Source: Flavobacteriales bacterium
GTDB lineage: Bacteria; Bacteroidota; Bacteroidia; Flavobacteriales; Flavobacteriaceae
Assembly: GCA_038241955.1 (NCBI GenBank)
Contig: JBBSSR010000008.1
Coordinates: forward strand, 55,655-119,654
DNA: 64,000 bases
Reading direction: 5' to 3'
Below the pieces are notes generated by a model. That model had not been told where the DNA came from and did not search any database. It saw only the letters and a program-made list of their open reading frames with translations. Numbering within the stretch: the stretch's first letter is position 1; each line of letters opens with the position of its first letter. This document shows positions 1-64,000 of the stretch, in pieces. The position numbers were made by a program, and so were the translations under genes.

Positions 1-385
1 TGCCGCCTTCTTTAAAATATTGAATTCCTTCTGTCCAGCCTTTAATAACATTTTGTAATGGAAAAGAAATCCCTTTTTCATCACTTTGATCAAAAACACT
101 TTTATTGGTAAAAGCTCCTTTGTAGGCTACTGTAACTTCTGAATTTGCTGTGGGTTTTTTTCCAGTTCCTGGCTCTTCAATTACATAATACAAACCGGAA
201 TCGGAACGTTCTGCTTTAAGATGATTATCAGCAATGTATTTTACAATTTCAGCTTCGTTATCAGGAACCGATACAGTGGTGGAAACAGTTTCGCCATTGG
301 CAGCTGGAGTTGTATTTTCTTCGTTTTTCTTGTTGTTGCAAGACATCAGAATTATTGCCGCTAGAGCTAAAAAAGAATATTTCAT
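1..385 (-). CDS. FKBP-type peptidyl-prolyl cis-trans isomerase, lipoprotein (3' end runs off the window)
   Basis: Manual translation from ATG at 385: MKYSFLALAAIILMSCNNKK (lipobox) ... SGLYYVIEEPGTGKKPTANSEVTVAYKG ... FPLQNVIKGWTEGIQYFKEGG, which are FKBP motifs. Not in the ORF track because it is truncated. Confidence 0.88.
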   Translation of the reverse strand, partial: MKYSFLALAAIILMSCNNKKNEENTTPAANGETVSTTVSVPDNEAEIVKYIADNHLKAERSDSGLYYVIEEPGTGKKPTANSEVTVAYKGAFTNKSVFDQSDEKGISFPLQNVIKGWTEGIQYFKEGG

Positions 386-415
386 AGTGTAATTATTATT
401 TATTTGATTTAAAAT

Positions 416-487
416 TTAACTTAACAAACTGGTAACTAGGAATAGAATTACTAAGCCTATGGCAATGTATTTTGTGTATTTTGACAT
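416..487 (-). CDS. Possible 23-aa small ORF or signal-peptide remnant (MSKYTKYIAIGLVILFLVTSLLS)
   Basis: ATG at 487 preceded by an A-rich tract; basic N-terminus plus hydrophobic core; TAA at 418-416. Confidence 0.25.
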   Translation of the reverse strand: MSKYTKYIAIGLVILFLVTSLLS

Positions 488-626
488 ATAGTTTTTTTTA
501 TAAGATTAATAAATAATTTGTCCGAATTCAAAAGAATGAAAAATTTATTGAATCTCCTAATTTTGTTTACTTTCTAAAAATAAAAAATCATTTTATACAA
601 ATTAACATCTGCTTTTTTAACTCTTT

Positions 627-2066
627 TTAAAAAAACCAACTAGCCACAAAAATAGCAGTAATAACACAAATCAAGTCGACCAAAAGCATTGTAGTAAGTG
701 CATAACGAGTATTTTTGATGTGTACAGAACCAAAATAAACAGCAATGACGTAAAAAGTACTTTCGGCACTACATTGAAAAATACTACTCAACCTTCCTGT
801 TAAAGAATCAGCCCCAAAAGTATTCATAGAATCAATCAAAAATCCTCTTGATCCAGCAGAGCTAAAGGGTCTGAGCAACGCAACAGGTAACGCATCAACA
901 ATTTGTTTATTCACTCCTAAATTCGAAAATATGAATGCCAAACCATTGCTTATAATATCAAACAAACCACTATTTCTAAATAAAGAAATAGCAACTAGCA
1001 TTCCCAACACATAAGGAAAAATCGTAACTCCCGTTTTTACACCATTGTTAGCACCCACTACAAAAGAATCAAAAACAGTTGTATTTGCAGCAGCAAATTT
1101 TTTCTCCTGACGAAATGAAAAAATCAATGTAAAACCAATTATAGCTAATAATATTAATCCGGATAGATTCGAAGTAAAATAGTTCTTTCCTATTAAATCC
1201 AAATGATTAACATACATCAATAGACCGATAATCGCTCCAATCAAAACCATTAAACCAACAACTAGCGATGCGCTCTTGAAATTAATTTTTTGTTTAATTC
1301 CAACAATTAGAAAGGCGGCTATGGTACCAATAAAAGAAGTGATAATACAAGGTAACATGACATCAGCAGGATTAGCTGATCCCGCTGCAGCACGATACCC
1401 AATAATAGAAGTGGCAATTAAAGTTAAACCTGACGCATGCAGACACATGAACATAATTTGTGCATCACTGGCCCTATCCTTATCAGGATTTAGCTCTTGT
1501 AAACTCTCCATAGCCTTCAAACCAAAAGGCGTTGCGGCAGAATCTAAACCTAAAAAATTAGCTGCAAAATTTAACGTCATATACGAAATAGAAGGATGAT
1601 CTTTCGGAATACTTGGAAACACCTTTACAAATACCGGGCTCAATACTTTCGCTAGTTTTCCAGAAACCCCTGAAATAATCAAAAGTTCCATTAGTCCGCA
1701 AAAGAAGGCCAAATAGGCAATCAATGGAATAATAATATCAACTAAACTGCTTTTGCAAGTCGCCAATAATCCATCGGATTTTTGAACGCCACTATAAATT
1801 TGTACTGTTTTATTTTTGTAAACGTAAGTCGTGTCACTATTTGATAGATCACGATTAACAATCATAGTTTTATTTTCTTTCAATTCGATGCTGTCTCTAA
1901 TAAACATCGGGACTTGATCTATATATTTTTCAGAGATTAAAACAGGATCGCCTTTATGACCATTCAAAACATAATCAATAGTATATGTGTTCGCCGTAAA
2001 CAAGCTGATGACAACAAAAACAATCGAAGAAATGAAAATAACAAGCCAAAATCTACTTAGTACCAT
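627..2066 (-). CDS. Nucleoside recognition (Gate) domain membrane protein, fused SpmA/SpmB-like
   Basis: Motifs NFAANFLGLDSAATPFGLKAMESLQ and LLRPFSSAGSRG...AESTFYVIAVYFGSV; many TM segments. Start moved to MVLSRFW (2066) because the longer ORF start lies in a repeat. Confidence 0.85.
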   Translation of the reverse strand: MVLSRFWLVIFISSIVFVVISLFTANTYTIDYVLNGHKGDPVLISEKYIDQVPMFIRDSIELKENKTMIVNRDLSNSDTTYVYKNKTVQIYSGVQKSDGLLATCKSSLVDIIIPLIAYLAFFCGLMELLIISGVSGKLAKVLSPVFVKVFPSIPKDHPSISYMTLNFAANFLGLDSAATPFGLKAMESLQELNPDKDRASDAQIMFMCLHASGLTLIATSIIGYRAAAGSANPADVMLPCIITSFIGTIAAFLIVGIKQKINFKSASLVVGLMVLIGAIIGLLMYVNHLDLIGKNYFTSNLSGLILLAIIGFTLIFSFRQEKKFAAANTTVFDSFVVGANNGVKTGVTIFPYVLGMLVAISLFRNSGLFDIISNGLAFIFSNLGVNKQIVDALPVALLRPFSSAGSRGFLIDSMNTFGADSLTGRLSSIFQCSAESTFYVIAVYFGSVHIKNTRYALTTMLLVDLICVITAIFVASWFF

Positions 2067-2093
2067 AATTTGTAATTTTTGTAAATGTAATAA

Positions 2094-2295
2094 ATCAATT
2101 GCAATGGCAATGGCAAAAATCAATGACAATGGCAATCTCAAAAATTAATCTCAAACTCAAAAATTAAGTTTATTTTTTAATGACATATGACCAAAATATT
2201 TGTTCCACCGAATTTCTTCTTTTAAAATTAGAATTTTAATTGATTTTTGCTATTAAAATTAATATTTGAAATTGTCATTGATTTTTGCAATTGAT
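2094..2295. repeat. Imperfect inverted repeat built of CAATGG/CAATGA hexamers
   Basis: 2271-2295 (attgtcattgatttttgcaattgat) is the reverse complement of 2094-2130 apart from two extra TGGCAA hexamers in the left arm. Confidence 0.6.
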
Positions 2296-2313
2296 ATAGA
2301 TTTTTAAAGTCTT

Positions 2314-3027
2314 TTAAACATGAATAATTTCGTCGTCATCTAGCAAATCTTCTCTTCGTAGTCGTAAAAATATTTGCGCTACTGCAATTGTATCTTTCTC
2401 GCAATACGTCACAATTCGATCAATATCTTTATCTACGTAGAAAACATGGCCCACTTGACTACCGTCAATATCACCTTTTGGAGAAGGAATTCCGAGTACT
2501 TTACACATTAATTTTAAAGAGGTGTAATGCTTATAATCACCAAATTTCCATAACTCCAATGTGTCAAGATGTGCAATTTCCCATGGTTTTTTTCCAAACA
2601 AATTCAATTTATCTGGAATAGGAATTTGGTTTATAATCATTCGGCGCGCTAGAAAAGGAATGTCAAATTCTTTAGCATTATGACCGCACAAAACATGTTG
2701 ACGACCATTGAAATGGCTATTCAATAAATTATTAAAATCTTTTAAAAGTTTATCTTCTTCGCCAAAAAAGGAGGTCACTCTAAAATTCCGAATGTCTCCT
2801 TTAATTGTAAAATAACCAACAGAAATACAAACAATTTTGCCAAACTCGGCCCAAATTCCTGCACGATCGTAAAATTCCTCTGCTGTAAAATCGTCTTTGC
2901 GTTGGTACTGTGTTTTTTGCTCGTACAGCATTTGTACTTCGGAATCAAGATGTTGGTAATCTTCGGCTTCTGGAACTGTTTCTATATCTAAGAACAGAAT
3001 ATTATTAAGGTTTATTTTTTCAATCAT
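2314..3027 (-). CDS. PolB-like 3'-5' exonuclease (DEDD, DNA_pol_B_exo2-like)
   Basis: ExoI LDIETVP, ExoII GHNAKEFDIPFL, ExoIII YCEKD. Probable start MIEK at 3027. Confidence 0.82.
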   Translation of the reverse strand: MIEKINLNNILFLDIETVPEAEDYQHLDSEVQMLYEQKTQYQRKDDFTAEEFYDRAGIWAEFGKIVCISVGYFTIKGDIRNFRVTSFFGEEDKLLKDFNNLLNSHFNGRQHVLCGHNAKEFDIPFLARRMIINQIPIPDKLNLFGKKPWEIAHLDTLELWKFGDYKHYTSLKLMCKVLGIPSPKGDIDGSQVGHVFYVDKDIDRIVTYCEKDTIAVAQIFLRLRREDLLDDDEIIHV

Positions 3028-3031
3028 TTGC

Positions 3032-4201
3032 TTATTTCTTTTTCGCAATTTCTTGTTCCAACATTTTGTAGCTTTCCTCTAAATAGACATAAAAATCATC
3101 GCTATGTGGTGTTCCATTTGTGCTTAGTTTACTACGATGTCCTAATCGAACAATAATTAAATCATCTTCTGGCACCACAATTACGTACTGTCCTAAATGA
3201 CCGCGCATATAAAATACTTTTTTATTTTTATAACTGCTCAACCACCAGCCGTATCCATATTCTGGCGAAGCTTTAAATCTTGGAGTTATCGATTTTGCAA
3301 CAAAAGAACTATCTAAAATTTGTTTTCCATTCCATTTACCATTTTGTAGATACAATTTACCGAAACGAGCAAAATCCCGAGCATTGCTGGCAATACAACA
3401 GTAGGCTTTGACTATTCCGTTTTGTTTGTCAGTTTGCCAAAATGCATCACTTTCTGCTCCCATAGGCTTCCAGAATGATTCAGCAACATAGTTTGCTAAA
3501 CTTTCGCCAACGGCTTTTTCGATACACATAGCCAAGAGTTGGGTGTTTCCACTTAAGTATTTGTATGATTTTCCAGGTTCTTCAACACCTTTCAATCCTA
3601 AAATAACAGCATTTAAATCCGTGTCAAAATAAGCACGTGTAGTTATCGATAGTGGATTGTAATAGGACTCATCCCAATTTAAGCCCGAAGCCATAGAGGA
3701 TAAGTCCCCAACTGTGAGTCTAGCGGCAGTTCCGTCTTTAAAGTCAGGAAAAAAATCAGAAACTTTCTGGTCTAAACTTTTAATTTTCCCTTGCATAATT
3801 GCTTTTCCCAATGAAGCAGAAACGATGCTTTTGGCCATTGAAAAAGAGTTCGATTTACTGTCTTTAATATAATTATCATAATAGCTTTCATGCCAAATAC
3901 TATCATTTTTTATAATTAAAAAAGCGACTGTACCAATTTCTTGGTGTAATTTATCAAGTTTTGGCGTAGTTTTAATTTGGTTACAATTTTTGGCAATCTT
4001 CCACGGTTGTGGAACTGTACTGTTTTCAATTATTCTATTCGAAAAATACTTGTAATCTTCTAGAAATGCAGTCTTATGGCCATTCATATACGTTATGCGA
4101 ACGGCTGTTATTAAATAATCAACTTTAAAAACATATAAAATAACTATTACAATTGCAATAAAAGAGAACAGTCCGATTAGGAGCCTTTTGAACCATTTCA
4201 T
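3032..4201 (-). CDS. Serine hydrolase, class C beta-lactamase-like family
   Basis: SxxK (SMAK), YLS (YxN-like), GHLGQ; N-terminal membrane anchor. Confidence 0.85.
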   Translation of the reverse strand: MKWFKRLLIGLFSFIAIVIVILYVFKVDYLITAVRITYMNGHKTAFLEDYKYFSNRIIENSTVPQPWKIAKNCNQIKTTPKLDKLHQEIGTVAFLIIKNDSIWHESYYDNYIKDSKSNSFSMAKSIVSASLGKAIMQGKIKSLDQKVSDFFPDFKDGTAARLTVGDLSSMASGLNWDESYYNPLSITTRAYFDTDLNAVILGLKGVEEPGKSYKYLSGNTQLLAMCIEKAVGESLANYVAESFWKPMGAESDAFWQTDKQNGIVKAYCCIASNARDFARFGKLYLQNGKWNGKQILDSSFVAKSITPRFKASPEYGYGWWLSSYKNKKVFYMRGHLGQYVIVVPEDDLIIVRLGHRSKLSTNGTPHSDDFYVYLEESYKMLEQEIAKKK

Positions 4202-4272
4202 AGAAAATAAATTTAGGTTTGGAGACGAATTTACATAAAATTAAGTTTGATTTTTGAGCTACTTTTATTTTC

Positions 4273-4746
4273 TTAAAATAAACTTTGTTGCGTTGTTGGA
4301 TTTTCGTGTTCCAGTAACCATTTTTTCCGCCACAAACCACCTGCATAACCAGTGAGCGAACCATCGCTCCCAATCACTCGGTGGCAAGGGATTACAATCC
4401 AAAGTGGGTTTTTACCATTTGCCGAAGCTACGGCTCGAATTGCTTTTGCATCTCCTAAAACTTTAGACTGTTCAAGGTATGTTCTAGTTTTCCCATATGG
4501 AATCTCTATTAATCCCTTCCATACTTTTTGCTGAAAATCAGTTCCTTTTGGGTTTATTTTGAAATCAAAATTGGTTCTTTCTCCATTAAAATACTCATTT
4601 ATTTGGTCTACGGCAGGTTGCAATTCAGCTGGAACAGTACTGGAGATTGTACCCTCATCAGAGACAGAAATGGAGGAAATACCATTCTCATCTCCTACGA
4701 TTTCGGCAATCCCAATAGATGTTTTGATATATGCTATCTGATTCAT
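4273..4746 (-). CDS. ogt: Methylated-DNA--protein-cysteine methyltransferase
   Basis: Active-site motif IPCHRV; RAVASANGKNP. Confidence 0.93.
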   Translation of the reverse strand: MNQIAYIKTSIGIAEIVGDENGISSISVSDEGTISSTVPAELQPAVDQINEYFNGERTNFDFKINPKGTDFQQKVWKGLIEIPYGKTRTYLEQSKVLGDAKAIRAVASANGKNPLWIVIPCHRVIGSDGSLTGYAGGLWRKKWLLEHENPTTQQSLF

Positions 4747-4785
4747 TTATAAAAATAATTTAATCTGTTTTTTATGGCAGTAAAT

Positions 4786-6645
4786 TTACCAACCTCCGCC
4801 TGAACTACCACCGCCAGAGCTTGCACGACTAGAGCTAGTAGAAGTCGCGTTGTAATTACTACTAAAATGAACTAGTATGTCCGTTGAAAAACCAGGCGAA
4901 CTATTGCTGTTTTGTATCCAGTTACTAGTGTAATTTAAATCCTGTAAGACTGAATTGAACTTTATATTCCATTCTTCTTGAATACCCAAAGCAAAGGCGT
5001 AAGGAAGGTTTTCTTCATAAGCTACTATTGCAGTTGTATTGCGCACTATAGGATAATCTAGCAATTGTTGTTTTAATTTTTCAGTGTGGTATTTGGTTAT
5101 AATACCAAAACTCGTATAAGCAGTAATTAAGTGCAGATAAATACTAAAGCCTCCAATTATGAGAAATAAAACTAATGCGTTTAAAACCGAATAATCCTTA
5201 TCGACATTAATGGCAAAGAAACTAGCATAACAAAAAGTACCAGAAAAAAATGTCATAAGTAAAGCACCAAAAGCGCCCAAAAACTGCTTTCTTACGAGTA
5301 GTTTGACAATAGCTCTTAGTAGTAAAACGGTACATACTAAAAAAATAAAACCAAAAATTGGCCATCCCAAAATAGTTCCTTTTGCATAGTAACAATAACC
5401 AACAATTGTGGCAATTGTAATAAGGAAACCAATCGCAATTTGTTGCCAATTTGCAGAAAAGTAATCCTTTAAGTTAATTTGGCTTTTAAGCGAATTTTCT
5501 AACGCTTTCTCGGCAGTTTCAAATGTGAGATAGCTTTGGGGGTTTAGAGAAAAACTATCACTTACTTTAAAAAGATGATCCAACACTATTTGTTCTTCTT
5601 GGTCAAGAATAACTGTATTATCTCTTTTTTCGAGTACATATTCGAATCCATTTTCCCAATTTTTTTTTCCATTCGTTCCAATCTCCATCGCTCCTTTGAT
5701 TGACAGACTAATTATAGCTGTTAAAAGCGTTTTACTGTTTGAATATCTTTCTTTAATGTATTGCAGTGCTGCAGCAGAATAAATATTTCTTAAATCGAGT
5801 GTTTCGTTAGTTGCAGCATATACCGCATCTTTTCCATGTCTTTTCCATGAAAATAAATAAAAAGCAAAACAAATAAATACTGCCAATAGTCCCGCAACTA
5901 CTTTTTCTACGGATAGAAATTCCTCCATTTTGTAATGCGGCAAAAAAGAAGATTGCTTAACAAATCCTTTTGGAAATCCTACTGCAATGGTAAATCCTTC
6001 TCCTACTTTTAAGTTTCGTCCATCGAAATAAACGAAATTGTCACTGGTTTTTACATTGCATTCACTTTCTTTTGATCCCTCAACTCCCGTATAGCAATGG
6101 GTTTGTAGTGCGGTTGCAGATTCAGGTAAAATTACTGTTGCTGTAACTTTCTCAATTTCTAATGCCCAATAATTTCCTGTGACATTCCAATAAATTTCAT
6201 CGAAATCAACATCCGAATGTATTTGAGCTTCTACCTCATATGTCAACACGTAGGTGTAAAGCCCTTCACTTAATGTCCTATCTTTATCGCCTATGTAAAT
6301 CGCATATTTATCATCCTGTATTTTAGTATGAAATGATTCTAACAATCCATTTTTGGTTACACTCAACAGCGTATAGAAACTATTTCTAGACACTTTATAA
6401 GAATAATTTTTCATAGGGAGTTCTCTAAAAATACCATGTTCGATTTTCAATCCACTAACATATAATTTGATCGTTTCGGTAACGACGATATTTCCGTTTT
6501 CCTTAATTAAAATATCGGAATGAAATTGCAATATTTTCTCCTCCTTTTCTTGATCGTTCTTAAATGAAGACTCATTTTGGCTATACGAACTAAAAGAAGA
6601 AAATAATAAAAGACTAAAAAAGAATAGTATCTTAAATTGTTTCAT
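4786..6645 (-). CDS. DUF2207 family membrane protein
   Basis: N-terminal HGIFRELP/YWNVTGNYW domain, TM helices, LPYAFALG, Gly/Ser tail ending GGGW. Likely start MKQF at 6645. Confidence 0.8.
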   Translation of the reverse strand: MKQFKILFFFSLLLFSSFSSYSQNESSFKNDQEKEEKILQFHSDILIKENGNIVVTETIKLYVSGLKIEHGIFRELPMKNYSYKVSRNSFYTLLSVTKNGLLESFHTKIQDDKYAIYIGDKDRTLSEGLYTYVLTYEVEAQIHSDVDFDEIYWNVTGNYWALEIEKVTATVILPESATALQTHCYTGVEGSKESECNVKTSDNFVYFDGRNLKVGEGFTIAVGFPKGFVKQSSFLPHYKMEEFLSVEKVVAGLLAVFICFAFYLFSWKRHGKDAVYAATNETLDLRNIYSAAALQYIKERYSNSKTLLTAIISLSIKGAMEIGTNGKKNWENGFEYVLEKRDNTVILDQEEQIVLDHLFKVSDSFSLNPQSYLTFETAEKALENSLKSQINLKDYFSANWQQIAIGFLITIATIVGYCYYAKGTILGWPIFGFIFLVCTVLLLRAIVKLLVRKQFLGAFGALLMTFFSGTFCYASFFAINVDKDYSVLNALVLFLIIGGFSIYLHLITAYTSFGIITKYHTEKLKQQLLDYPIVRNTTAIVAYEENLPYAFALGIQEEWNIKFNSVLQDLNYTSNWIQNSNSSPGFSTDILVHFSSNYNATSTSSSRASSGGGSSGGGW

Positions 6646-6777
6646 TGGTAAATGCACTTTTCTAAAGTGTAAAGTACTACTTTTTTCTAATAAAAAAAAT
6701 ACCTTATTACTTAATTACATTTTATACTACTATATACTTATTTACAATCACAAATTTACGCAAGAATAGAAACAAGC

Positions 6778-6805
6778 AGAACCATTTGAATCACCAAATG
6801 GTTCT
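6778..6805 (-). terminator. Hairpin, probable intrinsic terminator
   Basis: agaaccatttg-aatcac-caaatggttct, a perfect 11-bp stem downstream of the cytochrome c gene. Confidence 0.55.
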
Positions 6806-6813
6806 TATTTTTA

Positions 6814-6870
6814 GGACTGACAGCAGTGAAAGTCCTTCTGCTTTTTTTTAAAAGGCAAAGCAGTACTGCA
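6814..6870. repeat. Degenerate copy of the intergenic repeat at 32295-32364
   Basis: Shares GCAGTGA(a/t)A(g/t)TCCTT followed by a T-run/A-run hairpin with 32295-32364. Confidence 0.35.
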
Positions 6871-6940
6871 TCATAAATTTCTTTATATTGGTTTCAGTGC
6901 ATTTCATTTGCAATGAATAATGAAAAATAGCTCCTAAAAA

Positions 6941-7330
6941 CTATTTTAAATTAGAATAAACATACGCTTCTAATGCTTTTAATTCTTCGTCGGACATTTC
7001 CTCAGTAATTGGAAAATTAGTTTTCATCACTTCGTATTGACTTGGGTCGACTATTGGAGTTGCCTCACCTTTTAAGAAGGAAACTATATCACCTTTTTTA
7101 TCTTTGTATATTTTGGCGATTTCTTGCAAACTAGGGCCAATAAGCTTTTGTTCTGGCAAATGACAAGAAAAACAATTTCCTCTGTCTTCGAAAATTTCTT
7201 TTCCTAGAGCTTCCGGCGTTTTTATGGAGGCTGAAGCTGTTGCAGTTGCTTGATTACCAATCGGTTCCTTTATTTTGTTTTTGCAGGCAACTGCAAGTAG
7301 AATTATCGCTACTATTACTATTTTTTTCAC
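6941..7330 (-). CDS. Monoheme c-type cytochrome lipoprotein (GTG start)
   Basis: Lipobox AVAC; CFSCH heme motif; IGPSL; distal Met in EVMK. Confidence 0.87.
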   Translation of the reverse strand: MKKIVIVAIILLAVACKNKIKEPIGNQATATASASIKTPEALGKEIFEDRGNCFSCHLPEQKLIGPSLQEIAKIYKDKKGDIVSFLKGEATPIVDPSQYEVMKTNFPITEEMSDEELKALEAYVYSNLK

Positions 7331-7343
7331 TATTATAAAAATT

Positions 7344-8267
7344 TTAGTTCATTGCTTCAAAAGTGTAACCATTAAACAATAATTTTGCTACAATTCGGCT
7401 AGGAATTGTGTCTGGACCACCATAGATTTGTAAATCCCCTTTTTCTAAACCTGCAGAACTCACTCTTTCCATTCCTGAAAGTGTACCTCTCAAATTTAAA
7501 TATTTATTATCCCAAGTAATTATTTCATTTTTGATGTCTTTATCTGTATTAGGATTGGTGTAACCTGTTTTTGTAGCATACCAACTTGCTACATTTCTGA
7601 CTTTATTTTGTTCTCTATTGTTATTGTCTTTTTCGCTAAATAAAGAATTTACTTCATAAGATAGTGTTGGCGGAAAACCAGTCATAGTCGTCACGCTTTT
7701 ATAAGTAATTGAACCGATAACAACATTCTTATCTTTACCATCTTTTTCTTGAAGTTGATAAATAGCACTGTTTCTAACCGATATTCTTGACTTTATCATA
7801 GCATCATTTTCTGCTATTAGTTCGTTTTTTGTTTTTAAATTGGCCTCAGCAAAAACATTTTCAATATCTGTGGGTGTTCCATTTATAAATTCTAAAACTC
7901 CTTTTTCATCAATTCCTGATGCACTGATAAACTTATATTTATCATTACAAACACTAGCTACAACTGAATTTTGAAAACTCATACCATGTTCTTTACCATA
8001 ATCCAATACTTCATTTGTTTTATTAGTTGTTAAATCGGTAAGCACACTCCAATAAACAGTTCTACCATCAAGTAATGAGGTCATTTTTCTTTCAATAGAA
8101 AAGATAGGTCTGTTGTCTAACGAAATAACTTTATAGACTAACTTCTCTTTATCTAGAATTCCAACCTCCACTTCATCAATAGTGATTTTATTTTTCTTTA
8201 TTTTAATCTTTTGGGCCTCAGCTGTTAAAGAAGCAAAAATCATTAATGCCACAATTATTGTTTTCAT
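7344..8267 (-). CDS. Hypothetical secreted protein
   Basis: Long ORF; signal peptide MKTIIVALMIFASLTAEAQ; a -7 promoter box at 8290-8297 supports the start at 8267. Confidence 0.75.
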   Translation of the reverse strand: MKTIIVALMIFASLTAEAQKIKIKKNKITIDEVEVGILDKEKLVYKVISLDNRPIFSIERKMTSLLDGRTVYWSVLTDLTTNKTNEVLDYGKEHGMSFQNSVVASVCNDKYKFISASGIDEKGVLEFINGTPTDIENVFAEANLKTKNELIAENDAMIKSRISVRNSAIYQLQEKDGKDKNVVIGSITYKSVTTMTGFPPTLSYEVNSLFSEKDNNNREQNKVRNVASWYATKTGYTNPNTDKDIKNEIITWDNKYLNLRGTLSGMERVSSAGLEKGDLQIYGGPDTIPSRIVAKLLFNGYTFEAMN

Positions 8268-8289
8268 ATATTTTAAATTTAAATTTTTG

Positions 8290-8297
8290 CAAAAATA
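8290..8297 (-). promoter_or_regulatory. Bacteroidota -7 promoter element (TATTTTTG)
   Basis: Matches the TAnnTTTG consensus 23 nt upstream of ATG 8267. Confidence 0.4.
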
Positions 8298-8521
8298 CAC
8301 TTTTTCTGCTTACTTTATTTTCTTAATGTTGTATCTCTTTGGCTTCATAAATCGAAATTAAACATTGCAATTACAGACTTACAACAAGATAAATTATTCA
8401 ATATCAGAAAGAAACTTTCACACTTCAAGGTTTCTTTTTTCAATAGATTTTATAAATTTGTCATTAGTCCTTTTTTTATAAATCAGTAGTACTGAAAATG
8501 AAAGTAAGTAAAATTTATAAA

Positions 8522-9031
8522 CTACCAACCTACATACTTTGGCGGTTGAATTTGACACAAGTTTAAATAAACAATAAGTTGACCGCGATGATGCGTAACG
8601 TGGTCTTGCATTAAATTAAGGATTTGTAACTTTGATTTTGGACCAGCAAAAAAATCAACTTTTTCAGATAAATTTATATCTTTATTTTCAATAATTTTTG
8701 ATTTTGCACTATCAAATGATAAACTTATTTGTTCGATAATTTCTTTTTTAGTTTTAACTGTAGCAAAATCATTTTTTTTGTATTTCTCTTTTGAAAAGTA
8801 AGTCGTACTCAACCAATCCATATTTTGTAGAATATGAAAAACTTGTTCTTTGAAACTCATTTCTCTTTCGCTAGGTTTAAAATCGTATTTATCTTCTGGC
8901 ATTGCTTCTGCCATTTGAACTAAATATGTTTTTGAATTGTGCCATTTTTCAACAAAAGTATCGACAACTAAATGCTGTGCGAAAATGGAATTAGAACCTA
9001 AAATTAAGGCAAGAATTATAATATTTTTCAT
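8522..9031 (-). CDS. DinB/YfiT family protein with signal peptide
   Basis: MPEDKYDFKP, EQVFHI, C-terminal DHVTHHRGQLIVYL metal-binding motif. Confidence 0.82.
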   Translation of the reverse strand: MKNIIILALILGSNSIFAQHLVVDTFVEKWHNSKTYLVQMAEAMPEDKYDFKPSEREMSFKEQVFHILQNMDWLSTTYFSKEKYKKNDFATVKTKKEIIEQISLSFDSAKSKIIENKDINLSEKVDFFAGPKSKLQILNLMQDHVTHHRGQLIVYLNLCQIQPPKYVGW

Positions 9032-9054
9032 AATTATTTTAAATTTAAAAAAAC

Positions 9055-9087
9055 AAAAAAGCCTTTTGTTATAGTCACAAAAGGCTT
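9055..9087 (-). terminator. Rho-independent terminator after doxX
   Basis: aagccttttgt-N7-acaaaaggctt stem with a U-tract on the minus strand. Confidence 0.65.
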
Positions 9088-9117
9088 GTAAATTTATGTT
9101 TTTATTTTTAATTGAGC

Positions 9118-9320
9118 TCGATTATTAAAAAATGTCGCTCCTAAGGAGCTTGGTAGCTATTACTATTCCTAATTTCTATAAAGATTGCACTCTTATGGAG
9201 CTTAAAAAATTTAGTTACTATTAACTAGAGCCACAAAGTGGCACTATATTTATAGCAATTGGCAAAAGTTAATGATATCACGAGCTCATTAGGAGCGAAA
9301 TATAAAAATACAATAATCGA
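9118..9320. repeat. Gene-less REP cluster (REPIN/BIME-like), 2 forward + 2 inverted copies
   Basis: Copies at 9129-9150, 9174-9202 (+) and 9228-9258, 9282-9310 (-) of the consensus TTCTATAAATATTACGCTCCTCTGGAGCT, which also flanks tnpA; outer tcgattatt/aataatcga inverted ends. Confidence 0.75.
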
Positions 9321-9331
9321 ATTGAGATTTA

Positions 9332-9724
9332 TTAGATAATATTTCTATCCTCTTTATTTTGTAAAGTTAAACCCAGTAAAGTGGTCAATAATGCAACGTG
9401 AATCATTATATTCATCCAGTTTCCAGAAGGAACATGAACTAAAAATAAAGCCACTGCAATTATTCCTGTTAGTGCAGCATACGCATAGAATAATTTTTTA
9501 TTAGCGAACAATAATATACCTGCAGCCAATTCAATAAGTGCTACAATTGCACCCAAAACATAAGTTCCGTTATCACCTAAAAATCCTAATCCGCTAGATT
9601 TTAAGAATTCGGACATATTGTGTAGACCAACACCTCCCATAAAGCCTTCAATTAGTTTTTCTAATCCACCCCAAACAAAAAGCAGTCCAAAACCTATTCT
9701 AATAATTGTATTTCCTAGTTTCAT
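9332..9724 (-). CDS. DoxX family membrane protein
   Basis: RIGFGLLFVWGGLEKL; four hydrophobic segments; ELAAGILL. Confidence 0.78.
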   Translation of the reverse strand: MKLGNTIIRIGFGLLFVWGGLEKLIEGFMGGVGLHNMSEFLKSSGLGFLGDNGTYVLGAIVALIELAAGILLFANKKLFYAYAALTGIIAVALFLVHVPSGNWMNIMIHVALLTTLLGLTLQNKEDRNII

Positions 9725-9766
9725 AATTTTATAATTTAATGGTTATTTATTTTTTTAGTTTTATAA

Positions 9767-10300
9767 TTATAGTTCAGGTGCTAACGGAAAATCGATAGCA
9801 AAACCAGTTAAATTATGAATGTAATTACTAATGATTTTATCACCAACAACAATTACCACATCAATCATATTTACTTCTGTGTAACCTGCTGCAAAAAAAG
9901 CATCTTTTGATTCTTGTGTTGCATTTCCTCTGTTTTGTACAACAGAAGCGGTGAATTTTACCAAAGCGTCCAATTTTGCATCGAATGAAGCATTTCCTTT
10001 TCTTAATTCTAAAACTTGCTCGTCTGTGAAGCCATTCATTTTTCCTAAAACAGTATGTGCAGATTGACAATAACGACAACCATTTATTTGGCTAGTCACT
10101 ATGTTAACCACTTCTCTTTCTTTCGCTTTTAGAGTACTTTTTCTGTTTTGTAACGCTAAATAATCAGCTAATGCAGTTTCATTTTTACCATAATAGGCAT
10201 ATAAATTCGGTACGAAACCTAATGATTTTTCAAGGTTGTCAAAAATAGCTTGATTGGTTTGCGAAACTTCATTTCTTGTTGGGACTGAAAAATTTTCCAT
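9767..10300 (-). CDS. Carboxymuconolactone decarboxylase / AhpD-family peroxidase
   Basis: LGFVPNLY; NGCRYCQSAH (CxxCxxxH) motif. Confidence 0.87.
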   Translation of the reverse strand: MENFSVPTRNEVSQTNQAIFDNLEKSLGFVPNLYAYYGKNETALADYLALQNRKSTLKAKEREVVNIVTSQINGCRYCQSAHTVLGKMNGFTDEQVLELRKGNASFDAKLDALVKFTASVVQNRGNATQESKDAFFAAGYTEVNMIDVVIVVGDKIISNYIHNLTGFAIDFPLAPEL

Positions 10301-10446
10301 GTTTAATTGTTTTAATAGTTGCTAAAAATTGTATCTGAAAAGGAACTTAAAATCGTTCTCTTATTTCTTGGTACAAAGGTGTAGCAAAGCAACCTATTAG
10401 AACTATGCAGTTTTTCCTAATATGTAGGTAATTTTTCCCGAAAATG

Positions 10447-11262
10447 TTATTTCTTGTAGTTGGAAGGAGAAACACCTTCTATTTTCTTGAAAAATCGGCT
10501 AAAAGTTTGAATATCTTCAAATCCGATTTCATAAGCTATTTCTTTGACAGACTTATCCGTGTAATAAAGCAATCGTCTTGCTTCTAACACTTTTCTGTCT
10601 TGAATGATTTGTAATGGTGATTTGTTTCCGTACTTTTTAAAAAGGTTGGAAAGCGTTTTTGGACTTTTATTAAGCAAATTGGCATAATCGACCACTTGAT
10701 GCTTCGTTTTGAAATGGTTCTCGACTAAATAATTGTATTCTCTAACAATGTCTAATTGATTTTTATCGAAACTAGTAAGCTCTGTCTCTTCCTTATAAAT
10801 ACGAGTACAGAGAATTAACAAGCGTTTCAACATCATTTGAAGCATTTCATTTTTCAAATCATCACTAGATTCCATTTCGATAGAAAACATTTTCCACAGC
10901 GTTTCAAACTTTTCTAATTCGGTATCAGGAATGGAAATTTTAGGTAAATGCGATGCTCCAAAAAACAAAATCCCTTTACATCCCACTTCGTTATCATGGT
11001 CCGATATGCAATAAAAAGCTCTATTGAATCGAACTAGTTTTACACTTTCAATTTTAAGTACTTCAATGGTGTGAAATTCGGTTAAAAATAGAATATCATT
11101 GGCTTTGAAATGCCTTTCTACACCATCCAATTTAATTATTAATTCGTCTACAGTCCAAATAACGCTCAAACCCTCCGAAATTTTTTCTTTCAGAAGGTGA
11201 CAATTTAACGAACTTACTTCGTCTAATCGTATAAACTCATTTATTTGACCGGTGTAGAGCAT
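10447..11262 (-). CDS. AraC family transcriptional regulator
   Basis: C-terminal double HTH: YANLLNKSPKTLSNLFKK ... KEIAYEIGFEDIQTFSRFFKK. Confidence 0.9.
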   Translation of the reverse strand: MLYTGQINEFIRLDEVSSLNCHLLKEKISEGLSVIWTVDELIIKLDGVERHFKANDILFLTEFHTIEVLKIESVKLVRFNRAFYCISDHDNEVGCKGILFFGASHLPKISIPDTELEKFETLWKMFSIEMESSDDLKNEMLQMMLKRLLILCTRIYKEETELTSFDKNQLDIVREYNYLVENHFKTKHQVVDYANLLNKSPKTLSNLFKKYGNKSPLQIIQDRKVLEARRLLYYTDKSVKEIAYEIGFEDIQTFSRFFKKIEGVSPSNYKK

Positions 11263-11283
11263 GAATTAATTTATATGTTAAAA

Positions 11284-12279
11284 TTATTTCTGCAAAAGTA
11301 TCGCTGCTTCTTTGGCGAAATAAGTTGAAATTAGACTCGCCCCTGCCCTTTTGATGCATATTAATTGCTCCATCATAATTTTGTCATTGTCTAACCAACC
11401 TCTTTCGACGGCAGCCTTAATCATCGCATATTCTCCTGAAACGTGAAAAACAGTAACGGGAACATTGACTGCGTTTCTTACTTCGCGAACGATGTCTAAA
11501 TAAGCAATTCCAGGTTTTACCATTACCATATCAGCACCTTCTTCAACATCCCAAACGGCTTCCTTTATGGCTTCAATACGGTTAGCATAGTCCATTTGGT
11601 AGGCTTTTTTGTCTTCTGGGACTACAACATCTGCATCTCTCGGAGCACTATCTAAAGCATCTCTAAAAGGGCCATAATTTGCTGAAGCATATTTTGCGGC
11701 ATAACTCATAATACCAACATTATGAAAACCTGCAGCATCCAATCCTTGACGCAAACGCAACACACGACCGTCCATCATATCCGAAGGTGCAACAAAATCA
11801 GCACCCGCCTCGGCGTGAGAAACTGCCATTTTTACTAAAGCCGCTACGGTAGAATCGTTTTCGACATCCCCGTTGGCGATGATTCCGTCGTGACCATATA
11901 TCGAATACGGATCTAAAGCCACATCGGGCATGACAATCATATCGGGACAAGCCGTTTTGATAGCACGAATGGCCTGTTGCATCAATCCATTTGGATTCCA
12001 TGCTTCAACACCCGCGTTATCTTTTAAATCTTCACTAATTTTTACATATATATTTACCGCTCGTATTCCTAAAGCATAAATTTCTTTAACTTCTTTTACC
12101 GTTAGATCTATCGAACGACGAAAAATCCCTGGCATTGATGGAATTGCGACATTTACGTTTTCGCCTTCTGCAATAAACATAGGAAACATAAAATCGGTTG
12201 GACTTAATGTGGTTTCACGAACTAAACTTCTAATGGATTCATTGGTGCGTAATCTTCTACCTCGGTGTAATGGGAACAT
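11284..12279 (-). CDS. hemB: Porphobilinogen synthase (delta-aminolevulinate dehydratase), Asp-rich non-zinc type
   Basis: DVALDPYSIYGHDG, APSDMMDGRV, MVKPG, SGEYAMIKAA. Confidence 0.97.
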   Translation of the reverse strand: MFPLHRGRRLRTNESIRSLVRETTLSPTDFMFPMFIAEGENVNVAIPSMPGIFRRSIDLTVKEVKEIYALGIRAVNIYVKISEDLKDNAGVEAWNPNGLMQQAIRAIKTACPDMIVMPDVALDPYSIYGHDGIIANGDVENDSTVAALVKMAVSHAEAGADFVAPSDMMDGRVLRLRQGLDAAGFHNVGIMSYAAKYASANYGPFRDALDSAPRDADVVVPEDKKAYQMDYANRIEAIKEAVWDVEEGADMVMVKPGIAYLDIVREVRNAVNVPVTVFHVSGEYAMIKAAVERGWLDNDKIMMEQLICIKRAGASLISTYFAKEAAILLQK

Positions 12280-12281
12280 AA

Positions 12282-12383
12282 TTATTTATGATTTTAGATT
12301 GCTGATTAACGATTTAAGATTTAAAACAAATTTGTAGTTTCATAAATCTGAAATCATCAATCGTAGTTTATTTATGATTTTAG
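12282..12383. repeat. 16-bp direct repeat enclosing a GATTTTAGATT-type hairpin
   Basis: ttatttatgattttag at 12282-12297 and 12368-12383; internal aatctgaaatcat is the reverse complement (1 mismatch) of atgattttagatt. Confidence 0.6.
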
Positions 12384-12452
12384 CTCCAGAGGAGTGTAAT
12401 ATTTATAGAATAGTTTTGTGAAATTTAAGTTGAGCTCCAGAGGAGCGACATT

Positions 12453-12911
12453 TTATATGTCTTCGAATAGATATTCATTTTTAAAATCAACATTAAACAA
12501 TTTTAAAAAATCTATATATTCTTCTTTGAATGTTTTTGTCTTGTGATGTTCTTCTTGATTCTCAATGTAATTGATAACATTCGTCAATTGCGAATGACTA
12601 TATGAAAACGCTCCGAATCCTGTTTGCCATTCGAATTTGCCATTAATCCATCCTTTTTCATTAATAAATCTAGAGGAATTTGCTTTGATATCTCTAACCA
12701 AATCTGATAATGCTTTATTAGGTTTCAATCCAATTAAAACGTGAACATGATCAGGCATCCCATTTATGGCAATTAATTTTTGGCCTTCATTTATAATAAT
12801 TCCCGTTATATATTTAAATAATTCATCTTTCCAATTATTGGAAATCAAATTTTGCCTGCCTTTGACAGCAAAAACAATTTGAATGTATATTTGAGAATAG
12901 GTATTTGCCAT
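12453..12911 (-). CDS. tnpA: IS200/IS605-family Y1 (HUH) transposase TnpA, RAYT-like
   Basis: HUH motif DHVHVL, WQTGFGAFS, catalytic Tyr in YIENQEEHH; 152 aa. Confidence 0.9.
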   Translation of the reverse strand: MANTYSQIYIQIVFAVKGRQNLISNNWKDELFKYITGIIINEGQKLIAINGMPDHVHVLIGLKPNKALSDLVRDIKANSSRFINEKGWINGKFEWQTGFGAFSYSHSQLTNVINYIENQEEHHKTKTFKEEYIDFLKLFNVDFKNEYLFEDI

Positions 12912-12926
12912 ATTAATATACGTATG

Positions 12927-13101
12927 AATATTACGCTCCTGTGGAGCTCTACTGCTATTACTACTTATTTTCTATAAATATAGCGCTTCTCTGAAGCTCA
13001 AATGAATACGTAAAATTATTTTTCTATAAGTATAACGCCTCTATGAACCTTAAACAAATCAATCGGATTTTCTATTCTATAACTATAGCGCTTCACTTAA
13101 G
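12927..13101 (+). repeat. Tandem array of four REP-like repeats, ~50-53 bp period, different spacers
   Basis: Copies at 12927-12948, 12970-12999, 13022-13050, 13075-13101, increasingly degenerate away from tnpA. Confidence 0.7.
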
Positions 13102-13103
13102 AT

Positions 13104-14006
13104 TTAAATCCAATCAATCGGATTTTCTAATACTTGAATTAATTTCTCTTCTTCACTTCCAGCTTCTGGATGATGGTCGTAAACCCATTGCACATGAGGT
13201 GGTAAAGACATCAAAATACTCTCGATTCTTCCGTTGGTTCTTAAACCGAATAAAGTTCCTTTGTCATGAACTAAATTGAATTCTACATATCGACCACGAC
13301 GTATTTCTTGCCATGTTTTTTGTTGTGGATTATAAGGCAGTTCTTTTCTTCTTTCTACAATAGGAACATAAGCTTCTAGAAAACTATTGCCGACTTCTGA
13401 AACAAAGTTAAACCAATTTTCCATGCTCATCTCTTCTGTTGCTTTGCAATAGTCAAAAAACAAACCACCTATTCCACGAGCTTCAAGGCGATGTGCGTTC
13501 CAGAAATAAGAATCACATTGTTTTTTATATTTTGGATAAAAATCAAAATTGTGCTTGTCGCAAGCGGTTTTGCACGTTTGATGAAAGTGTTTTGCATCTT
13601 CTTCGAACAAATAATAAGGTGTTAAATCTTGTCCGCCACCAAACCACTGTTGGATAACATTCCCGTTATCATCATACATTTCGAAATAGCGCCAATTCGC
13701 ATGTACAGTAGGCACCATCGGACTTTTAGGATGAATAACTAAACTCAATCCGCAAGCAAAAAAATCAGCTTCACCTACACCAAACATTTTTTGCATTGCT
13801 TCAGGTAATTTACCGTGAACAGCCGAGATATTCACTCCGCCTTTTTCAAAAACTTTTCCGTTCTCAATGACGCGCGTTCTTCCGCCACCACCTTCTGGGC
13901 GTTCCCAAAGATCTTCTTTGAATTTGGCTTCGCTATCAACAGCTTCTAATCCTGCGACGATTTGGTCTTGCAGGTTTTGTATGTAGGTGTAAAATTTATT
14001 TTTCAT
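13104..14006 (-). CDS. hemF: Oxygen-dependent coproporphyrinogen III oxidase
   Basis: GGGRTRV, FEKGGVNIS, VPTVHANWRYF, RRGRYVEFNLVHDKGTLFGL. Confidence 0.97.
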   Translation of the reverse strand: MKNKFYTYIQNLQDQIVAGLEAVDSEAKFKEDLWERPEGGGGRTRVIENGKVFEKGGVNISAVHGKLPEAMQKMFGVGEADFFACGLSLVIHPKSPMVPTVHANWRYFEMYDDNGNVIQQWFGGGQDLTPYYLFEEDAKHFHQTCKTACDKHNFDFYPKYKKQCDSYFWNAHRLEARGIGGLFFDYCKATEEMSMENWFNFVSEVGNSFLEAYVPIVERRKELPYNPQQKTWQEIRRGRYVEFNLVHDKGTLFGLRTNGRIESILMSLPPHVQWVYDHHPEAGSEEEKLIQVLENPIDWI

Positions 14007-14015
14007 CTATTTGTG

Positions 14016-14163
14016 TTTATTTCAATTGAAATAAAATGTTTAAAAATGTTTAAAAGTATTTAAAAGTATTTAAAGAAAAGTGGCGGTTTGTGGCGGTTTG
14101 TGGCGGTTTTTATTTATTTAAAGGTGTGTAAAGCGTTTAAACGTATTTAAAAGCGTTTAAACG
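14016..14163. repeat. 20-bp perfect palindrome followed by 10-bp-period tandem repeats
   Basis: tttatttcaattgaaataaa (14016-14035); TAAAA(t/g)... 10-mers 14041-14070; GTGGCGGTTT x3 (14080-14109); aagcgtttaaacg x2 (14131-14143, 14151-14163). Confidence 0.8.
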
Positions 14164-16160
14164 ATTTGCCAATAATAACCGGGAGTATTTATAATCTTAC
14201 CTTCCATTCTTAAAGCAGATAAATAATTAGTGACTTTGTTTCTTTTTTTGTCTTCCGAAAGAACCATTGATAATTTTGGGATAATTAAATTATCAATTTT
14301 ATCTCGTTTTGTTTTTCCCCATTTTTTGAGATATTCAATAATCATTTTCTTAAAATGAGCATCATCAAAACTTCGATTGGCTAAATATTCAGCTTGTAAA
14401 CCTTCATCATTTGTAGATTCAACAATTTTGAATGACAAATAGCTATTGGGTCTTCGGCCTTCTATATATTTCAATTTTCTTAAATGTTTAGACTCTTCTT
14501 CAGAAATCTCTTTTTGTTTTTGAACTTTGTCCAATAGAATAATTTCATCTAAACCTAAATCCGCATTTTGGATAATAATTTTAGCAAAATTTTCATCTAA
14601 AATCTTCCCCGTAATCGTTACTTTAACTTTATTATCATTAAAATCATAATCTGGTAAAGGGAAAAAGCGTTGTTTTTGAAAATTGAATATTTTTCGAATA
14701 CCTCCGCCTTGTGTTTCAATCATATCCAAGTTTTTCATCGCTTCAACTAAAAATGGATTACGATATACTTCCTCTGGAGTGTCATTCAAAACCACATCTT
14801 CGACTGATTTTGGTAAAAAAGAACCGTAATTAGAAAAAACTAAATGGTCATCTTCAAATTCAACAACATTAATTCTTGCACCTTTTGAATAATCTTGATG
14901 CGCAATAGCATTGTTTAATGACTCTCTAATATTGAATGGCTCATATCGCAAAACTTCATCTGGGAATAAAGTCCCATCACGTAAATAACGGTATTTTAAA
15001 TTTCTGATTTTTTTATAAACCTCATCAACAGACAACAAAAGAGGAATGGAGAAAATCTCAAAATCTTTATCTTGATTATCAAGTGTTTTTAGATTCCATC
15101 TGATTTTTACAGAGGAATCTAAAAAATGTTCTGATTGATCTTTACCTAAAAGGATCAAAGCAGTTCTGGTAATTTTTTCTTTTATAGTGAGTTTGGCTTT
15201 GTTAAGAAAATCGATTGTATTCCAATTATCTACTTCTTCAGAATATTTAGGATTTCTTTTTTTAAACTCTATTTTAGCTTTTTGTATTGCATTTTCATCT
15301 AAATCGTCAATTGTAGCCTCTTTGATAATGACTTTGGACCAATCTTCATTGATTTGGACTTGAGTTAATATAGCATCCAATCTGGCTTTGGTCATTTCAA
15401 CCAAATTATCATCTATTCTTTGCCATGTTTTTTTATGTGCATAAACGGGTAATCTGAATTGATGTTTTGGGATATGAAAAATCCAAACGGTTTTATTTGT
15501 GTCTGATGAAATAATTTCTTCAATTTTAAAAAGATCTGAATTTAAATTTAAACAATTACCAATAATTCGAAACTTAATATTTTCAATCGAATAGTCTGCA
15601 AATTCTTGAATTCCAACAACGGCATGTGTTTTGTCTTGAATCCCAATTATTAAATTACCACCCTGCATATTGGCGATAGCAGAAATATACGAAATAATAT
15701 CATCACCAGTTCTGCCAGAAACAGCACTTTTTAAAGACTTAAACTCTTTCCATTCGCATTTTTCATTCTCGATTGGAAAGTTAGTTTTTAAATAATTATG
15801 TAATTCGTTTTCAAGGACAGCATTTGTAACCAAGCCTTTTCCTTCGGAATTCCCTCCGATACAATAGGCGAATTCTCCTATTTTTGTTTCCCAATTAATC
15901 TTCTTAAGAATAATCAAACCAACAATGTCTTGAGAATTTATTGCTCTGATTGCAAAAGTAAAGTTTGTTCTGTCTTGAATTTCTTTGTTCTTAATTGTAA
16001 TATATTCTGTAGATTTTTCAGTTGTTATATTACTCGAAAGTGTAACTGGAAAGAATCTACTAAACCGTTCACTATTCTCAAAAATAAACTGATGCAACTG
16101 ATTTGCATCGGATGGTTTCAATTTATCAATAATGAAATTCTCATTTAGTATCATTTCCAT
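14157..16160 (-). CDS. Chimeric protein: truncated RimJ/RimL-type GNAT (aa ~1-115) fused to Schlafen/AlbA_2 + HATPase_c_4-like + winged-helix protein
   Basis: GNAT part: IVGLIILKKINWETKIGEFAYCIGGNSEGKGLVTNAV. Then ENEKCEWKEFK...SAIANMQGGNLIIGIQD (AlbA_2) and RESLNNAIAHQDY...RNPFLVEAMKNLDMIETQGGGI (HATPase_c_4-like). Its ATG overlaps the upstream stop (TAATG). Confidence 0.8.
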   Translation of the reverse strand: MEMILNENFIIDKLKPSDANQLHQFIFENSERFSRFFPVTLSSNITTEKSTEYITIKNKEIQDRTNFTFAIRAINSQDIVGLIILKKINWETKIGEFAYCIGGNSEGKGLVTNAVLENELHNYLKTNFPIENEKCEWKEFKSLKSAVSGRTGDDIISYISAIANMQGGNLIIGIQDKTHAVVGIQEFADYSIENIKFRIIGNCLNLNSDLFKIEEIISSDTNKTVWIFHIPKHQFRLPVYAHKKTWQRIDDNLVEMTKARLDAILTQVQINEDWSKVIIKEATIDDLDENAIQKAKIEFKKRNPKYSEEVDNWNTIDFLNKAKLTIKEKITRTALILLGKDQSEHFLDSSVKIRWNLKTLDNQDKDFEIFSIPLLLSVDEVYKKIRNLKYRYLRDGTLFPDEVLRYEPFNIRESLNNAIAHQDYSKGARINVVEFEDDHLVFSNYGSFLPKSVEDVVLNDTPEEVYRNPFLVEAMKNLDMIETQGGGIRKIFNFQKQRFFPLPDYDFNDNKVKVTITGKILDENFAKIIIQNADLGLDEIILLDKVQKQKEISEEESKHLRKLKYIEGRRPNSYLSFKIVESTNDEGLQAEYLANRSFDDAHFKKMIIEYLKKWGKTKRDKIDNLIIPKLSMVLSEDKKRNKVTNYLSALRMEGKIINTPGYYWQIV

Positions 16161-16540
16161 TATGAATTAGCTTTTGCAGAAGCAATTTTACTACTAATTC
16201 CAAACGAAAAAGTCTTGCTTTCTGATTGAATGTAATTGTAAACAGCTATTCCTTTTGGTATAAAATCATATTGACTATCTTTCGAAAAAGTAATCAAAAA
16301 ATCAGCAAATAGTTCTAACTGATTCCAATCCAAATGAAGAGTTTGTAAATGAAGAATCAATTCTTCTTCTTTGAAATTGTCTAGACTTTCGATATTCATC
16401 GCCAAATCTTTTAAATCATTTTCAAGGTAAAGTAGATCTTCTAAATTCCAAAATTTAGGTACATAAACCAATGACATCAATTTTTTGAGAGTGTTGTCTA
16501 TTCTAATACTTTCTTGGTCTCTTAAGCCTTTGTTTAGCAT
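16160..16540 (-). CDS. Hypothetical protein (hem operon)
   Basis: 126-aa ORF in operon between hemE and the GNAT start; its stop overlaps the downstream ATG. Confidence 0.75.
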   Translation of the reverse strand: MLNKGLRDQESIRIDNTLKKLMSLVYVPKFWNLEDLLYLENDLKDLAMNIESLDNFKEEELILHLQTLHLDWNQLELFADFLITFSKDSQYDFIPKGIAVYNYIQSESKTFSFGISSKIASAKANS

Positions 16541-16547
16541 GTTATTT

Positions 16548-16597
16548 GAGTTTTCAGTCGCAGTCGCAGTTTTCAGATAAAACTGAAAACTGTTACT
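16548..16597. repeat. Short CAGTCG/CAGTTTTCAG hairpin repeat directly after the hemE stop
   Basis: gagttttcagtcgcagtcgcagttttcag-ataaaa-ctgaaaactg. Confidence 0.5.
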
Positions 16598-17621
16598 AAT
16601 TTCCGTATTCCTTCACCGCGTCAATGAATGCCTTAGCGTGATCAACAGGAATATTAGGTAAAATTCCATGACCCAAGTTTACGATGTATTTGTCTTTACC
16701 AAATTCGTCAATCATTTCGTGAACTAATTTCTTGATTACAGGAATTGGAGATAACAATCTTGAAGGATCGAAATTACCTTGTAAAGGAATTTTTCCACCC
16801 GATAAATATCTTGCATTTGTAGGTGAGCAAGTCCAATCTACTCCTAAAGCAGAAGCACGGCTCTTGCCCATTTCGCCAAGAGCAAACCAACATCCTTTTC
16901 CGAAAACAATTACTGGAGCATCATCTGCCAATGCTTCCACAATTTGATTGATGTATTTCCAAGAAAACTCTTTATAATCAGCTGGAGATAACATCCCGCC
17001 CCAAGAATCAAAAATCTGAACGGCATCTACACCCGATTTTACTTTTTCTTTTAGATATAAAATAGTCGTATCTGTGATTTTTTGCAATAAAACATGTGCT
17101 GCCTCTGGATGTGAAAAACAAAACCCTTTTGCTTTATCAAAACTTTTAGAACCTTGACCTTCTACAGCATAACACATGATTGTCCATGGCGAACCTGCGA
17201 AACCAATTAATGGAACCTCATCATTCAACATTTGTTTGGTTAATTTGATCGCTTCAAAAACATATCCTAAAGTTTCATGTACATCAGGAACAATTACTTT
17301 TTCTACATCTTGAATCGTACGAATAGGATGTGGAACAAAGGGTCCAAAATTTTCTTTCATTATGACGTCAATTCCCATTGCTTGAGGAATTACCAAAATA
17401 TCTGAAAACAAAATTGCCGCATCGGGTGCAATTCTACGAATGGGTTGTACCGTAATTTCTGCAGCTAATTCAGGCGTTTGACAACGAGTGAAAAAATCAT
17501 ATTTGTCGCGCAAAGCAATAAATTCAGGCAAATATCTTCCTGCTTGACGCATCATCCAAACTGGTGGGCGTTGTACTGTTTCTCCTTTTAGTGCTCTTAA
17601 AAATAAGTCGTTCTTAATCAT
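16596..17621 (-). CDS. hemE: Uroporphyrinogen decarboxylase
   Basis: [37 protein letters not shown]. Confidence 0.97.
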
Positions 17622-17625
17622 GTCT

Positions 17626-18327
17626 TTAAATTTTAGCTTGTGGCTCGATACTTTCCGTATTATAATAGTCTAAAACTTCCGTAACAACAGAATCGATTGT
17701 TGGTATTTGGGCAATTACAATGTTTTTAACTTTGCTTAATTCTAATGCTTTTGCGGTCGTATTGCCTATGCAAAAACAAATTTCTTTTTTAATTTTGTTA
17801 TTTTTTAAATAACTTTCAATGGCCGATGGACTAAAAAACAGAACTCCATCAAATTTTTCCTGATCTGATATTTTGAAAGGTGCTAATGTGGTTTGATAAA
17901 CTTCTATTTCATTAAATATTATTCCTGCACTTTTTAAAGCATTTGGTAACGTTTCCATTCGTAAATTTCCGCTTAAAAAGGTATAAGTTTCCTTATTGTA
18001 TATTAAAGTAATTATCTCCGCTAATTCGGATGCATAATCCATGTACACGTCAACTTTAAAACCATTATGTTCAAGTAAATCTTTTGTTTTAATTCCTACA
18101 CAAAAGACTTTTTTGGTTTTAAGGATTTCCCAACCGTTTTGTTCCATTAAACTTAACACCGCATTTTGGCTACTAAAAATCAAATTATCATTGATTTTAT
18201 TTAATTCAAAAAGGTTGTTTTTAATTTCGATAAAATCTTGTTCTAAAAGATCAAAATTAGCATCAAGGAATGCTTGTCTTTGTTCTGCTGACAATGTTTT
18301 GGTTGATAAAATACTTATTTGGCTCAT
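17626..18327 (-). CDS. hemD: Uroporphyrinogen-III synthase
   Basis: [32 protein letters not shown]; located between hemC and hemE. Confidence 0.9.
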
Positions 18328-19247
18328 TATTTTTCCAAATTATTTTTAATTTCCGTCATCAATTGCGCTCCTCCGTTATCAAGAATTTCTTTAGCCATAT
18401 AATAACCGAATTTCTTCCATTCTTGCATTGGAATTGTTTTCTCAACTTCCATTTTTTGTTTACCGTCTATAGAAAACAATACGCCTTTGAACAAAATATC
18501 ATCCTCTACAAATACAGCCAAAGCACCAATTGGTGCGGTACAACCACCTTCTAGTGTTTTTAGAAATTGTCTTTCGATATGCGTACATACTTCGGTATCA
18601 ATATCGTTTAATTCGGCTACTGCTTGACGTGAAAATTCATCATTTGCCATTGCTACAACCACCATTGCTCCTTGTGCAGGTGCGGGAATCATCCAATCGA
18701 GATTGATGTAATTTTCTGGTTTTAAGTTGAGGCGTTCTAGACCTGCAGCAGCAAATATAGCTCCATTCCAATCATTATCTTTCAGTTTTTGCATCCTAGT
18801 ATTTACGTTTCCACGTAAATCTACAACGGTATGATTTGGATATTTATGCCACCATTGTGCTTGGCGACGCAAACTACCCGTTGCGATTGTTCCTGTTGTA
18901 ATTAAAAAATCGAGATTGCCTTTGTGAAGTAAAATATCTACAGTGTTTGCTCTTTCGAGAACCGCTGCTTGAACAATTCCTGCTGGTAAAGCAGTAGGAA
19001 CGTCTTTCATGGAATGAACGGCGATATCTATTTGACCATTGATCATGGCAAGGTCTAAAGTTTTGGTAAAAATTCCTGTGATTCCGAGTTCGTACAGGGG
19101 TTTGTCAAGAAGTATATCACCTTGAGATTTTACAGCTATAATCTCTGTTTTATAACCTAAATCGTTTAGTTTTTTTTCGACGGCATGCGCTTGCCAAAGT
19201 GCCAAATCGCTATCGCGTGTTCCTATTCTAATAACTTTTTGAGCCAT
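18327..19247 (-). CDS. hemC: Hydroxymethylbilane synthase (porphobilinogen deaminase)
   Basis: IGTRDSDLALWQA, AVHSMKDVP, GSLRRQAQ, LRGNVNTR, LEGGCTAPIG. Confidence 0.97.
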   Translation of the reverse strand: MAQKVIRIGTRDSDLALWQAHAVEKKLNDLGYKTEIIAVKSQGDILLDKPLYELGITGIFTKTLDLAMINGQIDIAVHSMKDVPTALPAGIVQAAVLERANTVDILLHKGNLDFLITTGTIATGSLRRQAQWWHKYPNHTVVDLRGNVNTRMQKLKDNDWNGAIFAAAGLERLNLKPENYINLDWMIPAPAQGAMVVVAMANDEFSRQAVAELNDIDTEVCTHIERQFLKTLEGGCTAPIGALAVFVEDDILFKGVLFSIDGKQKMEVEKTIPMQEWKKFGYYMAKEILDNGGAQLMTEIKNNLEK

Positions 19248-19264
19248 ATTATATTAAAACATTG

Positions 19265-19461
19265 TTTTATTTTTTAACCATTAAGAAATTAAGCTTCATT
19301 AAGAGTTATTCTTTTATTAAAAAAATTTTGAGAGCATTCTTATATCCTGTACGACTCCTAATTGTGAAAAATTTATATTTAATCTTGAACCTTTTTATTT
19401 TTTAACCATTAAGAAATTAAGTTTCAGTAAGAGTTATATTAAATTTTACAAATTTCTTAAT
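19265..19461. repeat. 45-bp direct repeat (TTAACCATTAAGAAATTAAG core) upstream of hemC
   Basis: 19265-19309 and 19393-19437 differ at 2 positions; attaagaaatt (19408-19418) pairs with aatttcttaat (19451-19461). Confidence 0.8.
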
Positions 19462-19861
19462 CTTCTAATCTAGAAAAGAATTCGTTTACAAATGGCTTCA
19501 TTGACTTTGTTATGTTTGTTGAATTAAAATTAATCAATAACCCTTGAGGTCTTTGCAATAATTTCATATAGGTTAATAATTGTGCTTCATGAATAGGTAA
19601 TAGAGTCTCTATTGCTTTTAATTCAACAACAACACAATCATTCACTAGTAAATCGATTCTTAAATTTGATTCCAATTCAAGATCATAATAATCAATCTTG
19701 ACTTCCAATTGTTGTTTTACGTCATATCCGTTTCGTTCTAATTCATATTTCAAACATTGCTCATAAATACTTTCTAAAAGTCCAGGTCCAAGTTCTTTAT
19801 GAACCTTTATGGCAAATCCAGTAATTTCATAAGACAACTTGGTAACGTCTTTTTTTGTCAT
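19457..19861 (-). CDS. GxxExxY family protein (PD-(D/E)XK nuclease-like)
   Basis: LGPGLLESIY motif, RIDLLV, VVELKA, AQLLTYMKL, GLLINF; 134 aa. Confidence 0.92.
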   Translation of the reverse strand: MTKKDVTKLSYEITGFAIKVHKELGPGLLESIYEQCLKYELERNGYDVKQQLEVKIDYYDLELESNLRIDLLVNDCVVVELKAIETLLPIHEAQLLTYMKLLQRPQGLLINFNSTNITKSMKPFVNEFFSRLED

Positions 19862-19908
19862 AGATTTTTAAAAACCATTTATAACTTAAATTCACTGTTT
19901 CTGTAAAA

Positions 19909-19937
19909 CTTAATTTTCTTAATATCTTAATGGTTAA
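19909..19937. repeat. Inverted copy of the TTAACCATTAAG repeat on the other side of the GxxExxY gene
   Basis: cttaatggttaa (19926-19937) is the exact reverse complement of 19402-19413. Confidence 0.75.
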
Positions 19938-19941
19938 TCAT

Positions 19942-21246
19942 TTAAGACAAATTAATTTTATATTTTTCTTCGACTTCTGAACGTGCGTTTTTTGGTGCCA
20001 ATTGTCCAATTTTGAATACTTTTTCGATCCATTCGATGCTTTCATCTACAGTAGTATTCTCTTCTTTTAAGTGACTTGCAAAATGATTAGTGATTTTTTG
20101 AATAATTCTAGAACTAATCAATTCGGCTTGCTCTTCATCAAAATTAGATAATTTTTTTCTTTGAAAAGCCAATTCTGTCGTTACAATATCGTTTAATTTA
20201 GCTTTTAATGCGTGGATAGTTGGGGCATATTTGCGACCATTCATCCAGGTATTGAATTCTAATTTCATGTCTTCGATAATTGCTTCGGCGGCAGGAATGT
20301 GATTTTTTCTTCTTTCTAAAGTATCATCTGTCATTTGAGACAAATAATCCAGGTGAATTAAAGTTACACCTTCGATTTCAGCTACATCTGGATTTACATT
20401 TCTTGGAATGGATAAATCTAAAATTAGTAGCGGTTTTTTTAAATTTAACAGTGCTTTGTCAATTGTTGGATTTTGAGCGCCAGTGGCAACAACCAATACA
20501 TCCGTTTGGTGTATTTCTTCTTGCAGATTTGCATAATCTTTTACAATAACATTTAGTTTTCCAGCTATTTTTTCGGCTTTATTCTTGGTTCTATTCACCA
20601 AAGTGATGTGCCCGTTTTTAGTGTGTTTTACTAAATTTTCACAGGTATTACGACCAATTTTTCCTGTTCCGAATAATAGAATGTTTTTATCTCCGACGTT
20701 TTCTACATTGCGGATAATATATTGAACCGATGCAAACGAAACCGATGTTGCACCAGAAGATATTTCAGTATCTGTTTTGATTTTTTTGCTCGCTTGTATG
20801 ACAGAATTTACTAAACGATCTAAAAAAGTGTTTACTAAATTTAGTGATTTACTTTGATTAAAAGCATTTTTAATTTGGCTGATGATTTCAAAATCACCTA
20901 AAATCTGACTATCTAAACCAGTTCCCACGCGAAACATGTGATTAACAGCTTCTTGATTTTTATAAATAAAAGCAACTTCTCTAAATTCTTCTACCGTACC
21001 ATTACTATTTTCGCAAAGTAATTTTATTAACTCATATGGGTGATTGGCAAAACCATAAATCTCTGTTCTATTACAAGTAGAAGTAACGATTAATGATTCT
21101 ATTCCTTCGACTTGAGCTTGAGCTAGTAAATTAGATTGTGCTTCTGCATTTAAACTAAACTTTCCTCTAATTGTAGCATCAGCTTTTTTATAACTTAAAC
21201 CTAAAGCGTAAAAAGTGGTCGTTCTGGACATGTTAAAATTTTCCAT
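19942..21246 (-). CDS. hemA: Glutamyl-tRNA reductase
   Basis: STCNRTEIY, GLDSQILGDFEIISQIK, GTGKIG NADPH motif, LDLSIPRNV. Confidence 0.96.
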   Translation of the reverse strand: MENFNMSRTTTFYALGLSYKKADATIRGKFSLNAEAQSNLLAQAQVEGIESLIVTSTCNRTEIYGFANHPYELIKLLCENSNGTVEEFREVAFIYKNQEAVNHMFRVGTGLDSQILGDFEIISQIKNAFNQSKSLNLVNTFLDRLVNSVIQASKKIKTDTEISSGATSVSFASVQYIIRNVENVGDKNILLFGTGKIGRNTCENLVKHTKNGHITLVNRTKNKAEKIAGKLNVIVKDYANLQEEIHQTDVLVVATGAQNPTIDKALLNLKKPLLILDLSIPRNVNPDVAEIEGVTLIHLDYLSQMTDDTLERRKNHIPAAEAIIEDMKLEFNTWMNGRKYAPTIHALKAKLNDIVTTELAFQRKKLSNFDEEQAELISSRIIQKITNHFASHLKEENTTVDESIEWIEKVFKIGQLAPKNARSEVEEKYKINLS

Positions 21247-21567
21247 ATTATACTTTTCTTAAAAAGTTCAACAAAATTATTACTATCTATTCTATAAAAA
21301 CAACGCTAGAGGTACTTTTTGTGTCGCTATGAAATTTATTGATTCAAAACAGCAATTCTAAATAGTAATTATTGCCACTTATAGTCAAATCAAGCCTTCA
21401 ATAGATAGTTATGTAGATTCGTTCTAAATAACTCCTTCGCTTTTGCTTTAAATTATATACGAGAAAATATCGCTTAGGGTTCTTAGGAGAAGTGTTAAAA
21501 TTTATAATTCCTTAACTTATAATTATATAAGAGTATTGAATAAATTATTCCACTATCAGTTTTAAAT

Positions 21568-21598
21568 AAAAACGCTATCTGAAAAAGATAGCGTTTTT
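21568..21598 (-). terminator. Intrinsic terminator (bidirectional type) after the globin gene
   Basis: aaaaacgctatct-gaaaa-agatagcgttttt perfect 13-bp stem. Confidence 0.75.
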
Positions 21599-21612
21599 AA
21601 TAAATAACAAAA

Positions 21613-22206
21613 TTATTTCTGAACAATTGGAGTTCTTAAAGATTCTAAAACTGCAACAATATCAGTATACAGTTCTGTGTTTGCAGCAACTCCATTTTCA
21701 TTAGCAGCGGCACCAACATATCCTTCGAATTTTGTGTACTCAGCAGCATTAATTTTAGTTCCCATACGTGGGTTTTTTGCTGGATCGTGAGTAGCAACCA
21801 TATTCAAACCAGAATACGTGTTTACTGCATTGGTTCCTCCTGTATTGTACGAGAAGAAATCCGTTAAATTGTCAGATAATTTAGCAATATTTGTTGCTTG
21901 CGTATCGCCTGTTTCTGCCAAAAGAGGTGCAAAATGAGCGCTTAAATTTCCTGTAGCATTCGCTTGCACATCGGCAACAATCAATCCTATTGTTCTATTA
22001 ACAACTTTACGGTAAGACAATCTTCCTGCTTCGATCATTTTTCCAGTATTATCAGGATCAGGAACCATTTTTGTTCCGCCCAATCGTTCGTAGATTGACG
22101 CTTTTTCCATTGGGATAACTGGAGCGTCTTCATCCTTGCTACAAGATGTAAAAGCCGCAGCCGTTACTAGTAATACACCTAAGGTGATTTTTGAGAAATT
22201 TTTCAT
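21613..22206 (-). CDS. Lipoprotein with group I truncated hemoglobin (2/2 globin)-like domain
   Basis: Lipobox FTSC followed by SKDED; SIYERLGG, TGG..YSGLNMVATH (proximal His), KINAAEYTKF, VLESLRTPIV match trHbN-type hallmarks. Confidence 0.75.
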   Translation of the reverse strand: MKNFSKITLGVLLVTAAAFTSCSKDEDAPVIPMEKASIYERLGGTKMVPDPDNTGKMIEAGRLSYRKVVNRTIGLIVADVQANATGNLSAHFAPLLAETGDTQATNIAKLSDNLTDFFSYNTGGTNAVNTYSGLNMVATHDPAKNPRMGTKINAAEYTKFEGYVGAAANENGVAANTELYTDIVAVLESLRTPIVQK

Positions 22207-22224
22207 GATAAAAAGTATTAAAGG

Positions 22225-22659
22225 TTAATTAAAAATTTGATTTAAAGATCTAGCCATTTTATAGCTGAAGCTGTTTTGGTCTATTGGACATACTTCTTTG
22301 TTTGCCAGATTTGCAGCCAAAATATAACGATGAGCGTTATACGGCCTTTTAGTCATTAATTCGTCATAGACCTTTTTCGAATTAGTGACCGTATTGTTAT
22401 GGAAGTACACCACAACATTCTTTTTTACAATTATAGAATCGGAGGTTAATCCTTTAATCGATCTTAAATCTGCACAAATTTGTTTGGCTTGATCAGCGTC
22501 TATAGCTTCCTTAAAGTCAATACGACTAACTTGCAGATTAGGACTTTCATAAACTGCGGGTTTAGCCGTAATAATGTGAAAAAGCATAATTCCAATAAAT
22601 AGCACAACAACTACTACTGCTGTCCATAGTCCTCTTTTTATTATTTTGTTATTTTTCAT
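22225..22659 (-). CDS. Membrane-anchored hypothetical protein, HMA/ferredoxin-like fold without CxxC
   Basis: N-terminal TM ending in LFHI; beta-alpha-beta-beta-alpha pattern (SRIDF..DQAKQICADLRSIKGL..NVVVYF..KKVYDEL); C-terminal VCP. Confidence 0.65.
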   Translation of the reverse strand: MKNNKIIKRGLWTAVVVVVLFIGIMLFHIITAKPAVYESPNLQVSRIDFKEAIDADQAKQICADLRSIKGLTSDSIIVKKNVVVYFHNNTVTNSKKVYDELMTKRPYNAHRYILAANLANKEVCPIDQNSFSYKMARSLNQIFN

Positions 22660-22852
22660 ATCGTTATTCTTTAAAATTGCTTTGATGTTAAAATGATATA
22701 CGAGGACTTTTTAATTTTGGTTTGTTTTTACAACAAAAAATATTTATTTAGAATTACTTTAAATAATTAAAACAAAAATAATCTCATGCTTTTTTATACA
22801 TCTAAATTATTTAAGGCTTGAATTCTACTGTACTTAAATTTTTAAATTTATT

Positions 22853-23692
22853 TTAGAAAACTCTAGCGAGATTAAAACCAAAAAATACATCTCCTGTTTT
22901 CCAGTCTCCAGTTGTTCTTGCTAGATATCCAGCTTCGTCAATACCTTGAGAATTGGTAAAATGCATTTGAAAAACGTGTCCCCCCGTTTCTAAATCAAAA
23001 CCAATAGAAAACTCATTAACATAAAGAGAACCTGGTGCTCTATTTAAATGTGCTGCATAATCCATGTTTAAAGACCAGCGTTTAGAGAACTTATACCTTC
23101 CACCAAAACCTAAAGCATATTGTGTATTACTTTGTGCTTCATCATCTACAAAATTTTCATGAAAAAACGTAGGCGCTATTTCCAAAGAAAGTTTTTCAGT
23201 AAATTTTCTAGAAATTAATAATTGAGCGACATACGTAAACCGATCTTCGAATTGCAGTTTCGGATAATTACTTTCTTTAAGTGTATTATTGATAGATAAA
23301 CTGTTAAATCCAACTATGGCTACGGGCAAACCACCTTTAACTTGAGGAAACAAAGTGTACTTTACAGCTAAGTCATAAGCTAGTTGACTTCTTCCAGCAC
23401 TTACTTGAAGTCCGTCAATTACTCCGTAAATGAATTTAATTTGAGTATTTGCGTTATCTAATCCGTAGAAACCTTCAAAGCCATCCTTCAAAGAGCCAAA
23501 TCGGTGTGCTACAACAAAATACATATCGCCTTTTGCTGCTACTTTTGTAGACTCTAGATTAACAATTTTTAAAGCTTTAAATGCAGAAGCTACTTTTTCG
23601 TTGGTAACAGGAATATCAACACCTGCCAACAAATCATTTTGGGAAAAAGTCAATAATGGTAATAATAATACTAATAGGAAAAGTTTTTTCAT
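22853..23692 (-). CDS. DUF5777 family outer-membrane beta-barrel protein
   Basis: Signal peptide; SAFKALKIVNLES, HRFG, ETGGHVFQMHFTNSQ; terminal GFNLARVF (OM-type aromatic C-terminus). Confidence 0.82.
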   Translation of the reverse strand: MKKLFLLVLLLPLLTFSQNDLLAGVDIPVTNEKVASAFKALKIVNLESTKVAAKGDMYFVVAHRFGSLKDGFEGFYGLDNANTQIKFIYGVIDGLQVSAGRSQLAYDLAVKYTLFPQVKGGLPVAIVGFNSLSINNTLKESNYPKLQFEDRFTYVAQLLISRKFTEKLSLEIAPTFFHENFVDDEAQSNTQYALGFGGRYKFSKRWSLNMDYAAHLNRAPGSLYVNEFSIGFDLETGGHVFQMHFTNSQGIDEAGYLARTTGDWKTGDVFFGFNLARVF

Positions 23693-23725
23693 GAGATTAT
23701 ATTTTAAATTATTTGTGTTTAAGGT

Positions 23726-24115
23726 TTAACGAACAACAGAGCTTTGATCTATTTTAAATTCTCCAAGTAGCTCATCGTATCCTAAAAAGCGTGCTTTGAT
23801 TTTTACCGTTTTACCCGCTTCTAGATTTTTTGGCAAGTTGGATTTGAAGGTTGCAAAAACTTTCTTACCCAAAACGATTCCCTTATTTGCCATATCTACA
23901 GCCGATATTGTTGCTGTTAATTCGACCGTTTTATTTTGATACTTATTATAAGCTAGCGAATCATTTACTGTGAACTCTTTTTCAAGTCCATCAATTGTTA
24001 CCACATAATCGGCCGTTTCATTGCTTATATCTCTATGCGCTTTATACGTATAGCTGTAAACCAAGATTCCAGCTGTCAAGCAAATCGCGATTCCTAGAAG
24101 TATTTTCTTTTTCAT
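23726..24115 (-). CDS. Membrane-anchored OB-fold protein (tRNA_anti-like)
   Basis: N-terminal TM, YKAHRD, NKYQNKTVELTATI, GKTVKIKARFLGYDELL. Confidence 0.72.
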   Translation of the reverse strand: MKKKILLGIAICLTAGILVYSYTYKAHRDISNETADYVVTIDGLEKEFTVNDSLAYNKYQNKTVELTATISAVDMANKGIVLGKKVFATFKSNLPKNLEAGKTVKIKARFLGYDELLGEFKIDQSSVVR

Positions 24116-24272
24116 AACAAGTTTTAATTGTGTTTGAACTATCTACGTTAAAAACTATGTTTTGGTTTTAAATAATAAATATGCACTTCAAAAAAACTAC
24201 AGGATACATTTTACCGTATATGTTCTAGAATCGCCTTTATGCCTCCTTATTTAATTTTTAAAACCAGTTCTT

Positions 24273-24641
24273 ATGAATTTGAAAACTATTTTTTTTGCCT
24301 TATCATTTTCCGTACTTCTTGTGGGTTGTACTGATGAAAACCCAAACAGTTTAATGGCTGATACCCCTTCTACGGGCGTAACAACGTATACCCAAAATGT
24401 AAAATCGATAATCGACAACAATTGTGTTGTATGCCACGCAGCGGTTCCAAAAAATGGAGCTCCAATGTCCTTAGTGACCTACGGCCAAGTGAAAGAAGCT
24501 ATTTTAAATCGTGGTTTACTTAACAGAATTTCATTAGAAAACGGCAACAGTTCTTTAATGCCAAATGGTGGACCAAGAATGCCACAAGCCACAATAGATG
24601 TTATTGTTAAATGGGAAAAAGACGGATTACTAGAACAATAA
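24273..24641 (+). CDS. c-type cytochrome lipoprotein
   Basis: Lipobox LVGC followed by TDE; TYTQNVKSIIDNNCVVCH; LMPNGG..MP; IVKWEKDG. Confidence 0.85.
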   Translation: MNLKTIFFALSFSVLLVGCTDENPNSLMADTPSTGVTTYTQNVKSIIDNNCVVCHAAVPKNGAPMSLVTYGQVKEAILNRGLLNRISLENGNSSLMPNGGPRMPQATIDVIVKWEKDGLLEQ

Positions 24642-24655
24642 TTAAAAGTAGAATT

Positions 24656-25207
24656 ATGAAAAAAATTTTACTTGTAACAATGCTACTCCTCTCTTTGAAT
24701 GTGTTTTCCCAAGAGAAAATGCTTACCAAATCAGGAACAATAACGTTCGACGCTTCTTTTCCTACTTTTGATGAAGTAAAGGCCACTAATAATAGCGTGA
24801 CTTTTATTTTAAATCAAGAGACGGGAGAAGTAGCCTGTTTGGCGTTAATGAAAGCTTTCCATTTTGAAATCGCGTTGATGGAGGAACATTTTAATGAGAA
24901 TTATATGGAAACCGACCAATATCCCAAAGCAATTTTTAGAGGACAAATACAAGAATTTGACCAAAAAACACTTACCACCAATGCAAAAGACTACACGTTA
25001 ATAGGAAAGTTAGAACTGCATGGTAAATCTAAAGACATCAACGTTATTGCGCAGATTAGCAAGGTTGGACCTAGAATTAAAATTGTTTCTACATTCTCGG
25101 TAAATACAAGTGATTACAGCATTCCAATTCCAACGCTTATAAAATATAAATTGGCTAGTAAAGTAAATGTTCAAATTAGCGCTGTTATGATCCTTGATTA
25201 CAAATGA
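24656..25207 (+). CDS. YceI family protein
   Basis: Signal peptide from ATG 24656; LMKAFHFEIALMEEHFNENYMETDQYPKAIF; GKLELHGKSK. Confidence 0.85.
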   Translation: MKKILLVTMLLLSLNVFSQEKMLTKSGTITFDASFPTFDEVKATNNSVTFILNQETGEVACLALMKAFHFEIALMEEHFNENYMETDQYPKAIFRGQIQEFDQKTLTTNAKDYTLIGKLELHGKSKDINVIAQISKVGPRIKIVSTFSVNTSDYSIPIPTLIKYKLASKVNVQISAVMILDYK

Positions 25208-25519
25208 TAATGATTCGTTTATATCAATTTTTTAAAGAAAAAAAGTCATTTCAGCAGTAATAGTCGTTGTACAATTCTTTTAAAAATTGGATAAAAGATG
25301 ATGAAATCTTTAGCCAAAACGCCATTCGAAACGTAGTATTAAAATTTAGAACTTTTGCTTAGCAGCAACCTTGCATTCGTTTTATCCTTAAAACAATAAA
25401 GATTCTATAAATTTAGGATCAAACAAAGGATAAACCACGAAAAATATCTAATTTTGAAAGAAAAATTATTCATTGTCATAAGAAAGACAATTGTAACTTT
25501 ACTAACGAAGATCAATAAA

Positions 25520-26386
25520 ATGCAGGAAGAAATTAAAATTGATGATGATTTTATTTTGATTCGTTTTCAAAATAATACCAATGAAATAAAAACTTTTCAA
25601 CGTCCAATTGAATTGGGATTGATTCAATTTCATTTTGGTTTAAAAGGAAATGCCAATTATATTTTCAATCAGGGAAATTATAACCTAAAGCTCAACGAAG
25701 AAAAAGCACTACTTTTTTATAATACTGAAAAAGAATTGCCGTTGCATGTTGAAATGGCTCCAAAATCTTGGTTGATTTCTATCTTTGTTTCTATCAAAAA
25801 GTTCCATGGCTTATTTACTACAGATGCGGAACACATACCTTTTTTAAGCAAAGAAAACAAAGAGAAAAAATACTATAACGAAAGTGACATTAGTCCCTCA
25901 ATGGCGATTGTTCTGAATCAAATGTTTCATTATAATTTGAATCCATCAATAAAGAACTTATATTATAAAGGTAAAGGCTACGAACTATTGAGTTTGTTTT
26001 TCAATAGAAATCAAGATCCGAACGCCGAACAATGTCCTTTTTTAGTTGATGAAGAAAATGTACTTAAAATTAAAAAAGCCAAAGAAATCATAATTGCAAA
26101 TATGGCCGAACCGCCAAGTTTACAAGAATTAGCAGATCAAATAGGGTTGACATTAAAGAAACTCAAAATGGGTTTTAAGCAAATTTATGGCGATACCGTT
26201 TACGGATTTCTATTCGATTATAAAATGGATACCGCTCGAAAATTACTCGATAGCGGTTCGTATAATGTAAACGAAGTTGGTCTTAAAATTGGCTACAGCA
26301 CAGGAAGTCATTTCATTGCAGCATTTAAGAAGAAATTTGCTACTACTCCAAAAAAATACCTGATGTCTTTGAATAGCAATGTTTAA
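25520..26386 (+). CDS. AraC family transcriptional regulator (PchR/YbtA-like), upstream of hemH
   Basis: PPSLQELADQIGLTLKKLKMGFKQIYGDTVYG ... VNEVGLKIGYSTGSHFIAAFKKKF. Start set at MQEE (25520); upstream TTG at 25454 is an alternative. Confidence 0.9.
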   Translation: MQEEIKIDDDFILIRFQNNTNEIKTFQRPIELGLIQFHFGLKGNANYIFNQGNYNLKLNEEKALLFYNTEKELPLHVEMAPKSWLISIFVSIKKFHGLFTTDAEHIPFLSKENKEKKYYNESDISPSMAIVLNQMFHYNLNPSIKNLYYKGKGYELLSLFFNRNQDPNAEQCPFLVDEENVLKIKKAKEIIIANMAEPPSLQELADQIGLTLKKLKMGFKQIYGDTVYGFLFDYKMDTARKLLDSGSYNVNEVGLKIGYSTGSHFIAAFKKKFATTPKKYLMSLNSNV

Positions 26387-26489
26387 ATGTGCATCAGTTT
26401 TAGATATTAAATTATAAGAAAAAAATAACATTTATCATATTTCAAAAAAGTGGGTTTCGCTACTTTTGAACAAAATTAAAAATCTGCAT

Positions 26490-27506
26490 ATGAAAGGCGT
26501 ATTATTAGTAAACTTAGGTTCTCCAGAAAGTCCAACTCCAAAAGATGTAAAGCCATATTTAGATGAGTTTTTAATGGATAAATACGTAATAGATGTTCCG
26601 TTTTTATTAAGAGCATTGTTGGTACGTGGAATTATTCTTAGAACTAGACCCAAAAAATCAGCCGCCGCTTACGCAAAAATATGGTGGGATGAAGGTTCAC
26701 CACTTGTCGTTATTTCAAAAAGAATGCACGAAAAAGTAAAACCTTTGGTAAACGTTCCTGTTGCTTTGGCGATGCGTTACGGAAATCCTTCTATGCTTGC
26801 AGGACTTCAAGAATTGCACGACAAAGGAGTAAATGAAGTGATGCTTTTCCCTTTGTATCCACAACATGCCATGGCTTCTACTACAACAATACTAGTTTTA
26901 GCCGAAGAATTGCGTAAAAAGCATTTCCCAGAAATGAAATTTACCATTGTTCCCGCCTTTTATAACAAACCAGATTATATAAAAAATGTAGCTGATTCTA
27001 TTAAAAAGAGCTTAGAAACTTTTGAATACGATCATCTTTTGTTTTCGTATCACGGTATTCCGGAACGACATATTCGTAAAACGGATGTAACCAAATCACA
27101 TTGCAAAATAGATGGGTCTTGCTGCAACACACCATCACCAGCACATGAATTTTGCTACCGCCACCAATGTTATGAAACGACCAAACAAGTTGTAAAACTA
27201 TTGGGAATTCCTGAAGGTAAATACAGCCAAACTTTTCAGTCACGATTGGCGGGTGACAAATGGCTCACACCTTATACTGATGTTGAAATAAACAAAATGC
27301 CAGAAAAGGGAATTAAGAGTTTAGCCGTAGTAACGCCAGCATTTGTTTCGGATTGTTTAGAAACACTCGAAGAAATCGCCATGGAAGCCAACCACCAATT
27401 CAAAGAAAATGGAGGCGAAAACTTCTTCGCAGTTCCTTGCTTGAATGATAGTGACGAATGGTGTCAAACAGTTGGAAATTGGATAAATGAGTGGGTTGGA
27501 AATTAA
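26490..27506 (+). CDS. hemH: Ferrochelatase
   Basis: GVLLVNLGSP, GSPL, LYPQH, FSYHGIP, FQSR..WLTPYT, FVSDCLETLEEI. Confidence 0.97.
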   Translation: MKGVLLVNLGSPESPTPKDVKPYLDEFLMDKYVIDVPFLLRALLVRGIILRTRPKKSAAAYAKIWWDEGSPLVVISKRMHEKVKPLVNVPVALAMRYGNPSMLAGLQELHDKGVNEVMLFPLYPQHAMASTTTILVLAEELRKKHFPEMKFTIVPAFYNKPDYIKNVADSIKKSLETFEYDHLLFSYHGIPERHIRKTDVTKSHCKIDGSCCNTPSPAHEFCYRHQCYETTKQVVKLLGIPEGKYSQTFQSRLAGDKWLTPYTDVEINKMPEKGIKSLAVVTPAFVSDCLETLEEIAMEANHQFKENGGENFFAVPCLNDSDEWCQTVGNWINEWVGN

Positions 27507-27542
27507 ACTCACTTTCAACTGATGTAGTTTTTAACGCATTTA

Positions 27543-27614
27543 TAAACTAAATCGTCATTAAGTTTAGTTTGTTTAGTTTTTTTAAACTAGCTTTTAATTA
27601 AGTTTAGTTTTTTG
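27543..27614. repeat. ~40-bp tandem duplication upstream of fic
   Basis: attaagtttagttt at 27557-27570 and 27597-27610, each preceded by taaacta(a/g). Confidence 0.55.
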
Positions 27615-27645
27615 ACGAATACCTATACTTAACTAATTATTAGTC

Positions 27646-27653
27646 TATATTTG
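27646..27653 (+). promoter_or_regulatory. -7 promoter element (TATATTTG) for fic
   Basis: TAnnTTTG 20 nt upstream of ATG 27674; no clear -33 box. Confidence 0.5.
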
Positions 27654-27673
27654 CAAAAAGAAAATATTACAAA

Positions 27674-28801
27674 ATGAATTCATTTGTAGCTGGAAAATAT
27701 ATAAATCAAGGATATTACAAAAGTTTTCAACCTAACTTTATTAATAGAGATTGGCAAATTGATGACATGGCAGTCCTCCAGTTATTAAGCAAGGCGGATC
27801 GCTTTTTAGGAAGACTGGATATGTATTCCGAATATGTAAATATTGACTTATTTATTCGAATGCACATTGCCAAAGAAGCGACTCAGTCTTCAAAAATTGA
27901 GGGAACGCAAACCAATGTAGAAGAAGTTTTTTTTAATAAAGATGAAATATCTGAAGAAAAAAGAAATGATTGGGAAGAAGTTCAAAATTATATAAATGCA
28001 ATGAATGAAGCTGTAAGATTATTGCATACTTTACCATTCTCATCAAGATTGATCAAGCAAACACATAATATTTTATTACAGGGAGTAAGAGGAAAACAAA
28101 AACTACCAGGAGAATATAGAACAAGTCAAAACTGGATAGGTGGAGCAAGTATAAATGATGCAGTTTTTATTCCCCCAAATTTTACAGATATTAATGAACT
28201 AATGTCGGATTTAGAAAAATTTGCTAATGACGAACTAAATCCACTACCTGATTTAATAAAAATCGCAATAATTCATTTTCAATTCGAAACTATCCATCCA
28301 TTTTTAGATGGAAACGGTAGAGTTGGTAGGTTGCTTATAACGTTATATCTAGTTGATAAAGGAATTTTAAAACAACCTATCCTTTATTTGTCTGATTTTT
28401 TTGAAAGAAATAGGATGCTTTATTATGACAATCTAACCAGAGCAAGAACCCATAATGATATTAATCAATGGTTAAAGTTTTTTTTGACTGGTGTGATTGA
28501 GATTGCAAAAAATGGCGTTGAAACTTTTAACGGAATTATGCAGCTGCAAAAAAATCTTGATCTTAAATTAAAAACATTAGGTATTAGAAGAGTAGAAGCT
28601 CAAAAAATAATAGATTTTTTATACACAAACCCAGTACTTGATGCTTCTAAAGTTGGAAAAATAATAGGCAAATCAAAAGCAACTCATTATAAATTGATTG
28701 CCGATTTAGAAAAATTAGAGATACTAAAAGAAATATCTGGCACACAAAGAAATAAACTATATGTTTTTAAAGACTATTTAGATTTATTTAATAATAATTA
28801 A
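27674..28801 (+). CDS. Fic family protein (class II, N-terminal autoinhibitory motif, C-terminal HTH)
   Basis: Canonical HPFLDGNGRVGR; SSKIEG inhibitory (S/T)xxxE(G/N) motif. Confidence 0.92.
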   Translation: MNSFVAGKYINQGYYKSFQPNFINRDWQIDDMAVLQLLSKADRFLGRLDMYSEYVNIDLFIRMHIAKEATQSSKIEGTQTNVEEVFFNKDEISEEKRNDWEEVQNYINAMNEAVRLLHTLPFSSRLIKQTHNILLQGVRGKQKLPGEYRTSQNWIGGASINDAVFIPPNFTDINELMSDLEKFANDELNPLPDLIKIAIIHFQFETIHPFLDGNGRVGRLLITLYLVDKGILKQPILYLSDFFERNRMLYYDNLTRARTHNDINQWLKFFLTGVIEIAKNGVETFNGIMQLQKNLDLKLKTLGIRRVEAQKIIDFLYTNPVLDASKVGKIIGKSKATHYKLIADLEKLEILKEISGTQRNKLYVFKDYLDLFNNN

Positions 28802-28810
28802 TTTTAAATT

Positions 28811-29359
28811 ATGTACGAATACCTAAAATCCCTGCACCTCATCTTTGTGATTACTTGGTTCGCCGGACTTTTTTATATAGTGCGTTTGTTTGTATACCAA
28901 ATTGAAGCTGCTGGTAAACCGTCACCAGAAAAAGAAATTTTGCAAAAACAATACAAAATAATGACGTACCGCTTATGGTACATTATCACTTGGCCATCTG
29001 CGGTTTTGGCTAGTATTTTTGCTTTTTGGATGTTGTTTTTTACTCCCATGGGAAATGCTTGGTTGCAAATGCCTTGGATGCACGTAAAACTTGGCTTTGT
29101 TTTTGTGTTGTATTTATATCATTTAAAATGTCAGCAAATTTTTAGTCAATTACAAAGAGACGAAGTAAAATACACCACCAATTTTATGCGCTTGTGGAAC
29201 GAAGTTGCCACAATTATACTGTTTGCAGTTGTTTTTTTAGTAATCTTAAAAAATGCTGTCAATTGGATTTATGGCGTCGTTGGTATCTTTTTGTTTTCGA
29301 TTACTATTATGTTAGGTTTTAAATTTTATAAAAAAATTAGAGAGCGAAATAAATCGTAG
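28811..29359 (+). CDS. hemJ: Protoporphyrinogen IX oxidase HemJ (CopD-like family)
   Basis: LKSLHLIFVITWFAGLFYIVRLFVY, WMHVKL, RLWNEVAT. Confidence 0.88.
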   Translation: MYEYLKSLHLIFVITWFAGLFYIVRLFVYQIEAAGKPSPEKEILQKQYKIMTYRLWYIITWPSAVLASIFAFWMLFFTPMGNAWLQMPWMHVKLGFVFVLYLYHLKCQQIFSQLQRDEVKYTTNFMRLWNEVATIILFAVVFLVILKNAVNWIYGVVGIFLFSITIMLGFKFYKKIRERNKS

Positions 29360-29361
29360 TT

Positions 29362-30834
29362 ATGTTTAAAAACCTCAAGGTTCCCATGTTTTCTTTGCGC
29401 ATAAGAATTTTTATGTCAATGATTATTTTAATTATCGTGGCTTCCTTTTTGTTGTTAAGTATTTCTATCATCCAATACAAGAGCGTAGCTAAAGAATACA
29501 ATCAAAAACGAGTAGAAAACAAAGAGTATTTTGTAAAAAAGCATATCAATTACATGCTTTCGAATTCTACCTATCCGCTGACTAGCGAAAATATTAAAAT
29601 AATTTTCAAGGATAAAATTAACGAAGTATCTGACATACAAAATGCTGAAATAAACATCTACACCTTAGATGGCGAATTAATTAAATCATCCAAAGAAGCC
29701 TTTTCTGTAGAGAAAAAATCACCTGCAATTCCAAAATTTATTTTAAGGCTTGTTATGTCTTCTATTAACAAGCGATATGTAGACGTTAAGACCATTAATG
29801 GAATTAAATACCGCTCTTCTTATAGCCTTATAAAGAACAAAAAATTCAAACCCATTGGTATACTGCTTCTACCCAACATTCCCGATGACGGATATTACGA
29901 AAAAGAACTGAACAATTTTCTTATTCATTTGGCACAAGTGTACACCTTTATGATTATTGTGGCTTTTGCTTTGGCTTATTTTTTATCTGCTTTTATTACC
30001 AAGCCTATCAATGATTTTGCCGAAAAATTGAGCGAAACCAGCTTAAAGCAAAAAAATGAAAAGATTCCATTTTCGGCCAGAATTAAAGAAATAAACATGC
30101 TGTTAGTAGCTTATAACAGAATGATTGAAGAACTAGAACGTAACGCCATTAAATTGGCACAGAACGAACGCGACTTGGCTTGGCGTGAAATGGCGAAGCA
30201 AGTGGCACACGAGATTAAAAATCCGCTTACTCCTATGAGATTGACCGTACAGAGTTTTCAAAGGAAATTCAATCCTGAAGATGCACATATAAAACAAAAA
30301 TTAAATGATTTTTCGGACTCTTTAATTCAGCAAATAGATACCATGAATTCGGTTGCTTCTGCATTTTCTAGTTTTGCCTCCATGCCATCTCAACAAAATG
30401 AGGTCTTGAATGTAGTTGAAGTTGTAGAATTAACTTTGGACATTTTTAATGAGGACTACATAGTATTTGAAAGTCAAGAAGAAGAAATTGTTTCGAAAAT
30501 GGATCGTACACAACTCATTAGGGTCATAACAAACCTAGTTAAAAATGCCACCCAGGCCATACCGGAGAACCAAAAGTATAAGCTCGTTTTAGTGACCATA
30601 AAAAGAATCGAAAATCAAGTAGAGATCACTATTAAAGACAACGGAATTGGTATTCAAAGACATAATATCGAAAATATATTCGAACCTAAATTCACCACCA
30701 AAAGCAGCGGTATGGGTTTAGGCTTAGGAATTATAAAAAATATCATAGAAAACTACAATGGAACTATTACCTTTGAAACAGAATTTGGAAAAGGAACTGC
30801 TTTTACTGTAATTCTACCCATAATTAACTCATAA
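29362..30834 (+). CDS. Membrane sensor histidine kinase (HAMP-HisKA-HATPase)
   Basis: MAKQVAHEIKNPLTP H-box, NLVKNA, DNGIG, FTTKSSGMGLGL. Confidence 0.93.
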   Translation: MFKNLKVPMFSLRIRIFMSMIILIIVASFLLLSISIIQYKSVAKEYNQKRVENKEYFVKKHINYMLSNSTYPLTSENIKIIFKDKINEVSDIQNAEINIYTLDGELIKSSKEAFSVEKKSPAIPKFILRLVMSSINKRYVDVKTINGIKYRSSYSLIKNKKFKPIGILLLPNIPDDGYYEKELNNFLIHLAQVYTFMIIVAFALAYFLSAFITKPINDFAEKLSETSLKQKNEKIPFSARIKEINMLLVAYNRMIEELERNAIKLAQNERDLAWREMAKQVAHEIKNPLTPMRLTVQSFQRKFNPEDAHIKQKLNDFSDSLIQQIDTMNSVASAFSSFASMPSQQNEVLNVVEVVELTLDIFNEDYIVFESQEEEIVSKMDRTQLIRVITNLVKNATQAIPENQKYKLVLVTIKRIENQVEITIKDNGIGIQRHNIENIFEPKFTTKSSGMGLGLGIIKNIIENYNGTITFETEFGKGTAFTVILPIINS

Positions 30835-30843
30835 TATTCTAAA

Positions 30844-31626
30844 ATGAACTACGAAAATCTCTTAATTACAATAGAAAATAACATTGCAACTGTGGTTATC
30901 AATCGCCCTACAAAACTAAATGCGTTGAACATTGCAACCATAAAAGAGTTGCATACAGCGCTTAAAGGATTAAGTAAAAACGAAGCTGTTAGAGTGATTG
31001 TTTTAACAGGAAGTGGCGAAAAGGCATTTGTTGCGGGCGCTGACATCTCCGAATTTGCTCATTTTACAAGTGTAGAAGGAACTCAACTTGCGTTTCAAGG
31101 ACAAGTGCTGTTATTTAACTTTATAGAAAACTTAAAGACTCCTGTGATTGCAGCCGTTAATGGCTTTGCACTAGGTGGTGGTTTAGAACTTGCTATGGCG
31201 TGTCATTTTAGAGTAGCGTCCGAAAATGCCAAAATGGGTCTGCCGGAAGTTTCTCTTGGAGTTATTCCAGGATACGGAGGAACACAACGTTTGCCACAAC
31301 TTGTTGGTAAAGGACGTGCTATGGAGATGATTATGACAGCAGGAATGATAACAGCTGATGAAGCCAAACAATTTGGATTAGTTAATCACGTCGTACTGCA
31401 AACAGAACTCTTAGCGTTTTGCTATACCATTGCTCAAAAAATAATAAATAATTCTCCTTTTGCAATTGGTAAAGCGATAAAATCAATAAATGCCAATTTT
31501 GTAGACGGAAAAAACGGTTATGATATCGAAATTAAGAATTTTGGAAAGTGTTTTGGTACCGAAGACTTTAGCGAAGGAACTAAAGCGTTTTTAGAGAAAA
31601 GAAAAGCTGTTTTTACGGGAAAATAA
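30844..31626 (+). CDS. Enoyl-CoA hydratase/isomerase family protein
   Basis: AFVAGADI, GFALGGGLELAMAC, PEVSLGVIPGYGGTQRL. Confidence 0.93.
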   Translation: MNYENLLITIENNIATVVINRPTKLNALNIATIKELHTALKGLSKNEAVRVIVLTGSGEKAFVAGADISEFAHFTSVEGTQLAFQGQVLLFNFIENLKTPVIAAVNGFALGGGLELAMACHFRVASENAKMGLPEVSLGVIPGYGGTQRLPQLVGKGRAMEMIMTAGMITADEAKQFGLVNHVVLQTELLAFCYTIAQKIINNSPFAIGKAIKSINANFVDGKNGYDIEIKNFGKCFGTEDFSEGTKAFLEKRKAVFTGK

Positions 31627-31765
31627 AGAGGAAGTTGGCAGTGGTCAGATTGCAGTTTCAGATTGCAGATAATGGAGGCTTATTACTGTTCTAAGTTACT
31701 TTACAATTAAAACAATATACACTTGGAAGTTTGTTTCCAATAACAATCATCAAAAAAAATAAATT

Positions 31766-32161
31766 ATGTCCTTTCAACCTGTATTTGCTGAATTTTGGGA
31801 AAAAGTAAAAGAGAGCATTGCCAATAAAACGTATGCCAAATTGACTTTGGCTAAAACTATTGGTGATACTGAACTGAAAAACATTTACGTGCGTCCTGTC
31901 TTAAACGACGGTATTTTTAGCCTTTCGATTATGGCGCGATACAAAACCGAAGAAATAGAAAGTTTTCATACACTTGATGAAGCCTTTATTGTGTTGGCTC
32001 CTTATATGAATAATCCATTTTTGACAGCACTTTTATTTACAACAGAAAATGACATCACCTTTAAATTAAATAAAAAACGTGTTGCAAGTATTATTGAACA
32101 ACATCCAACTTTTAAAAATGCTTCGGATGTGATTTTGGAGATGAAGGAGAAGGGGCTTTAG
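31766..32161 (+). CDS. Hypothetical protein
   Basis: 131-aa ORF with A-rich start context; no recognised catalytic motif. Confidence 0.7.
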   Translation: MSFQPVFAEFWEKVKESIANKTYAKLTLAKTIGDTELKNIYVRPVLNDGIFSLSIMARYKTEEIESFHTLDEAFIVLAPYMNNPFLTALLFTTENDITFKLNKKRVASIIEQHPTFKNASDVILEMKEKGL

Positions 32162-32294
32162 TTTGCAGTGTTCAGTCTTGAGGCGGCAGAATGCAGATTT
32201 AAGTTGTGATCTTAATGTAAATTAATTATTTCAACGCAGTAGTCTATTGTGTTGTAATTAAAGATGTTATCAAAAATAAACAATGTTTCTCACT

Positions 32295-32364
32295 AGCCCC
32301 GATCGCAGTGATATCCTTTACTTTTTTTCTTTAAAAAAGTAGAGATAAAACGAAGAGCGGGAAA
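32295..32364. repeat. Intergenic hairpin repeat (AGCCCCGATCGCAGTG...GAGCGGG type)
   Basis: Outer cccg/cggg arms, inner tactttttt/aaaaaagta stem; lies between convergent genes; partial relative at 6814-6870. Confidence 0.5.
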
Positions 32365-32438
32365 CATGCTTACTGAAAATTACTATTGATTTGGTCCTAA
32401 AAAAAATCTAAATCAGTTAAATTTCTAGATACGAGTCA

Positions 32439-33092
32439 CTATAATTCCCCGTCCCATTCGGCGTAAAATTGTGCTAGGAAACCTTGCATGTACTTGTGTC
32501 TTTGTAGCGCAATCTCTTTTCCTGTTTCGGTATTCATTTTGTCTTTTAGCAACAGTAATTTTTCGTAAAAGTGATTGATTGTCGGGGCTTGACTGTTTTT
32601 ATAAACTTCTTTGGTCATGTTTAAGTTGGGTGCAATGTTAGGATCGTGTAATAATCTATTCTTGAACCCACCATAATTGAACGCGCGTGCGATACCAATC
32701 GCGCCTATTGCGTCTAAGCGATCCGCATCCTGAACGATATCTAGTTCTATTGACGAGAAGGTTCTTTCGGTTTTTCCGCCCTTAAAAGAGATGTTATTTA
32801 TAATCTGGATAACATGTGCAATTACTTCTTCCGGAGCGGCTTCTTTTTCTAAAAATTCGCGGGCAATTCTAGGGCCTACTGTTTCATCACCGCCATGAAA
32901 TTTACTGTCGGCAATATCATGAAGCAAAGCGCCAAGTTTTACAACATCTTCATCGCAGGTTTCGTTAATAGCGATCAGCAATGCATTTCGATACACTCTC
33001 TGGATGTGAAACCAATCGTGCCCGCTCTCGGCGTTTGCTAATTTTTCTTTTACAAAAAGTATTGTCTTGTTTACTAAATCTGGATTAATCAT
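32439..33092 (-). CDS. HD domain phosphohydrolase
   Basis: GHDWFHIQRV, LLHDIAD, VQDADRLDAIGA. Confidence 0.9.
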   Translation of the reverse strand: MINPDLVNKTILFVKEKLANAESGHDWFHIQRVYRNALLIAINETCDEDVVKLGALLHDIADSKFHGGDETVGPRIAREFLEKEAAPEEVIAHVIQIINNISFKGGKTERTFSSIELDIVQDADRLDAIGAIGIARAFNYGGFKNRLLHDPNIAPNLNMTKEVYKNSQAPTINHFYEKLLLLKDKMNTETGKEIALQRHKYMQGFLAQFYAEWDGEL

Positions 33093-33256
33093 GTGTTGTT
33101 TATTTGTACAAAAAAGCTGATTTTTAAAGTCTAAGCCTCAAAAATCAGCAATTTCAATATATTAAAAAATCAATTTCAATTTGAATGGGAAAATTGTTAA
33201 TTCTAAATTAATAATCCGTTGTAACAAATCTGAAATCTAAATCTGCATTGTAAAAT

Positions 33257-34243
33257 CTATAATCTCGCTGGTTCTACCCATTTAAACTGAAAAGATTCGG
33301 AAGGAATAACTAATCTTTCAGAGATTCTTGCCATTCTAGCAGGCAATTTCATTAAATAATCACGTGCTTTCTCGGCTTCATCAGTCAAGCCTGAAAATTT
33401 ATCTATTTCCCATTTCTCTATTAGTTTTTGCATGATATCTACATAATCACTGGCTGTATATACACCAATACGTTGCGCAGAATCTGAAAAATGTTCAAAA
33501 GCGGAACTAATTTTATTTCCTGATTCCCTCAAGAAATGAGCGGGCATCACAATTTTGGCTTTCATCATGTATTGAAAAGCAAGCATCATTTCGCTTGGAT
33601 CAATTTTGAATATTTCGGTGACAAATTGACTATACGCATGATGATGACGCATTTCGTCACCAGCAATCATTTTGCACATTTTAGCCAATTTCTTATCGCC
33701 ATAGCTTTTAGCTAGTTGTGAAACACGATTGTGCGAAACATAAGTAGCTAATTCTTGGAAAGAAGTATAAATAAAGTTTTTGTAAGGATCTCTACCGGTT
33801 CCGATATCAAAACCATCGTTGATTAAATGCTGTGTAGTCATTTCGATTTCGCGCATGTTGACGCGACCGGATAAATACAAGTATTTATTTAGTAAATCAC
33901 CATGACGGTTTTCTTCACCTGTCCATTGGCGAACCCATTTGGCCCAACCATTTCTTTCTAAATTATCGACTCCCTCAACTTCCATTAACCAATTTTCGTA
34001 AGTAGGTAAAGCTTCCTCGGTGATCATATCTCCAACCATCGCTACCCAAAAATCATAAGGTAAATCTTTTGATATCTCTCTAAGTTCTTTTACTTCCTCC
34101 AAAAAGTTATCACTTTCAGAATTAGGTAAAAAGTCCGATGGCTGCCAAATTTCTTCTACTGGTATTAGGTATTGATCAACAAAACCATCAACCTTATTTT
34201 CTAGAAATTGCATTACTTCTAGACGAATGTTCTTTATAGACAT
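33257..34243 (-). CDS. Acyl-ACP desaturase (soluble di-iron, DesA-like)
   Basis: ITEEALPTY, EENRHGD, YTSFQE, DEMRHH di-iron motifs. Confidence 0.92.
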   Translation of the reverse strand: MSIKNIRLEVMQFLENKVDGFVDQYLIPVEEIWQPSDFLPNSESDNFLEEVKELREISKDLPYDFWVAMVGDMITEEALPTYENWLMEVEGVDNLERNGWAKWVRQWTGEENRHGDLLNKYLYLSGRVNMREIEMTTQHLINDGFDIGTGRDPYKNFIYTSFQELATYVSHNRVSQLAKSYGDKKLAKMCKMIAGDEMRHHHAYSQFVTEIFKIDPSEMMLAFQYMMKAKIVMPAHFLRESGNKISSAFEHFSDSAQRIGVYTASDYVDIMQKLIEKWEIDKFSGLTDEAEKARDYLMKLPARMARISERLVIPSESFQFKWVEPARL

Positions 34244-34255
34244 TTTATTTAAATA

Positions 34256-34990
34256 TTAAATTTTTATTCCTTTTACAATTGCTGCTTCTGTTTGTTCCAT
34301 GATTGTGGCAAAATCGTGCTCTTTAACAGCGATTGCTTCATGAATTACAAAGGTAATGCGATTTCCTAAACCATAGGGAAAAGATCCATATTTTACGAGT
34401 TTCCACGAGTTATTTATGCTTATTGGCACCACATAAGCAGAAGGTGCATACTTGCACAAGATTTTCAATCCACTTTGTGCGAATTGCTTTGGCTTTCCAT
34501 CTTTACTTCTTGTCCCTTCTGGGAAAATTACCGCCGATCTTTTATTTTTTTCTATGTACTCTGATAGTCGCTTTATTGCCGGAATTGCCTGTTTCGGGTC
34601 TTTCCTATCAATTACAACAGAGCCGCCGTGACGCAAATTAAATGACACGCTAGGTATTCCTTTCCCTAACTCTTTCTTGCTTACAAACTTGGGATGAAAG
34701 GCTCTTAAGAACCAAAACATTGCAATAATATCATACAAGCTCTGGTGATTGGCAACAAAAATAATAGGCACTCCTTTAGGAATACGCTCTCTGTTAGAAA
34801 TACTGAAAGTAGTACCCAATAAATGAACAATTCTTAATAGCACTAAATTAAGGTAATCGACACTTTTCTTATGTGCTTGATATCCAAAAACGTTCAAACA
34901 AACCCATTGAATAGGATGGAAAACGACTAGCACTAATAATATAAGACTTAAAACGATAAAAGATAAGGGATACGAAATTAACTTTTGCAT
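34256..34990 (-). CDS. Lysophospholipid acyltransferase (PlsC-like)
   Basis: NHQSLYD (NHxxxxD), IFPEGTRS. Confidence 0.9.
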   Translation of the reverse strand: MQKLISYPLSFIVLSLILLVLVVFHPIQWVCLNVFGYQAHKKSVDYLNLVLLRIVHLLGTTFSISNRERIPKGVPIIFVANHQSLYDIIAMFWFLRAFHPKFVSKKELGKGIPSVSFNLRHGGSVVIDRKDPKQAIPAIKRLSEYIEKNKRSAVIFPEGTRSKDGKPKQFAQSGLKILCKYAPSAYVVPISINNSWKLVKYGSFPYGLGNRITFVIHEAIAVKEHDFATIMEQTEAAIVKGIKI

Positions 34991-35172
34991 ACTATCAAAT
35001 TTAGAACAAAAGTAAGAAATATATTTTTAGGAGTATTTATATCAAAAAAATTAATAACACAAACAACACCTTGTTGAAATACAATGTTTTAGAAATTGTT
35101 TCAAAATTTAATGGAGTATCTAGATCGAAAATCGTTTCAAAAAAAGAGTCACAATTGCAGTAAACTATCCTA

Positions 35173-35202
35173 TTGTATGGCAAAACATAAATTGTACCTT
35201 TG
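35173..35202 (+). promoter_or_regulatory. Bacteroidota housekeeping promoter for rnpA
   Basis: TTG (35173-35175) - N19 - TACCTTTG (35195-35202). Confidence 0.65.
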
Positions 35203-35226
35203 AAACCTGATACCATTTATTATAAA

Positions 35227-35613
35227 ATGAATTTTACTTATCCCAAAAACGAAAAACTCAAAAGCAAAATCGCAATAGGATTATTATTTACTGAAGGCAA
35301 GTCGGTTTCTAAGTATCCGTTGCGTTTGGTTTATAATACAGGGACTTTTGGGGAGGGAGAAAAAATAAAAATAGGCGTTTCAGTATCCAAAAAGAATTTC
35401 AAGAAAGCCGTAGACCGCAACTATTTCAAACGGGTTTTGCGTGAAACATATCGCCTCAATAAACATTTACTGATTGATAATCTTGACCAAACGTATTCGT
35501 TTATGTTTTTTTACCAAAGTAAAGACCGACTTACTTACGAAGAAATCAACCGTAAAACAATTCAGTTGTTTGAGAAATTTTTGCTTCAAATCAACGCAGA
35601 GAAAAAAGTATAA
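35227..35613 (+). CDS. rnpA: Ribonuclease P protein component
   Basis: KNEKLKS, GVSVSKKNFKKAVDRNYFKRVLRETYR (RNR motif). Start at MNFTY, after the promoter. Confidence 0.92.
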   Translation: MNFTYPKNEKLKSKIAIGLLFTEGKSVSKYPLRLVYNTGTFGEGEKIKIGVSVSKKNFKKAVDRNYFKRVLRETYRLNKHLLIDNLDQTYSFMFFYQSKDRLTYEEINRKTIQLFEKFLLQINAEKKV

Positions 35614-35804
35614 AAGAAAGAGGATTTTTAATCTCTGATGAATTTATTTTTACCGCAAATAAGCATATTATTTAAATTTGAAGTTTACTAAATGGTTGTT
35701 ACTAAAAGTACAAACTAGTTCATACTTTTTTTACTTTAAGTTAAAACTAAATTAACCCGTGGACTGCAAGTACACATGAAAGACTTTAAAGCGAAATATA
35801 AAAA

Positions 35805-35949
35805 TTTAACCACATAGAATCATAGAAAAAAAAGAGTATAATACCCCTCCAGATAGCTATCGGGATTGGATTCACATAGCTCTGTTTTCTATAAATAAAG
35901 TGAAACGTCTTTCAAAACGAATACAAATCTTCTACCTATCTGGTTTAAA
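35805..35949. repeat. Degenerate MITE-like element with AACCA(C/G)ATAG inverted ends and an internal GATAGCTATC palindrome
   Basis: tttaaccacatagaatcatag (left) versus ctacctatctggtttaaa (right); gatagctatc near 35852-35861. Confidence 0.45.
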
Positions 35950-36063
35950 AAAGACAAAAAGTGAATTACGCCCAACGCGTTAAATTATAACTGAAAGCAA
36001 TAAAATACCAAACGTATTGTATTTAATTCTTATTTTAGTACAATTAAAATCAATCCCCATAAA

Positions 36064-37704
36064 ATGAAAACGAAATTTTTTCAAAAAAAATATATCATTC
36101 CACTTGTTGCCTCTGCATTTTTGTACGTGGGCGTTAGTTTTAAAGACGACTACTTTGAAATCGCGAAACAGCTTGAAATATTCACTACGCTATTCAAAGA
36201 ATTGAATAAAAATTACGTAGATGAAACCACACCTGCGGAACTAATGAATAATGCTATAAAAGGTATGCTCAGTTCGCTAGATCCTTACACCGTTTATTTT
36301 AACGAGCAGGAAGTGCTGAAGTTTAAAATAAATAATACTGGCGAATATACAGGTATCGGAGCTTTGATAACTCGCAAGAACGATAAATTAATCCTTAGAG
36401 AAACCTACAAAAATTTTCCTGCGGACAAAGCGGGACTGAAGCCTGGAGATGAAATCATTCAAATTGGCGACACACCATTGTCCGACTTTAAAGACGATGC
36501 TTCTCAGCTTTTAAAAGGATCAAAAAACACCAAAATAGACATTAAATACGTTCGTCAAGGGAAAACACTTTCAACAGTAATAATCTTGGATGAAGTTGAA
36601 ATAAAATCGGTTCCCTATTTTGGCAAGATAGATGACAAAACAGGTTACATTGTTCTAGCACGTTTTAACAATAAAGCTTCAAATGAAACTAGAGAAGCAT
36701 TAGAACAATTAAAAAGAGAAGGTGCGGAACGAATTGTACTTGATTTGAGAGACAATCCTGGTGGTTTACTAAATGAAGCGGTAAATATTTGCAATCTTTT
36801 TGTACCAAGAAATGAGGTTATTGTAACCACAAAATCGAAGATAGAGAAACACAACAACACCTACAAAACTTCTAAAGAGCCGATAGACACAAGAATTCCT
36901 TTAGTGATTTTGGTGAATGGTAGAAGTGCTTCGGCCTCCGAAATTGTTGCAGGTGCTTTGCAGGATATGGATCGAGCCGTAGTGCTAGGAAGCCGTAGTT
37001 TTGGAAAAGGATTAGTGCAAAGACCTGTAGAATTAACGTATGGCACCCAACTCAAAGTGACTATTTCCCGCTATTACACGCCGTCTGGCAGATGTATTCA
37101 AGCATTAGATTATGCCCATAAAGACAAAAATGGAGTCGCCATTCGAACAGATACTAAGAATTACAATGCTTTTAAAACAATAAAAGGAAGAGTCGTTTAT
37201 GATGGTGGTGGGATATTGCCAGACGTTGAAATGGAAGACACAAAAACGAGTCCTATAGCGAATGCGTTGCTAAAAAATGACGGTATTTTTAATTTTGCAA
37301 CAGCGTATTATTACAAAAACCCAGATCTAGGAACTAAAATTCCAGTTCTTACGGATGCGGATTATCTTGATTTTAAAAAGTTTCTGAAAGCACAAAATCT
37401 TACTTTCGATACAGAGACGGAAATTGCCTTGAAAAATACTTTAGCTACAGCCACAAAGGAAAAATTAGACGAATCGATTGCACCAGAATATCAGCAATTG
37501 CTAACGACACTTCAAAAAAGTGAGAATGCATTATTAGATAAAAACCAAAAAGAAATTAAAGGTTTATTGCTTGATGAGATCATAAAACGCTATCAATATC
37601 AAGAAGGACTGTACAATTATTACATAAAAAACAACCCTGAAATCAAAAAAGCAGTTACTATTTTAAGTAATCCGGTAGAGTACAATACGATTTTGAAAAA
37701 TTAA
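36064..37704 (+). CDS. S41 family C-terminal processing protease (CtpA/Prc-like) with PDZ domain
   Basis: LDPYT, GIGAL, LDLRDNPGGLL, SASASEIVAGALQD, SFGKGLVQ. Confidence 0.93.
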   Translation: MKTKFFQKKYIIPLVASAFLYVGVSFKDDYFEIAKQLEIFTTLFKELNKNYVDETTPAELMNNAIKGMLSSLDPYTVYFNEQEVLKFKINNTGEYTGIGALITRKNDKLILRETYKNFPADKAGLKPGDEIIQIGDTPLSDFKDDASQLLKGSKNTKIDIKYVRQGKTLSTVIILDEVEIKSVPYFGKIDDKTGYIVLARFNNKASNETREALEQLKREGAERIVLDLRDNPGGLLNEAVNICNLFVPRNEVIVTTKSKIEKHNNTYKTSKEPIDTRIPLVILVNGRSASASEIVAGALQDMDRAVVLGSRSFGKGLVQRPVELTYGTQLKVTISRYYTPSGRCIQALDYAHKDKNGVAIRTDTKNYNAFKTIKGRVVYDGGGILPDVEMEDTKTSPIANALLKNDGIFNFATAYYYKNPDLGTKIPVLTDADYLDFKKFLKAQNLTFDTETEIALKNTLATATKEKLDESIAPEYQQLLTTLQKSENALLDKNQKEIKGLLLDEIIKRYQYQEGLYNYYIKNNPEIKKAVTILSNPVEYNTILKN

Positions 37705-37745
37705 ACTACTTAATAGGCAAGTAACAGAAACATTATAAAAATATC

Positions 37746-37789
37746 GCCACAGATTAAAAATGATTTTCTTTAATCTGTGAATCTGTGGC
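37746..37789. repeat. GCCACAGATT...AATCTGTGGC hairpin between convergent genes
   Basis: Perfect 10-bp inverted arms with an internal duplicated aatctgtg. Confidence 0.65.
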
Positions 37790-37845
37790 AAAAAAATTTG
37801 CTATCAGTCCTCTTCGAAAAGCTGGACCGTCATCAAAACGAATAC

Positions 37846-38295
37846 TTATTTTATTTTAATCATCTCAATATGCGGAATATCATCTTCAAGATACATTTCG
37901 CTCGTTTGAACAAATCCATGACTTTCGTAGAATTTTTTGAGATACAATTGTGCGCCAATGGTAATGCGGCTTTCGCCAAAGTGAAGCAAGATCGCGGCAA
38001 TGGCTTCTTGCATTAATTCATGACCCCATTTTTTATCGCGATAATTGGCATCAACCGTTACTCTTCCTATCGACGCATTCTCGAAACTAATTCCTGCTTG
38101 AAAGAGTCTAGCGTGAGCAACAATTTTATTCTCAAAGATTCCAAAAAGATGTAGCGCTACTTTGTCCTTACCATCAAGATCAAGATAGACACAGTTTTGT
38201 TCGACTACAAAGATCGTACTCCGCAATTGTAGTATATCATACAATTCGAAGACAGTTAGTGACTCAAACGGCTTTATTTTCCATACTATAGACAT
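37846..38295 (-). CDS. ElaA-like GNAT N-acetyltransferase
   Basis: LRSTIFVVEQNCVYLDLDGKD, IGRV, GAQLYLKKFYESHGF, YLEDDIPHIEM. Confidence 0.9.
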   Translation of the reverse strand: MSIVWKIKPFESLTVFELYDILQLRSTIFVVEQNCVYLDLDGKDKVALHLFGIFENKIVAHARLFQAGISFENASIGRVTVDANYRDKKWGHELMQEAIAAILLHFGESRITIGAQLYLKKFYESHGFVQTSEMYLEDDIPHIEMIKIK

Positions 38296-38368
38296 TCGTA
38301 ACTTATTTTAAAATTATTGTAAAGAACAATAAACGCACATTGCAATTAAATGGGAATATTACTTGAAA

Positions 38369-39340
38369 TTATTGAACGTGAACACCTTCGATAATAGCTT
38401 GTAATTCATGCATGAAATTGCGCTTATCTCTCGAAGGTGAATAGGTAAAGCCTATTAATAGTAATGCTTTGTTTTTATCTGGATCTAAAATCATATAATT
38501 TACAAAAGGCCCCGACATAAAACTGTCCTTTAATCTCCAAGTTCCTTTTACTTGAAAGGTAACTCTTCCATCAATAGTCGCTGTGGAAAAATATGTTGGA
38601 TACGTTCGGTCAACAGACATAGTTGAAATAGATTCAGCACCCTTTATGTACAAAGCACCAATAGAATCTTGAACTTTCAACATCCTTTCGGTTATAGTTC
38701 TATCACTATAGGTAGTAGCTATAGGCACTTGAGTAATCAGTAAGCTTGAGCTGCCACTCATGAATTCTCTCTTTAGCCATATAAAATGATCTTTTTGAAG
38801 AACATAGTTGAAACCGATGGGAACTTTTATACCGATCTTAAATTGTTTGGCAATAATTCTTGGACTAAGTATCGAATCATTGAGTAGTCTTTGGTGCTCC
38901 GTTAATTCTCCTAATTTAATGATCTGAATCATTTTAGGAGCATTTTGTTCAATGATGTCAAGAATTCGCGACCTTGTTCTTCCGAAAATATGAAAGACAG
39001 TTTGAGGAGAAGCGTATTGATTTTTTTTTATTACAAAAGAATTCCTATCGTCTGTTTTTATTACGATAATCGTCCTGCTTTTGGTCATAAACCCTTCCAT
39101 CAAATTGATTGGATATTGATTAATGTCAAATTGCGGCTCTTCTTTTTGTAAGCCGTCAACAGGATTGGCAAATTTATTTCGAATGCTATCACCAATAACA
39201 CCATTCCATAACTTTTCGTCAATAACTAGGGAAATGGAATTGATTTTTCCTGAAGAAGCAGTAGGTATTTTATCTTTTTTCTTAGAACAAGAAAAAAGGG
39301 CTCCAATACAAAAGAATACTAAAACTAATGATTTATTCAT
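38369..39340 (-). CDS. DUF4837 family lipoprotein
   Basis: Lipobox FSC; EEPQFD; GTWRL...MSGPFVNY; SRDKRNFMHELQAI; adjacent to mltD. Confidence 0.78.
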   Translation of the reverse strand: MNKSLVLVFFCIGALFSCSKKKDKIPTASSGKINSISLVIDEKLWNGVIGDSIRNKFANPVDGLQKEEPQFDINQYPINLMEGFMTKSRTIIVIKTDDRNSFVIKKNQYASPQTVFHIFGRTRSRILDIIEQNAPKMIQIIKLGELTEHQRLLNDSILSPRIIAKQFKIGIKVPIGFNYVLQKDHFIWLKREFMSGSSSLLITQVPIATTYSDRTITERMLKVQDSIGALYIKGAESISTMSVDRTYPTYFSTATIDGRVTFQVKGTWRLKDSFMSGPFVNYMILDPDKNKALLLIGFTYSPSRDKRNFMHELQAIIEGVHVQ

Positions 39341-39388
39341 TGAAAGCTAATTATCGAATAGACTTCAAATTTATAGAAGTTTATTGTA

Positions 39389-41401
39389 TTATAGCAGAAT
39401 TTTAAGTCCCATTCCTGGTTTTAATTCGTCACCAGTAATATTATTCCATTCTTTTAAGTCAGAAACAGTAACACCCGGATATTGTTTAGAAATGCTAAAC
39501 AGTGAATCTCCTTTCTTTACTAAGTAATTAGCTTCTTGACTTTTAACATCAACAATAGACTTATCTTTTTTCTTAAAGGAATCAGCATTAGCATTGTTTG
39601 TAACAACGACAGCTTCATTTTTAGTCACAATTAAAGACTTTCCAATCGCAAGTGTAGCGCCTGATAAATTATTCCATTGTTTGATATCCTTAAGAGATGA
39701 ACCGAATTTTTTAGCAATGCTTTCTAAATTGTCTCCTTTTTGAACCACGTAGTGTGCGATTTTATCATCAGAAACTTCAACAATTTGACCTTCATTATTA
39801 ATTTGATTGCTTGAAACTTGCAAAAATGCCCCTAATCTAACGTTATTAGTCGTAAGGTTATTCCATTCTTTAAGTTCTGCTACAGTGACATTATTTTTAC
39901 TAGCTATAGCGCCTAGATTATCACCTTTCACTACAGTATAAAATCCAACCGAACAAGAACTTAAACTATCATTGTTTCTGACTTTAGATTCTGCAAGAAC
40001 AACTTTAGGAGCTTCAGCTACAACACTACTACTTTTCGCCATGATAGCAATGGCCTTATCAGTTGTACCCGCGGTCATTATCTTTAAAGATTTACCATAA
40101 GCAATCGTATTACCTTTTAAATGATTCCATTTCTTAAGATCAGCAACAGAAACATTATTTTTGTCAGCAATAGCTCCTAAATTATCTCCGCGCTTTACTT
40201 TGTAAAACTTAGTTCTAGCAACATAGCTTGTTCTAGATGAACTATTGACACTATTAGAGTTTCTCCAGTCAATCGTTTTCTCTTTTTTATTTCCTTGATA
40301 CGCTGCGTAGGCATAAATTTTATCTTCATTTGCAGCAAATACAGCCGCTTTTTTTATAGGTAATGTTAAAAAGTGATTTCTATCGTTATAATACGGCACA
40401 ACATTTCTTTTGTATGAAGGGTTAAGTGCTTCTAGTTGTGCGACAGGAACATCCAGTAAATCTGATATCTGTGCAAAAGACATTTCTCTCTTTATCATAA
40501 TCGTATCAGTCTCAAAATGCTGTACAACTGCTTTTTTAGGAACAATACCATGTGCTGTGTGGTACTCATAAATATACATTGTCGCTAGAAAAGCTGGAAC
40601 GTAGCCTTGCGTTTCCTTCGGTAAATTTTTCTTTATATTCCAAAAATTACGCAGACCACCAGAACGTCGAATAGCTTTGGTAACATTTCCAGGTCCAGAA
40701 TTATATGAGGCAAGTACTAAATCCCAATCGTTAAAAATACTAAACATATTGCTCATATACTGGGCTGCTGCTGTCGATGATTTTAATGGATCACTTCTTT
40801 CATCAACATAGGAATCAATATTTAAATTAAATTGTTTTCCAGTATGATACATAAATTGCCACAGTCCTGTAGAACCCATTTTTGAAACTGCTTTCGGATT
40901 TAAAGCTGATTCTACAACGGCCAAATATTTAATTTCTAAAGGCACATTTAACTTTGCCAATGCTTCTTCAAAAATAGGAAAGTAATATTCTGAGATTGCC
41001 ATTTGATTTTCAAATGCTTTTCTTCTATGCTTTAAAAATGATTTAATTAAATTCTCTAGACCTTGATTGTATTCAATGTTAAAAGGAGACTTAGCATCCA
41101 TAGCCGCTAAACGCTCTTTTAATAATGTTGTAGGTAACTCATTGTCTATATCCTTATCAATGTTAACCGTATTGATTTCGGTATCAACATCAGCATACAA
41201 ATCAAAATTAATAACTTGATTCATCCATAAACTATCTACTCTCTGTGTAGTGTCATACGAAACAAAACTGTTCTTAATCGAGTCTAGATAAGATTCTGAA
41301 CCATTTACATTTGAACTTCCATCCTTTGTCGAATAATTTTGAGAAAAACCAACAAATGAAAGAAAAAACAAAAAGGCTGTAGTGGTATTTTTTAAAGTCA
41401 T
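39389..41401 (-). CDS. mltD: Membrane-bound lytic murein transglycosylase D with SLT and four LysM domains
   Basis: AVVESAL, GLWQFM, ASYNSG, ETQGYVP; four V(K/Q)xGD(N/S)L LysM repeats. Confidence 0.9.
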   Translation of the reverse strand: MTLKNTTTAFLFFLSFVGFSQNYSTKDGSSNVNGSESYLDSIKNSFVSYDTTQRVDSLWMNQVINFDLYADVDTEINTVNIDKDIDNELPTTLLKERLAAMDAKSPFNIEYNQGLENLIKSFLKHRRKAFENQMAISEYYFPIFEEALAKLNVPLEIKYLAVVESALNPKAVSKMGSTGLWQFMYHTGKQFNLNIDSYVDERSDPLKSSTAAAQYMSNMFSIFNDWDLVLASYNSGPGNVTKAIRRSGGLRNFWNIKKNLPKETQGYVPAFLATMYIYEYHTAHGIVPKKAVVQHFETDTIMIKREMSFAQISDLLDVPVAQLEALNPSYKRNVVPYYNDRNHFLTLPIKKAAVFAANEDKIYAYAAYQGNKKEKTIDWRNSNSVNSSSRTSYVARTKFYKVKRGDNLGAIADKNNVSVADLKKWNHLKGNTIAYGKSLKIMTAGTTDKAIAIMAKSSSVVAEAPKVVLAESKVRNNDSLSSCSVGFYTVVKGDNLGAIASKNNVTVAELKEWNNLTTNNVRLGAFLQVSSNQINNEGQIVEVSDDKIAHYVVQKGDNLESIAKKFGSSLKDIKQWNNLSGATLAIGKSLIVTKNEAVVVTNNANADSFKKKDKSIVDVKSQEANYLVKKGDSLFSISKQYPGVTVSDLKEWNNITGDELKPGMGLKILL

Positions 41402-41635
41402 AAATATATTTTCAAAGTGCTATTATTCACTGAATTACAAAATCTTGGGTTGCAAACATACTAGGAATATTTTAGAAACAAAAATGAAACATGTTAAAAG
41501 AACTAATAAAACCGTTGAACTACGTGAACGTAAGATATTTGTAAGTAATAACAATCAAACAAATGTTAAAAATAAAAAAGAAATATATTATAATTAGTTA
41601 TAAATCATTAAAGTACCCTAAAAAATTAAATATAC

Positions 41636-41673
41636 AAAAAAATCCCTAAGCACAAAACAATGCCAAGGGATTT
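41636..41673 (-). terminator. Probable intrinsic terminator after pgk
   Basis: aaatccct...agggattt stem with a U-tract on the minus strand. Confidence 0.55.
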
Positions 41674-41735
41674 CTCTTTAAACCATCAATATCTTTAAAA
41701 ATAAAATTAAACTTTTTAGTAAAATCAAAATTGTC

Positions 41736-42923
41736 TTACTCTAAAATAGCCGCTATTCCGGGCAATGTTTTCCCTTCAAGCATTTCTAACATAGCACCAC
41801 CACCTGTAGAAACGTAACTCATTTTTTCTTCTAGTCCAAATTGCTTCACGGCAGCAACAGAGTCGCCACCTCCCACTAGTGAGAAAGCACCTTTTTCAGT
41901 CGAATTCGCAATATAATTACCTAGAGCAATGGTACCTTTTGCAAAATTTTCCATTTCAAAAACACCAAGAGGTCCGTTCCAAAGAATAGTTTTAGATTCC
42001 ATAATGACTTTTTCAAAAATTGCTAATGATTTAGGCCCTGCATCAAGACCTTGCCAACCGTCTGGTATTTTATCAACGTCTACAATTTGAGTTTCAGCAG
42101 TATTCGAAAAATCATTTGCTGCAATAACGTCAACAGGAATATGAATTTGCACGCCTTTTTCTTTCGCTAATCGCAATATCTCTAATGCTAATTCCTGTTT
42201 ATCATCTTCACAGATAGAGTCTCCTATTTTTCCTCCTAACGCTTTTACGAAAGTAAACGTCATTCCGCCACCAATAATCATGTGATCTACCTTGTCTAAA
42301 ATGTTTTCAATCACTGTAATTTTCGAAGATACTTTGGAGCCACCAAGAACTGCCGTTACCGGTTTTTCGCTATTCTTTAAAACTTTATTCAAGCTTTCAA
42401 TTTCTTTAGCTAGCAAAAGACCAAAACATTTATTCTCCGGAAAAAATTGAGCAATAATCGTTGTTGAGGCATGCGCTCTATGTGCCGTTCCAAAAGCGTC
42501 ATTGACATAAATATCACCTAGTGAAGCCAATTCTTTTGCAAAATCAACATCTCCAGCTTCTTCTTCATCATGAAAACGCAAATTTTCTAATAACAAAACT
42601 TCACCTGGCTGTAAATTTTTATCAGCCTTTTTAGCTTCTTCACCAACACAGTCAGACACAAACTGAACAGGAACACCTAAAACTTCTGAGGTAGTCTTTA
42701 ATATATGTTTTAAAGAGTATTTTTCTTGAACTCCTTTTGGTCGGCCTAAATGTGACATTAAGATCACACTGCCGCCTTGTGCAAGAATTGCAACTATAGT
42801 CGGTTTTGCCGCTTCAATACGAGTAGCATCGGTAACCTTGAAGTTCTCATCTAATGGAACATTAAAATCTACACGAATTATTGCTTTTTTATTCTTGAAA
42901 TCAAAATTATGTAACGTTTTCAT
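41736..42923 (-). CDS. pgk: Phosphoglycerate kinase
   Basis: [35 protein letters not shown]. Confidence 0.98.
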
Positions 42924-43070
42924 TGTTTTTATTTTTGTTTTATTTTAAGATTTTACTTTAATTTAAAATATATCTAAACCTGCTTTTAAATTCTAAAAAG
43001 TATTGTTTAAAAAATGTTATATGTAATCAATAGAAACACTAACATCAATTCGCATATTTTAAGCTGTTTC

Positions 43071-43110
43071 AAAAAAATAAAGCGCTATAATTTTTTGATT
43101 TATAACGCTT
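43071..43110 (-). terminator. Probable terminator after the lipoprotein gene
   Basis: aagcgctataa...ttataacgctt stem (1 G-U pair) with an adjacent A/T run. Confidence 0.45.
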
Positions 43111-43127
43111 TTTAAGTGATTACTTGT

Positions 43128-43712
43128 TTATTCCTTTTTATTTTGTTGCCATAGTTCCATAGCCTTACTTACCTCATTGTAATTCTTAAGATCAACTTTC
43201 TGAGCCAACATAAAAGTTCCAAGATTGCCGCCAACTGCCACAATCTTAAATTTATAATCAGTGATTTTATAAATGGATAACTCTGGTAAAGTAGCAGTTG
43301 CATTTCGTCTAACAAAGAAATAATGTAATTTCACACTGCCTGGAACTGTTTCAAAGGCAATGTTGTAATCAAATGCTAGACTGAAATCTGTAAACTGATA
43401 AGGCAGCGGTTCCCATTGGTCATTATTAGAGGAATTAGGCGTAAAATAAACCAAGACCATACCATTATCAAGTACATCTTGTGTAATGGAACTATTGTTT
43501 CTTACATAGTATCGGGAATAATACGAAGAGCTACTAGATGGAGAGGTTTTAAATGAGTAGCTGGAGTTCCAAAGCCAGTCGGCTGATGTTAAAGAGAAAA
43601 CATCTGTTTTTACATTCGCATTTCCTTCAGGACCAACTTCCCCGTCCTTACTGCATGAAACAAAAAATAAAACGGCAATTAGAGGGATGATATAAAAACT
43701 AACTTTTTTCAT
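43128..43712 (-). CDS. Hypothetical surface lipoprotein with a short collagen-like Gly-X-Y segment
   Basis: Lipobox FVSC-SKDG, then GEVGPEG; YTF/LPYQF-type beta domain. Confidence 0.75.
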   Translation of the reverse strand: MKKVSFYIIPLIAVLFFVSCSKDGEVGPEGNANVKTDVFSLTSADWLWNSSYSFKTSPSSSSSYYSRYYVRNNSSITQDVLDNGMVLVYFTPNSSNNDQWEPLPYQFTDFSLAFDYNIAFETVPGSVKLHYFFVRRNATATLPELSIYKITDYKFKIVAVGGNLGTFMLAQKVDLKNYNEVSKAMELWQQNKKE

Positions 43713-43941
43713 AAATAATGTTTTTTAATTATTTGACTTTAGTGAGTAAATTACATCTTTAAAATCCAGTCTAATCTGCTCTGCTAATTTCTAAACTACG
43801 CAGATAGAATGAATTATTGATCTAATTTTATAACAAATATAGAATAATTAAAGTTCCTAATCCAAAACAAAATGAGAAATTGGTAACGAAATCGATATAA
43901 ATCTAATAAAATCATACATTTTAAGTTAAAAAAAGAGCTCT

Positions 43942-43969
43942 AAAAAAAAGATGCACAATGTGCATCTTT
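43942..43969 (-). terminator. Intrinsic terminator after sprF
   Basis: aaagatgcac-aat-gtgcatcttt perfect 10-bp stem plus a U-tract on the minus strand. Confidence 0.7.
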
Positions 43970-43997
43970 ATATATCTATAATAATTATCTGGGTTTA

Positions 43998-44957
43998 CTA
44001 ATCATGGACCGGATTCTCAGTACATGGACAATTACTGACCCCTTGTAAGAATCTAAGTCCTATTGTTAACGAATGCGTACCAGAATTATAAGATGCTAGA
44101 TCATTTAAGGTTATTTGATACGAATAACCCATAGTAAATATTCCTTTTTGAAAACCTACAATAGGACCTACACCAAGTGGCTTGCCAATCTGATCATTTA
44201 AAAAACGATACGAAGCTCCTACCCAATAGTACTCCTCATACCTGTTGAATTTTCTATATTTAATGTTTAAATCCGTACTAGAACGTCCATCACTTTGAAA
44301 CAATTGGTAAAACGCAGATGGTTCTATCTCGGCTCTGTTTCCAATATTAAAAGTGTAACCAGTATACAATTGGTAATTCGTAAGCAAATTAGGCTCCAAT
44401 TTAGTAGTTGTAAAATCGAGGTTTTTCTGCAAAATATTGGTAGCGTTCAAACTAGCATAGAATGGTCCGAAACGATACAATAAACCAACCTCAAAATTAT
44501 TATTGTTTGTTGATCTATCATCAGTAATTCCTGAATCTGGGCTAGAAGGGTCCATATTAGAAATATCTAATTTAAAAGAATTATAAATATACGAAATACC
44601 AAAAGATAAATATTGTTTAGAATAATAATCTAAAATAATGTGGTGTGCAAAAGTTACTTTCGCACCAGCTTGCTTGGTATACCCATTGCTGTCATTATAC
44701 AATGACAATCCCACACCTGACTTTTCTAAGACCCTAAAATCGGCATAAAGTGCCTGACTTCTGGGAGCGTCTTTTACACCGACCCATTGCATGTAGCCGT
44801 TTAGATTTATCCTGAAATTATCACCAATTCCAGCATAACTGGGTGATACAATAAAAGGATTATCGGCTAAATATTGAGTGGCTACTGGAACATTCAACTC
44901 TTGGCTGTAACTATACGTTACAGCTAAGAGTGAAAAGTATATAATATATTTTTTCAT
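43998..44957 (-). CDS. sprF: PorP/SprF family type IX secretion beta-barrel
   Basis: QYLADNPFIVSPSYAG, QWVGVKDAPRSQ, GVGLSLYND, GTHSLTIG; directly downstream of the type B CTD adhesin. Confidence 0.88.
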   Translation of the reverse strand: MKKYIIYFSLLAVTYSYSQELNVPVATQYLADNPFIVSPSYAGIGDNFRINLNGYMQWVGVKDAPRSQALYADFRVLEKSGVGLSLYNDSNGYTKQAGAKVTFAHHIILDYYSKQYLSFGISYIYNSFKLDISNMDPSSPDSGITDDRSTNNNNFEVGLLYRFGPFYASLNATNILQKNLDFTTTKLEPNLLTNYQLYTGYTFNIGNRAEIEPSAFYQLFQSDGRSSTDLNIKYRKFNRYEEYYWVGASYRFLNDQIGKPLGVGPIVGFQKGIFTMGYSYQITLNDLASYNSGTHSLTIGLRFLQGVSNCPCTENPVHD

Positions 44958-44998
44958 TTTATAGAATTTAATTAGTTAGATAACAGGCTCACAATTCG

Positions 44999-47900
44999 TT
45001 ATCTATACAGCGTGAAGTGACCAATAAACTCACGATCATCTTTGCTGTTTTTAAGTTTCAAGATATACCAGTAATCCCCCATCGGAAGCTCTGTACCTTT
45101 GTATTTACCATCCCAAGACTGACCGGCTCCAAAACGACCTACTTCACGACTATAACGATCGTACACTACGAACTCTATATCTGGATAGTTATTTGTGTTT
45201 GTAGGTTCCCAAGTATCATTCGTACCATCTCCATTTGGCGTAAAGATATTTGGTATTTTAATATCTATAAATACGAACGGTTGTGTAACGGTAAACGTAC
45301 ATCCATTAGTATCTGTCACAGTAACCGTATAGTCACCAGTATGATAATAAATGTATTTATTGTTAGAACCATTATCCTCACCATTAAAAGTGTATTGATA
45401 CACACCAGATCCACCTGTTGCAGTAGCTACAATCTCATTTAAACCTCCCTGTGCCAAAGTCATAGTAAGAGGATCTACTTGATCGATTGTGAATGGATCC
45501 GTCGCATCAATACAAGTGTTTTTATGGTGTGCCATTATAAAGTGAGGGCCAGGACTAAGATTAGTAAATACATTACTAGCTTGCTCGACACCCGTTCCAT
45601 CTAGAGAGTACGTCACATCAGCAGGGTTATTACTTGGGTCAATCTTCACAATAACCTTATTTGCAGGCATGTCATTTACACAGTCATAATCAACGGTTGC
45701 AATTGGATTTAAAGTAACGGCTTTATCTAATTGCACAATCAATTCAAATGTACACTTATTGGCATCTTTAATGTACACCGTATGTGTACCACCTGTTAAA
45801 CCAGTAAACCTTACTTTATCTTGAACAAACGTTCCTTTAGGTTCGTCTAAACTAGTGCTATATGGCGCAGTACCTCCCGAGATTGTAATAGTGAAAGCTC
45901 CTGTTTTGTCTCCAGCACAATACTCTTGGTCAATAGACCCAGGAACTACAGAAGCGTTAATTGAAACTGGTTCTTTAATCTCGATTTGATCTGGAATAAA
46001 GCAACCGTTTTCATCTTGAGTTATAAAATCATATATTCCTGGCGCCAAATTGTTAAAACTGTGACCTCCTGTCATGTTACCAGTAAAGAACTGATTTAAA
46101 TTAGGAGAAATCGCATACTTAATGATTCCTGTACCACCTGAGGCCGTAATCACTATTTTACCATCACCATTACCATTACATGTAACAGATACAGCTATAG
46201 CTGTTGCACTCAATACAGTATCAGGTTGCTTAATTTCGAAAGGTCCTTTAGTTAATTCACAATCACCACCACTTACTACATTAACATAATAAATTCCTGC
46301 AGGCAATTTAGTGAAGTTTCCAGGAGAATCCTGTGTTACTCCAGCAATTGGCGTATTCGTAGCATCTACTAAAGTGTAAAGGTAATTACCTAGACCACCT
46401 TTGGCAACAGCCACAATAACACCTGTTAAGTCATCTCTACATTTAACAACTGCGTTTTTAACATCGGTATCAAAGTCTAATGGTTCTAATGGATCGTTTT
46501 TAATGTCATTAGAAACTAAACTAACACAATTATTAAAGTCACGTACATAGTAATGGAATGTACCATTTGCTACTGGGAAAGTAGCTGTATTTCCAACCAT
46601 AGCAATAGGCGCTGCAAAACTTGCATCTGCACTGTACGTATAAGGAGCAGTTCCTCCAGTCGCTGTAAGCGTCAATGTAGATTGCGTTAAACAAGTTTGC
46701 GAAGTTGCTAAAACCAAACTAGCTTCTACAATGGTAGGTTCTGTAATGGTAACTACAGCAGAAGTTGCTGTACAACCCCAACCATCCGTCACTGTAATAG
46801 TATAAGTACCCGCTCCTAATCCTGTAAATGCAGGATTCGTTTGAGGACCAGACGACTCTACTGGTGTAAGAGACGTATAATTTAAAGTATATGAATAATT
46901 ACTTCCATCACCACCTGTAACTCCAGAAGCTGTAATTGTCGCAGATTTATCGCCAAAACAAGAAACAGTTGGCGTAATTGCGGCTGCAGTTACTGTTATT
47001 GCTGTAGGATTAGCTAGGATCACAGTTGTTGTTTTAACACAACCTTTACTGTCTTTAACATTTATTGTATATACACCTACACTTAAGTTTTCATAATAAG
47101 TAGTCGTAGAGTAAGGAGAGAATGGATTTCCATCTTTCAATACTGCAAATTCATAACCACCATCCCATCCACCAATGGCAGAAACAGTAATAGTACCGTC
47201 ATTTCCAGGAACACATGTTATTTCAGTATGTGTTTCGGAAAGTACTAAAGCAGCTACTGGTTGATCGATAGTAAAACTAGTAGAAACAGAACAGAAAGGA
47301 GTATTTACCAATTCTGCTGTAACGGTATACAAACCAGCTGTTAAATTAGAAAGCGTAAGATCTACTGAAGTAGTCGTTCCGTTACTAGGTACTGGTCCTG
47401 TAACAACATACTTATAAATACCAGCATTATCAGGAGGAGTCAATAGATCTACAAGAGTCACCTTTACTTGTCCTTCATCTGAACCATAACAAATTACATC
47501 ACTGTTTTTAGCCACTTTCAATTGGAAAGTGTTTGGATTTATAACATAATGAACCGTTTCGATAGTACAAGATGTCAATGCATTAGTAGCCGTAATTCTA
47601 TAGTTACCAATTAATAAACCTGTAAATATACCTGTGTTATTTGTTTGTGTAACAGCTGTCGTCGTTTCCGTAATCACGTATGTAAGTCCTAAAATAGGAT
47701 TGTTAGCTGCATCTACAGCCGTAGCAGTAATGTCTTCAAGAGTAGCACAAGTGATAAAGTTATTAACCACTACATTTATTTTAACCATAGGAATAAATGC
47801 ATCGATTACTACATTAGCTACAGTACTTCCTTGACAACCTTTATTATCAAATACAGTGACAACATAAGTACCACCAGCAAAATTAGATTCTATATAAGAA

Positions 47901-50900
47901 GTGCTAGCACCCTTTTGAACGCTCACACCATTTTTGATGAAATCGTAAATAGTATACGTTCCTGAACCTCCTATTACTCCTGCAACTGTAATAGTAGCAA
48001 AATTAGCACCATTCGTTCCTGCAGTACATCCAAACTGAACTACTGTTGGAGCAGGAACTGTAATAATATCCGGTTCTGTAACAGCGAGTACAGCTGTTGC
48101 TGGACACCCTCTTCCTGAAACTACATCAACAGTATAGTTGCCTATAGAAGCTTTTAAACCAGTAAATAGATTAGAAGATTGTGGCCCTACAAGTACTGCA
48201 CCATTAACATCTGTTCCAGTTAAAGTATACATATACACTGGGTTATCATTAACACCAGCTGCTGGTGTAGCCATACTAGCTGTAATTGTACCATCGTTAC
48301 CTCCGTTACAAGTAACTGGCGTCATAGTTAAACCAAAACCAGTAACAATAGTAGCCGCACTCAAATTAAGCGTTACCGTATCGGTACAACCAGTATTGAT
48401 GTCAGTAACCAAAATAGTATGAACACCTGAAGCTAAACCAGGGAAAGTAGCAGTTGCACCAGCAACAGCAAGACCTCCATCTATTTGATAACTATAATTT
48501 CCAGAACCACCAGTTGCTGAAGCCGTAATGCTACCATTATTAATTGTACAACTTGGTAAAGCCGTAATATTAGTATCTAAAGCAATAGGCTGTAATATGG
48601 TAACAGCTGCAGGGAATGTAACTTCACAACCAAATTTATCTTTAACAATAAGGTCATAAGTACCAGGAGCATTTACGATAAATACCTTACTTGTTTGGAA
48701 ACCTGTTCCAATGCTGTAAGTATATGGTCCCATTCCTGTTGGACCATCTGTTACCGTAATAGTATACTCTCCAGTTGGAGTAGGACAATTTGTTGCAGCA
48801 GCAGTAAATCCTGCTGGCAACGGATCCATAGCAATTGTAACCAACAATGGTGCAGAAATACAACCATGAGCATCTTTAGCATAGAAATCCCATGTGTTAC
48901 TTATCGCTGGATCAAGTGAAGCTGAATCAGAAGTACTGAAAACAGCGCTACCCAAACCTGCGCCCGAAATAACATAAGCATACGTATAATCAGGAGTTCC
49001 GCCTCCACCAATAACTTGAACTAACGCATTGGTTTTACAGTTAGCATTTACATTCGATACTAAGGTAACTGTAGCTATAGTAGGTTGTCCTACAGTTACA
49101 CTTGCAGTTTCATCACATAATGTAGTATTATCAAATACTGTTATTTCATAAACTCCAAAACCTAAACCAGTTAATGGAATTGAAGCAAGCGTACTATTAG
49201 AAACAGTAGCAATAAACGGATTACCATCTTTAGTTACTGAATAATTATAATTTCCTGAGAATTTAGAAACATCAAAAGTAACTTTACCATCATCACCAGT
49301 ATTACATGTCATGTCTGCAATTAACTGACCTGAAACTTCAATATTGACAACAGCTTCTACTTTATATAATTCTTGGTAGGTACAACCATTGGCGTCTGTT
49401 ACTTGAAAAGTATAATCACCAGGGCTTAAACCTGCAAAAATATTAGAAAGTTGTTTAGCAATAATCAATACAGATGGAGCAATAGTTTCATATTGTAATG
49501 CCCCAACTCCATTTGTTGCAGTAAGTGTTACCGTTGCTGTTGGCACTGGACACGTTGGAGCAACTGTAAGAGCAAAATCTAAATCAGTAGGTTTGTTCAA
49601 CGGGTTTACAACAATATCTTGAGGTACCGTTGTACAACCATTAGCATCTTTTACAGAATACTTAATTGTTTGAATTGCTCCATTATCATTTACTGTAAAT
49701 GTATTTGATGTGTCATAAGTAACACCATTATCAAAACTATAGTAATAACCTGTACCCGTTCCTGTTGGCGTACCATCATGACCTACTACGGTAATAATCG
49801 TTTCAACACTACAAGTAGTATTAATTGAAGGGGTTGCAGTAGCAGTCAATTGAATAGGTTCAGTAATTGTTATATTTTGAGTAGCAGAAACACAACCTTT
49901 CCCATCAGTAACTTGTACTGTATAAACTCCTGCAGCTAAACCAGTGTAAATTCCAGAAGTATCTCCCGTTGTATTAGCAGCACCTGCAGTAATTTTATAA
50001 GTGTAAGGAACTAGTCCGTCAGCTGCAATAACAGTAAAACTACCGTCATTACCACCCGTACAACTTACGTTAATTTGAGAATAGGTAAACGTTGGAGTTA
50101 TCGGTGTCGTTACAATAACATCATTAGTATTAACCGAACAACTAGCTCCGTTGCTATCTGTAATAACAAAATGATATGTACCAGCCGCTGTTGCAGTTGC
50201 TGTGAAACTGTTTCCTACTACTGGAGTTAAAACTCCTACGGTAGCAGCACCCAAGTACATTTGGTATGAATAAGGAGCAACTCCATCTTGTATTTCTACT
50301 TCTATCGTAGCATCAATAGGCGCAGCACAATACAGATCTTTCGTCAACGTAGCCGTCGCTAGTAATTGTTTTTCAATTATAAAATCTACAAAAGCTTCAC
50401 AACCATGATCATCTTTAATACCTACTGTATAAGTACCAGCACCATTAAATGTTGCTATAGCACTTGCAATAGGGAAACCATTTACAGTGTACGATTTAAC
50501 GCCATTATAAGTAGTGGTTACAATACTTAAATCTGTCGTCAAAGGAGCTCCTGTAAAACATTGCCCTACTGGAATCGTAATCGTTGGTGCTGCATCTCTT
50601 ATCACTGTTGTAATAACTTTTGCAGAAACGCAACCATTAGCATCTTGTACATATACATCCCAAACCAAATCAGTCAAATTAGTTTCTACTGAAATTACTG
50701 GATTAGTATCAAATACAGTTGGTGCAGGATCTCCAGCTTTTACAGCTGCATAGGTATAAATTCCTGTGCCTCCACTTACTCCACTTACAGTAATTTGCGA
50801 GACGGTTTGTGTACAGAACACATTTGATGGTGTTGCTGTGAAAGTAATTGCAACAGGCTCAATTAGTATAACAGAACTTGCATTTTGACATCCTGTTGTA

Positions 50901-53900
50901 AGATCGGTAACTGTAACTGTATACTTTCCTGCAGAAAGACCAGTTAAGGTTATAACATCTCCTGTTACTGCTTGTACAAAAGGTAGTGCTGCTGGAACAC
51001 TTGTTACTACAATACTATAATTACCAGTAGCACTAAATCCTGTAACAGTATATTCAGCTGAACCATTACCATTGTTACCGTTTGAACCATTACAAGAAAT
51101 GTTTGTATCAATGGCTCCTAGTACAACAATAGGTGTAACATCATTTACTTTGTACGTTTCTTTATAGGTACAACCGTTATCATCCGTAACTTGGAAAACA
51201 TACTCTCCAGGAGCTAACCCAGGGAAAATACCAGTTGCGTTTGAAGTACCTGACGTAATATTTTGATATGTGTATGGACCAACACCATTTACTATGTTAG
51301 TAATAGTAACGGTACTAGTTGTATTTGCAATTGGTGCACAATACACTGGAGTACCAGCAATGTCCATCTCTGTAGGAGGATTCAATGTATTAACTGTTTT
51401 TGAATCACTCGCTACACATTTATTTGCATCACGTACATAACCTGTAACTAGTCCTGGAGTATACGTTTCATACGTGTTTAATGTAGAATAATTAATTCCA
51501 TCAAAACTATATTCGTACGCACCTGAACCGCCGCTTCCTGTAACAGTCACAATTGCCTTTTGAGCATTATTTCCTGTATCACAAGTTAATTTAGTGGTAA
51601 TTGTAGCCGTAGCAACTATTGGAGTAGCCGGAGCAACAACCACAGTAGCATCATCTGTAGAACAACCTCTTCCTGAAGTTACCCTTACGGTATAAGTACC
51701 AGCAAGTAAACCATTGAAAATATTTGATGACTGAGCTACAGCCAATTGAGGGCCAGCTATAATTGCATAGGTGTAAGTAGGATTATCGTTACTAGCACCT
51801 AGAATAACTGTAATACTACCATTGGCATCACCCACACATAAAGCAGGTTTTGTAGTAGTACTGAAGACTACTGGAGTTGGTTTGATTAATGTAACAACCG
51901 CAGTAGTACTGCAATTAATAGGAGTAGCAGTATCCGTCATTGTTACAGTATACGTTCCTGCTGGTAATTTAGAAATAATACCAGTAGTATTATCTATAGC
52001 AACACCTACTGGCATTGGAGAAATAGTATAGCTATAAGTTCCTGTACCACCAGTACCTGACATAGTAATTACACCATCATCATCATCACATGTTGGCAAT
52101 GCTGTAATTGCTGGTGTTGCTACTAAAGGTTTAGCGATAGTTATCGTTGCTGTTATTGGACAACCATTTGCATCCATAACTGTCACCGACTGTAAACCTG
52201 AATTCAATCCAGAAACTACATAAGGGAAAGCAGCTACATTTTGAGCAGCGCTTCCGTTAACCACTATAGTGTATGGCGCAATTCCTGGTGTAGTCAAAGC
52301 AACATTTAGTTCAAATGCACCTTCTACAACACAATTATCAGTAACGGTTAGGTCAATTAATGGTGTAGGATCTTTAACTAAAGTAACCATTGCACTTGGT
52401 TGAATACAACCATAGGCATCTTTGGCATGAACATAATATGTTCCTGCGTCTTTAGTAAATGTACTTGTCGCAGCCCACAAAGGATCTGTCGCCAATGGCG
52501 CAGTTGCAGAAGTGGTAACCATATATAAATAAGGTGCCGTTCCGTCTTTCGCTAACGCATTTATTATTCCTAACTTATTACAATTTTCATTTTTAATAAC
52601 AGAAGCTGTTAAGCTAAGAGCAACAGCGGATTCTTTAATCTCAAAAATTGCTGATGCCGATTTACATCCATTGAATGCACCAGTGCCATTCTCAGTAAAT
52701 TGAATATAATACTGCCCAGGGAATAAACTACCAGGACTTGGAATTGTAGTTCCATATGGCCCAGCAACAGTAACATCAATATTACCAATTCCTCCTACAG
52801 CAACATTAGTAAAAGCAGTAAATAATTGATAGTCAACACTAGTTGTTGAACCGTCAAATCCACTAATTACAAACGTAACGCTACCATCATGTGCATTTTT
52901 ACAAGTAACATTATTAGGTGTAGGGGTAGAAACCATTGATGATGCGGGAGCGATAGGCTGATCAGCACCTTTAACAAAATAACAATCTGTTGTAAGATCA
53001 TGTACTACAAAAGTATAAGTAACTCCAGGAACAAGGTTTGTAAAAGTTCTAGTATCTCCACCAGCAACGTCAGGAGTAAACCAAGTAGTGGTATAAGGAG
53101 CAGTGTTAAATTCTAAAATACCAAATGCATAATTACCGCTACCTACTAGAGAAATTGCTTTAACAATTGCAGTTCCACCACTCGTACAATCTGATGTTAT
53201 TGTAGTAACATCAATAGTTAAATCCGAAGGTGGAGACGCCATTGTTATAGATTTAGAAAAACTACATCCATTTGCATCTATTGCATTTACAGTATAGACT
53301 CCATAATTAATAATAGTAAAAGTGTGATCTTCACGACCAGTAGTGACAGCACTATATGGATTACCAGCAATTACATCTCCAAAATTATTAGTTATAAAAT
53401 ACCTGAATGGATTTGCAATTGATGCAGTACCTCCTAAAACATTAGATATTGTAATTGAACCCAATGTAGATCCTAAAAGAGCATCACAAGTGATATCAAT
53501 ATTTGTTAAGTCAAAAGTAATAGCATCTGGTTGAGTTATAGTTATACTAGCAGGCACAGTGTTTACACACCCTTTAGTATCTCTAACTGTAACATTATAC
53601 AATCCTGCAGTAAGACCTGTAAAAATATTTGATACTTGGTATGCACCACCATTAATACTATACTCAAAAGGACCAACTCCTTGAGTTGCATCAATAGTAA
53701 CTGTAATAATTCCAGTATTGTCACCATTACATTTGATCTTTTGTGTTTCTGCTACTAAAGTAACTAGAGGATACACAATTGGTTTTACAGTTATTACATT
53801 AGACACTTTAGTACAAGCTGGTACATTAGAATCCGTAATTTGAAATTGATACGTATTTGCCGTTGTTGCGGTATAATTAAATGTAGTACCAGCAAAAGGT

Positions 53901-56900
53901 ACAAGAGCACCATAAGAACCCGCTCCAATTTTTACTTGATAAGAAAATGGTCCAAGACCACCAAGAACTGTAACAGCAATAGTTCCGTCTGGAGTAGCTG
54001 TACAATCTAAATCTTTTGTCAAAATAGCAGTAGCACTCAATACTTCATTAACTGTAACGGTAGATGTTCCTATACAACCGTTAGCATCGGTAACTGTAAC
54101 CGTATAGGTTCCTGGAGCAACCGTAAAGGTGTTTGCTGGACTAGGAGCAACACCTGTATTTATGTTATAAATATAAGGAGCAACACCGCCAGCACCAACA
54201 GCTACAACCTGGAAAGTACTTCCCGAAGCAGTACATTGACCGACTACCGAAGTAGTAACAGTAGGTGTTGGATCTAACACAACAGTAACATCTATAGGCG
54301 CAGCAGTAGTACATCCATTAGCATCTTGTACCCAAACATCCCATTGTGTATTAACCGTTGGATCTAAATTGGCAATATTCGAAATAACATAATCAGATGC
54401 AACTGGTGGAACACCATTTTGCACAAAAGCATATTTATAATTTGGTGTACCTCCTGTTGCAGTAATAGTGACTACCGCATAAGGCGTTTTACAATTTGCA
54501 TTGACATTACTTAGCAAACTAGCAGATAAAACCGCAGTTGGCTGGGTAATAGTTATTGATGTAGTCGCTGTACAAAGCGTAGTTTCATCAGTAAAAACTA
54601 CTGAGTAAATGCCTTGAGCTAAGTTAGGTAGTATAAAGGTCGTTGCTGTTTGACCTGTAACTGCAGCAGCAGCATTTACTTTATAACTATAAGTTGTCGC
54701 AAAACCACTAACGTTATAACTAATTGAACCTGTTGCATCGCCAAAACATTTTACGTCTGCTAACTTAGTTGCTGTTGCTACAATTGGTGCAACTGGAGCA
54801 ATTTTTTTGGCTTCTTGTTTAGAGCAACCATTTGCATCGGTTACTTGGAAAATATAATCCCCAGGCAATAAACCTGTAAATGTTCCAGAAGTAACACCAG
54901 TTGTATTGATTGTTGTTCCTGAAACAATGATGTAGCTAAATGGTGCCAATCCATTAACAGTCGTAAGCGTAATGTTTGTTGTTGTTGCATTACACGTAAT
55001 TGGAGTAAGACCTGAGAAGGTAATTCCAGTTGGAGGATTTAATTTTTTAACTATGATATTTTGAGAAACGGTAAGACAACCATTAGCATCTTTTACTTGG
55101 TATGCTACAGTTTGATCTGAAGTTCCATTGTCATTTACTACATACGTATTGGTAGTCGTAAACGCACCTCCATTAAAACTAAACGTATATCCTGGCGTTC
55201 CATTTGAAGCAGTTACTGTTACAGTAGTTGCTGTACTACAAGTTGTAGTAGCAGGAGCAGCTGCCGTAGCTGATAATGCAATCAATGGCTCAGAAATAGT
55301 AATTGGAGTAGATGCTGACGTACAACCTAGATCATCTTTGATCATTATGTTGTAAGTACCCGCAATTAAATTAGCAAATACATTTGAAGTTACATAAGCT
55401 CCACCATTTATACTATATGTAAAAGGTGCTTTTCCAGAAGTAGCGGTAACCGTAATGCTTCCTGTACTGTCTCCTTTACATTTTACATCGACTTTAGTAG
55501 TTGTTAGCGTTAAAACAGTCGCTTTAGTAATAACAATAATATCTGTAGAAACTGCTTGACAAGCTGGTGTAGCAGAATCAGTAACTCTAAAAGTATACGT
55601 TCCTGCTATTGCAGTTACGTAAGGACTTGTAGTTGGCGAATAAGCGCCTCCGTTGAATGAAACTGCATATGTATACGCACCTGTTCCTCCAGTAGCAGCG
55701 AAGTTAATAGTAGTATCTGCAGTACAAGTAACATCTACTACTGGTGTAGCTGTGATTGTTAATTGCGGTGCGATTACATAAGGAATAGAAGCAATACAAC
55801 CAAAACCATCTTTGATTGTTAGCGTATAACTTCCTGGTGATAAAGTAAAAGTCGGGCTTGATTGAAAGTTTATACCATCTTTACTGTAGGTAGTAGTTCC
55901 TGTAGCAGTACCTGTGATAGTAACTGTGATAGGAGTTCCTGCATAACAAGCTGGCGTTTGTGGATCAATCGTTGGCACCGCTTCTAAACCAATAACGATA
56001 CTTCTCTTCTCAATACAACCATTAATGTCTTTTACATATACATCAATAGTATTGGTTAGAATTGCTGTATCAACAGTTGTCAAACTTCCATAAGCAGTAT
56101 TTGGTACCGCAGAAGGACTTTTTGCGTAAGCATAAGTATAACCTGGTGTTCCTCCAGATAAAGTTGGGAAACTAATGGTTGAAATTTTATTATTACAACT
56201 AATTTTACTTGCATCTAATGTAAAAGCGATCTGAGTTGGTGCAATTACTGTTACCGAAGCTGTATTAGAAATACAACCCGTTGTTATATCTGTAACTGTA
56301 AGTGTATAAGTGTTAGCCGGTAATCCTGTTACGGTTACCACATTTCCTGTTTTAGTTATTGTTCCTACATTTGGACTTAAAGTATAATTATAATTACCTA
56401 AACTACTTGCTCCAGTAACTGTAAAGGTTGCTGTTCCGTCTGTAGTTCCAAAACATTTTATATCTGTTTTTGCTCCAGCTACTGCAATTGTAGGTGCCGC
56501 AGCAATAGTTTTAGAAGCTTGTTTGGTACAACCGTTAGCGTCTTTTACTTCAAATACATAATTACCTGGGGTCAAGCCAGTAAAGGTACCCGTTACCGAA
56601 GAACCTACTGTAGGACCAGAAATTATAACGTAGGTAAACGGTGCAACTCCACCAACTGGAGTCAATGTAATACTTGTAGACGTAGCGGTACACGTAATCG
56701 CAGCCGGTACTGAAAATGTAATATCAGTTGGAGGATTGTATGCAGGGATGATAATTGTTTTAGTATCAATACAACCTTTAGCATCTTTTACTGAATAGGT
56801 GATAGTTTGAGCTGCAGTTGTATTAGTAACTGATAATGTATTAGTAGAAGTATAAGTGGCACTTCCGTTAAAGCTATACGTATAAGTTCCTGAGCCACCA

Positions 56901-59900
56901 GTTCCGGCAGAAGTTATAACTGTAGTAGTACTACAAGTTGTATTTGGTACGATTGAAGCCGAAGCGACAACTAGAGTTGGATTATTTAAAGTAATAGTAT
57001 AAACTGGTGAAAGACACCCTTTACTATCTTTTACTTGATAGGTGTAATCCTTAGTGTTTACAGCTCCTACAAAAGCATTTAAACCTGTATTAATAGCAGG
57101 TGCGGTAAATGGCCCTCCATTAAAACTATAAGTAAATCCTCCTGAACCACCTGCACCAGTTATTGTTATTTGACCATCTGTACCATTATTACAGCTTGGA
57201 TTAGTAGCAACTGCAGAAGCGGTTGGATTCGTTATTGGATCGATAGTGGCGGTTGTAGTTGTAGTACAACCTTTGGCATCCGTAATTTGAAATTTATACG
57301 TACTTGCAACTGCTGTTGTATAGGTAAAAGTAGTTGTCGTAGGGTATGAAATTGTTCCTGGTCCAGTTCCCGAAAGTACAGTTACAGTAAAAGGAGCTTT
57401 TCCTCCTGTCATTGTACCAGTTATAATTGCTGCTGATGAAGCAGAACAGTCTAATGCTTTTGTTGCATTCGTAACCGCTTTAAGTTCTGGAGCGATCTCA
57501 ATATTAGCAATAGTAGAAGTACAATTATTGCTATCCGTAACTAAAATAGAATGTGTCCCTGGAAGAACATTAGTAAAAGTGTTCGAAGTTTGCCCTGCTT
57601 GTCCGTCTAGGCTATAAGAAAATGGAGCAGTTCCTCCTGTTACATTCACTACAAAAGTAACTTTATTTACAGTATCATAACATAAATCGGAACTAGCGTC
57701 CAAAGCAGCTGTTAACGTTGGTGGAGCCGTAACAATTACAGATACACCCGCAGTTGTAGCCACACATAAATTGGCATCTCGTATAAATACAGTATAAGTA
57801 GCAGAAGTTAGATTTGTAAATACTGCATTCGTACTGAATGGTTTGATTACAGTAACTCCATCAGCAGCACGTAGTTCATATTGATAAGCAGGTGTTCCTC
57901 CTCCGCCTACAGCAGTAATTGAAGCTCCTGTAGTACAAGTAGCTGTTTTAGTTACACTTGCAGTAAGTGTAACAGCTGCTGGTGTTTTAATGGTTTGCGG
58001 TAAGGTAAACAAACATGGACTTGCCGTTAAATCATATTGTACACGTACACTATGAGAACCTGCAGCTAAATTTTGAATAACTAAAGGAGAAGTTGCTTGT
58101 AATTGAAAAGCAGCTCCATCCAAAGAATAATAAAAACCAACTGGTGCAAAATTTTGAGCAACAATTGTTATTTCACCATTATTAGCTCCTGCACAGGTTA
58201 TATCTTTAAAACCAGTAACCGAAGCAGTGAATGCTTTATTACTATCAACAGTAATAGGAAAATCTTTTTGCGTGATACACGATTTTGGTAATTGGTATAC
58301 TTTAATATCGTCAATAAGGGCATCGTTTCCGTCATATCTAACGCTACCTGAACGGATTTTAAAAGTTAGACTTGTATTATTTCCAGGATTTAATGATAAG
58401 GATTTTAAATTCCAAATTTGATTATTTGGTATAGCACCAGTAGCCTGTGAAGCCACCACTACTCCTCCGGGAGTAACCAATTCTATTATGAAATCTGGTA
58501 TCGCTGCAGTAAATGAAGAAAGTATTAAGTTAGCAACGTATAAGTCAACTTTTACATCTTGATTTGGAATTACATCAACAATAGGTTTGCTGTATAAAAC
58601 GCCATAGGGTCCAGCTGCAGATCCTATATTAACCGCTAAAAAACGACCATTTGCAACGGTGCCGTTTGAAGTATGGTCTTTAAAAGGATACCAAGCAGGA
58701 TTGTTTGGAACCAAACCTCTTGTAACTACATATTGATTATCTTCAAGTGTTAATTGTTTATTAGGACAAGTAGATGGAACGATATCTAAATTGTGGAAAC
58801 AATATGCCGCGGCTATTCCAGAAGTAGTAGTGTTTGCTCCTACACCAAAATCCTCATTCAATAAATTACTATAGGTAGGAACCGACACTAATTTATACTT
58901 CACACTTACAGTATGATTTCCAGTAGGAACATTTGTAAAAACGTTTGAAGGTACATTAGTATTAAGTAATCCATCTAAGTAGTATTCATAACTATAATTT
59001 GCATTTGCAGGATTAGTAACGGTAACCGTAGTTGTAGCACTTCCGTTACAACTAAAAGTTGGAGGATCTACTGCGATTGTAGGATCTGTAGGTTTAGGGT
59101 CTAAAATAATGCCTGGCATAGTAAAAGTACACCCTTTAGCATCCCTAATTACCAAAGTATAGGTCCCTGGCATTACGTACTTTTCTTTTGAAGTCTGCCA
59201 AGTTGCTCCACCATCAAAACTATATTCATAATAATTTGGAGCAGGAAAAGGAGTTCCTCCTTGCGCATTGGTTATACGAAGAAGTCCTTCTCCGCCAGCA
59301 CCACAACCAGCTAATTCTCCAACTCCTCCAGAAGCTGTTATAGCTGATGCTGGTCCTGCAAAATTAATTACAGTCTCATTGCTCGTACAAACCGCTCCAC
59401 TAAGAGTATATTTTAAAACAGGAGTATAGGTACCAGCTGGTAAATTTGAAAAAGTACTACCACTTTGAAAACTTACTCCATTGTTAATACTATAACTTAA
59501 AGTATATCCATTTGCATTAGTGACATTAAATTTAATTTCGCCACCATTAACTCCATAACAATCATTATTATTAAGCGAAGTAACGGTATAAACTGGTTTT
59601 AAATTTTTTGCAACAACTATTGAAGTAGTTACTTCACAATTGTTACTATCAACAACTCTAATCGAATATGTTCCTGCAGTTGTAACTGGAATAATACCTG
59701 TCGATTGAAAAGTAGCCGATCCATTAACAAAATAAAAATAAGGCGCAGTCCCTCCTTTTGGCACTACCTTTATTTCTCCATCTGAACAGTCCGTTAAAGG
59801 CTTACTTAAAGTAGTAGTAGCGGACAATACTGCAGGCTGCGTAATTACTACATCTTTAGAAATACTACAACCATCGGCTGTAGTAACCTTAACCGTATAG

Positions 59901-62632
59901 GTTGCAGGAGTTAAATTTGGAAAGGTATACTCATTTGCTGTGATGGGTCCAACAGCAGCTACTTGAGTGGCACCTTTAAATATACTAAAATTATATTGCG
60001 GATAAGCATCATTTGCGGCAACGTTTATGCTTGCTTTTCCACCAAAACATAGAATCGGCGTTACCGTTGTTGTTACCGTAAAATCTCTTAGTCTAATCAA
60101 TATATTAGGAACTGTAAAAACACAAGGATTAGTAGTAACGCCCACTTGTCTGACAAATGCAGTATAAGATCCCGCGGTATTAATCACAAAACTATTACTA
60201 GCTTGATAGGTTGTTCCATCAAGACTGTATTCATAACCAGCTGGCACACCACCTATCGTGATGTTACCTTTGGTAGTACAAATAATATCTCTATGCGTTT
60301 CAGTAGGGTTTAATAAGTTTTGATACACATTAAAATAGAAGCGGTTAAAACAACCTCCAGGATAATTAAAGGTAACTCTAAATTGCCCAGAAATATTAGC
60401 TGTGTATTTTGCTCCCGTACCTACTTGAGTCCAAGTACAAGATGCACTTTCATTAGCACAGTTAGGATTGGTCACGGCAGTACAACTACCTTCATTTAAT
60501 TGTTCCCAAATTATAGTGGAACCATCCGAAACTTTAGTGTCAATTTCTTTCGTGGATTTAGCACCACATAAAAAAATATTTGGCAGTAGCTTACCATCAT
60601 TTGGACATTTTACAACTTCATTAGCAAACGGAATTACAGGGTTGTTCATAACAGTTCCAAAACGAGAAACTGTTACTTCTTGACTGATTGATAAACAAGG
60701 TGCAAGAGCTGTGTTGTAAACATAATATACTCCAGCATTTGATACAGTAAGCGATTGTAAATTACCAAGAATAGTACCAGTTGTCACTCCTGATACATAA
60801 GGCTTGTCCGACCATTGGTAACTATTATAACCATTTGCAGCTTTAATAACTACCGTGTCACCACACAATACTTCAGTTTTGGTGAACTTACAGTTATCTA
60901 TTCCCACCAAAAAGTTTGTGGCTTTTGGTGTTAAAAGACAACCCGTATTTGTATTTACACTCGGATCATCTGATATGGTAAAAGTTGTGTTTTCTTTTCC
61001 TTTATAGGTTGCGTAAGCAGAGTTATCAATACTGTTCGAACATGCTTCACTTAACGAATTACAATCAGGTACAACTTTAACTTTGAAACTAATAGTCTTT
61101 AAAGAACTTCCTTTTTTAACGATGTTATCGTCTATTTTAAAAACAATATCACGAGTAGCAGCATTATAACTTTGAACTGTTATTCCTGCTGGCAAAGTAT
61201 TTAAATCAGTAGCTGGATTGAAAATAACGTTAATAGGTAATTGATCACGAATGGTTAATTGTGTCGCATCGTCATTACCTGTATTTTGCAACGTTACTTC
61301 ATAAAATAATTGCTGACCTAAAGTTACATTTTGATTACCAATATCAACACCTAAATCATTCTTAACAATTTTAGTCAGTACAATTTTTGGTTCAATAATG
61401 TCAACAGCAAAAGCATTAAAGTAATAAAAATAAACATCTTGCGTACTACCGAGTCGGATTGTGGCAGAAGTTGCATTATTTGCAATAATTGAATTACTAG
61501 GATTATCAATATTTAAAATACCCGCATCATAACCCAAAGTATTCTTACTCTTAGGTGTTCTATCCAGAAAATTTTCTGTTATTCCTGTTGCAGGATCTAT
61601 ATAAGTTACACTACTATTAAAAAAATTATTCGTAGCACGAAGCGTAACATTAGCAGCATTTACTGCACTAACTGAAGTACCATTAATTTGCAAATAATCG
61701 CCCGTTATTGGCTGATCTCCTTCAAGAGCGGCAAAAGCAAATTTAACTCTTACTGGACCTGTAGGAATTGTTTTAAATCCAGAAATTGGAATATCTAAAG
61801 TTGTAGCACTTCCGATCCCACTGAAACCATCAAATGTGGTTATATATTTAGCTGATAAAGTAGGATCTTCATAAACCACAAAAATGGACCACCCTGCAGA
61901 AAGGCCAGTACCACCATTATAACCTGTGCTAGATTTTACGTTTGCAACAGTATAATTTCCTTGCGCATCCGCTAAACCAGTAATTAAACTTGTGATATCA
62001 GCATAACACGCATAGGCTTTATTCTTGTCACCACCAATAGGTGCGGCATTTGCATCATAGATAACGCTTCCTGTTATATCTTGATAGGATGTTGCATTTG
62101 GTAATTTTAGTCTTACCTTTTCAATATTAGAACGATCCGTTTGTTGTAAAATCGCACCCCAATACAATCCTGCATAAACAATTTTATAACAGGCTGGTTT
62201 TGGTATTGTCAACTTAGCTGTACTTGAACTAAAGTTTTTACCACCGTCAGTATCTACATTCACATATTCCATACTGAACAAATGGTTGTAGGACGATCCG
62301 TCATACGAATCGTTAGGTCTCGTCCCAGCCGTATTCTCATTCCTATTTAAGATATTGTTCCCTATTAGCAACATATCTCCTTTTAAACGAGCATCAAATC
62401 TTGGTGGCGAGAAAGGTTTAAGATTTTGTCCTACAACTACTGATGTCTGTAAAAAAAACAGTAAAAAAAGTCCAACAGTCAGAATACTTGCCACTGACAA
62501 TGATTTTTTTTCAAAAATATAATTTTTGAAATCGCTCATTGCTTTTCTAATAGTAAGACTACTAGAAATTTTTGCAGAAAAATAAATTCCTGACAAAAAG
62601 GTGATCAATTTAGAAAAGGTAGGTTTTTTCAT
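44999..62632 (-). CDS. sprB: Giant SprB-type gliding motility adhesin (5877 aa): DUF11-like domain, many Cys-containing SprB repeats, T9SS type B CTD
   Basis: Repeated C..xG.I...GGT.PY.YS...F..L.AG.Y.V.VKDAN.C units; CTD IPNIFTPNGDGTNDTW...WDGKYKG..LP.GDYWY...GHFTLYR; sprD-sprB-sprF order near pgk, as I recall for F. johnsoniae. Confidence 0.85.
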   Translation of the reverse strand: MKKPTFSKLITFLSGIYFSAKISSSLTIRKAMSDFKNYIFEKKSLSVASILTVGLFLLFFLQTSVVVGQNLKPFSPPRFDARLKGDMLLIGNNILNRNENTAGTRPNDSYDGSSYNHLFSMEYVNVDTDGGKNFSSSTAKLTIPKPACYKIVYAGLYWGAILQQTDRSNIEKVRLKLPNATSYQDITGSVIYDANAAPIGGDKNKAYACYADITSLITGLADAQGNYTVANVKSSTGYNGGTGLSAGWSIFVVYEDPTLSAKYITTFDGFSGIGSATTLDIPISGFKTIPTGPVRVKFAFAALEGDQPITGDYLQINGTSVSAVNAANVTLRATNNFFNSSVTYIDPATGITENFLDRTPKSKNTLGYDAGILNIDNPSNSIIANNATSATIRLGSTQDVYFYYFNAFAVDIIEPKIVLTKIVKNDLGVDIGNQNVTLGQQLFYEVTLQNTGNDDATQLTIRDQLPINVIFNPATDLNTLPAGITVQSYNAATRDIVFKIDDNIVKKGSSLKTISFKVKVVPDCNSLSEACSNSIDNSAYATYKGKENTTFTISDDPSVNTNTGCLLTPKATNFLVGIDNCKFTKTEVLCGDTVVIKAANGYNSYQWSDKPYVSGVTTGTILGNLQSLTVSNAGVYYVYNTALAPCLSISQEVTVSRFGTVMNNPVIPFANEVVKCPNDGKLLPNIFLCGAKSTKEIDTKVSDGSTIIWEQLNEGSCTAVTNPNCANESASCTWTQVGTGAKYTANISGQFRVTFNYPGGCFNRFYFNVYQNLLNPTETHRDIICTTKGNITIGGVPAGYEYSLDGTTYQASNSFVINTAGSYTAFVRQVGVTTNPCVFTVPNILIRLRDFTVTTTVTPILCFGGKASINVAANDAYPQYNFSIFKGATQVAAVGPITANEYTFPNLTPATYTVKVTTADGCSISKDVVITQPAVLSATTTLSKPLTDCSDGEIKVVPKGGTAPYFYFVNGSATFQSTGIIPVTTAGTYSIRVVDSNNCEVTTSIVVAKNLKPVYTVTSLNNNDCYGVNGGEIKFNVTNANGYTLSYSINNGVSFQSGSTFSNLPAGTYTPVLKYTLSGAVCTSNETVINFAGPASAITASGGVGELAGCGAGGEGLLRITNAQGGTPFPAPNYYEYSFDGGATWQTSKEKYVMPGTYTLVIRDAKGCTFTMPGIILDPKPTDPTIAVDPPTFSCNGSATTTVTVTNPANANYSYEYYLDGLLNTNVPSNVFTNVPTGNHTVSVKYKLVSVPTYSNLLNEDFGVGANTTTSGIAAAYCFHNLDIVPSTCPNKQLTLEDNQYVVTRGLVPNNPAWYPFKDHTSNGTVANGRFLAVNIGSAAGPYGVLYSKPIVDVIPNQDVKVDLYVANLILSSFTAAIPDFIIELVTPGGVVVASQATGAIPNNQIWNLKSLSLNPGNNTSLTFKIRSGSVRYDGNDALIDDIKVYQLPKSCITQKDFPITVDSNKAFTASVTGFKDITCAGANNGEITIVAQNFAPVGFYYSLDGAAFQLQATSPLVIQNLAAGSHSVRVQYDLTASPCLFTLPQTIKTPAAVTLTASVTKTATCTTGASITAVGGGGTPAYQYELRAADGVTVIKPFSTNAVFTNLTSATYTVFIRDANLCVATTAGVSVIVTAPPTLTAALDASSDLCYDTVNKVTFVVNVTGGTAPFSYSLDGQAGQTSNTFTNVLPGTHSILVTDSNNCTSTIANIEIAPELKAVTNATKALDCSASSAAIITGTMTGGKAPFTVTVLSGTGPGTISYPTTTTFTYTTAVASTYKFQITDAKGCTTTTTATIDPITNPTASAVATNPSCNNGTDGQITITGAGGSGGFTYSFNGGPFTAPAINTGLNAFVGAVNTKDYTYQVKDSKGCLSPVYTITLNNPTLVVASASIVPNTTCSTTTVITSAGTGGSGTYTYSFNGSATYTSTNTLSVTNTTAAQTITYSVKDAKGCIDTKTIIIPAYNPPTDITFSVPAAITCTATSTSITLTPVGGVAPFTYVIISGPTVGSSVTGTFTGLTPGNYVFEVKDANGCTKQASKTIAAAPTIAVAGAKTDIKCFGTTDGTATFTVTGASSLGNYNYTLSPNVGTITKTGNVVTVTGLPANTYTLTVTDITTGCISNTASVTVIAPTQIAFTLDASKISCNNKISTISFPTLSGGTPGYTYAYAKSPSAVPNTAYGSLTTVDTAILTNTIDVYVKDINGCIEKRSIVIGLEAVPTIDPQTPACYAGTPITVTITGTATGTTTYSKDGINFQSSPTFTLSPGSYTLTIKDGFGCIASIPYVIAPQLTITATPVVDVTCTADTTINFAATGGTGAYTYAVSFNGGAYSPTTSPYVTAIAGTYTFRVTDSATPACQAVSTDIIVITKATVLTLTTTKVDVKCKGDSTGSITVTATSGKAPFTYSINGGAYVTSNVFANLIAGTYNIMIKDDLGCTSASTPITISEPLIALSATAAAPATTTCSTATTVTVTASNGTPGYTFSFNGGAFTTTNTYVVNDNGTSDQTVAYQVKDANGCLTVSQNIIVKKLNPPTGITFSGLTPITCNATTTNITLTTVNGLAPFSYIIVSGTTINTTGVTSGTFTGLLPGDYIFQVTDANGCSKQEAKKIAPVAPIVATATKLADVKCFGDATGSISYNVSGFATTYSYKVNAAAAVTGQTATTFILPNLAQGIYSVVFTDETTLCTATTSITITQPTAVLSASLLSNVNANCKTPYAVVTITATGGTPNYKYAFVQNGVPPVASDYVISNIANLDPTVNTQWDVWVQDANGCTTAAPIDVTVVLDPTPTVTTSVVGQCTASGSTFQVVAVGAGGVAPYIYNINTGVAPSPANTFTVAPGTYTVTVTDANGCIGTSTVTVNEVLSATAILTKDLDCTATPDGTIAVTVLGGLGPFSYQVKIGAGSYGALVPFAGTTFNYTATTANTYQFQITDSNVPACTKVSNVITVKPIVYPLVTLVAETQKIKCNGDNTGIITVTIDATQGVGPFEYSINGGAYQVSNIFTGLTAGLYNVTVRDTKGCVNTVPASITITQPDAITFDLTNIDITCDALLGSTLGSITISNVLGGTASIANPFRYFITNNFGDVIAGNPYSAVTTGREDHTFTIINYGVYTVNAIDANGCSFSKSITMASPPSDLTIDVTTITSDCTSGGTAIVKAISLVGSGNYAFGILEFNTAPYTTTWFTPDVAGGDTRTFTNLVPGVTYTFVVHDLTTDCYFVKGADQPIAPASSMVSTPTPNNVTCKNAHDGSVTFVISGFDGSTTSVDYQLFTAFTNVAVGGIGNIDVTVAGPYGTTIPSPGSLFPGQYYIQFTENGTGAFNGCKSASAIFEIKESAVALSLTASVIKNENCNKLGIINALAKDGTAPYLYMVTTSATAPLATDPLWAATSTFTKDAGTYYVHAKDAYGCIQPSAMVTLVKDPTPLIDLTVTDNCVVEGAFELNVALTTPGIAPYTIVVNGSAAQNVAAFPYVVSGLNSGLQSVTVMDANGCPITATITIAKPLVATPAITALPTCDDDDGVITMSGTGGTGTYSYTISPMPVGVAIDNTTGIISKLPAGTYTVTMTDTATPINCSTTAVVTLIKPTPVVFSTTTKPALCVGDANGSITVILGASNDNPTYTYAIIAGPQLAVAQSSNIFNGLLAGTYTVRVTSGRGCSTDDATVVVAPATPIVATATITTKLTCDTGNNAQKAIVTVTGSGGSGAYEYSFDGINYSTLNTYETYTPGLVTGYVRDANKCVASDSKTVNTLNPPTEMDIAGTPVYCAPIANTTSTVTITNIVNGVGPYTYQNITSGTSNATGIFPGLAPGEYVFQVTDDNGCTYKETYKVNDVTPIVVLGAIDTNISCNGSNGNNGNGSAEYTVTGFSATGNYSIVVTSVPAALPFVQAVTGDVITLTGLSAGKYTVTVTDLTTGCQNASSVILIEPVAITFTATPSNVFCTQTVSQITVSGVSGGTGIYTYAAVKAGDPAPTVFDTNPVISVETNLTDLVWDVYVQDANGCVSAKVITTVIRDAAPTITIPVGQCFTGAPLTTDLSIVTTTYNGVKSYTVNGFPIASAIATFNGAGTYTVGIKDDHGCEAFVDFIIEKQLLATATLTKDLYCAAPIDATIEVEIQDGVAPYSYQMYLGAATVGVLTPVVGNSFTATATAAGTYHFVITDSNGASCSVNTNDVIVTTPITPTFTYSQINVSCTGGNDGSFTVIAADGLVPYTYKITAGAANTTGDTSGIYTGLAAGVYTVQVTDGKGCVSATQNITITEPIQLTATATPSINTTCSVETIITVVGHDGTPTGTGTGYYYSFDNGVTYDTSNTFTVNDNGAIQTIKYSVKDANGCTTVPQDIVVNPLNKPTDLDFALTVAPTCPVPTATVTLTATNGVGALQYETIAPSVLIIAKQLSNIFAGLSPGDYTFQVTDANGCTYQELYKVEAVVNIEVSGQLIADMTCNTGDDGKVTFDVSKFSGNYNYSVTKDGNPFIATVSNSTLASIPLTGLGFGVYEITVFDNTTLCDETASVTVGQPTIATVTLVSNVNANCKTNALVQVIGGGGTPDYTYAYVISGAGLGSAVFSTSDSASLDPAISNTWDFYAKDAHGCISAPLLVTIAMDPLPAGFTAAATNCPTPTGEYTITVTDGPTGMGPYTYSIGTGFQTSKVFIVNAPGTYDLIVKDKFGCEVTFPAAVTILQPIALDTNITALPSCTINNGSITASATGGSGNYSYQIDGGLAVAGATATFPGLASGVHTILVTDINTGCTDTVTLNLSAATIVTGFGLTMTPVTCNGGNDGTITASMATPAAGVNDNPVYMYTLTGTDVNGAVLVGPQSSNLFTGLKASIGNYTVDVVSGRGCPATAVLAVTEPDIITVPAPTVVQFGCTAGTNGANFATITVAGVIGGSGTYTIYDFIKNGVSVQKGASTSYIESNFAGGTYVVTVFDNKGCQGSTVANVVIDAFIPMVKINVVVNNFITCATLEDITATAVDAANNPILGLTYVITETTTAVTQTNNTGIFTGLLIGNYRITATNALTSCTIETVHYVINPNTFQLKVAKNSDVICYGSDEGQVKVTLVDLLTPPDNAGIYKYVVTGPVPSNGTTTSVDLTLSNLTAGLYTVTAELVNTPFCSVSTSFTIDQPVAALVLSETHTEITCVPGNDGTITVSAIGGWDGGYEFAVLKDGNPFSPYSTTTYYENLSVGVYTINVKDSKGCVKTTTVILANPTAITVTAAAITPTVSCFGDKSATITASGVTGGDGSNYSYTLNYTSLTPVESSGPQTNPAFTGLGAGTYTITVTDGWGCTATSAVVTITEPTIVEASLVLATSQTCLTQSTLTLTATGGTAPYTYSADASFAAPIAMVGNTATFPVANGTFHYYVRDFNNCVSLVSNDIKNDPLEPLDFDTDVKNAVVKCRDDLTGVIVAVAKGGLGNYLYTLVDATNTPIAGVTQDSPGNFTKLPAGIYYVNVVSGGDCELTKGPFEIKQPDTVLSATAIAVSVTCNGNGDGKIVITASGGTGIIKYAISPNLNQFFTGNMTGGHSFNNLAPGIYDFITQDENGCFIPDQIEIKEPVSINASVVPGSIDQEYCAGDKTGAFTITISGGTAPYSTSLDEPKGTFVQDKVRFTGLTGGTHTVYIKDANKCTFELIVQLDKAVTLNPIATVDYDCVNDMPANKVIVKIDPSNNPADVTYSLDGTGVEQASNVFTNLSPGPHFIMAHHKNTCIDATDPFTIDQVDPLTMTLAQGGLNEIVATATGGSGVYQYTFNGEDNGSNNKYIYYHTGDYTVTVTDTNGCTFTVTQPFVFIDIKIPNIFTPNGDGTNDTWEPTNTNNYPDIEFVVYDRYSREVGRFGAGQSWDGKYKGTELPMGDYWYILKLKNSKDDREFIGHFTLYR

Positions 62633-63110
62633 AATGTATAAATATTTTTTCCCTTACTACCTTTAAATTCAACGAGGCCATCGAACAAAAACGCTGTAAA
62701 GAAAATTTTATGTAAATGCTATATTTTTAACTTAAATGCTTGTAATATTGTGCTATTTGATATTAAAATCAATTAATATTTGTATATTAATTAAAAAAAA
62801 ATCTAATCTATGTGTATTTTTTTAAATCAATTTTCCTATGATTTATATTACAAATACTATCTTAAAAAACTAAAATTAAACATTTTAAATGAAATTCAAA
62901 TAGAAATACAAATTATTTTGTTTTCACTCCTTTTAAACTAATGAAAATGGATATTATTTCAAAGAAAAAATTTTAGTAATTTACTATAATTCACCTTACA
63001 TTTCTTAGCTACCTAAAAAAATAAATAGCGTATAAATAGCTGCTGTATTTATTAAAAAACCTAAACAACAACAAATTATACGCTATTTCAAATCGCTAAA
63101 AATAGCTATT

Positions 63111-64000
63111 TTATTTCTCGATTTTAACAATGGTCATTTTACCATTATACGGTTTTGTTCCCTTCTCTTGCAACGCGCTGGTAGCCTCATCTAGGTAATC
63201 GAATTTTTCCGTATAAATATAATATTTACTTGAATTTGCATCGTAGAAGAAGCTCACATTTTTTTGTCCCGCTGATAACGTTTTGACCACAAAAGCATCT
63301 CTTTTTTGAACATCACTGTGTACAGCTAAGATTACGTAATAACCAGTCTCGACATTTTTATTGTTTTTAATAATCTGCATATTAGATTGGCTGTCTCCAA
63401 AATCGAAATCTGCTGCCTTAAGTGGCGTGGTGCTAACTTTTGTAGTTTGTTTTAATCGATTTAAAGTTGCCATATCTTGTGCGTATCTATCATCATCATT
63501 AAATGAGGCGGCACGTTTAATTCTACGTTTTTTCTCAATCTCCGTTTCAACTTTAATTTGCTCCAAAGTAGCTATCAATAGTGCATTTGCCTGATCAGCT
63601 TTTACTTGGTCGGCTTTTATAGATTCAATTGTTCTCAAATAATTTTGATTAATTAAATCATTTTTCGGCGCTTTTTTAAGTCGCTCATTATACAGTCTAT
63701 TGAATTCTGCCAATGATGCTGCTCTCGATTTGTTTACTTCATCAATTTGAGCTCGGATTGCTTCCAATTCATTGTTTTCACCAGTCGTACTTTTAAATTC
63801 AACTGTAGTTTTAACAATTCCTTGATCGCTCTGATCATTTTCATCTTTCATCTCTTTCAGCGCCTTTTGTTTATTTGCCACGGAAACATCCAATCTATTT
63901 AATAATTGTTGTTGTTTCTTTTTAGAGTCTTCTAATGTCTTGGTCAAAAGATCCATCGATTTACCATATTCATCTTTAGGCATTGCATCTGCTTTCGCTT
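63111..64000 (-). CDS. sprD: C-terminal part of an SprD-like protein (5' end outside the window)
   Basis: Frame stays open to the window edge (..AKADAMPKD..); coiled-coil region plus C-terminal GYYVILAVH...YNGKMTIVKIE SPOR-like domain; upstream of sprB. Confidence 0.65.
   Translation of the reverse strand, partial: AKADAMPKDEYGKSMDLLTKTLEDSKKKQQQLLNRLDVSVANKQKALKEMKDENDQSDQGIVKTTVEFKSTTGENNELEAIRAQIDEVNKSRAASLAEFNRLYNERLKKAPKNDLINQNYLRTIESIKADQVKADQANALLIATLEQIKVETEIEKKRRIKRAASFNDDDRYAQDMATLNRLKQTTKVSTTPLKAADFDFGDSQSNMQIIKNNKNVETGYYVILAVHSDVQKRDAFVVKTLSAGQKNVSFFYDANSSKYYIYTEKFDYLDEATSALQEKGTKPYNGKMTIVKIEK

Follow-up and report, generated by a model that had tools for sequence, protein, structure and literature searches.

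A Probable REPtron-Like Cassette in Flavobacteriaceae: A Long-Resident IS200-Class Y1 Transposase Gene Among Inverted Palindromic Modules

The tnpA Locus and Its Product

The 64-kb stretch of DNA analysed here (the window) carries tnpA at 12453–12911 on the minus strand, a gene that encodes a 152-residue homologue of the HUH/Y1 single-strand DNA transposases. The gene is enclosed by two genes of haem synthesis, both also on the minus strand. Its upstream neighbour is hemF (coproporphyrinogen III oxidase, 13104–14006; Pfam Coprogen_oxidas, 450 bits), with synteny in 21 loci, and its downstream neighbour is hemB (porphobilinogen synthase, 11284–12279; Pfam ALAD, 448 bits), with synteny in 13 loci. 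Neither tnpB nor iscB is present at the locus, as an initial annotation made from the DNA alone had already stated.

The HUH motif of TnpA consists of H55-V-H57 and is preceded by an aspartate (D54-H55-V-H57). It is followed by W95-Q96 and by the tyrosine motif YIENQEEHH, which holds the catalytic Y115 and the Q119-x2-H122-H123 signature (Y115-IEN-Q119-EE-H122-H123). Among 45 homologues, no variation was found in the HUH and W-Q motifs; Y, Q and H122 are invariant as well, and H123 is kept in at least 90%. The invariance of the full catalytic set (HUH, Y and Q) suggests that the cleavage chemistry has been kept.

TnpA matches the Pfam model Y1_Tnp with 95.5 bits and passes the NCBIfam IS200 model NF033573 (68.9 bits, cut-off 55). 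It fails the NCBIfam RAYT model NF047646 (33.7 bits, cut-off 80), to which four relatives of TnpA score 31–41 bits and the control, E. coli RayT, 179 bits. The tyrosine motif by which class-2 TnpAY1 proteins are defined, Y---NP (PMC6006769), is absent. An AF2 model of the protein (pLDDT 92.6) found the TnpA proteins of ISDra2 and IS608 as its top PDB matches, and the fold agrees with the TnpA-DNA complexes of both. Y115 is aligned with the catalytic tyrosine of ISDra2, which is a phenylalanine in the Y132F mutant structure 2xo6. The model also predicts an extra C-terminal helix at residues 128–138. By sequence and fold, TnpA is an IS200-class enzyme of TnpAY1 subclass 1.2 (Y---Q--HH) and not a class-2 RAYT.

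Hairpin Modules at tnpA

tnpA is flanked by six copies of one repeat: two lie to its left and four, oppositely oriented, to its right. They were located with R1, a covariance model that was trained on copies from other species alone and run without filters over the window, and all six lie where the initial annotation had placed them. In each module a conserved tail, (C)TATAAATAT, is separated by 3 nt from a hairpin with a 5-bp stem and a 3-nt loop, and a T follows the return strand of the stem. The tail is 9–10 nt long (CTATAAATAT) and is shortened to AATAT in the gene-proximal copies. The tails face tnpA from both sides. Four of the six modules still fold, with energies of −2 to −7.1 kcal/mol, and the two outermost copies on the right have decayed.

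On the left, downstream of tnpA, the outer module (12379–12411, minus strand; R1 37.5 bits, E 4.8e-5) reads TTCTATAAATAT-TAC-ACTCC-TCT-GGAGC-T and forms a 4-bp hairpin of −2 kcal/mol in DNA folding. The inner module (12430–12461, minus strand; R1 23 bits) reads ATAAAATGTC-GCTCC-TCT-GGAGC-T and folds as DNA with −7.1 kcal/mol (z −7). Its tail overlaps the TAA stop codon of tnpA at 12453–12455, an overlap that had been noticed from the outset, and the position is filled in all orthologous loci. On the right, upstream of tnpA, the inner module (12919–12951, plus strand; R1 21.6 bits) reads TATGAATAT-TAC-GCTCC-TGT-GGAGC-T, with a hairpin of −3.8 kcal/mol and a TATGAATAT tail that begins 12 nt from the start codon of tnpA. 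The outer module on this side (12969–13001, plus strand; R1 42.7 bits, E 4.8e-6) is the best R1 match in the window and reads TTCTATAAATAT-AGC-GCTTC-TCT-GAAGC-T; its hairpin forms, and compared with the other modules its stem shows a compensatory change.

The fifth copy (13021–13053, plus strand; R1 16.5 bits, E 0.47) has kept its tail and lost its stem (GCCTC/GAACC), with 0 kcal/mol and no fold as DNA. The sixth (13074–13106, plus strand; R1 match at 13074–13100, 14.5 bits, E 1.1) abuts the hemF stop codon and barely folds (−0.2 kcal/mol). Around this copy the 3' end of hemF is duplicated as 17-nt direct repeats (13058–13074 and 13113–13129), which indicates that a module and the end of hemF were duplicated in tandem to give this unit. 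A CRISPR-like repeat-spacer array, considered for 12927–13129, was rejected since its units are these same modules, with decaying stems and the duplicated hemF end. An RNA family was likewise rejected as an explanation: no Rfam family reaches threshold on the modules, and the matches to microRNA precursors are generic long-hairpin artefacts.

The repeat consensus quoted in the initial annotation stood only in part. Two copies match the literal 20-mer, whereas the inner copies differ from it and two of the right-hand copies have no stem. A search with the 20-mer at up to three mismatches returned just these two copies (0 expected by chance), so the consensus was idealised; this search was too strict (2/6 copies) and was replaced by the covariance model. 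The TTCTATAA part is missing from both gene-proximal copies, whose sequence is (A)AATATGTC/ATATTAC followed by the hairpin. In a repeat search, the right-hand modules were spaced 50, 52 and 53 nt apart and the left-hand ones 51 nt, and copies on either side of tnpA paired as inverted repeats. Beyond the tnpA locus, the only real R1 matches in the window are four copies at 9121–9312; the rest score at most 11.8 bits.

It was also observed that the module hairpins on their own are marginally stable, at −2 to −3.8 kcal/mol.

Copy Number and Evolution of tnpA

This genome contains two Y1 genes that are 51% identical to each other, and the flanks of the paralogue are unrelated to those of tnpA; the gene is thus not multi-copy, in line with the initial annotation. 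The hairpin units that flank the paralogue (on contig C17) form a local tandem array with a period of about 229 bp and were found nowhere else in this genome. The paralogue was not taken as a second REP system, since its units are confined to that array.

At least 19 Flavobacterium species, and also Salinimicrobium, have an ortholog of tnpA in the hemF-hemB interval, with identities across species similar to those of hemF and hemB. The dN/dS ratios are 0.067 for tnpA, 0.056 for hemF and 0.046 for hemB, values that are rough given a dS of about 1.45, near saturation. The dN of tnpA correlates with that of its neighbours (rho 0.61–0.64). The position of tnpA between these two neighbours is fixed, and its evolution resembles that of a housekeeping gene. 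Only 2 plasmid records out of 72,556 hold a homologue of TnpA, and none of the phage records does; intragenomic paralogues in the genus are 38–70% identical to the query TnpA, never near-identical. The inverted layout of the modules is the same in all orthologous loci, with two to more than 10 modules per side at the tnpA loci. Genes of a second clade lie between a fadB-like gene and a thiolase gene in 14 loci from two families.

Within the genus the ortholog is patchy, being present in 5 of the 81 sampled genomes, which indicates that tnpA is dispensable. On the hemF tree its presence is interspersed with empty sites, and 7 changes are needed. Among close relatives the whole cassette is a discrete presence/absence indel. 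The empty hemF-hemB sites in relatives carry no modules, and the intergenic DNA differs there, which fits excision, deletion or a site that was never occupied alike.

Such an indel could be expected of an ordinary IS200-type insertion sequence, that is, a mobile tnpA with subterminal hairpins that landed between hemB and hemF by chance. The score above the cut-off of the IS200 model (68.9 against 55) and the nearest solved structures, which are IS200/IS605 TnpAs, agree with such an origin. However, tnpA is single-copy and is found at one and the same position in over 19 species, where its divergence is neighbour-like and its dN/dS is 0.07; its ends are inverted and multi-copy instead of two same-strand hairpins; it is nearly absent from plasmids and absent from phages; and its intragenomic paralogues are never near-identical. 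An ordinary insertion sequence was rejected on copy number, synteny and selection, and we regard it as highly improbable. The initial annotation had set its own reading against an ordinary IS200, and the synteny and the purifying selection across the genus side with it.

Modules Away from the Gene

The expectation in the initial annotation that the repeat extends beyond tnpA was borne out, at three other loci in this genome and at dozens in relatives. The nearest is a gene-less palindrome of four modules at 9121–9312 (no strand assigned), located between a DoxX-like and a DinB-like gene. It consists of an inner plus module (9121–9153), an outer plus module (9173–9205), an outer minus module (9226–9258) and an inner minus module (9280–9312), which score 22, 20.8, 29.8 and 12.4 bits with R1, respectively. 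The stretch 9110–9322 folds back on itself (−31.6 kcal/mol, z −5.3). It is a REPIN/MITE-like element, and it is absent from the orthologous DoxX 3' flank of F. segetis. The other two gene-less loci lie at C7:160–640 and C9:74600–75000 (contig and positions). With tnpA included, this genome holds about 16–20 modules at four loci, a small and partly decayed family.

In relatives, the dozens of gene-less loci are organised as four-module palindromes. Such elements were found in the genomes labelled G025, G001, G012, G068, G033 and G075, and all eight sites inspected in G025 (8/8) are gene-less four-module palindromes at unrelated intergenic positions. Over 81 genomes of the genus, the exact module pattern gave 109 matches versus 1 for the reversed control. 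Stems are fully paired in 98 of the 109 matches, compared with a shuffle mean of 43.6, and fall into at least seven types; the stems vary by compensatory changes, which keep them paired. Two looser searches were discarded. A scan for ATAT-N3-hairpin with G-U pairs allowed returned 105 matches versus 72 in the reversed control, mostly noise, and was not used for counts; a search for TATAAATAT followed by any hairpin was dominated by terminators.

The spacers between the modules of dispersed copies are not conserved, which suggests that most of these copies are old. Many of them lie near terminators at gene ends. Modules also persist in genomes that have no ortholog of tnpA: G033 and G075 have no Y1 match, and G001 has a partial homologue at 43%. 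Three of the G033 copies match each other at about 93% over about 250 bp and share extra terminal inverted repeats, so that another enzyme could move them there. The arrays that adjoin tnpA grow by tandem duplication.

Several of these observations would also be accommodated if TnpA were a co-opted host protein that binds or nicks DNA, with the modules serving only as operators or as regulatory or structural sites that TnpA does not mobilise. The gene-less copies would then be old relics, or would have spread by tandem duplication, recombination or other transposases, and the protein could have a role in replication-fork processes or at the level of the hem and fad operons. The age of most dispersed copies implied by their spacers, the tandem growth of the gene-adjacent arrays and the survival of modules in genomes without any Y1 gene are all consistent with this, as is the position of both clades inside metabolic operons (hemF-tnpA-hemB and fadB-like-tnpA-thiolase). 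However, the invariance of HUH, Y and Q points to retained cleavage chemistry, and in gene-carrying genomes the palindromes occupy many unrelated intergenic sites, for which local duplication alone is insufficient. A co-opted protein of this kind is therefore considered unlikely, though a more serious contender than an ordinary insertion sequence.

Tail Type and TnpA Clade

The tail of the module differs between TnpA clades, being TATAAATAT in one and TACAAACAG in the other. Homologues at 63–72% identity have the same cassette with another tail, CTACAAACAG/ACAGGTC. On the TnpA tree, tail type needs one change, versus about 25 with shuffled labels, and the match between tail and clade spans about 80 loci. 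Both clades occur within G047 and within F. hungaricum, each with its own tail type. In nearly all of the roughly 80 loci examined, cognate modules flank tnpA, and at every locus the inner modules lie directly against its start and stop codons. Model matches also cluster within about 600 bp of the gene in the 449 kb of flanks from another 60 loci, which come from several phyla.

These results bear on the proposal that the repeats have nothing to do with TnpA and are, for example, terminators, sites of another protein or MITEs of a DDE transposon that accumulate in, or are drawn to, the same intergenic gaps. The G033 copies, with their extra terminal inverted repeats in a genome without a Y1 gene, and the many copies close to gene-end terminators speak in its favour. 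It does not account for a tail type that tracks the TnpA clade, even within single genomes, for inner modules that touch the start and stop codons at every locus, for the clustering of model matches around the gene, or for the lack of modules at empty hemF-hemB sites. Such an independent origin of the repeats has, in our estimate, very little chance of being correct.

Comparison with Known Systems

TnpAY1 subclass 1.2 was described by Quentin, Siguier, Chandler and Fichant (2018, BMC Genomics 19:475, PMC6006769). TnpA shares with it the motifs DH[IV]H, WQ and Y---Q--HH, a length of about 150 aa (152 here, about 148 expected) and a conserved C-terminal extension. It also shares low copy number, diverged paralogues, the host group (Bacteroidetes, the other being Cyanobacteria) and the lack of IS properties. 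The subclass was published without associated REPs or terminal secondary structures, whereas cognate hairpin modules, which are also dispersed, bracket the gene in about 80 loci here. The REP finder of that study accepted only repeats with a GTAG/GTGG tag and a stem of 7 bp or more, and would therefore have missed the present modules. The cognate modules amend what was published on subclass 1.2 and are no bar to membership in it. They are not canonical REPs, whose stem measures 7 bp or more and has a GTAG/CGTC tag at its foot; here, CTATAAATAT lies 3 nt from a 5-bp stem. The literature searched contained no earlier account of REPs associated with subclass 1.2 or present in Flavobacterium.

The E. 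coli REPtron with RayT/TnpA_REP (yafM; Nunvar 2010; Ton-Hoang 2012; Messing 2012; PDB 4ER8) is likewise a single-copy Y1/HUH gene flanked by inverted hairpin repeats that have a conserved 5' tag and are also dispersed in the genome, and its protein has the same fold (rank 30, E 4.5e-6, in a fold search with the TnpA model). The protein classes differ, however: BLASTP between E. coli RayT and TnpA gave an E-value of 0.086. The E. coli tag is GTAG at the foot of a 12–15-bp stem, in contrast to a 9–10-nt AT-rich tail, and E. coli has hundreds of REP copies per genome, in contrast to a few to tens of modules. With the REPIN-RAYT systems of Pseudomonas (Bertels & Rainey 2011; Bertels et al. 2017; bioRxiv 10.1101/2021.07.10.451892), the cassette has in common a single-copy, vertically inherited transposase, non-autonomous palindromic doublets that fold back and repeats that outlast loss of the gene. 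The units here differ in comprising four modules (an inner and an outer one per arm) in two arrangements, and the enzyme is of the IS200 class, which lies outside the RAYT groups of Bertels (Quentin 2018, PMC6006769).

The nearest sequences and folds, with the shared HUH and Y core, are those of the IS200/IS605 elements (IS608 and ISDra2; PDB 2VJV and 2XM3). IS608 and ISDra2 recognise a small hairpin and a nearby tetra- or pentanucleotide on single-stranded DNA, which resembles the modules described here. Such elements spread horizontally, are present in multiple copies and carry a single hairpin at each end, both on one strand, whereas tnpA is single-copy and syntenic, with inverted multiple ends. 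TnpAY1 subclass 2.6 (RAYT group 5 of Bertels) also has Bacteroidota hosts and atypical flanking structures copied elsewhere in the genome, but its proteins have about 179 aa, NH[LIV]H and YIH[QN]NP, in contrast to 152 aa, DHVH and YIENQEEHH.

One further likeness concerns the Acido-Lenti-1 "sRNA" motif (Rfam RF01687; Weinberg et al. 2010, PMC2864571), which is catalogued among RNAs without an assigned function and comes from Acidobacteria and Lentisphaerae. The 3' half of its consensus, CUAauuUAUgcC plus a 5-bp stem, a 3-nt loop, a 5-bp stem and U, has the architecture of the module. RF01687 matches weakly the G025 modules and DNA beside a Verrucomicrobiota homologue (22.9–25.3 bits, gathering threshold 37), and gives no match at E ≤1 in window positions 8900–13300.

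Interpretation

We consider it probable that the locus is a REPtron-like cassette, in which a long-resident, single-copy ("domesticated") IS200-class Y1/HUH transposase lies amid a palindromic set of its own recognition modules. The claim in the initial annotation of a Bacteroidota RAYT-REP system with its own repeat thus holds in the functional sense of a REP-associated tyrosine transposase, but not by sequence, as the enzyme is of the IS200 class. We infer that TnpA binds and cleaves the modules. It would bind the tail and hairpin on single-stranded DNA, for example on the lagging-strand template, and would cut and rejoin at the modules by means of Y115 and an HUH-bound metal, on the model of the TnpAs of IS608 and ISDra2 and of E. 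coli TnpA_REP acting on their hairpins. Gene-less modules may be maintained, duplicated or moved in trans while the tnpA copy itself stays put, and the population in this genome would be a small one in partial decay.

A wider proposal, to which we give slightly less than an even chance, is that all of subclass 1.2 forms the enzyme side of a second, IS200-derived REP/REPIN-type system across Bacteroidota and neighbouring phyla. Its substrate would be the four-module mini-hairpin palindrome. Short tails such as ATAT, ACAG, ACAT and ACCT would serve for recognition or guidance, as a code that is specific to each lineage and evolves together with the protein. The gene copies in metabolic operons (hemF-hemB and fadB-fadA) would have been there since before the families of Flavobacteriales diverged, and Acido-Lenti-1 would be the same kind of DNA module in other phyla.

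REP/RAYT systems are the standard example of a transposase that has become a long-term resident and has a population of non-autonomous repeats of its own. To our knowledge, such systems have so far been tied to class-2 enzymes and studied mainly in Proteobacteria. The cassette would place the same lifestyle within the IS200 class, with a much smaller and very different recognition module, which implies either a second, independent domestication or an older origin of the REP association. The published description of subclass 1.2 would be corrected, and an abundant orphan Rfam family may be explained. Two tail types and two enzyme clades, at times in one genome, are natural specificity variants and make the recognition code of Y1 enzymes directly testable. 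Under current annotation, genes such as tnpA receive the label "IS200/IS605 family transposase" and enter counts of mobile elements, although the gene described here is not one.

The tnpA locus and its repeat modules

The window belongs to a Flavobacterium genome of 3.84 Mb and 33% G+C. Its tnpA gene (12453-12911, minus strand) is a 152-aa open reading frame for a Y1_Tnp/HUH protein (Pfam, 95.5 bits), with hemB (11284-12279) and hemF (13104-14006) as neighbours on the same strand. The initial annotation described a stand-alone Y1 transposase between inverted arrays of a palindromic repeat, and this observation is confirmed: a filter-free scan of the window with R1, a covariance model of the repeat module, found all six copies where they had been placed. 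To avoid circularity, R1 was built without copies from this genome, using 85 copies from other species only. Two copies lie to the left of tnpA on the minus strand (37.5 and 23 bits) and four to the right on the plus strand (21.6, 42.7, 16.5 and 14.5 bits); the copy at 12430-12461 overlaps the tnpA stop codon. Four more copies were found at 9121-9312, and no score above 11.8 bits was seen in the rest of the 64-kb window in the unfiltered scan. A literal 20-mer search of the window returned two copies, against 0 expected by chance. On folding, the stems were found to be gone in the two outermost right copies (0 and -0.2 kcal/mol), whereas the remaining four fold at -2 to -7.1 kcal/mol.

A module consists of (C)TATAAATAT as the tail, a 3-nt spacer in which C is the usual last base, a hairpin with a 5-bp stem and a 3-nt loop, and a final T. 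On either side of tnpA, the tail is nearest to the gene and the hairpin farthest. The inner (gene-proximal) modules adjoin the start and stop codons and have a tail shortened to (A)AATAT-GTC, while the outer modules, ~20 nt beyond them, carry the full tail; the cassette thus reads outer, inner, tnpA, inner, outer. In this genome, the hemF side has two extra units, both decayed. A 17-nt duplicate of the hemF 3' coding end (ATCAATCGGATTTTCTA) separates the fifth repeat copy from the sixth (13058-13074, matching 13113-13129), which shows that the last unit came from tandem duplication of a module along with the gene end. The array thus expanded by tandem duplication of a ~53-55-bp unit that took in the hemF end, and an alternative hemF C-terminus would once have been specified by the inner 17-nt duplicate. 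The gap from the hemF start to a Schlafen/AlbA_2 gene (14020-14160) also holds short tandem repeats, namely three of GTGGCGGTTT and several TTTAAAAGTA/GCGTTTAAAC units.

Distinction from an insertion sequence

An ordinary insertion sequence is ruled out by copy number, hemF-hemB synteny, dN/dS and near-absence from plasmids and phages, and the initial annotation had named a multi-copy tnpA with identical flanks as the mark of an ordinary IS200. Only two Y1 genes were detected in the genome by tblastn: tnpA itself and, on a different contig, a paralogue with 51% identity and unrelated flanks. Across the genus, a genome carries 0-4 Y1 homologues, all diverged paralogues, and no near-identical copies were found within any one genus genome. 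Orthologues with 76-91% identity are located between hemF and hemB, or directly behind hemF, in at least 19 Flavobacterium species, and a 71% homologue occupies the same hemF-hemB place in Salinimicrobium. The median dN/dS over 18 loci was 0.067 for tnpA, 0.056 for hemF and 0.046 for hemB, with dS near saturation, and pairwise dN at tnpA is correlated with dN at the two neighbouring genes (rho 0.61 and 0.64). Homologues were present in two of 72,556 plasmid records, both replicons of ~600 kb, and in none of the phage records.

The paralogue (C17:45100-46509, outside the window) has on one side four or five tandem units with a ~229-bp period. Each unit contains several different hairpins (GAGCC-N3-GGCTC, CTGGACTTTAGTCCAG, CGTTCCTACGGAAC and AACGGATTTTAATCCGTT), none of which was found elsewhere in the same genome.

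Enzyme class

TnpA passes the NCBIfam cut-off for IS200 (68.9 vs 55) and falls below that for RAYT (33.7 vs 80). The same holds for four relatives, whereas the RAYT model gives E. coli RayT a score of 179. A sequence search of the PDB with TnpA matched the ISDra2 and IS608 TnpAs and did not find TnpA_REP; in the alignment, Y115 falls opposite the ISDra2 catalytic tyrosine, a position occupied by F in the Y132F mutant entry. With the AlphaFold model (pLDDT 92.6), 29 IS200/IS605 chains ranked before TnpA_REP (rank 30). Residues H55, H57, W95, Q96, Y115, Q119 and H122 are invariant across 45 homologues.

The same signature defines TnpAY1 subclass 1.2 (DH[IV]H, WQ, Y---Q--HH, ~148 aa), which has low copy number and occurs in Cyanobacteria and Bacteroidetes (Quentin et al. 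2018, PMC6006769). By these marks, TnpA classifies as an IS200-class enzyme of subclass 1.2 and not as a class-2 RAYT. The REPtron-like reading of the initial annotation is thereby supported in function but not in its assignment of the enzyme to RAYT. That study tabulated subclass 1.2 without REP and stated in its text that IS-type terminal structures are missing from it; the cognate modules flanking tnpA here differ from that description. Its REP finder accepted only stems of 7 bp or more that carried a GTAG/GTGG tag, and the present modules were therefore invisible to it. In the literature searched, no later paper tying subclass 1.2 to repeats was found.

Co-variation of tail type and TnpA

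Modules are present in each of the five sampled genus genomes that carry an orthologue of at least 83% identity. A further 60 loci with 63-74% homologues came from Bacteroidota as well as from MAGs of Ignavibacteriota, Kryptoniota, Acidobacteriota and Verrucomicrobiota; there, R1 matches are concentrated within ~600 bp of the gene, the upstream ones mostly on the minus strand and the downstream ones mostly on the plus strand. Direct reading of the flanks revealed the inner/outer cassette in nearly every homologue locus. Most of the more distant homologues have the outer tail CTACAAACAG and the inner tail ACAGGTC; ACAT, ACCT, TCAG and TAAT are rarer.

On the TnpA tree, the two main tail types require one change, against ~25 with shuffled labels. 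Both clades co-occur in F. hungaricum and in another genus genome (G047), where the modules beside each gene have the tail type of that gene's clade. The tail thus co-varies with the enzyme, which at the sequence level marks the modules as cognate to TnpA. In the second clade (tail CTACAAACAG), sister of this TnpA, the gene has a fadB-like gene (3-hydroxyacyl-CoA dehydrogenase/enoyl-CoA hydratase) on one side and a thiolase gene on the other. This holds for 14 loci in two bacterial families: L043, L056-L058, L062 and L071 in Chryseobacterium, and L031, L037, L041, L049, L053, L060, L063 and L065 in Flavobacterium and one Flavobacteriales MAG. This arrangement is a second instance of an operon-embedded, long-resident copy. 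The tail type of this clade also occurs dispersed at sites remote from the gene in two genomes (G011 and G064).

Dispersed gene-less modules

The repeat extends beyond tnpA, a point for which the initial annotation had proposed a genome-wide count. Besides tnpA, this genome has three R1 module loci, all intergenic: C7:160-640, C9:74600-75000 and window 9121-9312. The last is ordered inner+, outer+, outer-, inner- and folds back into a single long hairpin (-31.6 kcal/mol, z -5.3). In F. segetis, no such element is present at the orthologous 3' flank of DoxX. The family is larger in relatives. The exact pattern TATAAATAT-N3-RYNCC-N3-GGNRY gave 109 matches in 15 of 81 genus genomes, and the reversed control gave 1. 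Although this pattern imposes no complementarity between the stem arms, 98 of the 109 matches have fully paired stems (shuffled mean 43.6, maximum 57), with at least seven stem types (GCTCC, GTCCC, ATTCC, ACTCC, ACCCC, ATCCC and GCCCC). Such compensatory stems argue for a dispersed family under structural selection.

Stand-alone elements of ~150-200 nt were found in six genus genomes (G025, G001, G012, G068, G033 and G075) in two arrangements: type A keeps the tnpA-locus order minus the gene, and type B, exemplified by window 9121-9312, is its inside-out form. At L101 (G056:C87) and L017:2870-3870 (F. hungaricum), four-module elements are tandemly amplified as BIME-like mosaics with periods of ~205 bp and ~375 bp, beside or away from tnpA. 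Just downstream of one gene-less element in G025, a SAM riboswitch scored over threshold (L095:468-551, 61 bits); it is part of the adjacent gene and has no connection with the repeat.

Gain, loss and persistence

The orthologue has a patchy distribution, occurring in 5 of the 81 species sampled in the genus, and occupied and empty species are intermixed on the hemF tree, with 7 changes required. Empty sites have either a clean hemF-hemB gap of 84-102 bp without modules (G033, G020 and G030) or a gap holding another gene. A different palindrome, TTAACCATTAAG / CTTAATGGTT, is present in the empty gaps of G020 (L083) and G030 (L089); compare window 19402-19413 and 19926-19937. In the F. johnsoniae-like clade, the entire cassette (modules and tnpA, 0.9-1.7 kb) is a discrete indel from the hemF stop to the next gene. 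The intergenic DNA of the empty alleles differs from that of the occupied ones, so that the empty alleles may reflect excision, deletion or replacement.

Three genomes (G001, G033 and G075) have many modules without the orthologue, and G033 and G075 gave no Y1 match at all; modules can therefore outlive the gene or ride on other elements. The former would resemble REPINs, which are reported to persist after RAYT loss. As to the latter, three four-module elements in G033 (L108, L109 and L110) have ~93% identity over ~250 bp, and all three carry extra terminal inverted repeats, GCGAATCAAGGGTTGAA...TTCAACCCTTGATTAGC. They could represent a composite MITE that a different enzyme mobilises. Since the family is small and partly decayed in the genome of the window, current activity of the system there is doubtful.

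Proposed mechanism and significance

The architecture, its conservation, the compensatory stems, the tail-enzyme co-variation and the retained catalytic residues are established from sequence; a mechanism can be proposed by analogy with the structures of IS608, ISDra2 and TnpA_REP. TnpA would recognise tail and hairpin on single-stranded DNA, and cleavage and rejoining would proceed via Y115 and the HUH-bound metal. Inversion of one side of the cassette relative to the other places the recognised form on opposite strands, and both strands of a gene-less palindrome therefore look alike.

All Rfam families stay below their thresholds on the modules. RF01687 (Acido-Lenti-1) gave weak matches (22.9-25.3 bits vs a threshold of 37) on G025 modules and next to the Verrucomicrobiota homologue. 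The RF01687 consensus shares the architecture of the modules, with CUAauuUAUgcC ahead of a 5-bp stem, a 3-nt loop, a 5-bp stem and U. This motif was published as a candidate sRNA (Weinberg et al. 2010, PMC2864571) and is still termed a family of unknown function (2026 preprint). The Rfam test supports a distant resemblance only.

The partnership of tnpA and its modules would correct the published picture of subclass 1.2, and the tail types would provide a tractable specificity code.

Follow-up and report, generated by a model that had tools for sequence, protein, structure and literature searches.

A widely conserved envelope module of Flavobacteria and its candidate role in electron transfer

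Introduction

In the porin-cytochrome conduits MtrCAB of Shewanella and Pcc of Geobacter, barrels of at least 20 strands sheathe decahaem cytochromes. The locus described here resembles these systems in combining an outer-membrane barrel gene with genes for redox proteins of the periplasm and surface, and in its proposed role, electron passage to the surface. It differs in that its barrel has 12 strands, its partners are monohaem or mononuclear, and the sequences are unrelated. Eukaryotic ferric reductases of the FRRS1/SDR2 type are built from Reeler, DOMON and cytochrome b561 domains. Relatives of our module likewise combine DOMON, Reeler-like and cytochrome parts at an outward-facing membrane, but the version in the window (the whole 64,000-nucleotide stretch of Flavobacteriales DNA analysed here) has no DOMON, Reeler or b561, and the likeness goes no further than the list of parts.

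Closer precedents involve YceI proteins. In Burkholderia cenocepacia, the YceI-family protein BcnA and the cytochrome b561 LcoA reduce membrane lipid peroxidation (PMC9113575), and Cbp2D/E of Cellvibrio japonicus combine a YceI-like domain for binding ubiquinone-8 with a cytochrome c domain that acts as reductant of LPMOs (PMC8981238). BcnA-LcoA and E. coli yceI-yceJ share with the window a secreted or periplasmic YceI protein coupled genetically to a small envelope cytochrome, in the former case as a pair with a redox role at membranes (PMC9113575). Compared to BcnA-LcoA, the window has a c-type lipoprotein as its cytochrome in place of an integral-membrane b561. It also adds an outer-membrane barrel, an OB-fold anchor and a putative surface carrier, lacks a PsrA-type reductase, and belongs to the Bacteroidota. 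Cbp2D and Cbp2E, like the window, pair a quinone-binding YceI-like module (X158) with monohaem c-type cytochromes (X183, X132) outside the cytoplasm (PMC8981238); electron passage to an extracellular copper enzyme was shown for the Cellvibrio system. The Cellvibrio domains are fused in secreted CBM2 proteins, whereas the window has separate genes and no carbohydrate-binding module, and its barrel and OB-fold protein are without counterpart in Cellvibrio.

Results

Organization of the locus

The six ORFs, the lipoboxes FTSC and LVGC, the CVVCH motif and the terminator reported in the initial annotation are all present in the sequence and its translations, and the ORF coordinates place the genes between hemA and AraC-hemH, as follows:

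19942..21246, minus strand: hemA, glutamyl-tRNA reductase, the globin-side flank (GlutR Pfam families found on the F. johnsoniae orthologue)
21568..21598: bidirectional intrinsic hairpin terminator closing the minus-strand unit and separating the globin gene from the region upstream of hemA
21613..22206, minus strand: truncated-haemoglobin-like lipoprotein, predicted to reach the surface, 197 aa
22225..22659, minus strand: 144-aa protein (p144), one N-terminal membrane helix
22853..23692, minus strand: DUF5777 outer-membrane beta-barrel, 279 aa
23726..24115, minus strand: OB-fold protein (tRNA_anti-like), membrane-anchored, 129 aa
24116..24272: divergent intergenic region, 157 nt, between the OB-barrel and cytochrome-YceI units
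24273..24641, plus strand: class-I monohaem c-type cytochrome lipoprotein, 122 aa
24611..25207 (ORF, 198 aa; likely 24656..25207), plus strand: YceI-family lipocalin-like periplasmic protein
25454..26386 (ORF; likely from 25520), plus strand: AraC-family regulator, between YceI and hemH
26466..27506, plus strand: hemH, ferrochelatase, the flank beyond AraC

The hairpin at 21568-21598 merits its description as a strong terminator: a 14-bp stem is followed by a U-run, with a folding energy of -16.7 kcal/mol (z = -5.8) that shuffled sequences never matched, and a simple terminator scan did not pick it up. The OB-fold gene lies 33 nt upstream of the barrel gene, and both promoters of the divergent units are presumably located in the 157-nt intergenic region. 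While the divergent arrangement stands, the count of two units is uncertain, because the 193-nt AT-rich gap between the barrel and p144 genes makes three transcription units possible; a further gap of 312 nt separates YceI from AraC. The true start of YceI is probably the methionine of MKKILL at 24656, not 24611, with a signal peptide ending in FSQ. Alignments of AraC (HTH_18, 6.2e-16) with its orthologues begin at residue 23, and its start is placed by these alignments at M23, about 25520.

A conserved four-gene core and clade-specific additions

We surveyed 81 non-duplicate loci with a DUF5777 barrel (some counts are given over 83 loci), using as seed those barrels that carry the exact peptide ETGGHVFQ; the set represents the best 80 of at least 600 hits and is biased towards Flavobacteriaceae. 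Among these best hits the barrel is adjoined by YceI in 77/81 loci, by the 122-aa monohaem cytochrome c lipoprotein in 76/81 and by the OB-fold protein in 66/81, and all four occur together in 64/81. Since this strong co-occurrence persists in at least three gene orders (the main ones in 23, 17 and 9 of the loci), the four genes constitute a conserved unit. Barrel, cytochrome c, the lipocalin-type lipid binder YceI and OB-fold protein are a widely conserved, unstudied envelope module of Flavobacteria, widespread in Flavobacteriaceae and present also in Weeksellaceae (Chryseobacterium) and Chitinophagales; we found no mention of DUF5777 in the published literature.

In evolutionary terms, the six genes do not form a single unit. 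The expected co-occurrence was borne out for the core four, but not for the globin, p144, the AraC subtype and the hemA/hemH flanks, which among the best 80 of at least 600 hits occur in a single Flavobacterium clade only, spanning F. johnsoniae to F. flevense (four species plus the window). The globin and p144 are found in the same 6 of these 83 loci, hemA stands beside the module in 6 and hemH in 5, and full-length orthologues of the AraC regulator (67-92% identity) were seen in globin-bearing loci only. The globin set was gained once on the barrel tree (support 100/96). Nesting in the haem pathway therefore describes where the module sits in this lineage and does not characterise the system; hemA and hemH are context, with hemA outside the conserved core. 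The link between globin and core amounts to one evolutionary event, and together with the 193-nt gap to the barrel gene this counts against a role in electron transfer.

Properties of the core proteins

The assignment of the barrel to DUF5777 is firm (Pfam, 1.1e-85). It has a signal peptide ending in FSQ, a C-terminal Phe and 12 predicted strands, the number also seen in its AlphaFold2 model (pLDDT 86.4), for which Foldseek retrieved NanC, KdgM, FapF and OmpG-type porins at no more than 15% identity; FadL is a weak structural match (TM 0.23-0.40), and the Pfam matches to Phenol_MetA_deg (0.0035) and OMP_b-brl are weak too. The histidine motifs HRFG, FHEN and GGHVFQMH do occur in the translation. 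Invariant residues are H63, Q117 and G272, near-invariant ones R64, H178, the T236-G238 turn and H239, and ETGGHVFQ (235-242) is fully invariant among a 22-sequence subset (A3). One relative is a natural fusion of DUF5777 to a Reeler domain bearing CxxCH.

The YceI identity was likewise upheld (Pfam 6.4e-11, 43.3 bits versus a cutoff of 23.7). The cytochrome has a single CVVCH, with C19 of the lipobox, C51, C54, H55, M96 and P97 invariant in 28 relatives and a probable axial Met in LMPNGG, which would give His/Met ligation of the haem. The window copy is sub-threshold in Pfam (22.6 versus 27 bits); 20 of the 28 relatives match Cytochrome_CBB3, and the family profile aligns with cytochrome c6 structures (1.4e-4), suggesting a likeness to soluble carriers. 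For the OB-fold protein, the assignment is marginal for the window copy (21.6 versus 23.5, 1.7e-4) and holds in the family, where 22/25 relatives match tRNA_anti-like (PF12869, best 6.5e-13).

A variable slot beside the core

Beside the core, relatives encode exchangeable proteins. By a strict DOMON model, 28-29 loci among the best 80 of at least 600 hits have a DOMON protein secreted by the T9SS (Por_Secre_tail plus DOMON: 1.9e-13 and 3.2e-16), usually accompanied by a periplasmic ankyrin whose gene adjoins that for DOMON in 22/23 cases. Another 13 loci of this set have a T9SS-secreted cupredoxin (Copper-bind 2.5e-9, Por_Secre_tail 5.5e-15) with full type-1 copper ligands, C-x2-H-x2-5-M being present in 12/13 copies. 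Even sister species, Algibacter luteus and Algibacter sp. among them, differ in whether DOMON or cupredoxin is present, and the barrel tree requires 9-15 changes or more to account for these swaps. In the clade of the window the slot holds p144 and the truncated haemoglobin; this clade branches within a larger Flavobacterium clade, the remaining members of which have DOMON, no DOMON or cupredoxin gene was found in any globin-bearing locus among these best hits, and in two loci (L015 and L017) the barrel gene is immediately followed downstream by ankyrin and DOMON genes, placed and oriented like p144 and globin in the window. The identifiable occupants all appear to be electron carriers. In about 20 loci of the survey, ECF sigma/FecR/TonB-receptor genes lie about 6 kb or less from the barrel. 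In 36/81 loci of the best 80 hits no recognisable terminal carrier was found within 1 kb, an observation that weighs against electron transfer.

A divergent globin with a surface-export signal

The lipobox FTSC of the globin is followed by a mature start, C-S-K-D-E-D, that fits the surface-export signal of lipoproteins, C-X-K-(D/E)2-X (PMC5080379), and the protein is predicted to be a surface lipoprotein. No Pfam family matches it, and against the Pfam globin models it stays sub-threshold. The resemblance to trHbs claimed for it was nonetheless recovered by hhalign against a trHbN alignment (probability 89%, E 2.2e-6, 116 columns), and the top 12 PDB matches of its poor AlphaFold model (pLDDT 50.7) in Foldseek, a low-confidence comparison, are all group-I trHbs. 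These comparisons identify it as a genuine but divergent group-I truncated haemoglobin, for which the alignment predicts haem binding. Like Mycobacterium tuberculosis HbN, Synechocystis GlbN and Chlamydomonas THB1, it is colinear with the 2-on-2 fold from helix A to helix H and keeps both Gly-Gly motifs, Phe CD1 and the proximal His F8; it differs from them by its lipoprotein signal peptide and export signal, by four insertions that add about 36 residues, and by Ile, Leu and Leu (I73, L110, L114) at the TyrB10, GlnE7 and GlnE11 positions, which give an apolar distal pocket. Its only histidines, H91 and H140, are invariant, and hhalign pairs H140 with the proximal His70 of GlbN. Such a pocket with two invariant histidines would fit a redox carrier, possibly bis-His, better than an O2/NO-binding trHbN.

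The neighbouring p144 has 464 homologues, none with a Pfam domain, and those with a source-assigned genus are all Flavobacterium, the genus to which both the p144 and globin families are confined. C62, C124, H28 and H87 are invariant. The label 'HMA-like' given to p144 has no Pfam support and is dropped, the CxxC metal site being absent.

Discussion

The explanation that we favour, tentatively and at slightly less than an even chance, is that the locus encodes a hitherto undescribed module for electron transfer in the envelope, with the exported globin as its terminal carrier in the window. This extracytoplasmic chain would draw electrons from the respiratory pool by way of the c6-like cytochrome c lipoprotein and/or a YceI-borne isoprenoid quinol; the small barrel would be the outer-membrane station where periplasmic carriers meet the surface; and a one-electron surface carrier (the haem b of DOMON, the copper of cupredoxin or, in the window, the haem b of the globin) would pass them to an external or outer-membrane acceptor, for which Fe(III), lipid peroxyl radicals and radicals of oxygen or nitrogen are candidates. 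The predicted locations are compatible with the route from inner membrane through periplasm and outer membrane to the surface that had been proposed at the outset. This reading builds on the co-occurrence of the core, the cytochrome c6-like profile, the redox occupants of the slot and their DOMON/cupredoxin interchange, the export signal of the globin and the Ank+DOMON position of the globin pair, as well as on the Reeler-DUF5777 fusion and the precedents of BcnA-LcoA and Cbp2D/E for YceI with a cytochrome. Against it, the locus encodes nothing to take electrons out of the inner membrane, neither a cytochrome b561 nor a Rieske protein or quinol oxidase, a 12-stranded barrel is too narrow for a cytochrome inside, and the scheme gives no part to the OB-fold protein or p144.

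Envelope detoxification, in which YceI-cytochrome and barrel guard the outer membrane against lipid peroxyl radicals, superoxide or NO and the globin scavenges NO, O2 or peroxide at the surface, is unlikely but the most credible rival, and is a special case of a redox function with a toxic radical, not a nutrient or respiratory substrate, as acceptor. NO detoxification is the classic role of group-I truncated haemoglobins, and all parts are located in the envelope; the globin, however, does without the TyrB10/GlnE7/GlnE11 network that trHbN uses for O2/NO chemistry. The module would work like BcnA-LcoA, which lower membrane lipid peroxidation in Burkholderia (PMC9113575), but neither a cytochrome b561 nor an aldehyde reductase is in the locus, secreted cupredoxin and DOMON proteins do not readily suggest themselves as scavengers of radicals, and the ECF sigma/FecR/TonB-receptor genes of about 20 loci among the best 80 of at least 600 hits point more towards nutrient acquisition.

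We hold it improbable that only the core is functionally linked, globin with p144 and AraC with hemH being separate units that landed beside it in one ancestor, the globin working with haem metabolism or alone. The single origin on the tree, the 193-nt and 312-nt gaps and the restriction of the globin and p144 families to Flavobacterium would agree with such a history, but F. flevense, F. johnsoniae and the species between them share the order hemH-AraC-YceI-cytochrome / OB-barrel-p144-globin-hemA despite differing outer flanks (hemC/D/E present or absent), p144 and globin take the position and orientation of Ank+DOMON in L015 and L017, and the globin-bearing loci among the best hits lack DOMON and cupredoxin.

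Haem trafficking, the idea preferred in the initial annotation, we rate as about equally improbable. YceI, barrel and OB-fold protein would move haem b to exported apo-haemoproteins (globin, DOMON) or import haem; b-type haemoproteins, if exported, do require an extracytoplasmic haem supply, two products are haem proteins, and the module lies between hemA and AraC-hemH in the window's clade. Ankyrin proteins have been linked with haem delivery to catalase in other bacteria, which gives weight to the ankyrin beside DOMON in 22/23 cases. The ECF sigma/FecR/TonB-receptor set, within about 6 kb of the barrel in some 20 surveyed loci, also speaks for haem trafficking. However, hem-gene adjacency is limited to 5-6 of the 83 loci from the best 80 of at least 600 hits, in a single clade, and the one haem protein conserved throughout, a covalent c-type cytochrome, has its own maturation system and is a carrier and not cargo. 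Of the two functions first suggested, haem loading and electron or gas exchange, surface electron exchange gains from the slot, which holds T9SS-secreted DOMON or type-1 copper cupredoxin, and haem delivery loses, because copper proteins occupy the same slot (13 loci of the survey, with swaps between sister species) and a haem-delivery machine is not suited to them. Moreover, the known YceI ligands are isoprenoids, not haem (PMC8981238).

Least probable of all, and doubtful, is hydrophobic transport, with YceI shuttling an isoprenoid or lipid (quinone, carotenoid, flexirubin-type pigment or fatty amide) to or from a FadL/COG4313-like lateral-gate barrel and the cytochrome as accessory, for although YceI proteins bind polyisoprenoids (PMC8981238) and the barrel has a 12-strand, porin-like fold with weak Phenol_MetA_deg and OMP_b-brl matches, the cytochrome c in 76/81 loci of the best 80 hits and the all-redox variable partners are left unexplained, and FadL is itself a weak match.

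Under the electron-transfer reading, the globin, as a surface lipoprotein, would replace the secreted haem or copper carrier of relatives in this Flavobacterium lineage alone among those surveyed, and the neighbourhood of hem genes and AraC would tie haem supply to the two haem proteins in the lineage of the window.

Gene layout of the region

The window belongs to a Flavobacterium, to judge from the source names that accompany nearly identical proteins. With open reading frames (ORFs) called mechanically throughout, all six ORFs that the initial annotation had placed between hemA and the AraC-hemH pair (21613-25207) were found at their coordinates, as was the terminator at 21568-21598, a 14-bp hairpin of -16.7 kcal/mol (z = -5.8). 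The flanks and the individually discussed genes are:

19457-19861, minus strand, GxxExxY / PD-(D/E)XK_3 gene, between hemA and hemC
19942-21246, minus strand, hemA, flank on one side of the six ORFs
21613-22206, minus strand, globin gene
22225-22659, minus strand, gene for a 144-aa membrane protein, paired with the globin gene
25454-26386, plus strand, AraC (mechanical ORF), followed by hemH

The likely start of YceI is the Met at 24656, where its signal peptide begins, rather than the opening of the mechanical ORF at 24611, and with this start the apparent overlap with the cytochrome gene disappears. AraC likely starts at ~25520; alignments of its orthologues begin at residue 23, and the mechanical ORF opens too early (25454-25519). 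The GxxExxY gene (Pfam, 2.6e-39; TIGR04256, 1.9e-41) looks like an insertion, because hemA and hemC are directly adjacent in F. flevense (locus L046, 13682 to 13769), without such a gene between them.

A conserved four-gene core and a clade-specific add-on

DUF5777 loci were surveyed with the exact peptide ETGGHVFQ as seed, taken from an alignment of 22 diverse DUF5777 proteins chosen for carrying it (A3), which replaced a 45-sequence barrel alignment (A2) that was too diverse for a search pattern. We took the best 80 of at least 600 matches on one-genome-per-species contigs, with 10-kb flanks, a sample that over-represents Flavobacteriaceae owing to the exact seed and the choice of the best matches. 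Three added F. johnsoniae-type loci brought the set to 83 fetched loci, 81 of them non-duplicate, and all ORFs of these loci were searched with profiles made from the window's proteins. In the non-duplicate set, the barrel is adjoined by YceI in 77/81 loci, by the 122-aa cytochrome c in 76/81 and by the OB-fold protein in 66/81. The main gene orders are OB-barrel-cytochrome-YceI (n=23), YceI-cytochrome divergent from OB-barrel (n=17, the window type) and cytochrome-YceI-OB-barrel (n=9), and the retention of the same partners through these rearrangements is good evidence of a functional unit. Six of the 83 fetched loci carry the globin-like gene together with the 144-aa gene, hemA stands beside the module in six and hemH in five; all of these loci come from F. 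johnsoniae, F. panici, F. potami and F. flevense, and full-length AraC orthologues are limited to the globin-bearing loci. Because the globin, the 144-aa protein, the hem flanks and AraC are clade-limited, the six genes are a conserved four-gene core plus a clade-specific add-on. The co-occurrence that the initial annotation had expected of the whole set therefore holds for the barrel, YceI, cytochrome and OB-fold genes, found complete in 64 of the 81 loci, and fails for the globin and hem genes (at most 6/83).

AraC was rejected as a general regulator of the module, since the AraC proteins encoded near it in other genera share the HTH domain only. Two tandem YceI genes lie between the cytochrome gene and AraC in F. 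johnsoniae, F. panici and F. potami (L001-L005), and one in the window and F. flevense. A second, paralogous OB-barrel-cytochrome-YceI module is carried by species of the F. johnsoniae group, namely F. ginsengiterrae, F. flavipigmentatum, F. anhuiense and F. sp. 270 (L064, L066, L067, L068); it has a barrel ~47% identical and directly follows a set of ECF sigma factor, FecR, TonB-dependent receptor and acidic lipoprotein genes. A second nearby set of the form OB-YceI-barrel or YceI-barrel, without a cytochrome gene, was seen in L021, L042, L043, L049, L051, L052 and L060, and in the barrel tree the barrels of these cytochrome-less sets group apart on a deep branch of their own (branch length 2.46, support 100/100).

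A search of representative DUF5777 proteins returned 1,593 clusters at 50% identity, and a full-text literature search for DUF5777 found no paper mentioning the family. Literature searches for YceI with Flavobacterium, johnsoniae or DOMON found nothing relevant; a Riemerella RNA-seq table lists one YceI gene ~2-fold up under iron limitation, with no established tie to this module.

Proteins of the core and the 144-aa membrane protein

The barrel matches DUF5777 (PF19089) over the whole profile (positions 1-247 of 247; 1.1e-85, 287 bits, cutoff 23.1), carries a signal peptide and a C-terminal aromatic residue (...ARVF), and is modelled by AlphaFold2 with 12 strands (pLDDT 86.4). Foldseek matched this model to NanC, KdgM, FapF and OmpG-type porins at no more than 15% identity; the fold search in the PDB gave generic porins and no functional clue. 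Among barrels at 32-52% identity, no variation is seen at H63, Q117 or G272 and hardly any at R64, H178, H239 and the T236-G238 turn; the complete stretch ETGGHVFQ (235-242) is fully invariant only in A3, whose 22 sequences were selected for that motif, and by strand order it would lie at a periplasmic turn. Some DUF5777 proteins have other architectures: in P0305 (456 aa) the barrel is joined to a Reeler domain with a CxxCH motif, P0242 (615 aa) has two barrels in tandem, and the barrel of P0268 (536 aa) is accompanied by an additional domain and, at the C terminus, a long extension rich in Lys and Glu.

YceI is assigned to PF04264 (43.3 bits, cutoff 23.7; E 6.4e-11). The 122-aa cytochrome has a lipobox and, as its only haem-attachment motif, the CVVCH described in the initial annotation; C51, C54, H55, M96 and P97 do not vary among 28 relatives, the lipobox Cys is kept in the family, and a single CxxCH is present in 79 of 82 homologues. 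The CxxCH motif and the probable distal Met ligand of a class-I c-type cytochrome are thus both conserved. The window copy scores below the cutoff of the cytochrome c family model (22.6 bits, cutoff 27), 20 of the 28 relatives match Cytochrome_CBB3 (best 3.6e-7), and the family profile matches cytochrome c6, a soluble electron carrier, at 1.4e-4. The 129-aa product is membrane-anchored and probably has a tRNA_anti-like OB-fold: the window copy lies just under the PF12869 cutoff (21.6 bits, cutoff 23.5), and 22/25 orthologues match that family (best 6.5e-13). A single membrane helix at the N terminus and two invariant Cys 62 residues apart mark the 144-aa protein; it has no family in Pfam or NCBIfam, and its homologues with a genus assigned by the source are all from Flavobacterium. 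Its previous label 'HMA-like' is unsupported, as the protein has no HMA match and, with no CxxC, lacks the GMxCxxC metal-binding loop; the term 'HMA' appears only in automated UniRef names.

A variable slot beside the core

The remaining neighbours were clustered, revealing a gene position of variable content beside the core. A protein of ~255 aa combining a DOMON domain with a type IX secretion system (T9SS) C-terminal sorting domain (E 1.9e-13 and 3.2e-16) occurs in 28-29 loci, as counted with a domain-only profile, and is adjoined by an exported ankyrin-repeat (Ank) protein in 22 of 23 cases. An earlier count of 53 loci was discarded as inflated, because its profile included the T9SS domain and caught any T9SS cargo, the surplus matches being cupredoxins and FG-GAP/ASPIC proteins. 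In 13 loci there is a cupredoxin of ~190 aa with a plastocyanin/azurin-type copper domain and a T9SS domain (E 2.5e-9 and 5.5e-15); 12 of these copies have the C-x2-H-x2-5-M portion of a type-1 copper site, the remaining one being a truncated ORF. Some freshwater Flavobacterium loci have an SO2930-family dihaem cytochrome (TIGR03806, 6.4e-88) with a ~685-aa T9SS FG-GAP/ASPIC protein, a pair that lies just downstream of the module in L007-L009, L012-L014 and L016 and is sometimes duplicated. About 20 loci adjoin an ECF sigma/FecR/TonB-receptor set, and 36 of the 81 have no terminal carrier within 1 kb. Not all slot occupants are obvious redox proteins: a few loci have other T9SS cargo there, either a CBM96-like protein or one with a FlgD-Ig-like domain (L028:9054-9971, L077:11889-12746).

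In the marine clade of the barrel tree, the slot switches back and forth between DOMON and cupredoxin, so that even two Algibacter species differ, and this replacement of one by the other is most simply explained if the interchanging haem-b and copper proteins are equivalent one-electron carriers. The five globin-type barrels, including that of the window, form one clade (support 100/96) inside a larger Flavobacterium clade (19 rows, support 100/99), the rest of which carries DOMON. In two of these DOMON carriers, L015 and L017, ankyrin and DOMON genes immediately follow the barrel gene in its own orientation, exactly the position of the 144-aa and globin genes in the window; no DOMON or cupredoxin gene was found in any globin-bearing locus or within the 64-kb window. 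These observations suggest that the globin pair is one further replacement in the slot, by a single event, and since it happened only once the link between globin and core is suggestive rather than statistically strong.

A divergent, probably surface-displayed globin

For the globin, a 197-aa lipoprotein, neither Pfam nor NCBIfam gave a family match at E <= 1, Bac_globin included, and searches of solved-structure sequences with the single sequence, the family profile or the C-terminal half gave nothing useful. Its AlphaFold2 model is poor (pLDDT 50.7), built from a shallow alignment (at least 79% identity), and with this model the top 12 Foldseek matches in the PDB are all group-I truncated haemoglobins (trHbs; E 0.03-1.3). 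Profile-profile hhalign against a trHbN alignment of four sequences (two from the PDB matches, one identical to 1S69, and an unconfirmed sequence of Mycobacterium tuberculosis HbN) gave a probability of 89.2% (E 2.2e-6), the 116 aligned columns spanning helices A to H; a one-sequence hhalign was weak (14%). The globin thus shares with trHbN the colinearity of the 2-on-2 fold, the proximal His F8 (H140, aligned to His70 of GlbN), Phe CD1 (F92) and both Gly-Gly motifs (G43-G44, G123-G124), all four of these elements being invariant, but differs in scoring below the curated Pfam globin model and in its distal pocket, where Ile73, Leu110 and Leu114 replace Tyr B10, Gln E7 and Gln E11 and the polar network is absent. 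The mature protein has two His in total, H91 and H140, both invariant. By sequence, it is a divergent trHb-fold protein and a predicted haem binder, with a pocket unlike those of O2/NO-processing members.

The lipobox Cys of the globin is followed by S-K-D-E-D in the window, whereas F. flevense has S-D-D-D-D and the F. johnsoniae group S-S-N-D-D-E at this point; all match the published surface-export consensus of Bacteroidota, experimentally defined as C-X-K-(D/E)2-X, SDDDD and SDDFE (PMC5080379), and the protein is probably displayed on the cell surface. The region after the cytochrome lipobox is likewise acidic, with a less exact position (at least two D/E within +2 to +6 in 21/80).

Discussion

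The module has a conserved composition, products with predicted locations and redox partners that interchange, and we tentatively read the region, at somewhat short of an even chance, as an envelope electron-transfer module. Electrons would enter from a periplasmic cytochrome c pool and/or YceI-bound quinol, and the barrel would serve as the outer-membrane station; we infer both the direction of electron flow and the acceptor. Weighing against this reading, the locus encodes no way for electrons to leave the inner membrane, 36 of the 81 loci show no terminal carrier within 1 kb, and the modelled 12-strand barrel is too narrow to enclose a cytochrome. There are precedents for a redox module of YceI and cytochrome: BcnA-LcoA, a YceI protein with a cytochrome b561, limits lipid peroxidation (PMC9113575), and Cbp2D/E combine a YceI-like domain that has ubiquinone-8 as ligand with cytochrome c domains that reduce LPMOs (PMC8981238). 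Unlike BcnA-LcoA, the window locus has no b561 among its neighbours, and the cytochrome beside yceI is c-type. Porin-cytochrome conduits of the MtrCAB type have a barrel of at least 20 strands and multihaem cytochromes, whereas here there are 12 strands and a single CxxCH.

A more specific proposal, which we consider unlikely as it stands, is that Bacteroidota have a widespread electron route across the outer membrane without multihaem cytochromes. YceI would ferry quinol to the small DUF5777 barrel, where the lipoprotein cytochrome c would relay single electrons to interchangeable surface carriers, DOMON or cupredoxin. For the F. johnsoniae clade, this carrier would be the exported truncated haemoglobin, acting as a possibly bis-His electron carrier. 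Delivery of haem to surface lipoproteins, the first of the two alternatives in the initial annotation, is weakened because copper proteins fill the same slot and the hem flanks are narrowly distributed.

Globins are almost always cytoplasmic, so an exported one is surprising and raises the question of extracytoplasmic haem b insertion. If the specific route is real, no globin before this one would have had a redox role dedicated to the space outside the cytoplasm, and the protein would need a novel route for inserting haem b there. The DUF5777 core is common yet unstudied, and its occurrence in a clade that includes the genetically tractable model F. johnsoniae, where the variable partner is a predicted surface haemoglobin-fold protein, provides a testable case. 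If the module moves electrons to the surface, it could explain iron reduction, the feeding of extracellular oxidative enzymes or outer-membrane protection in abundant polysaccharide-degrading and fish- or plant-associated bacteria.
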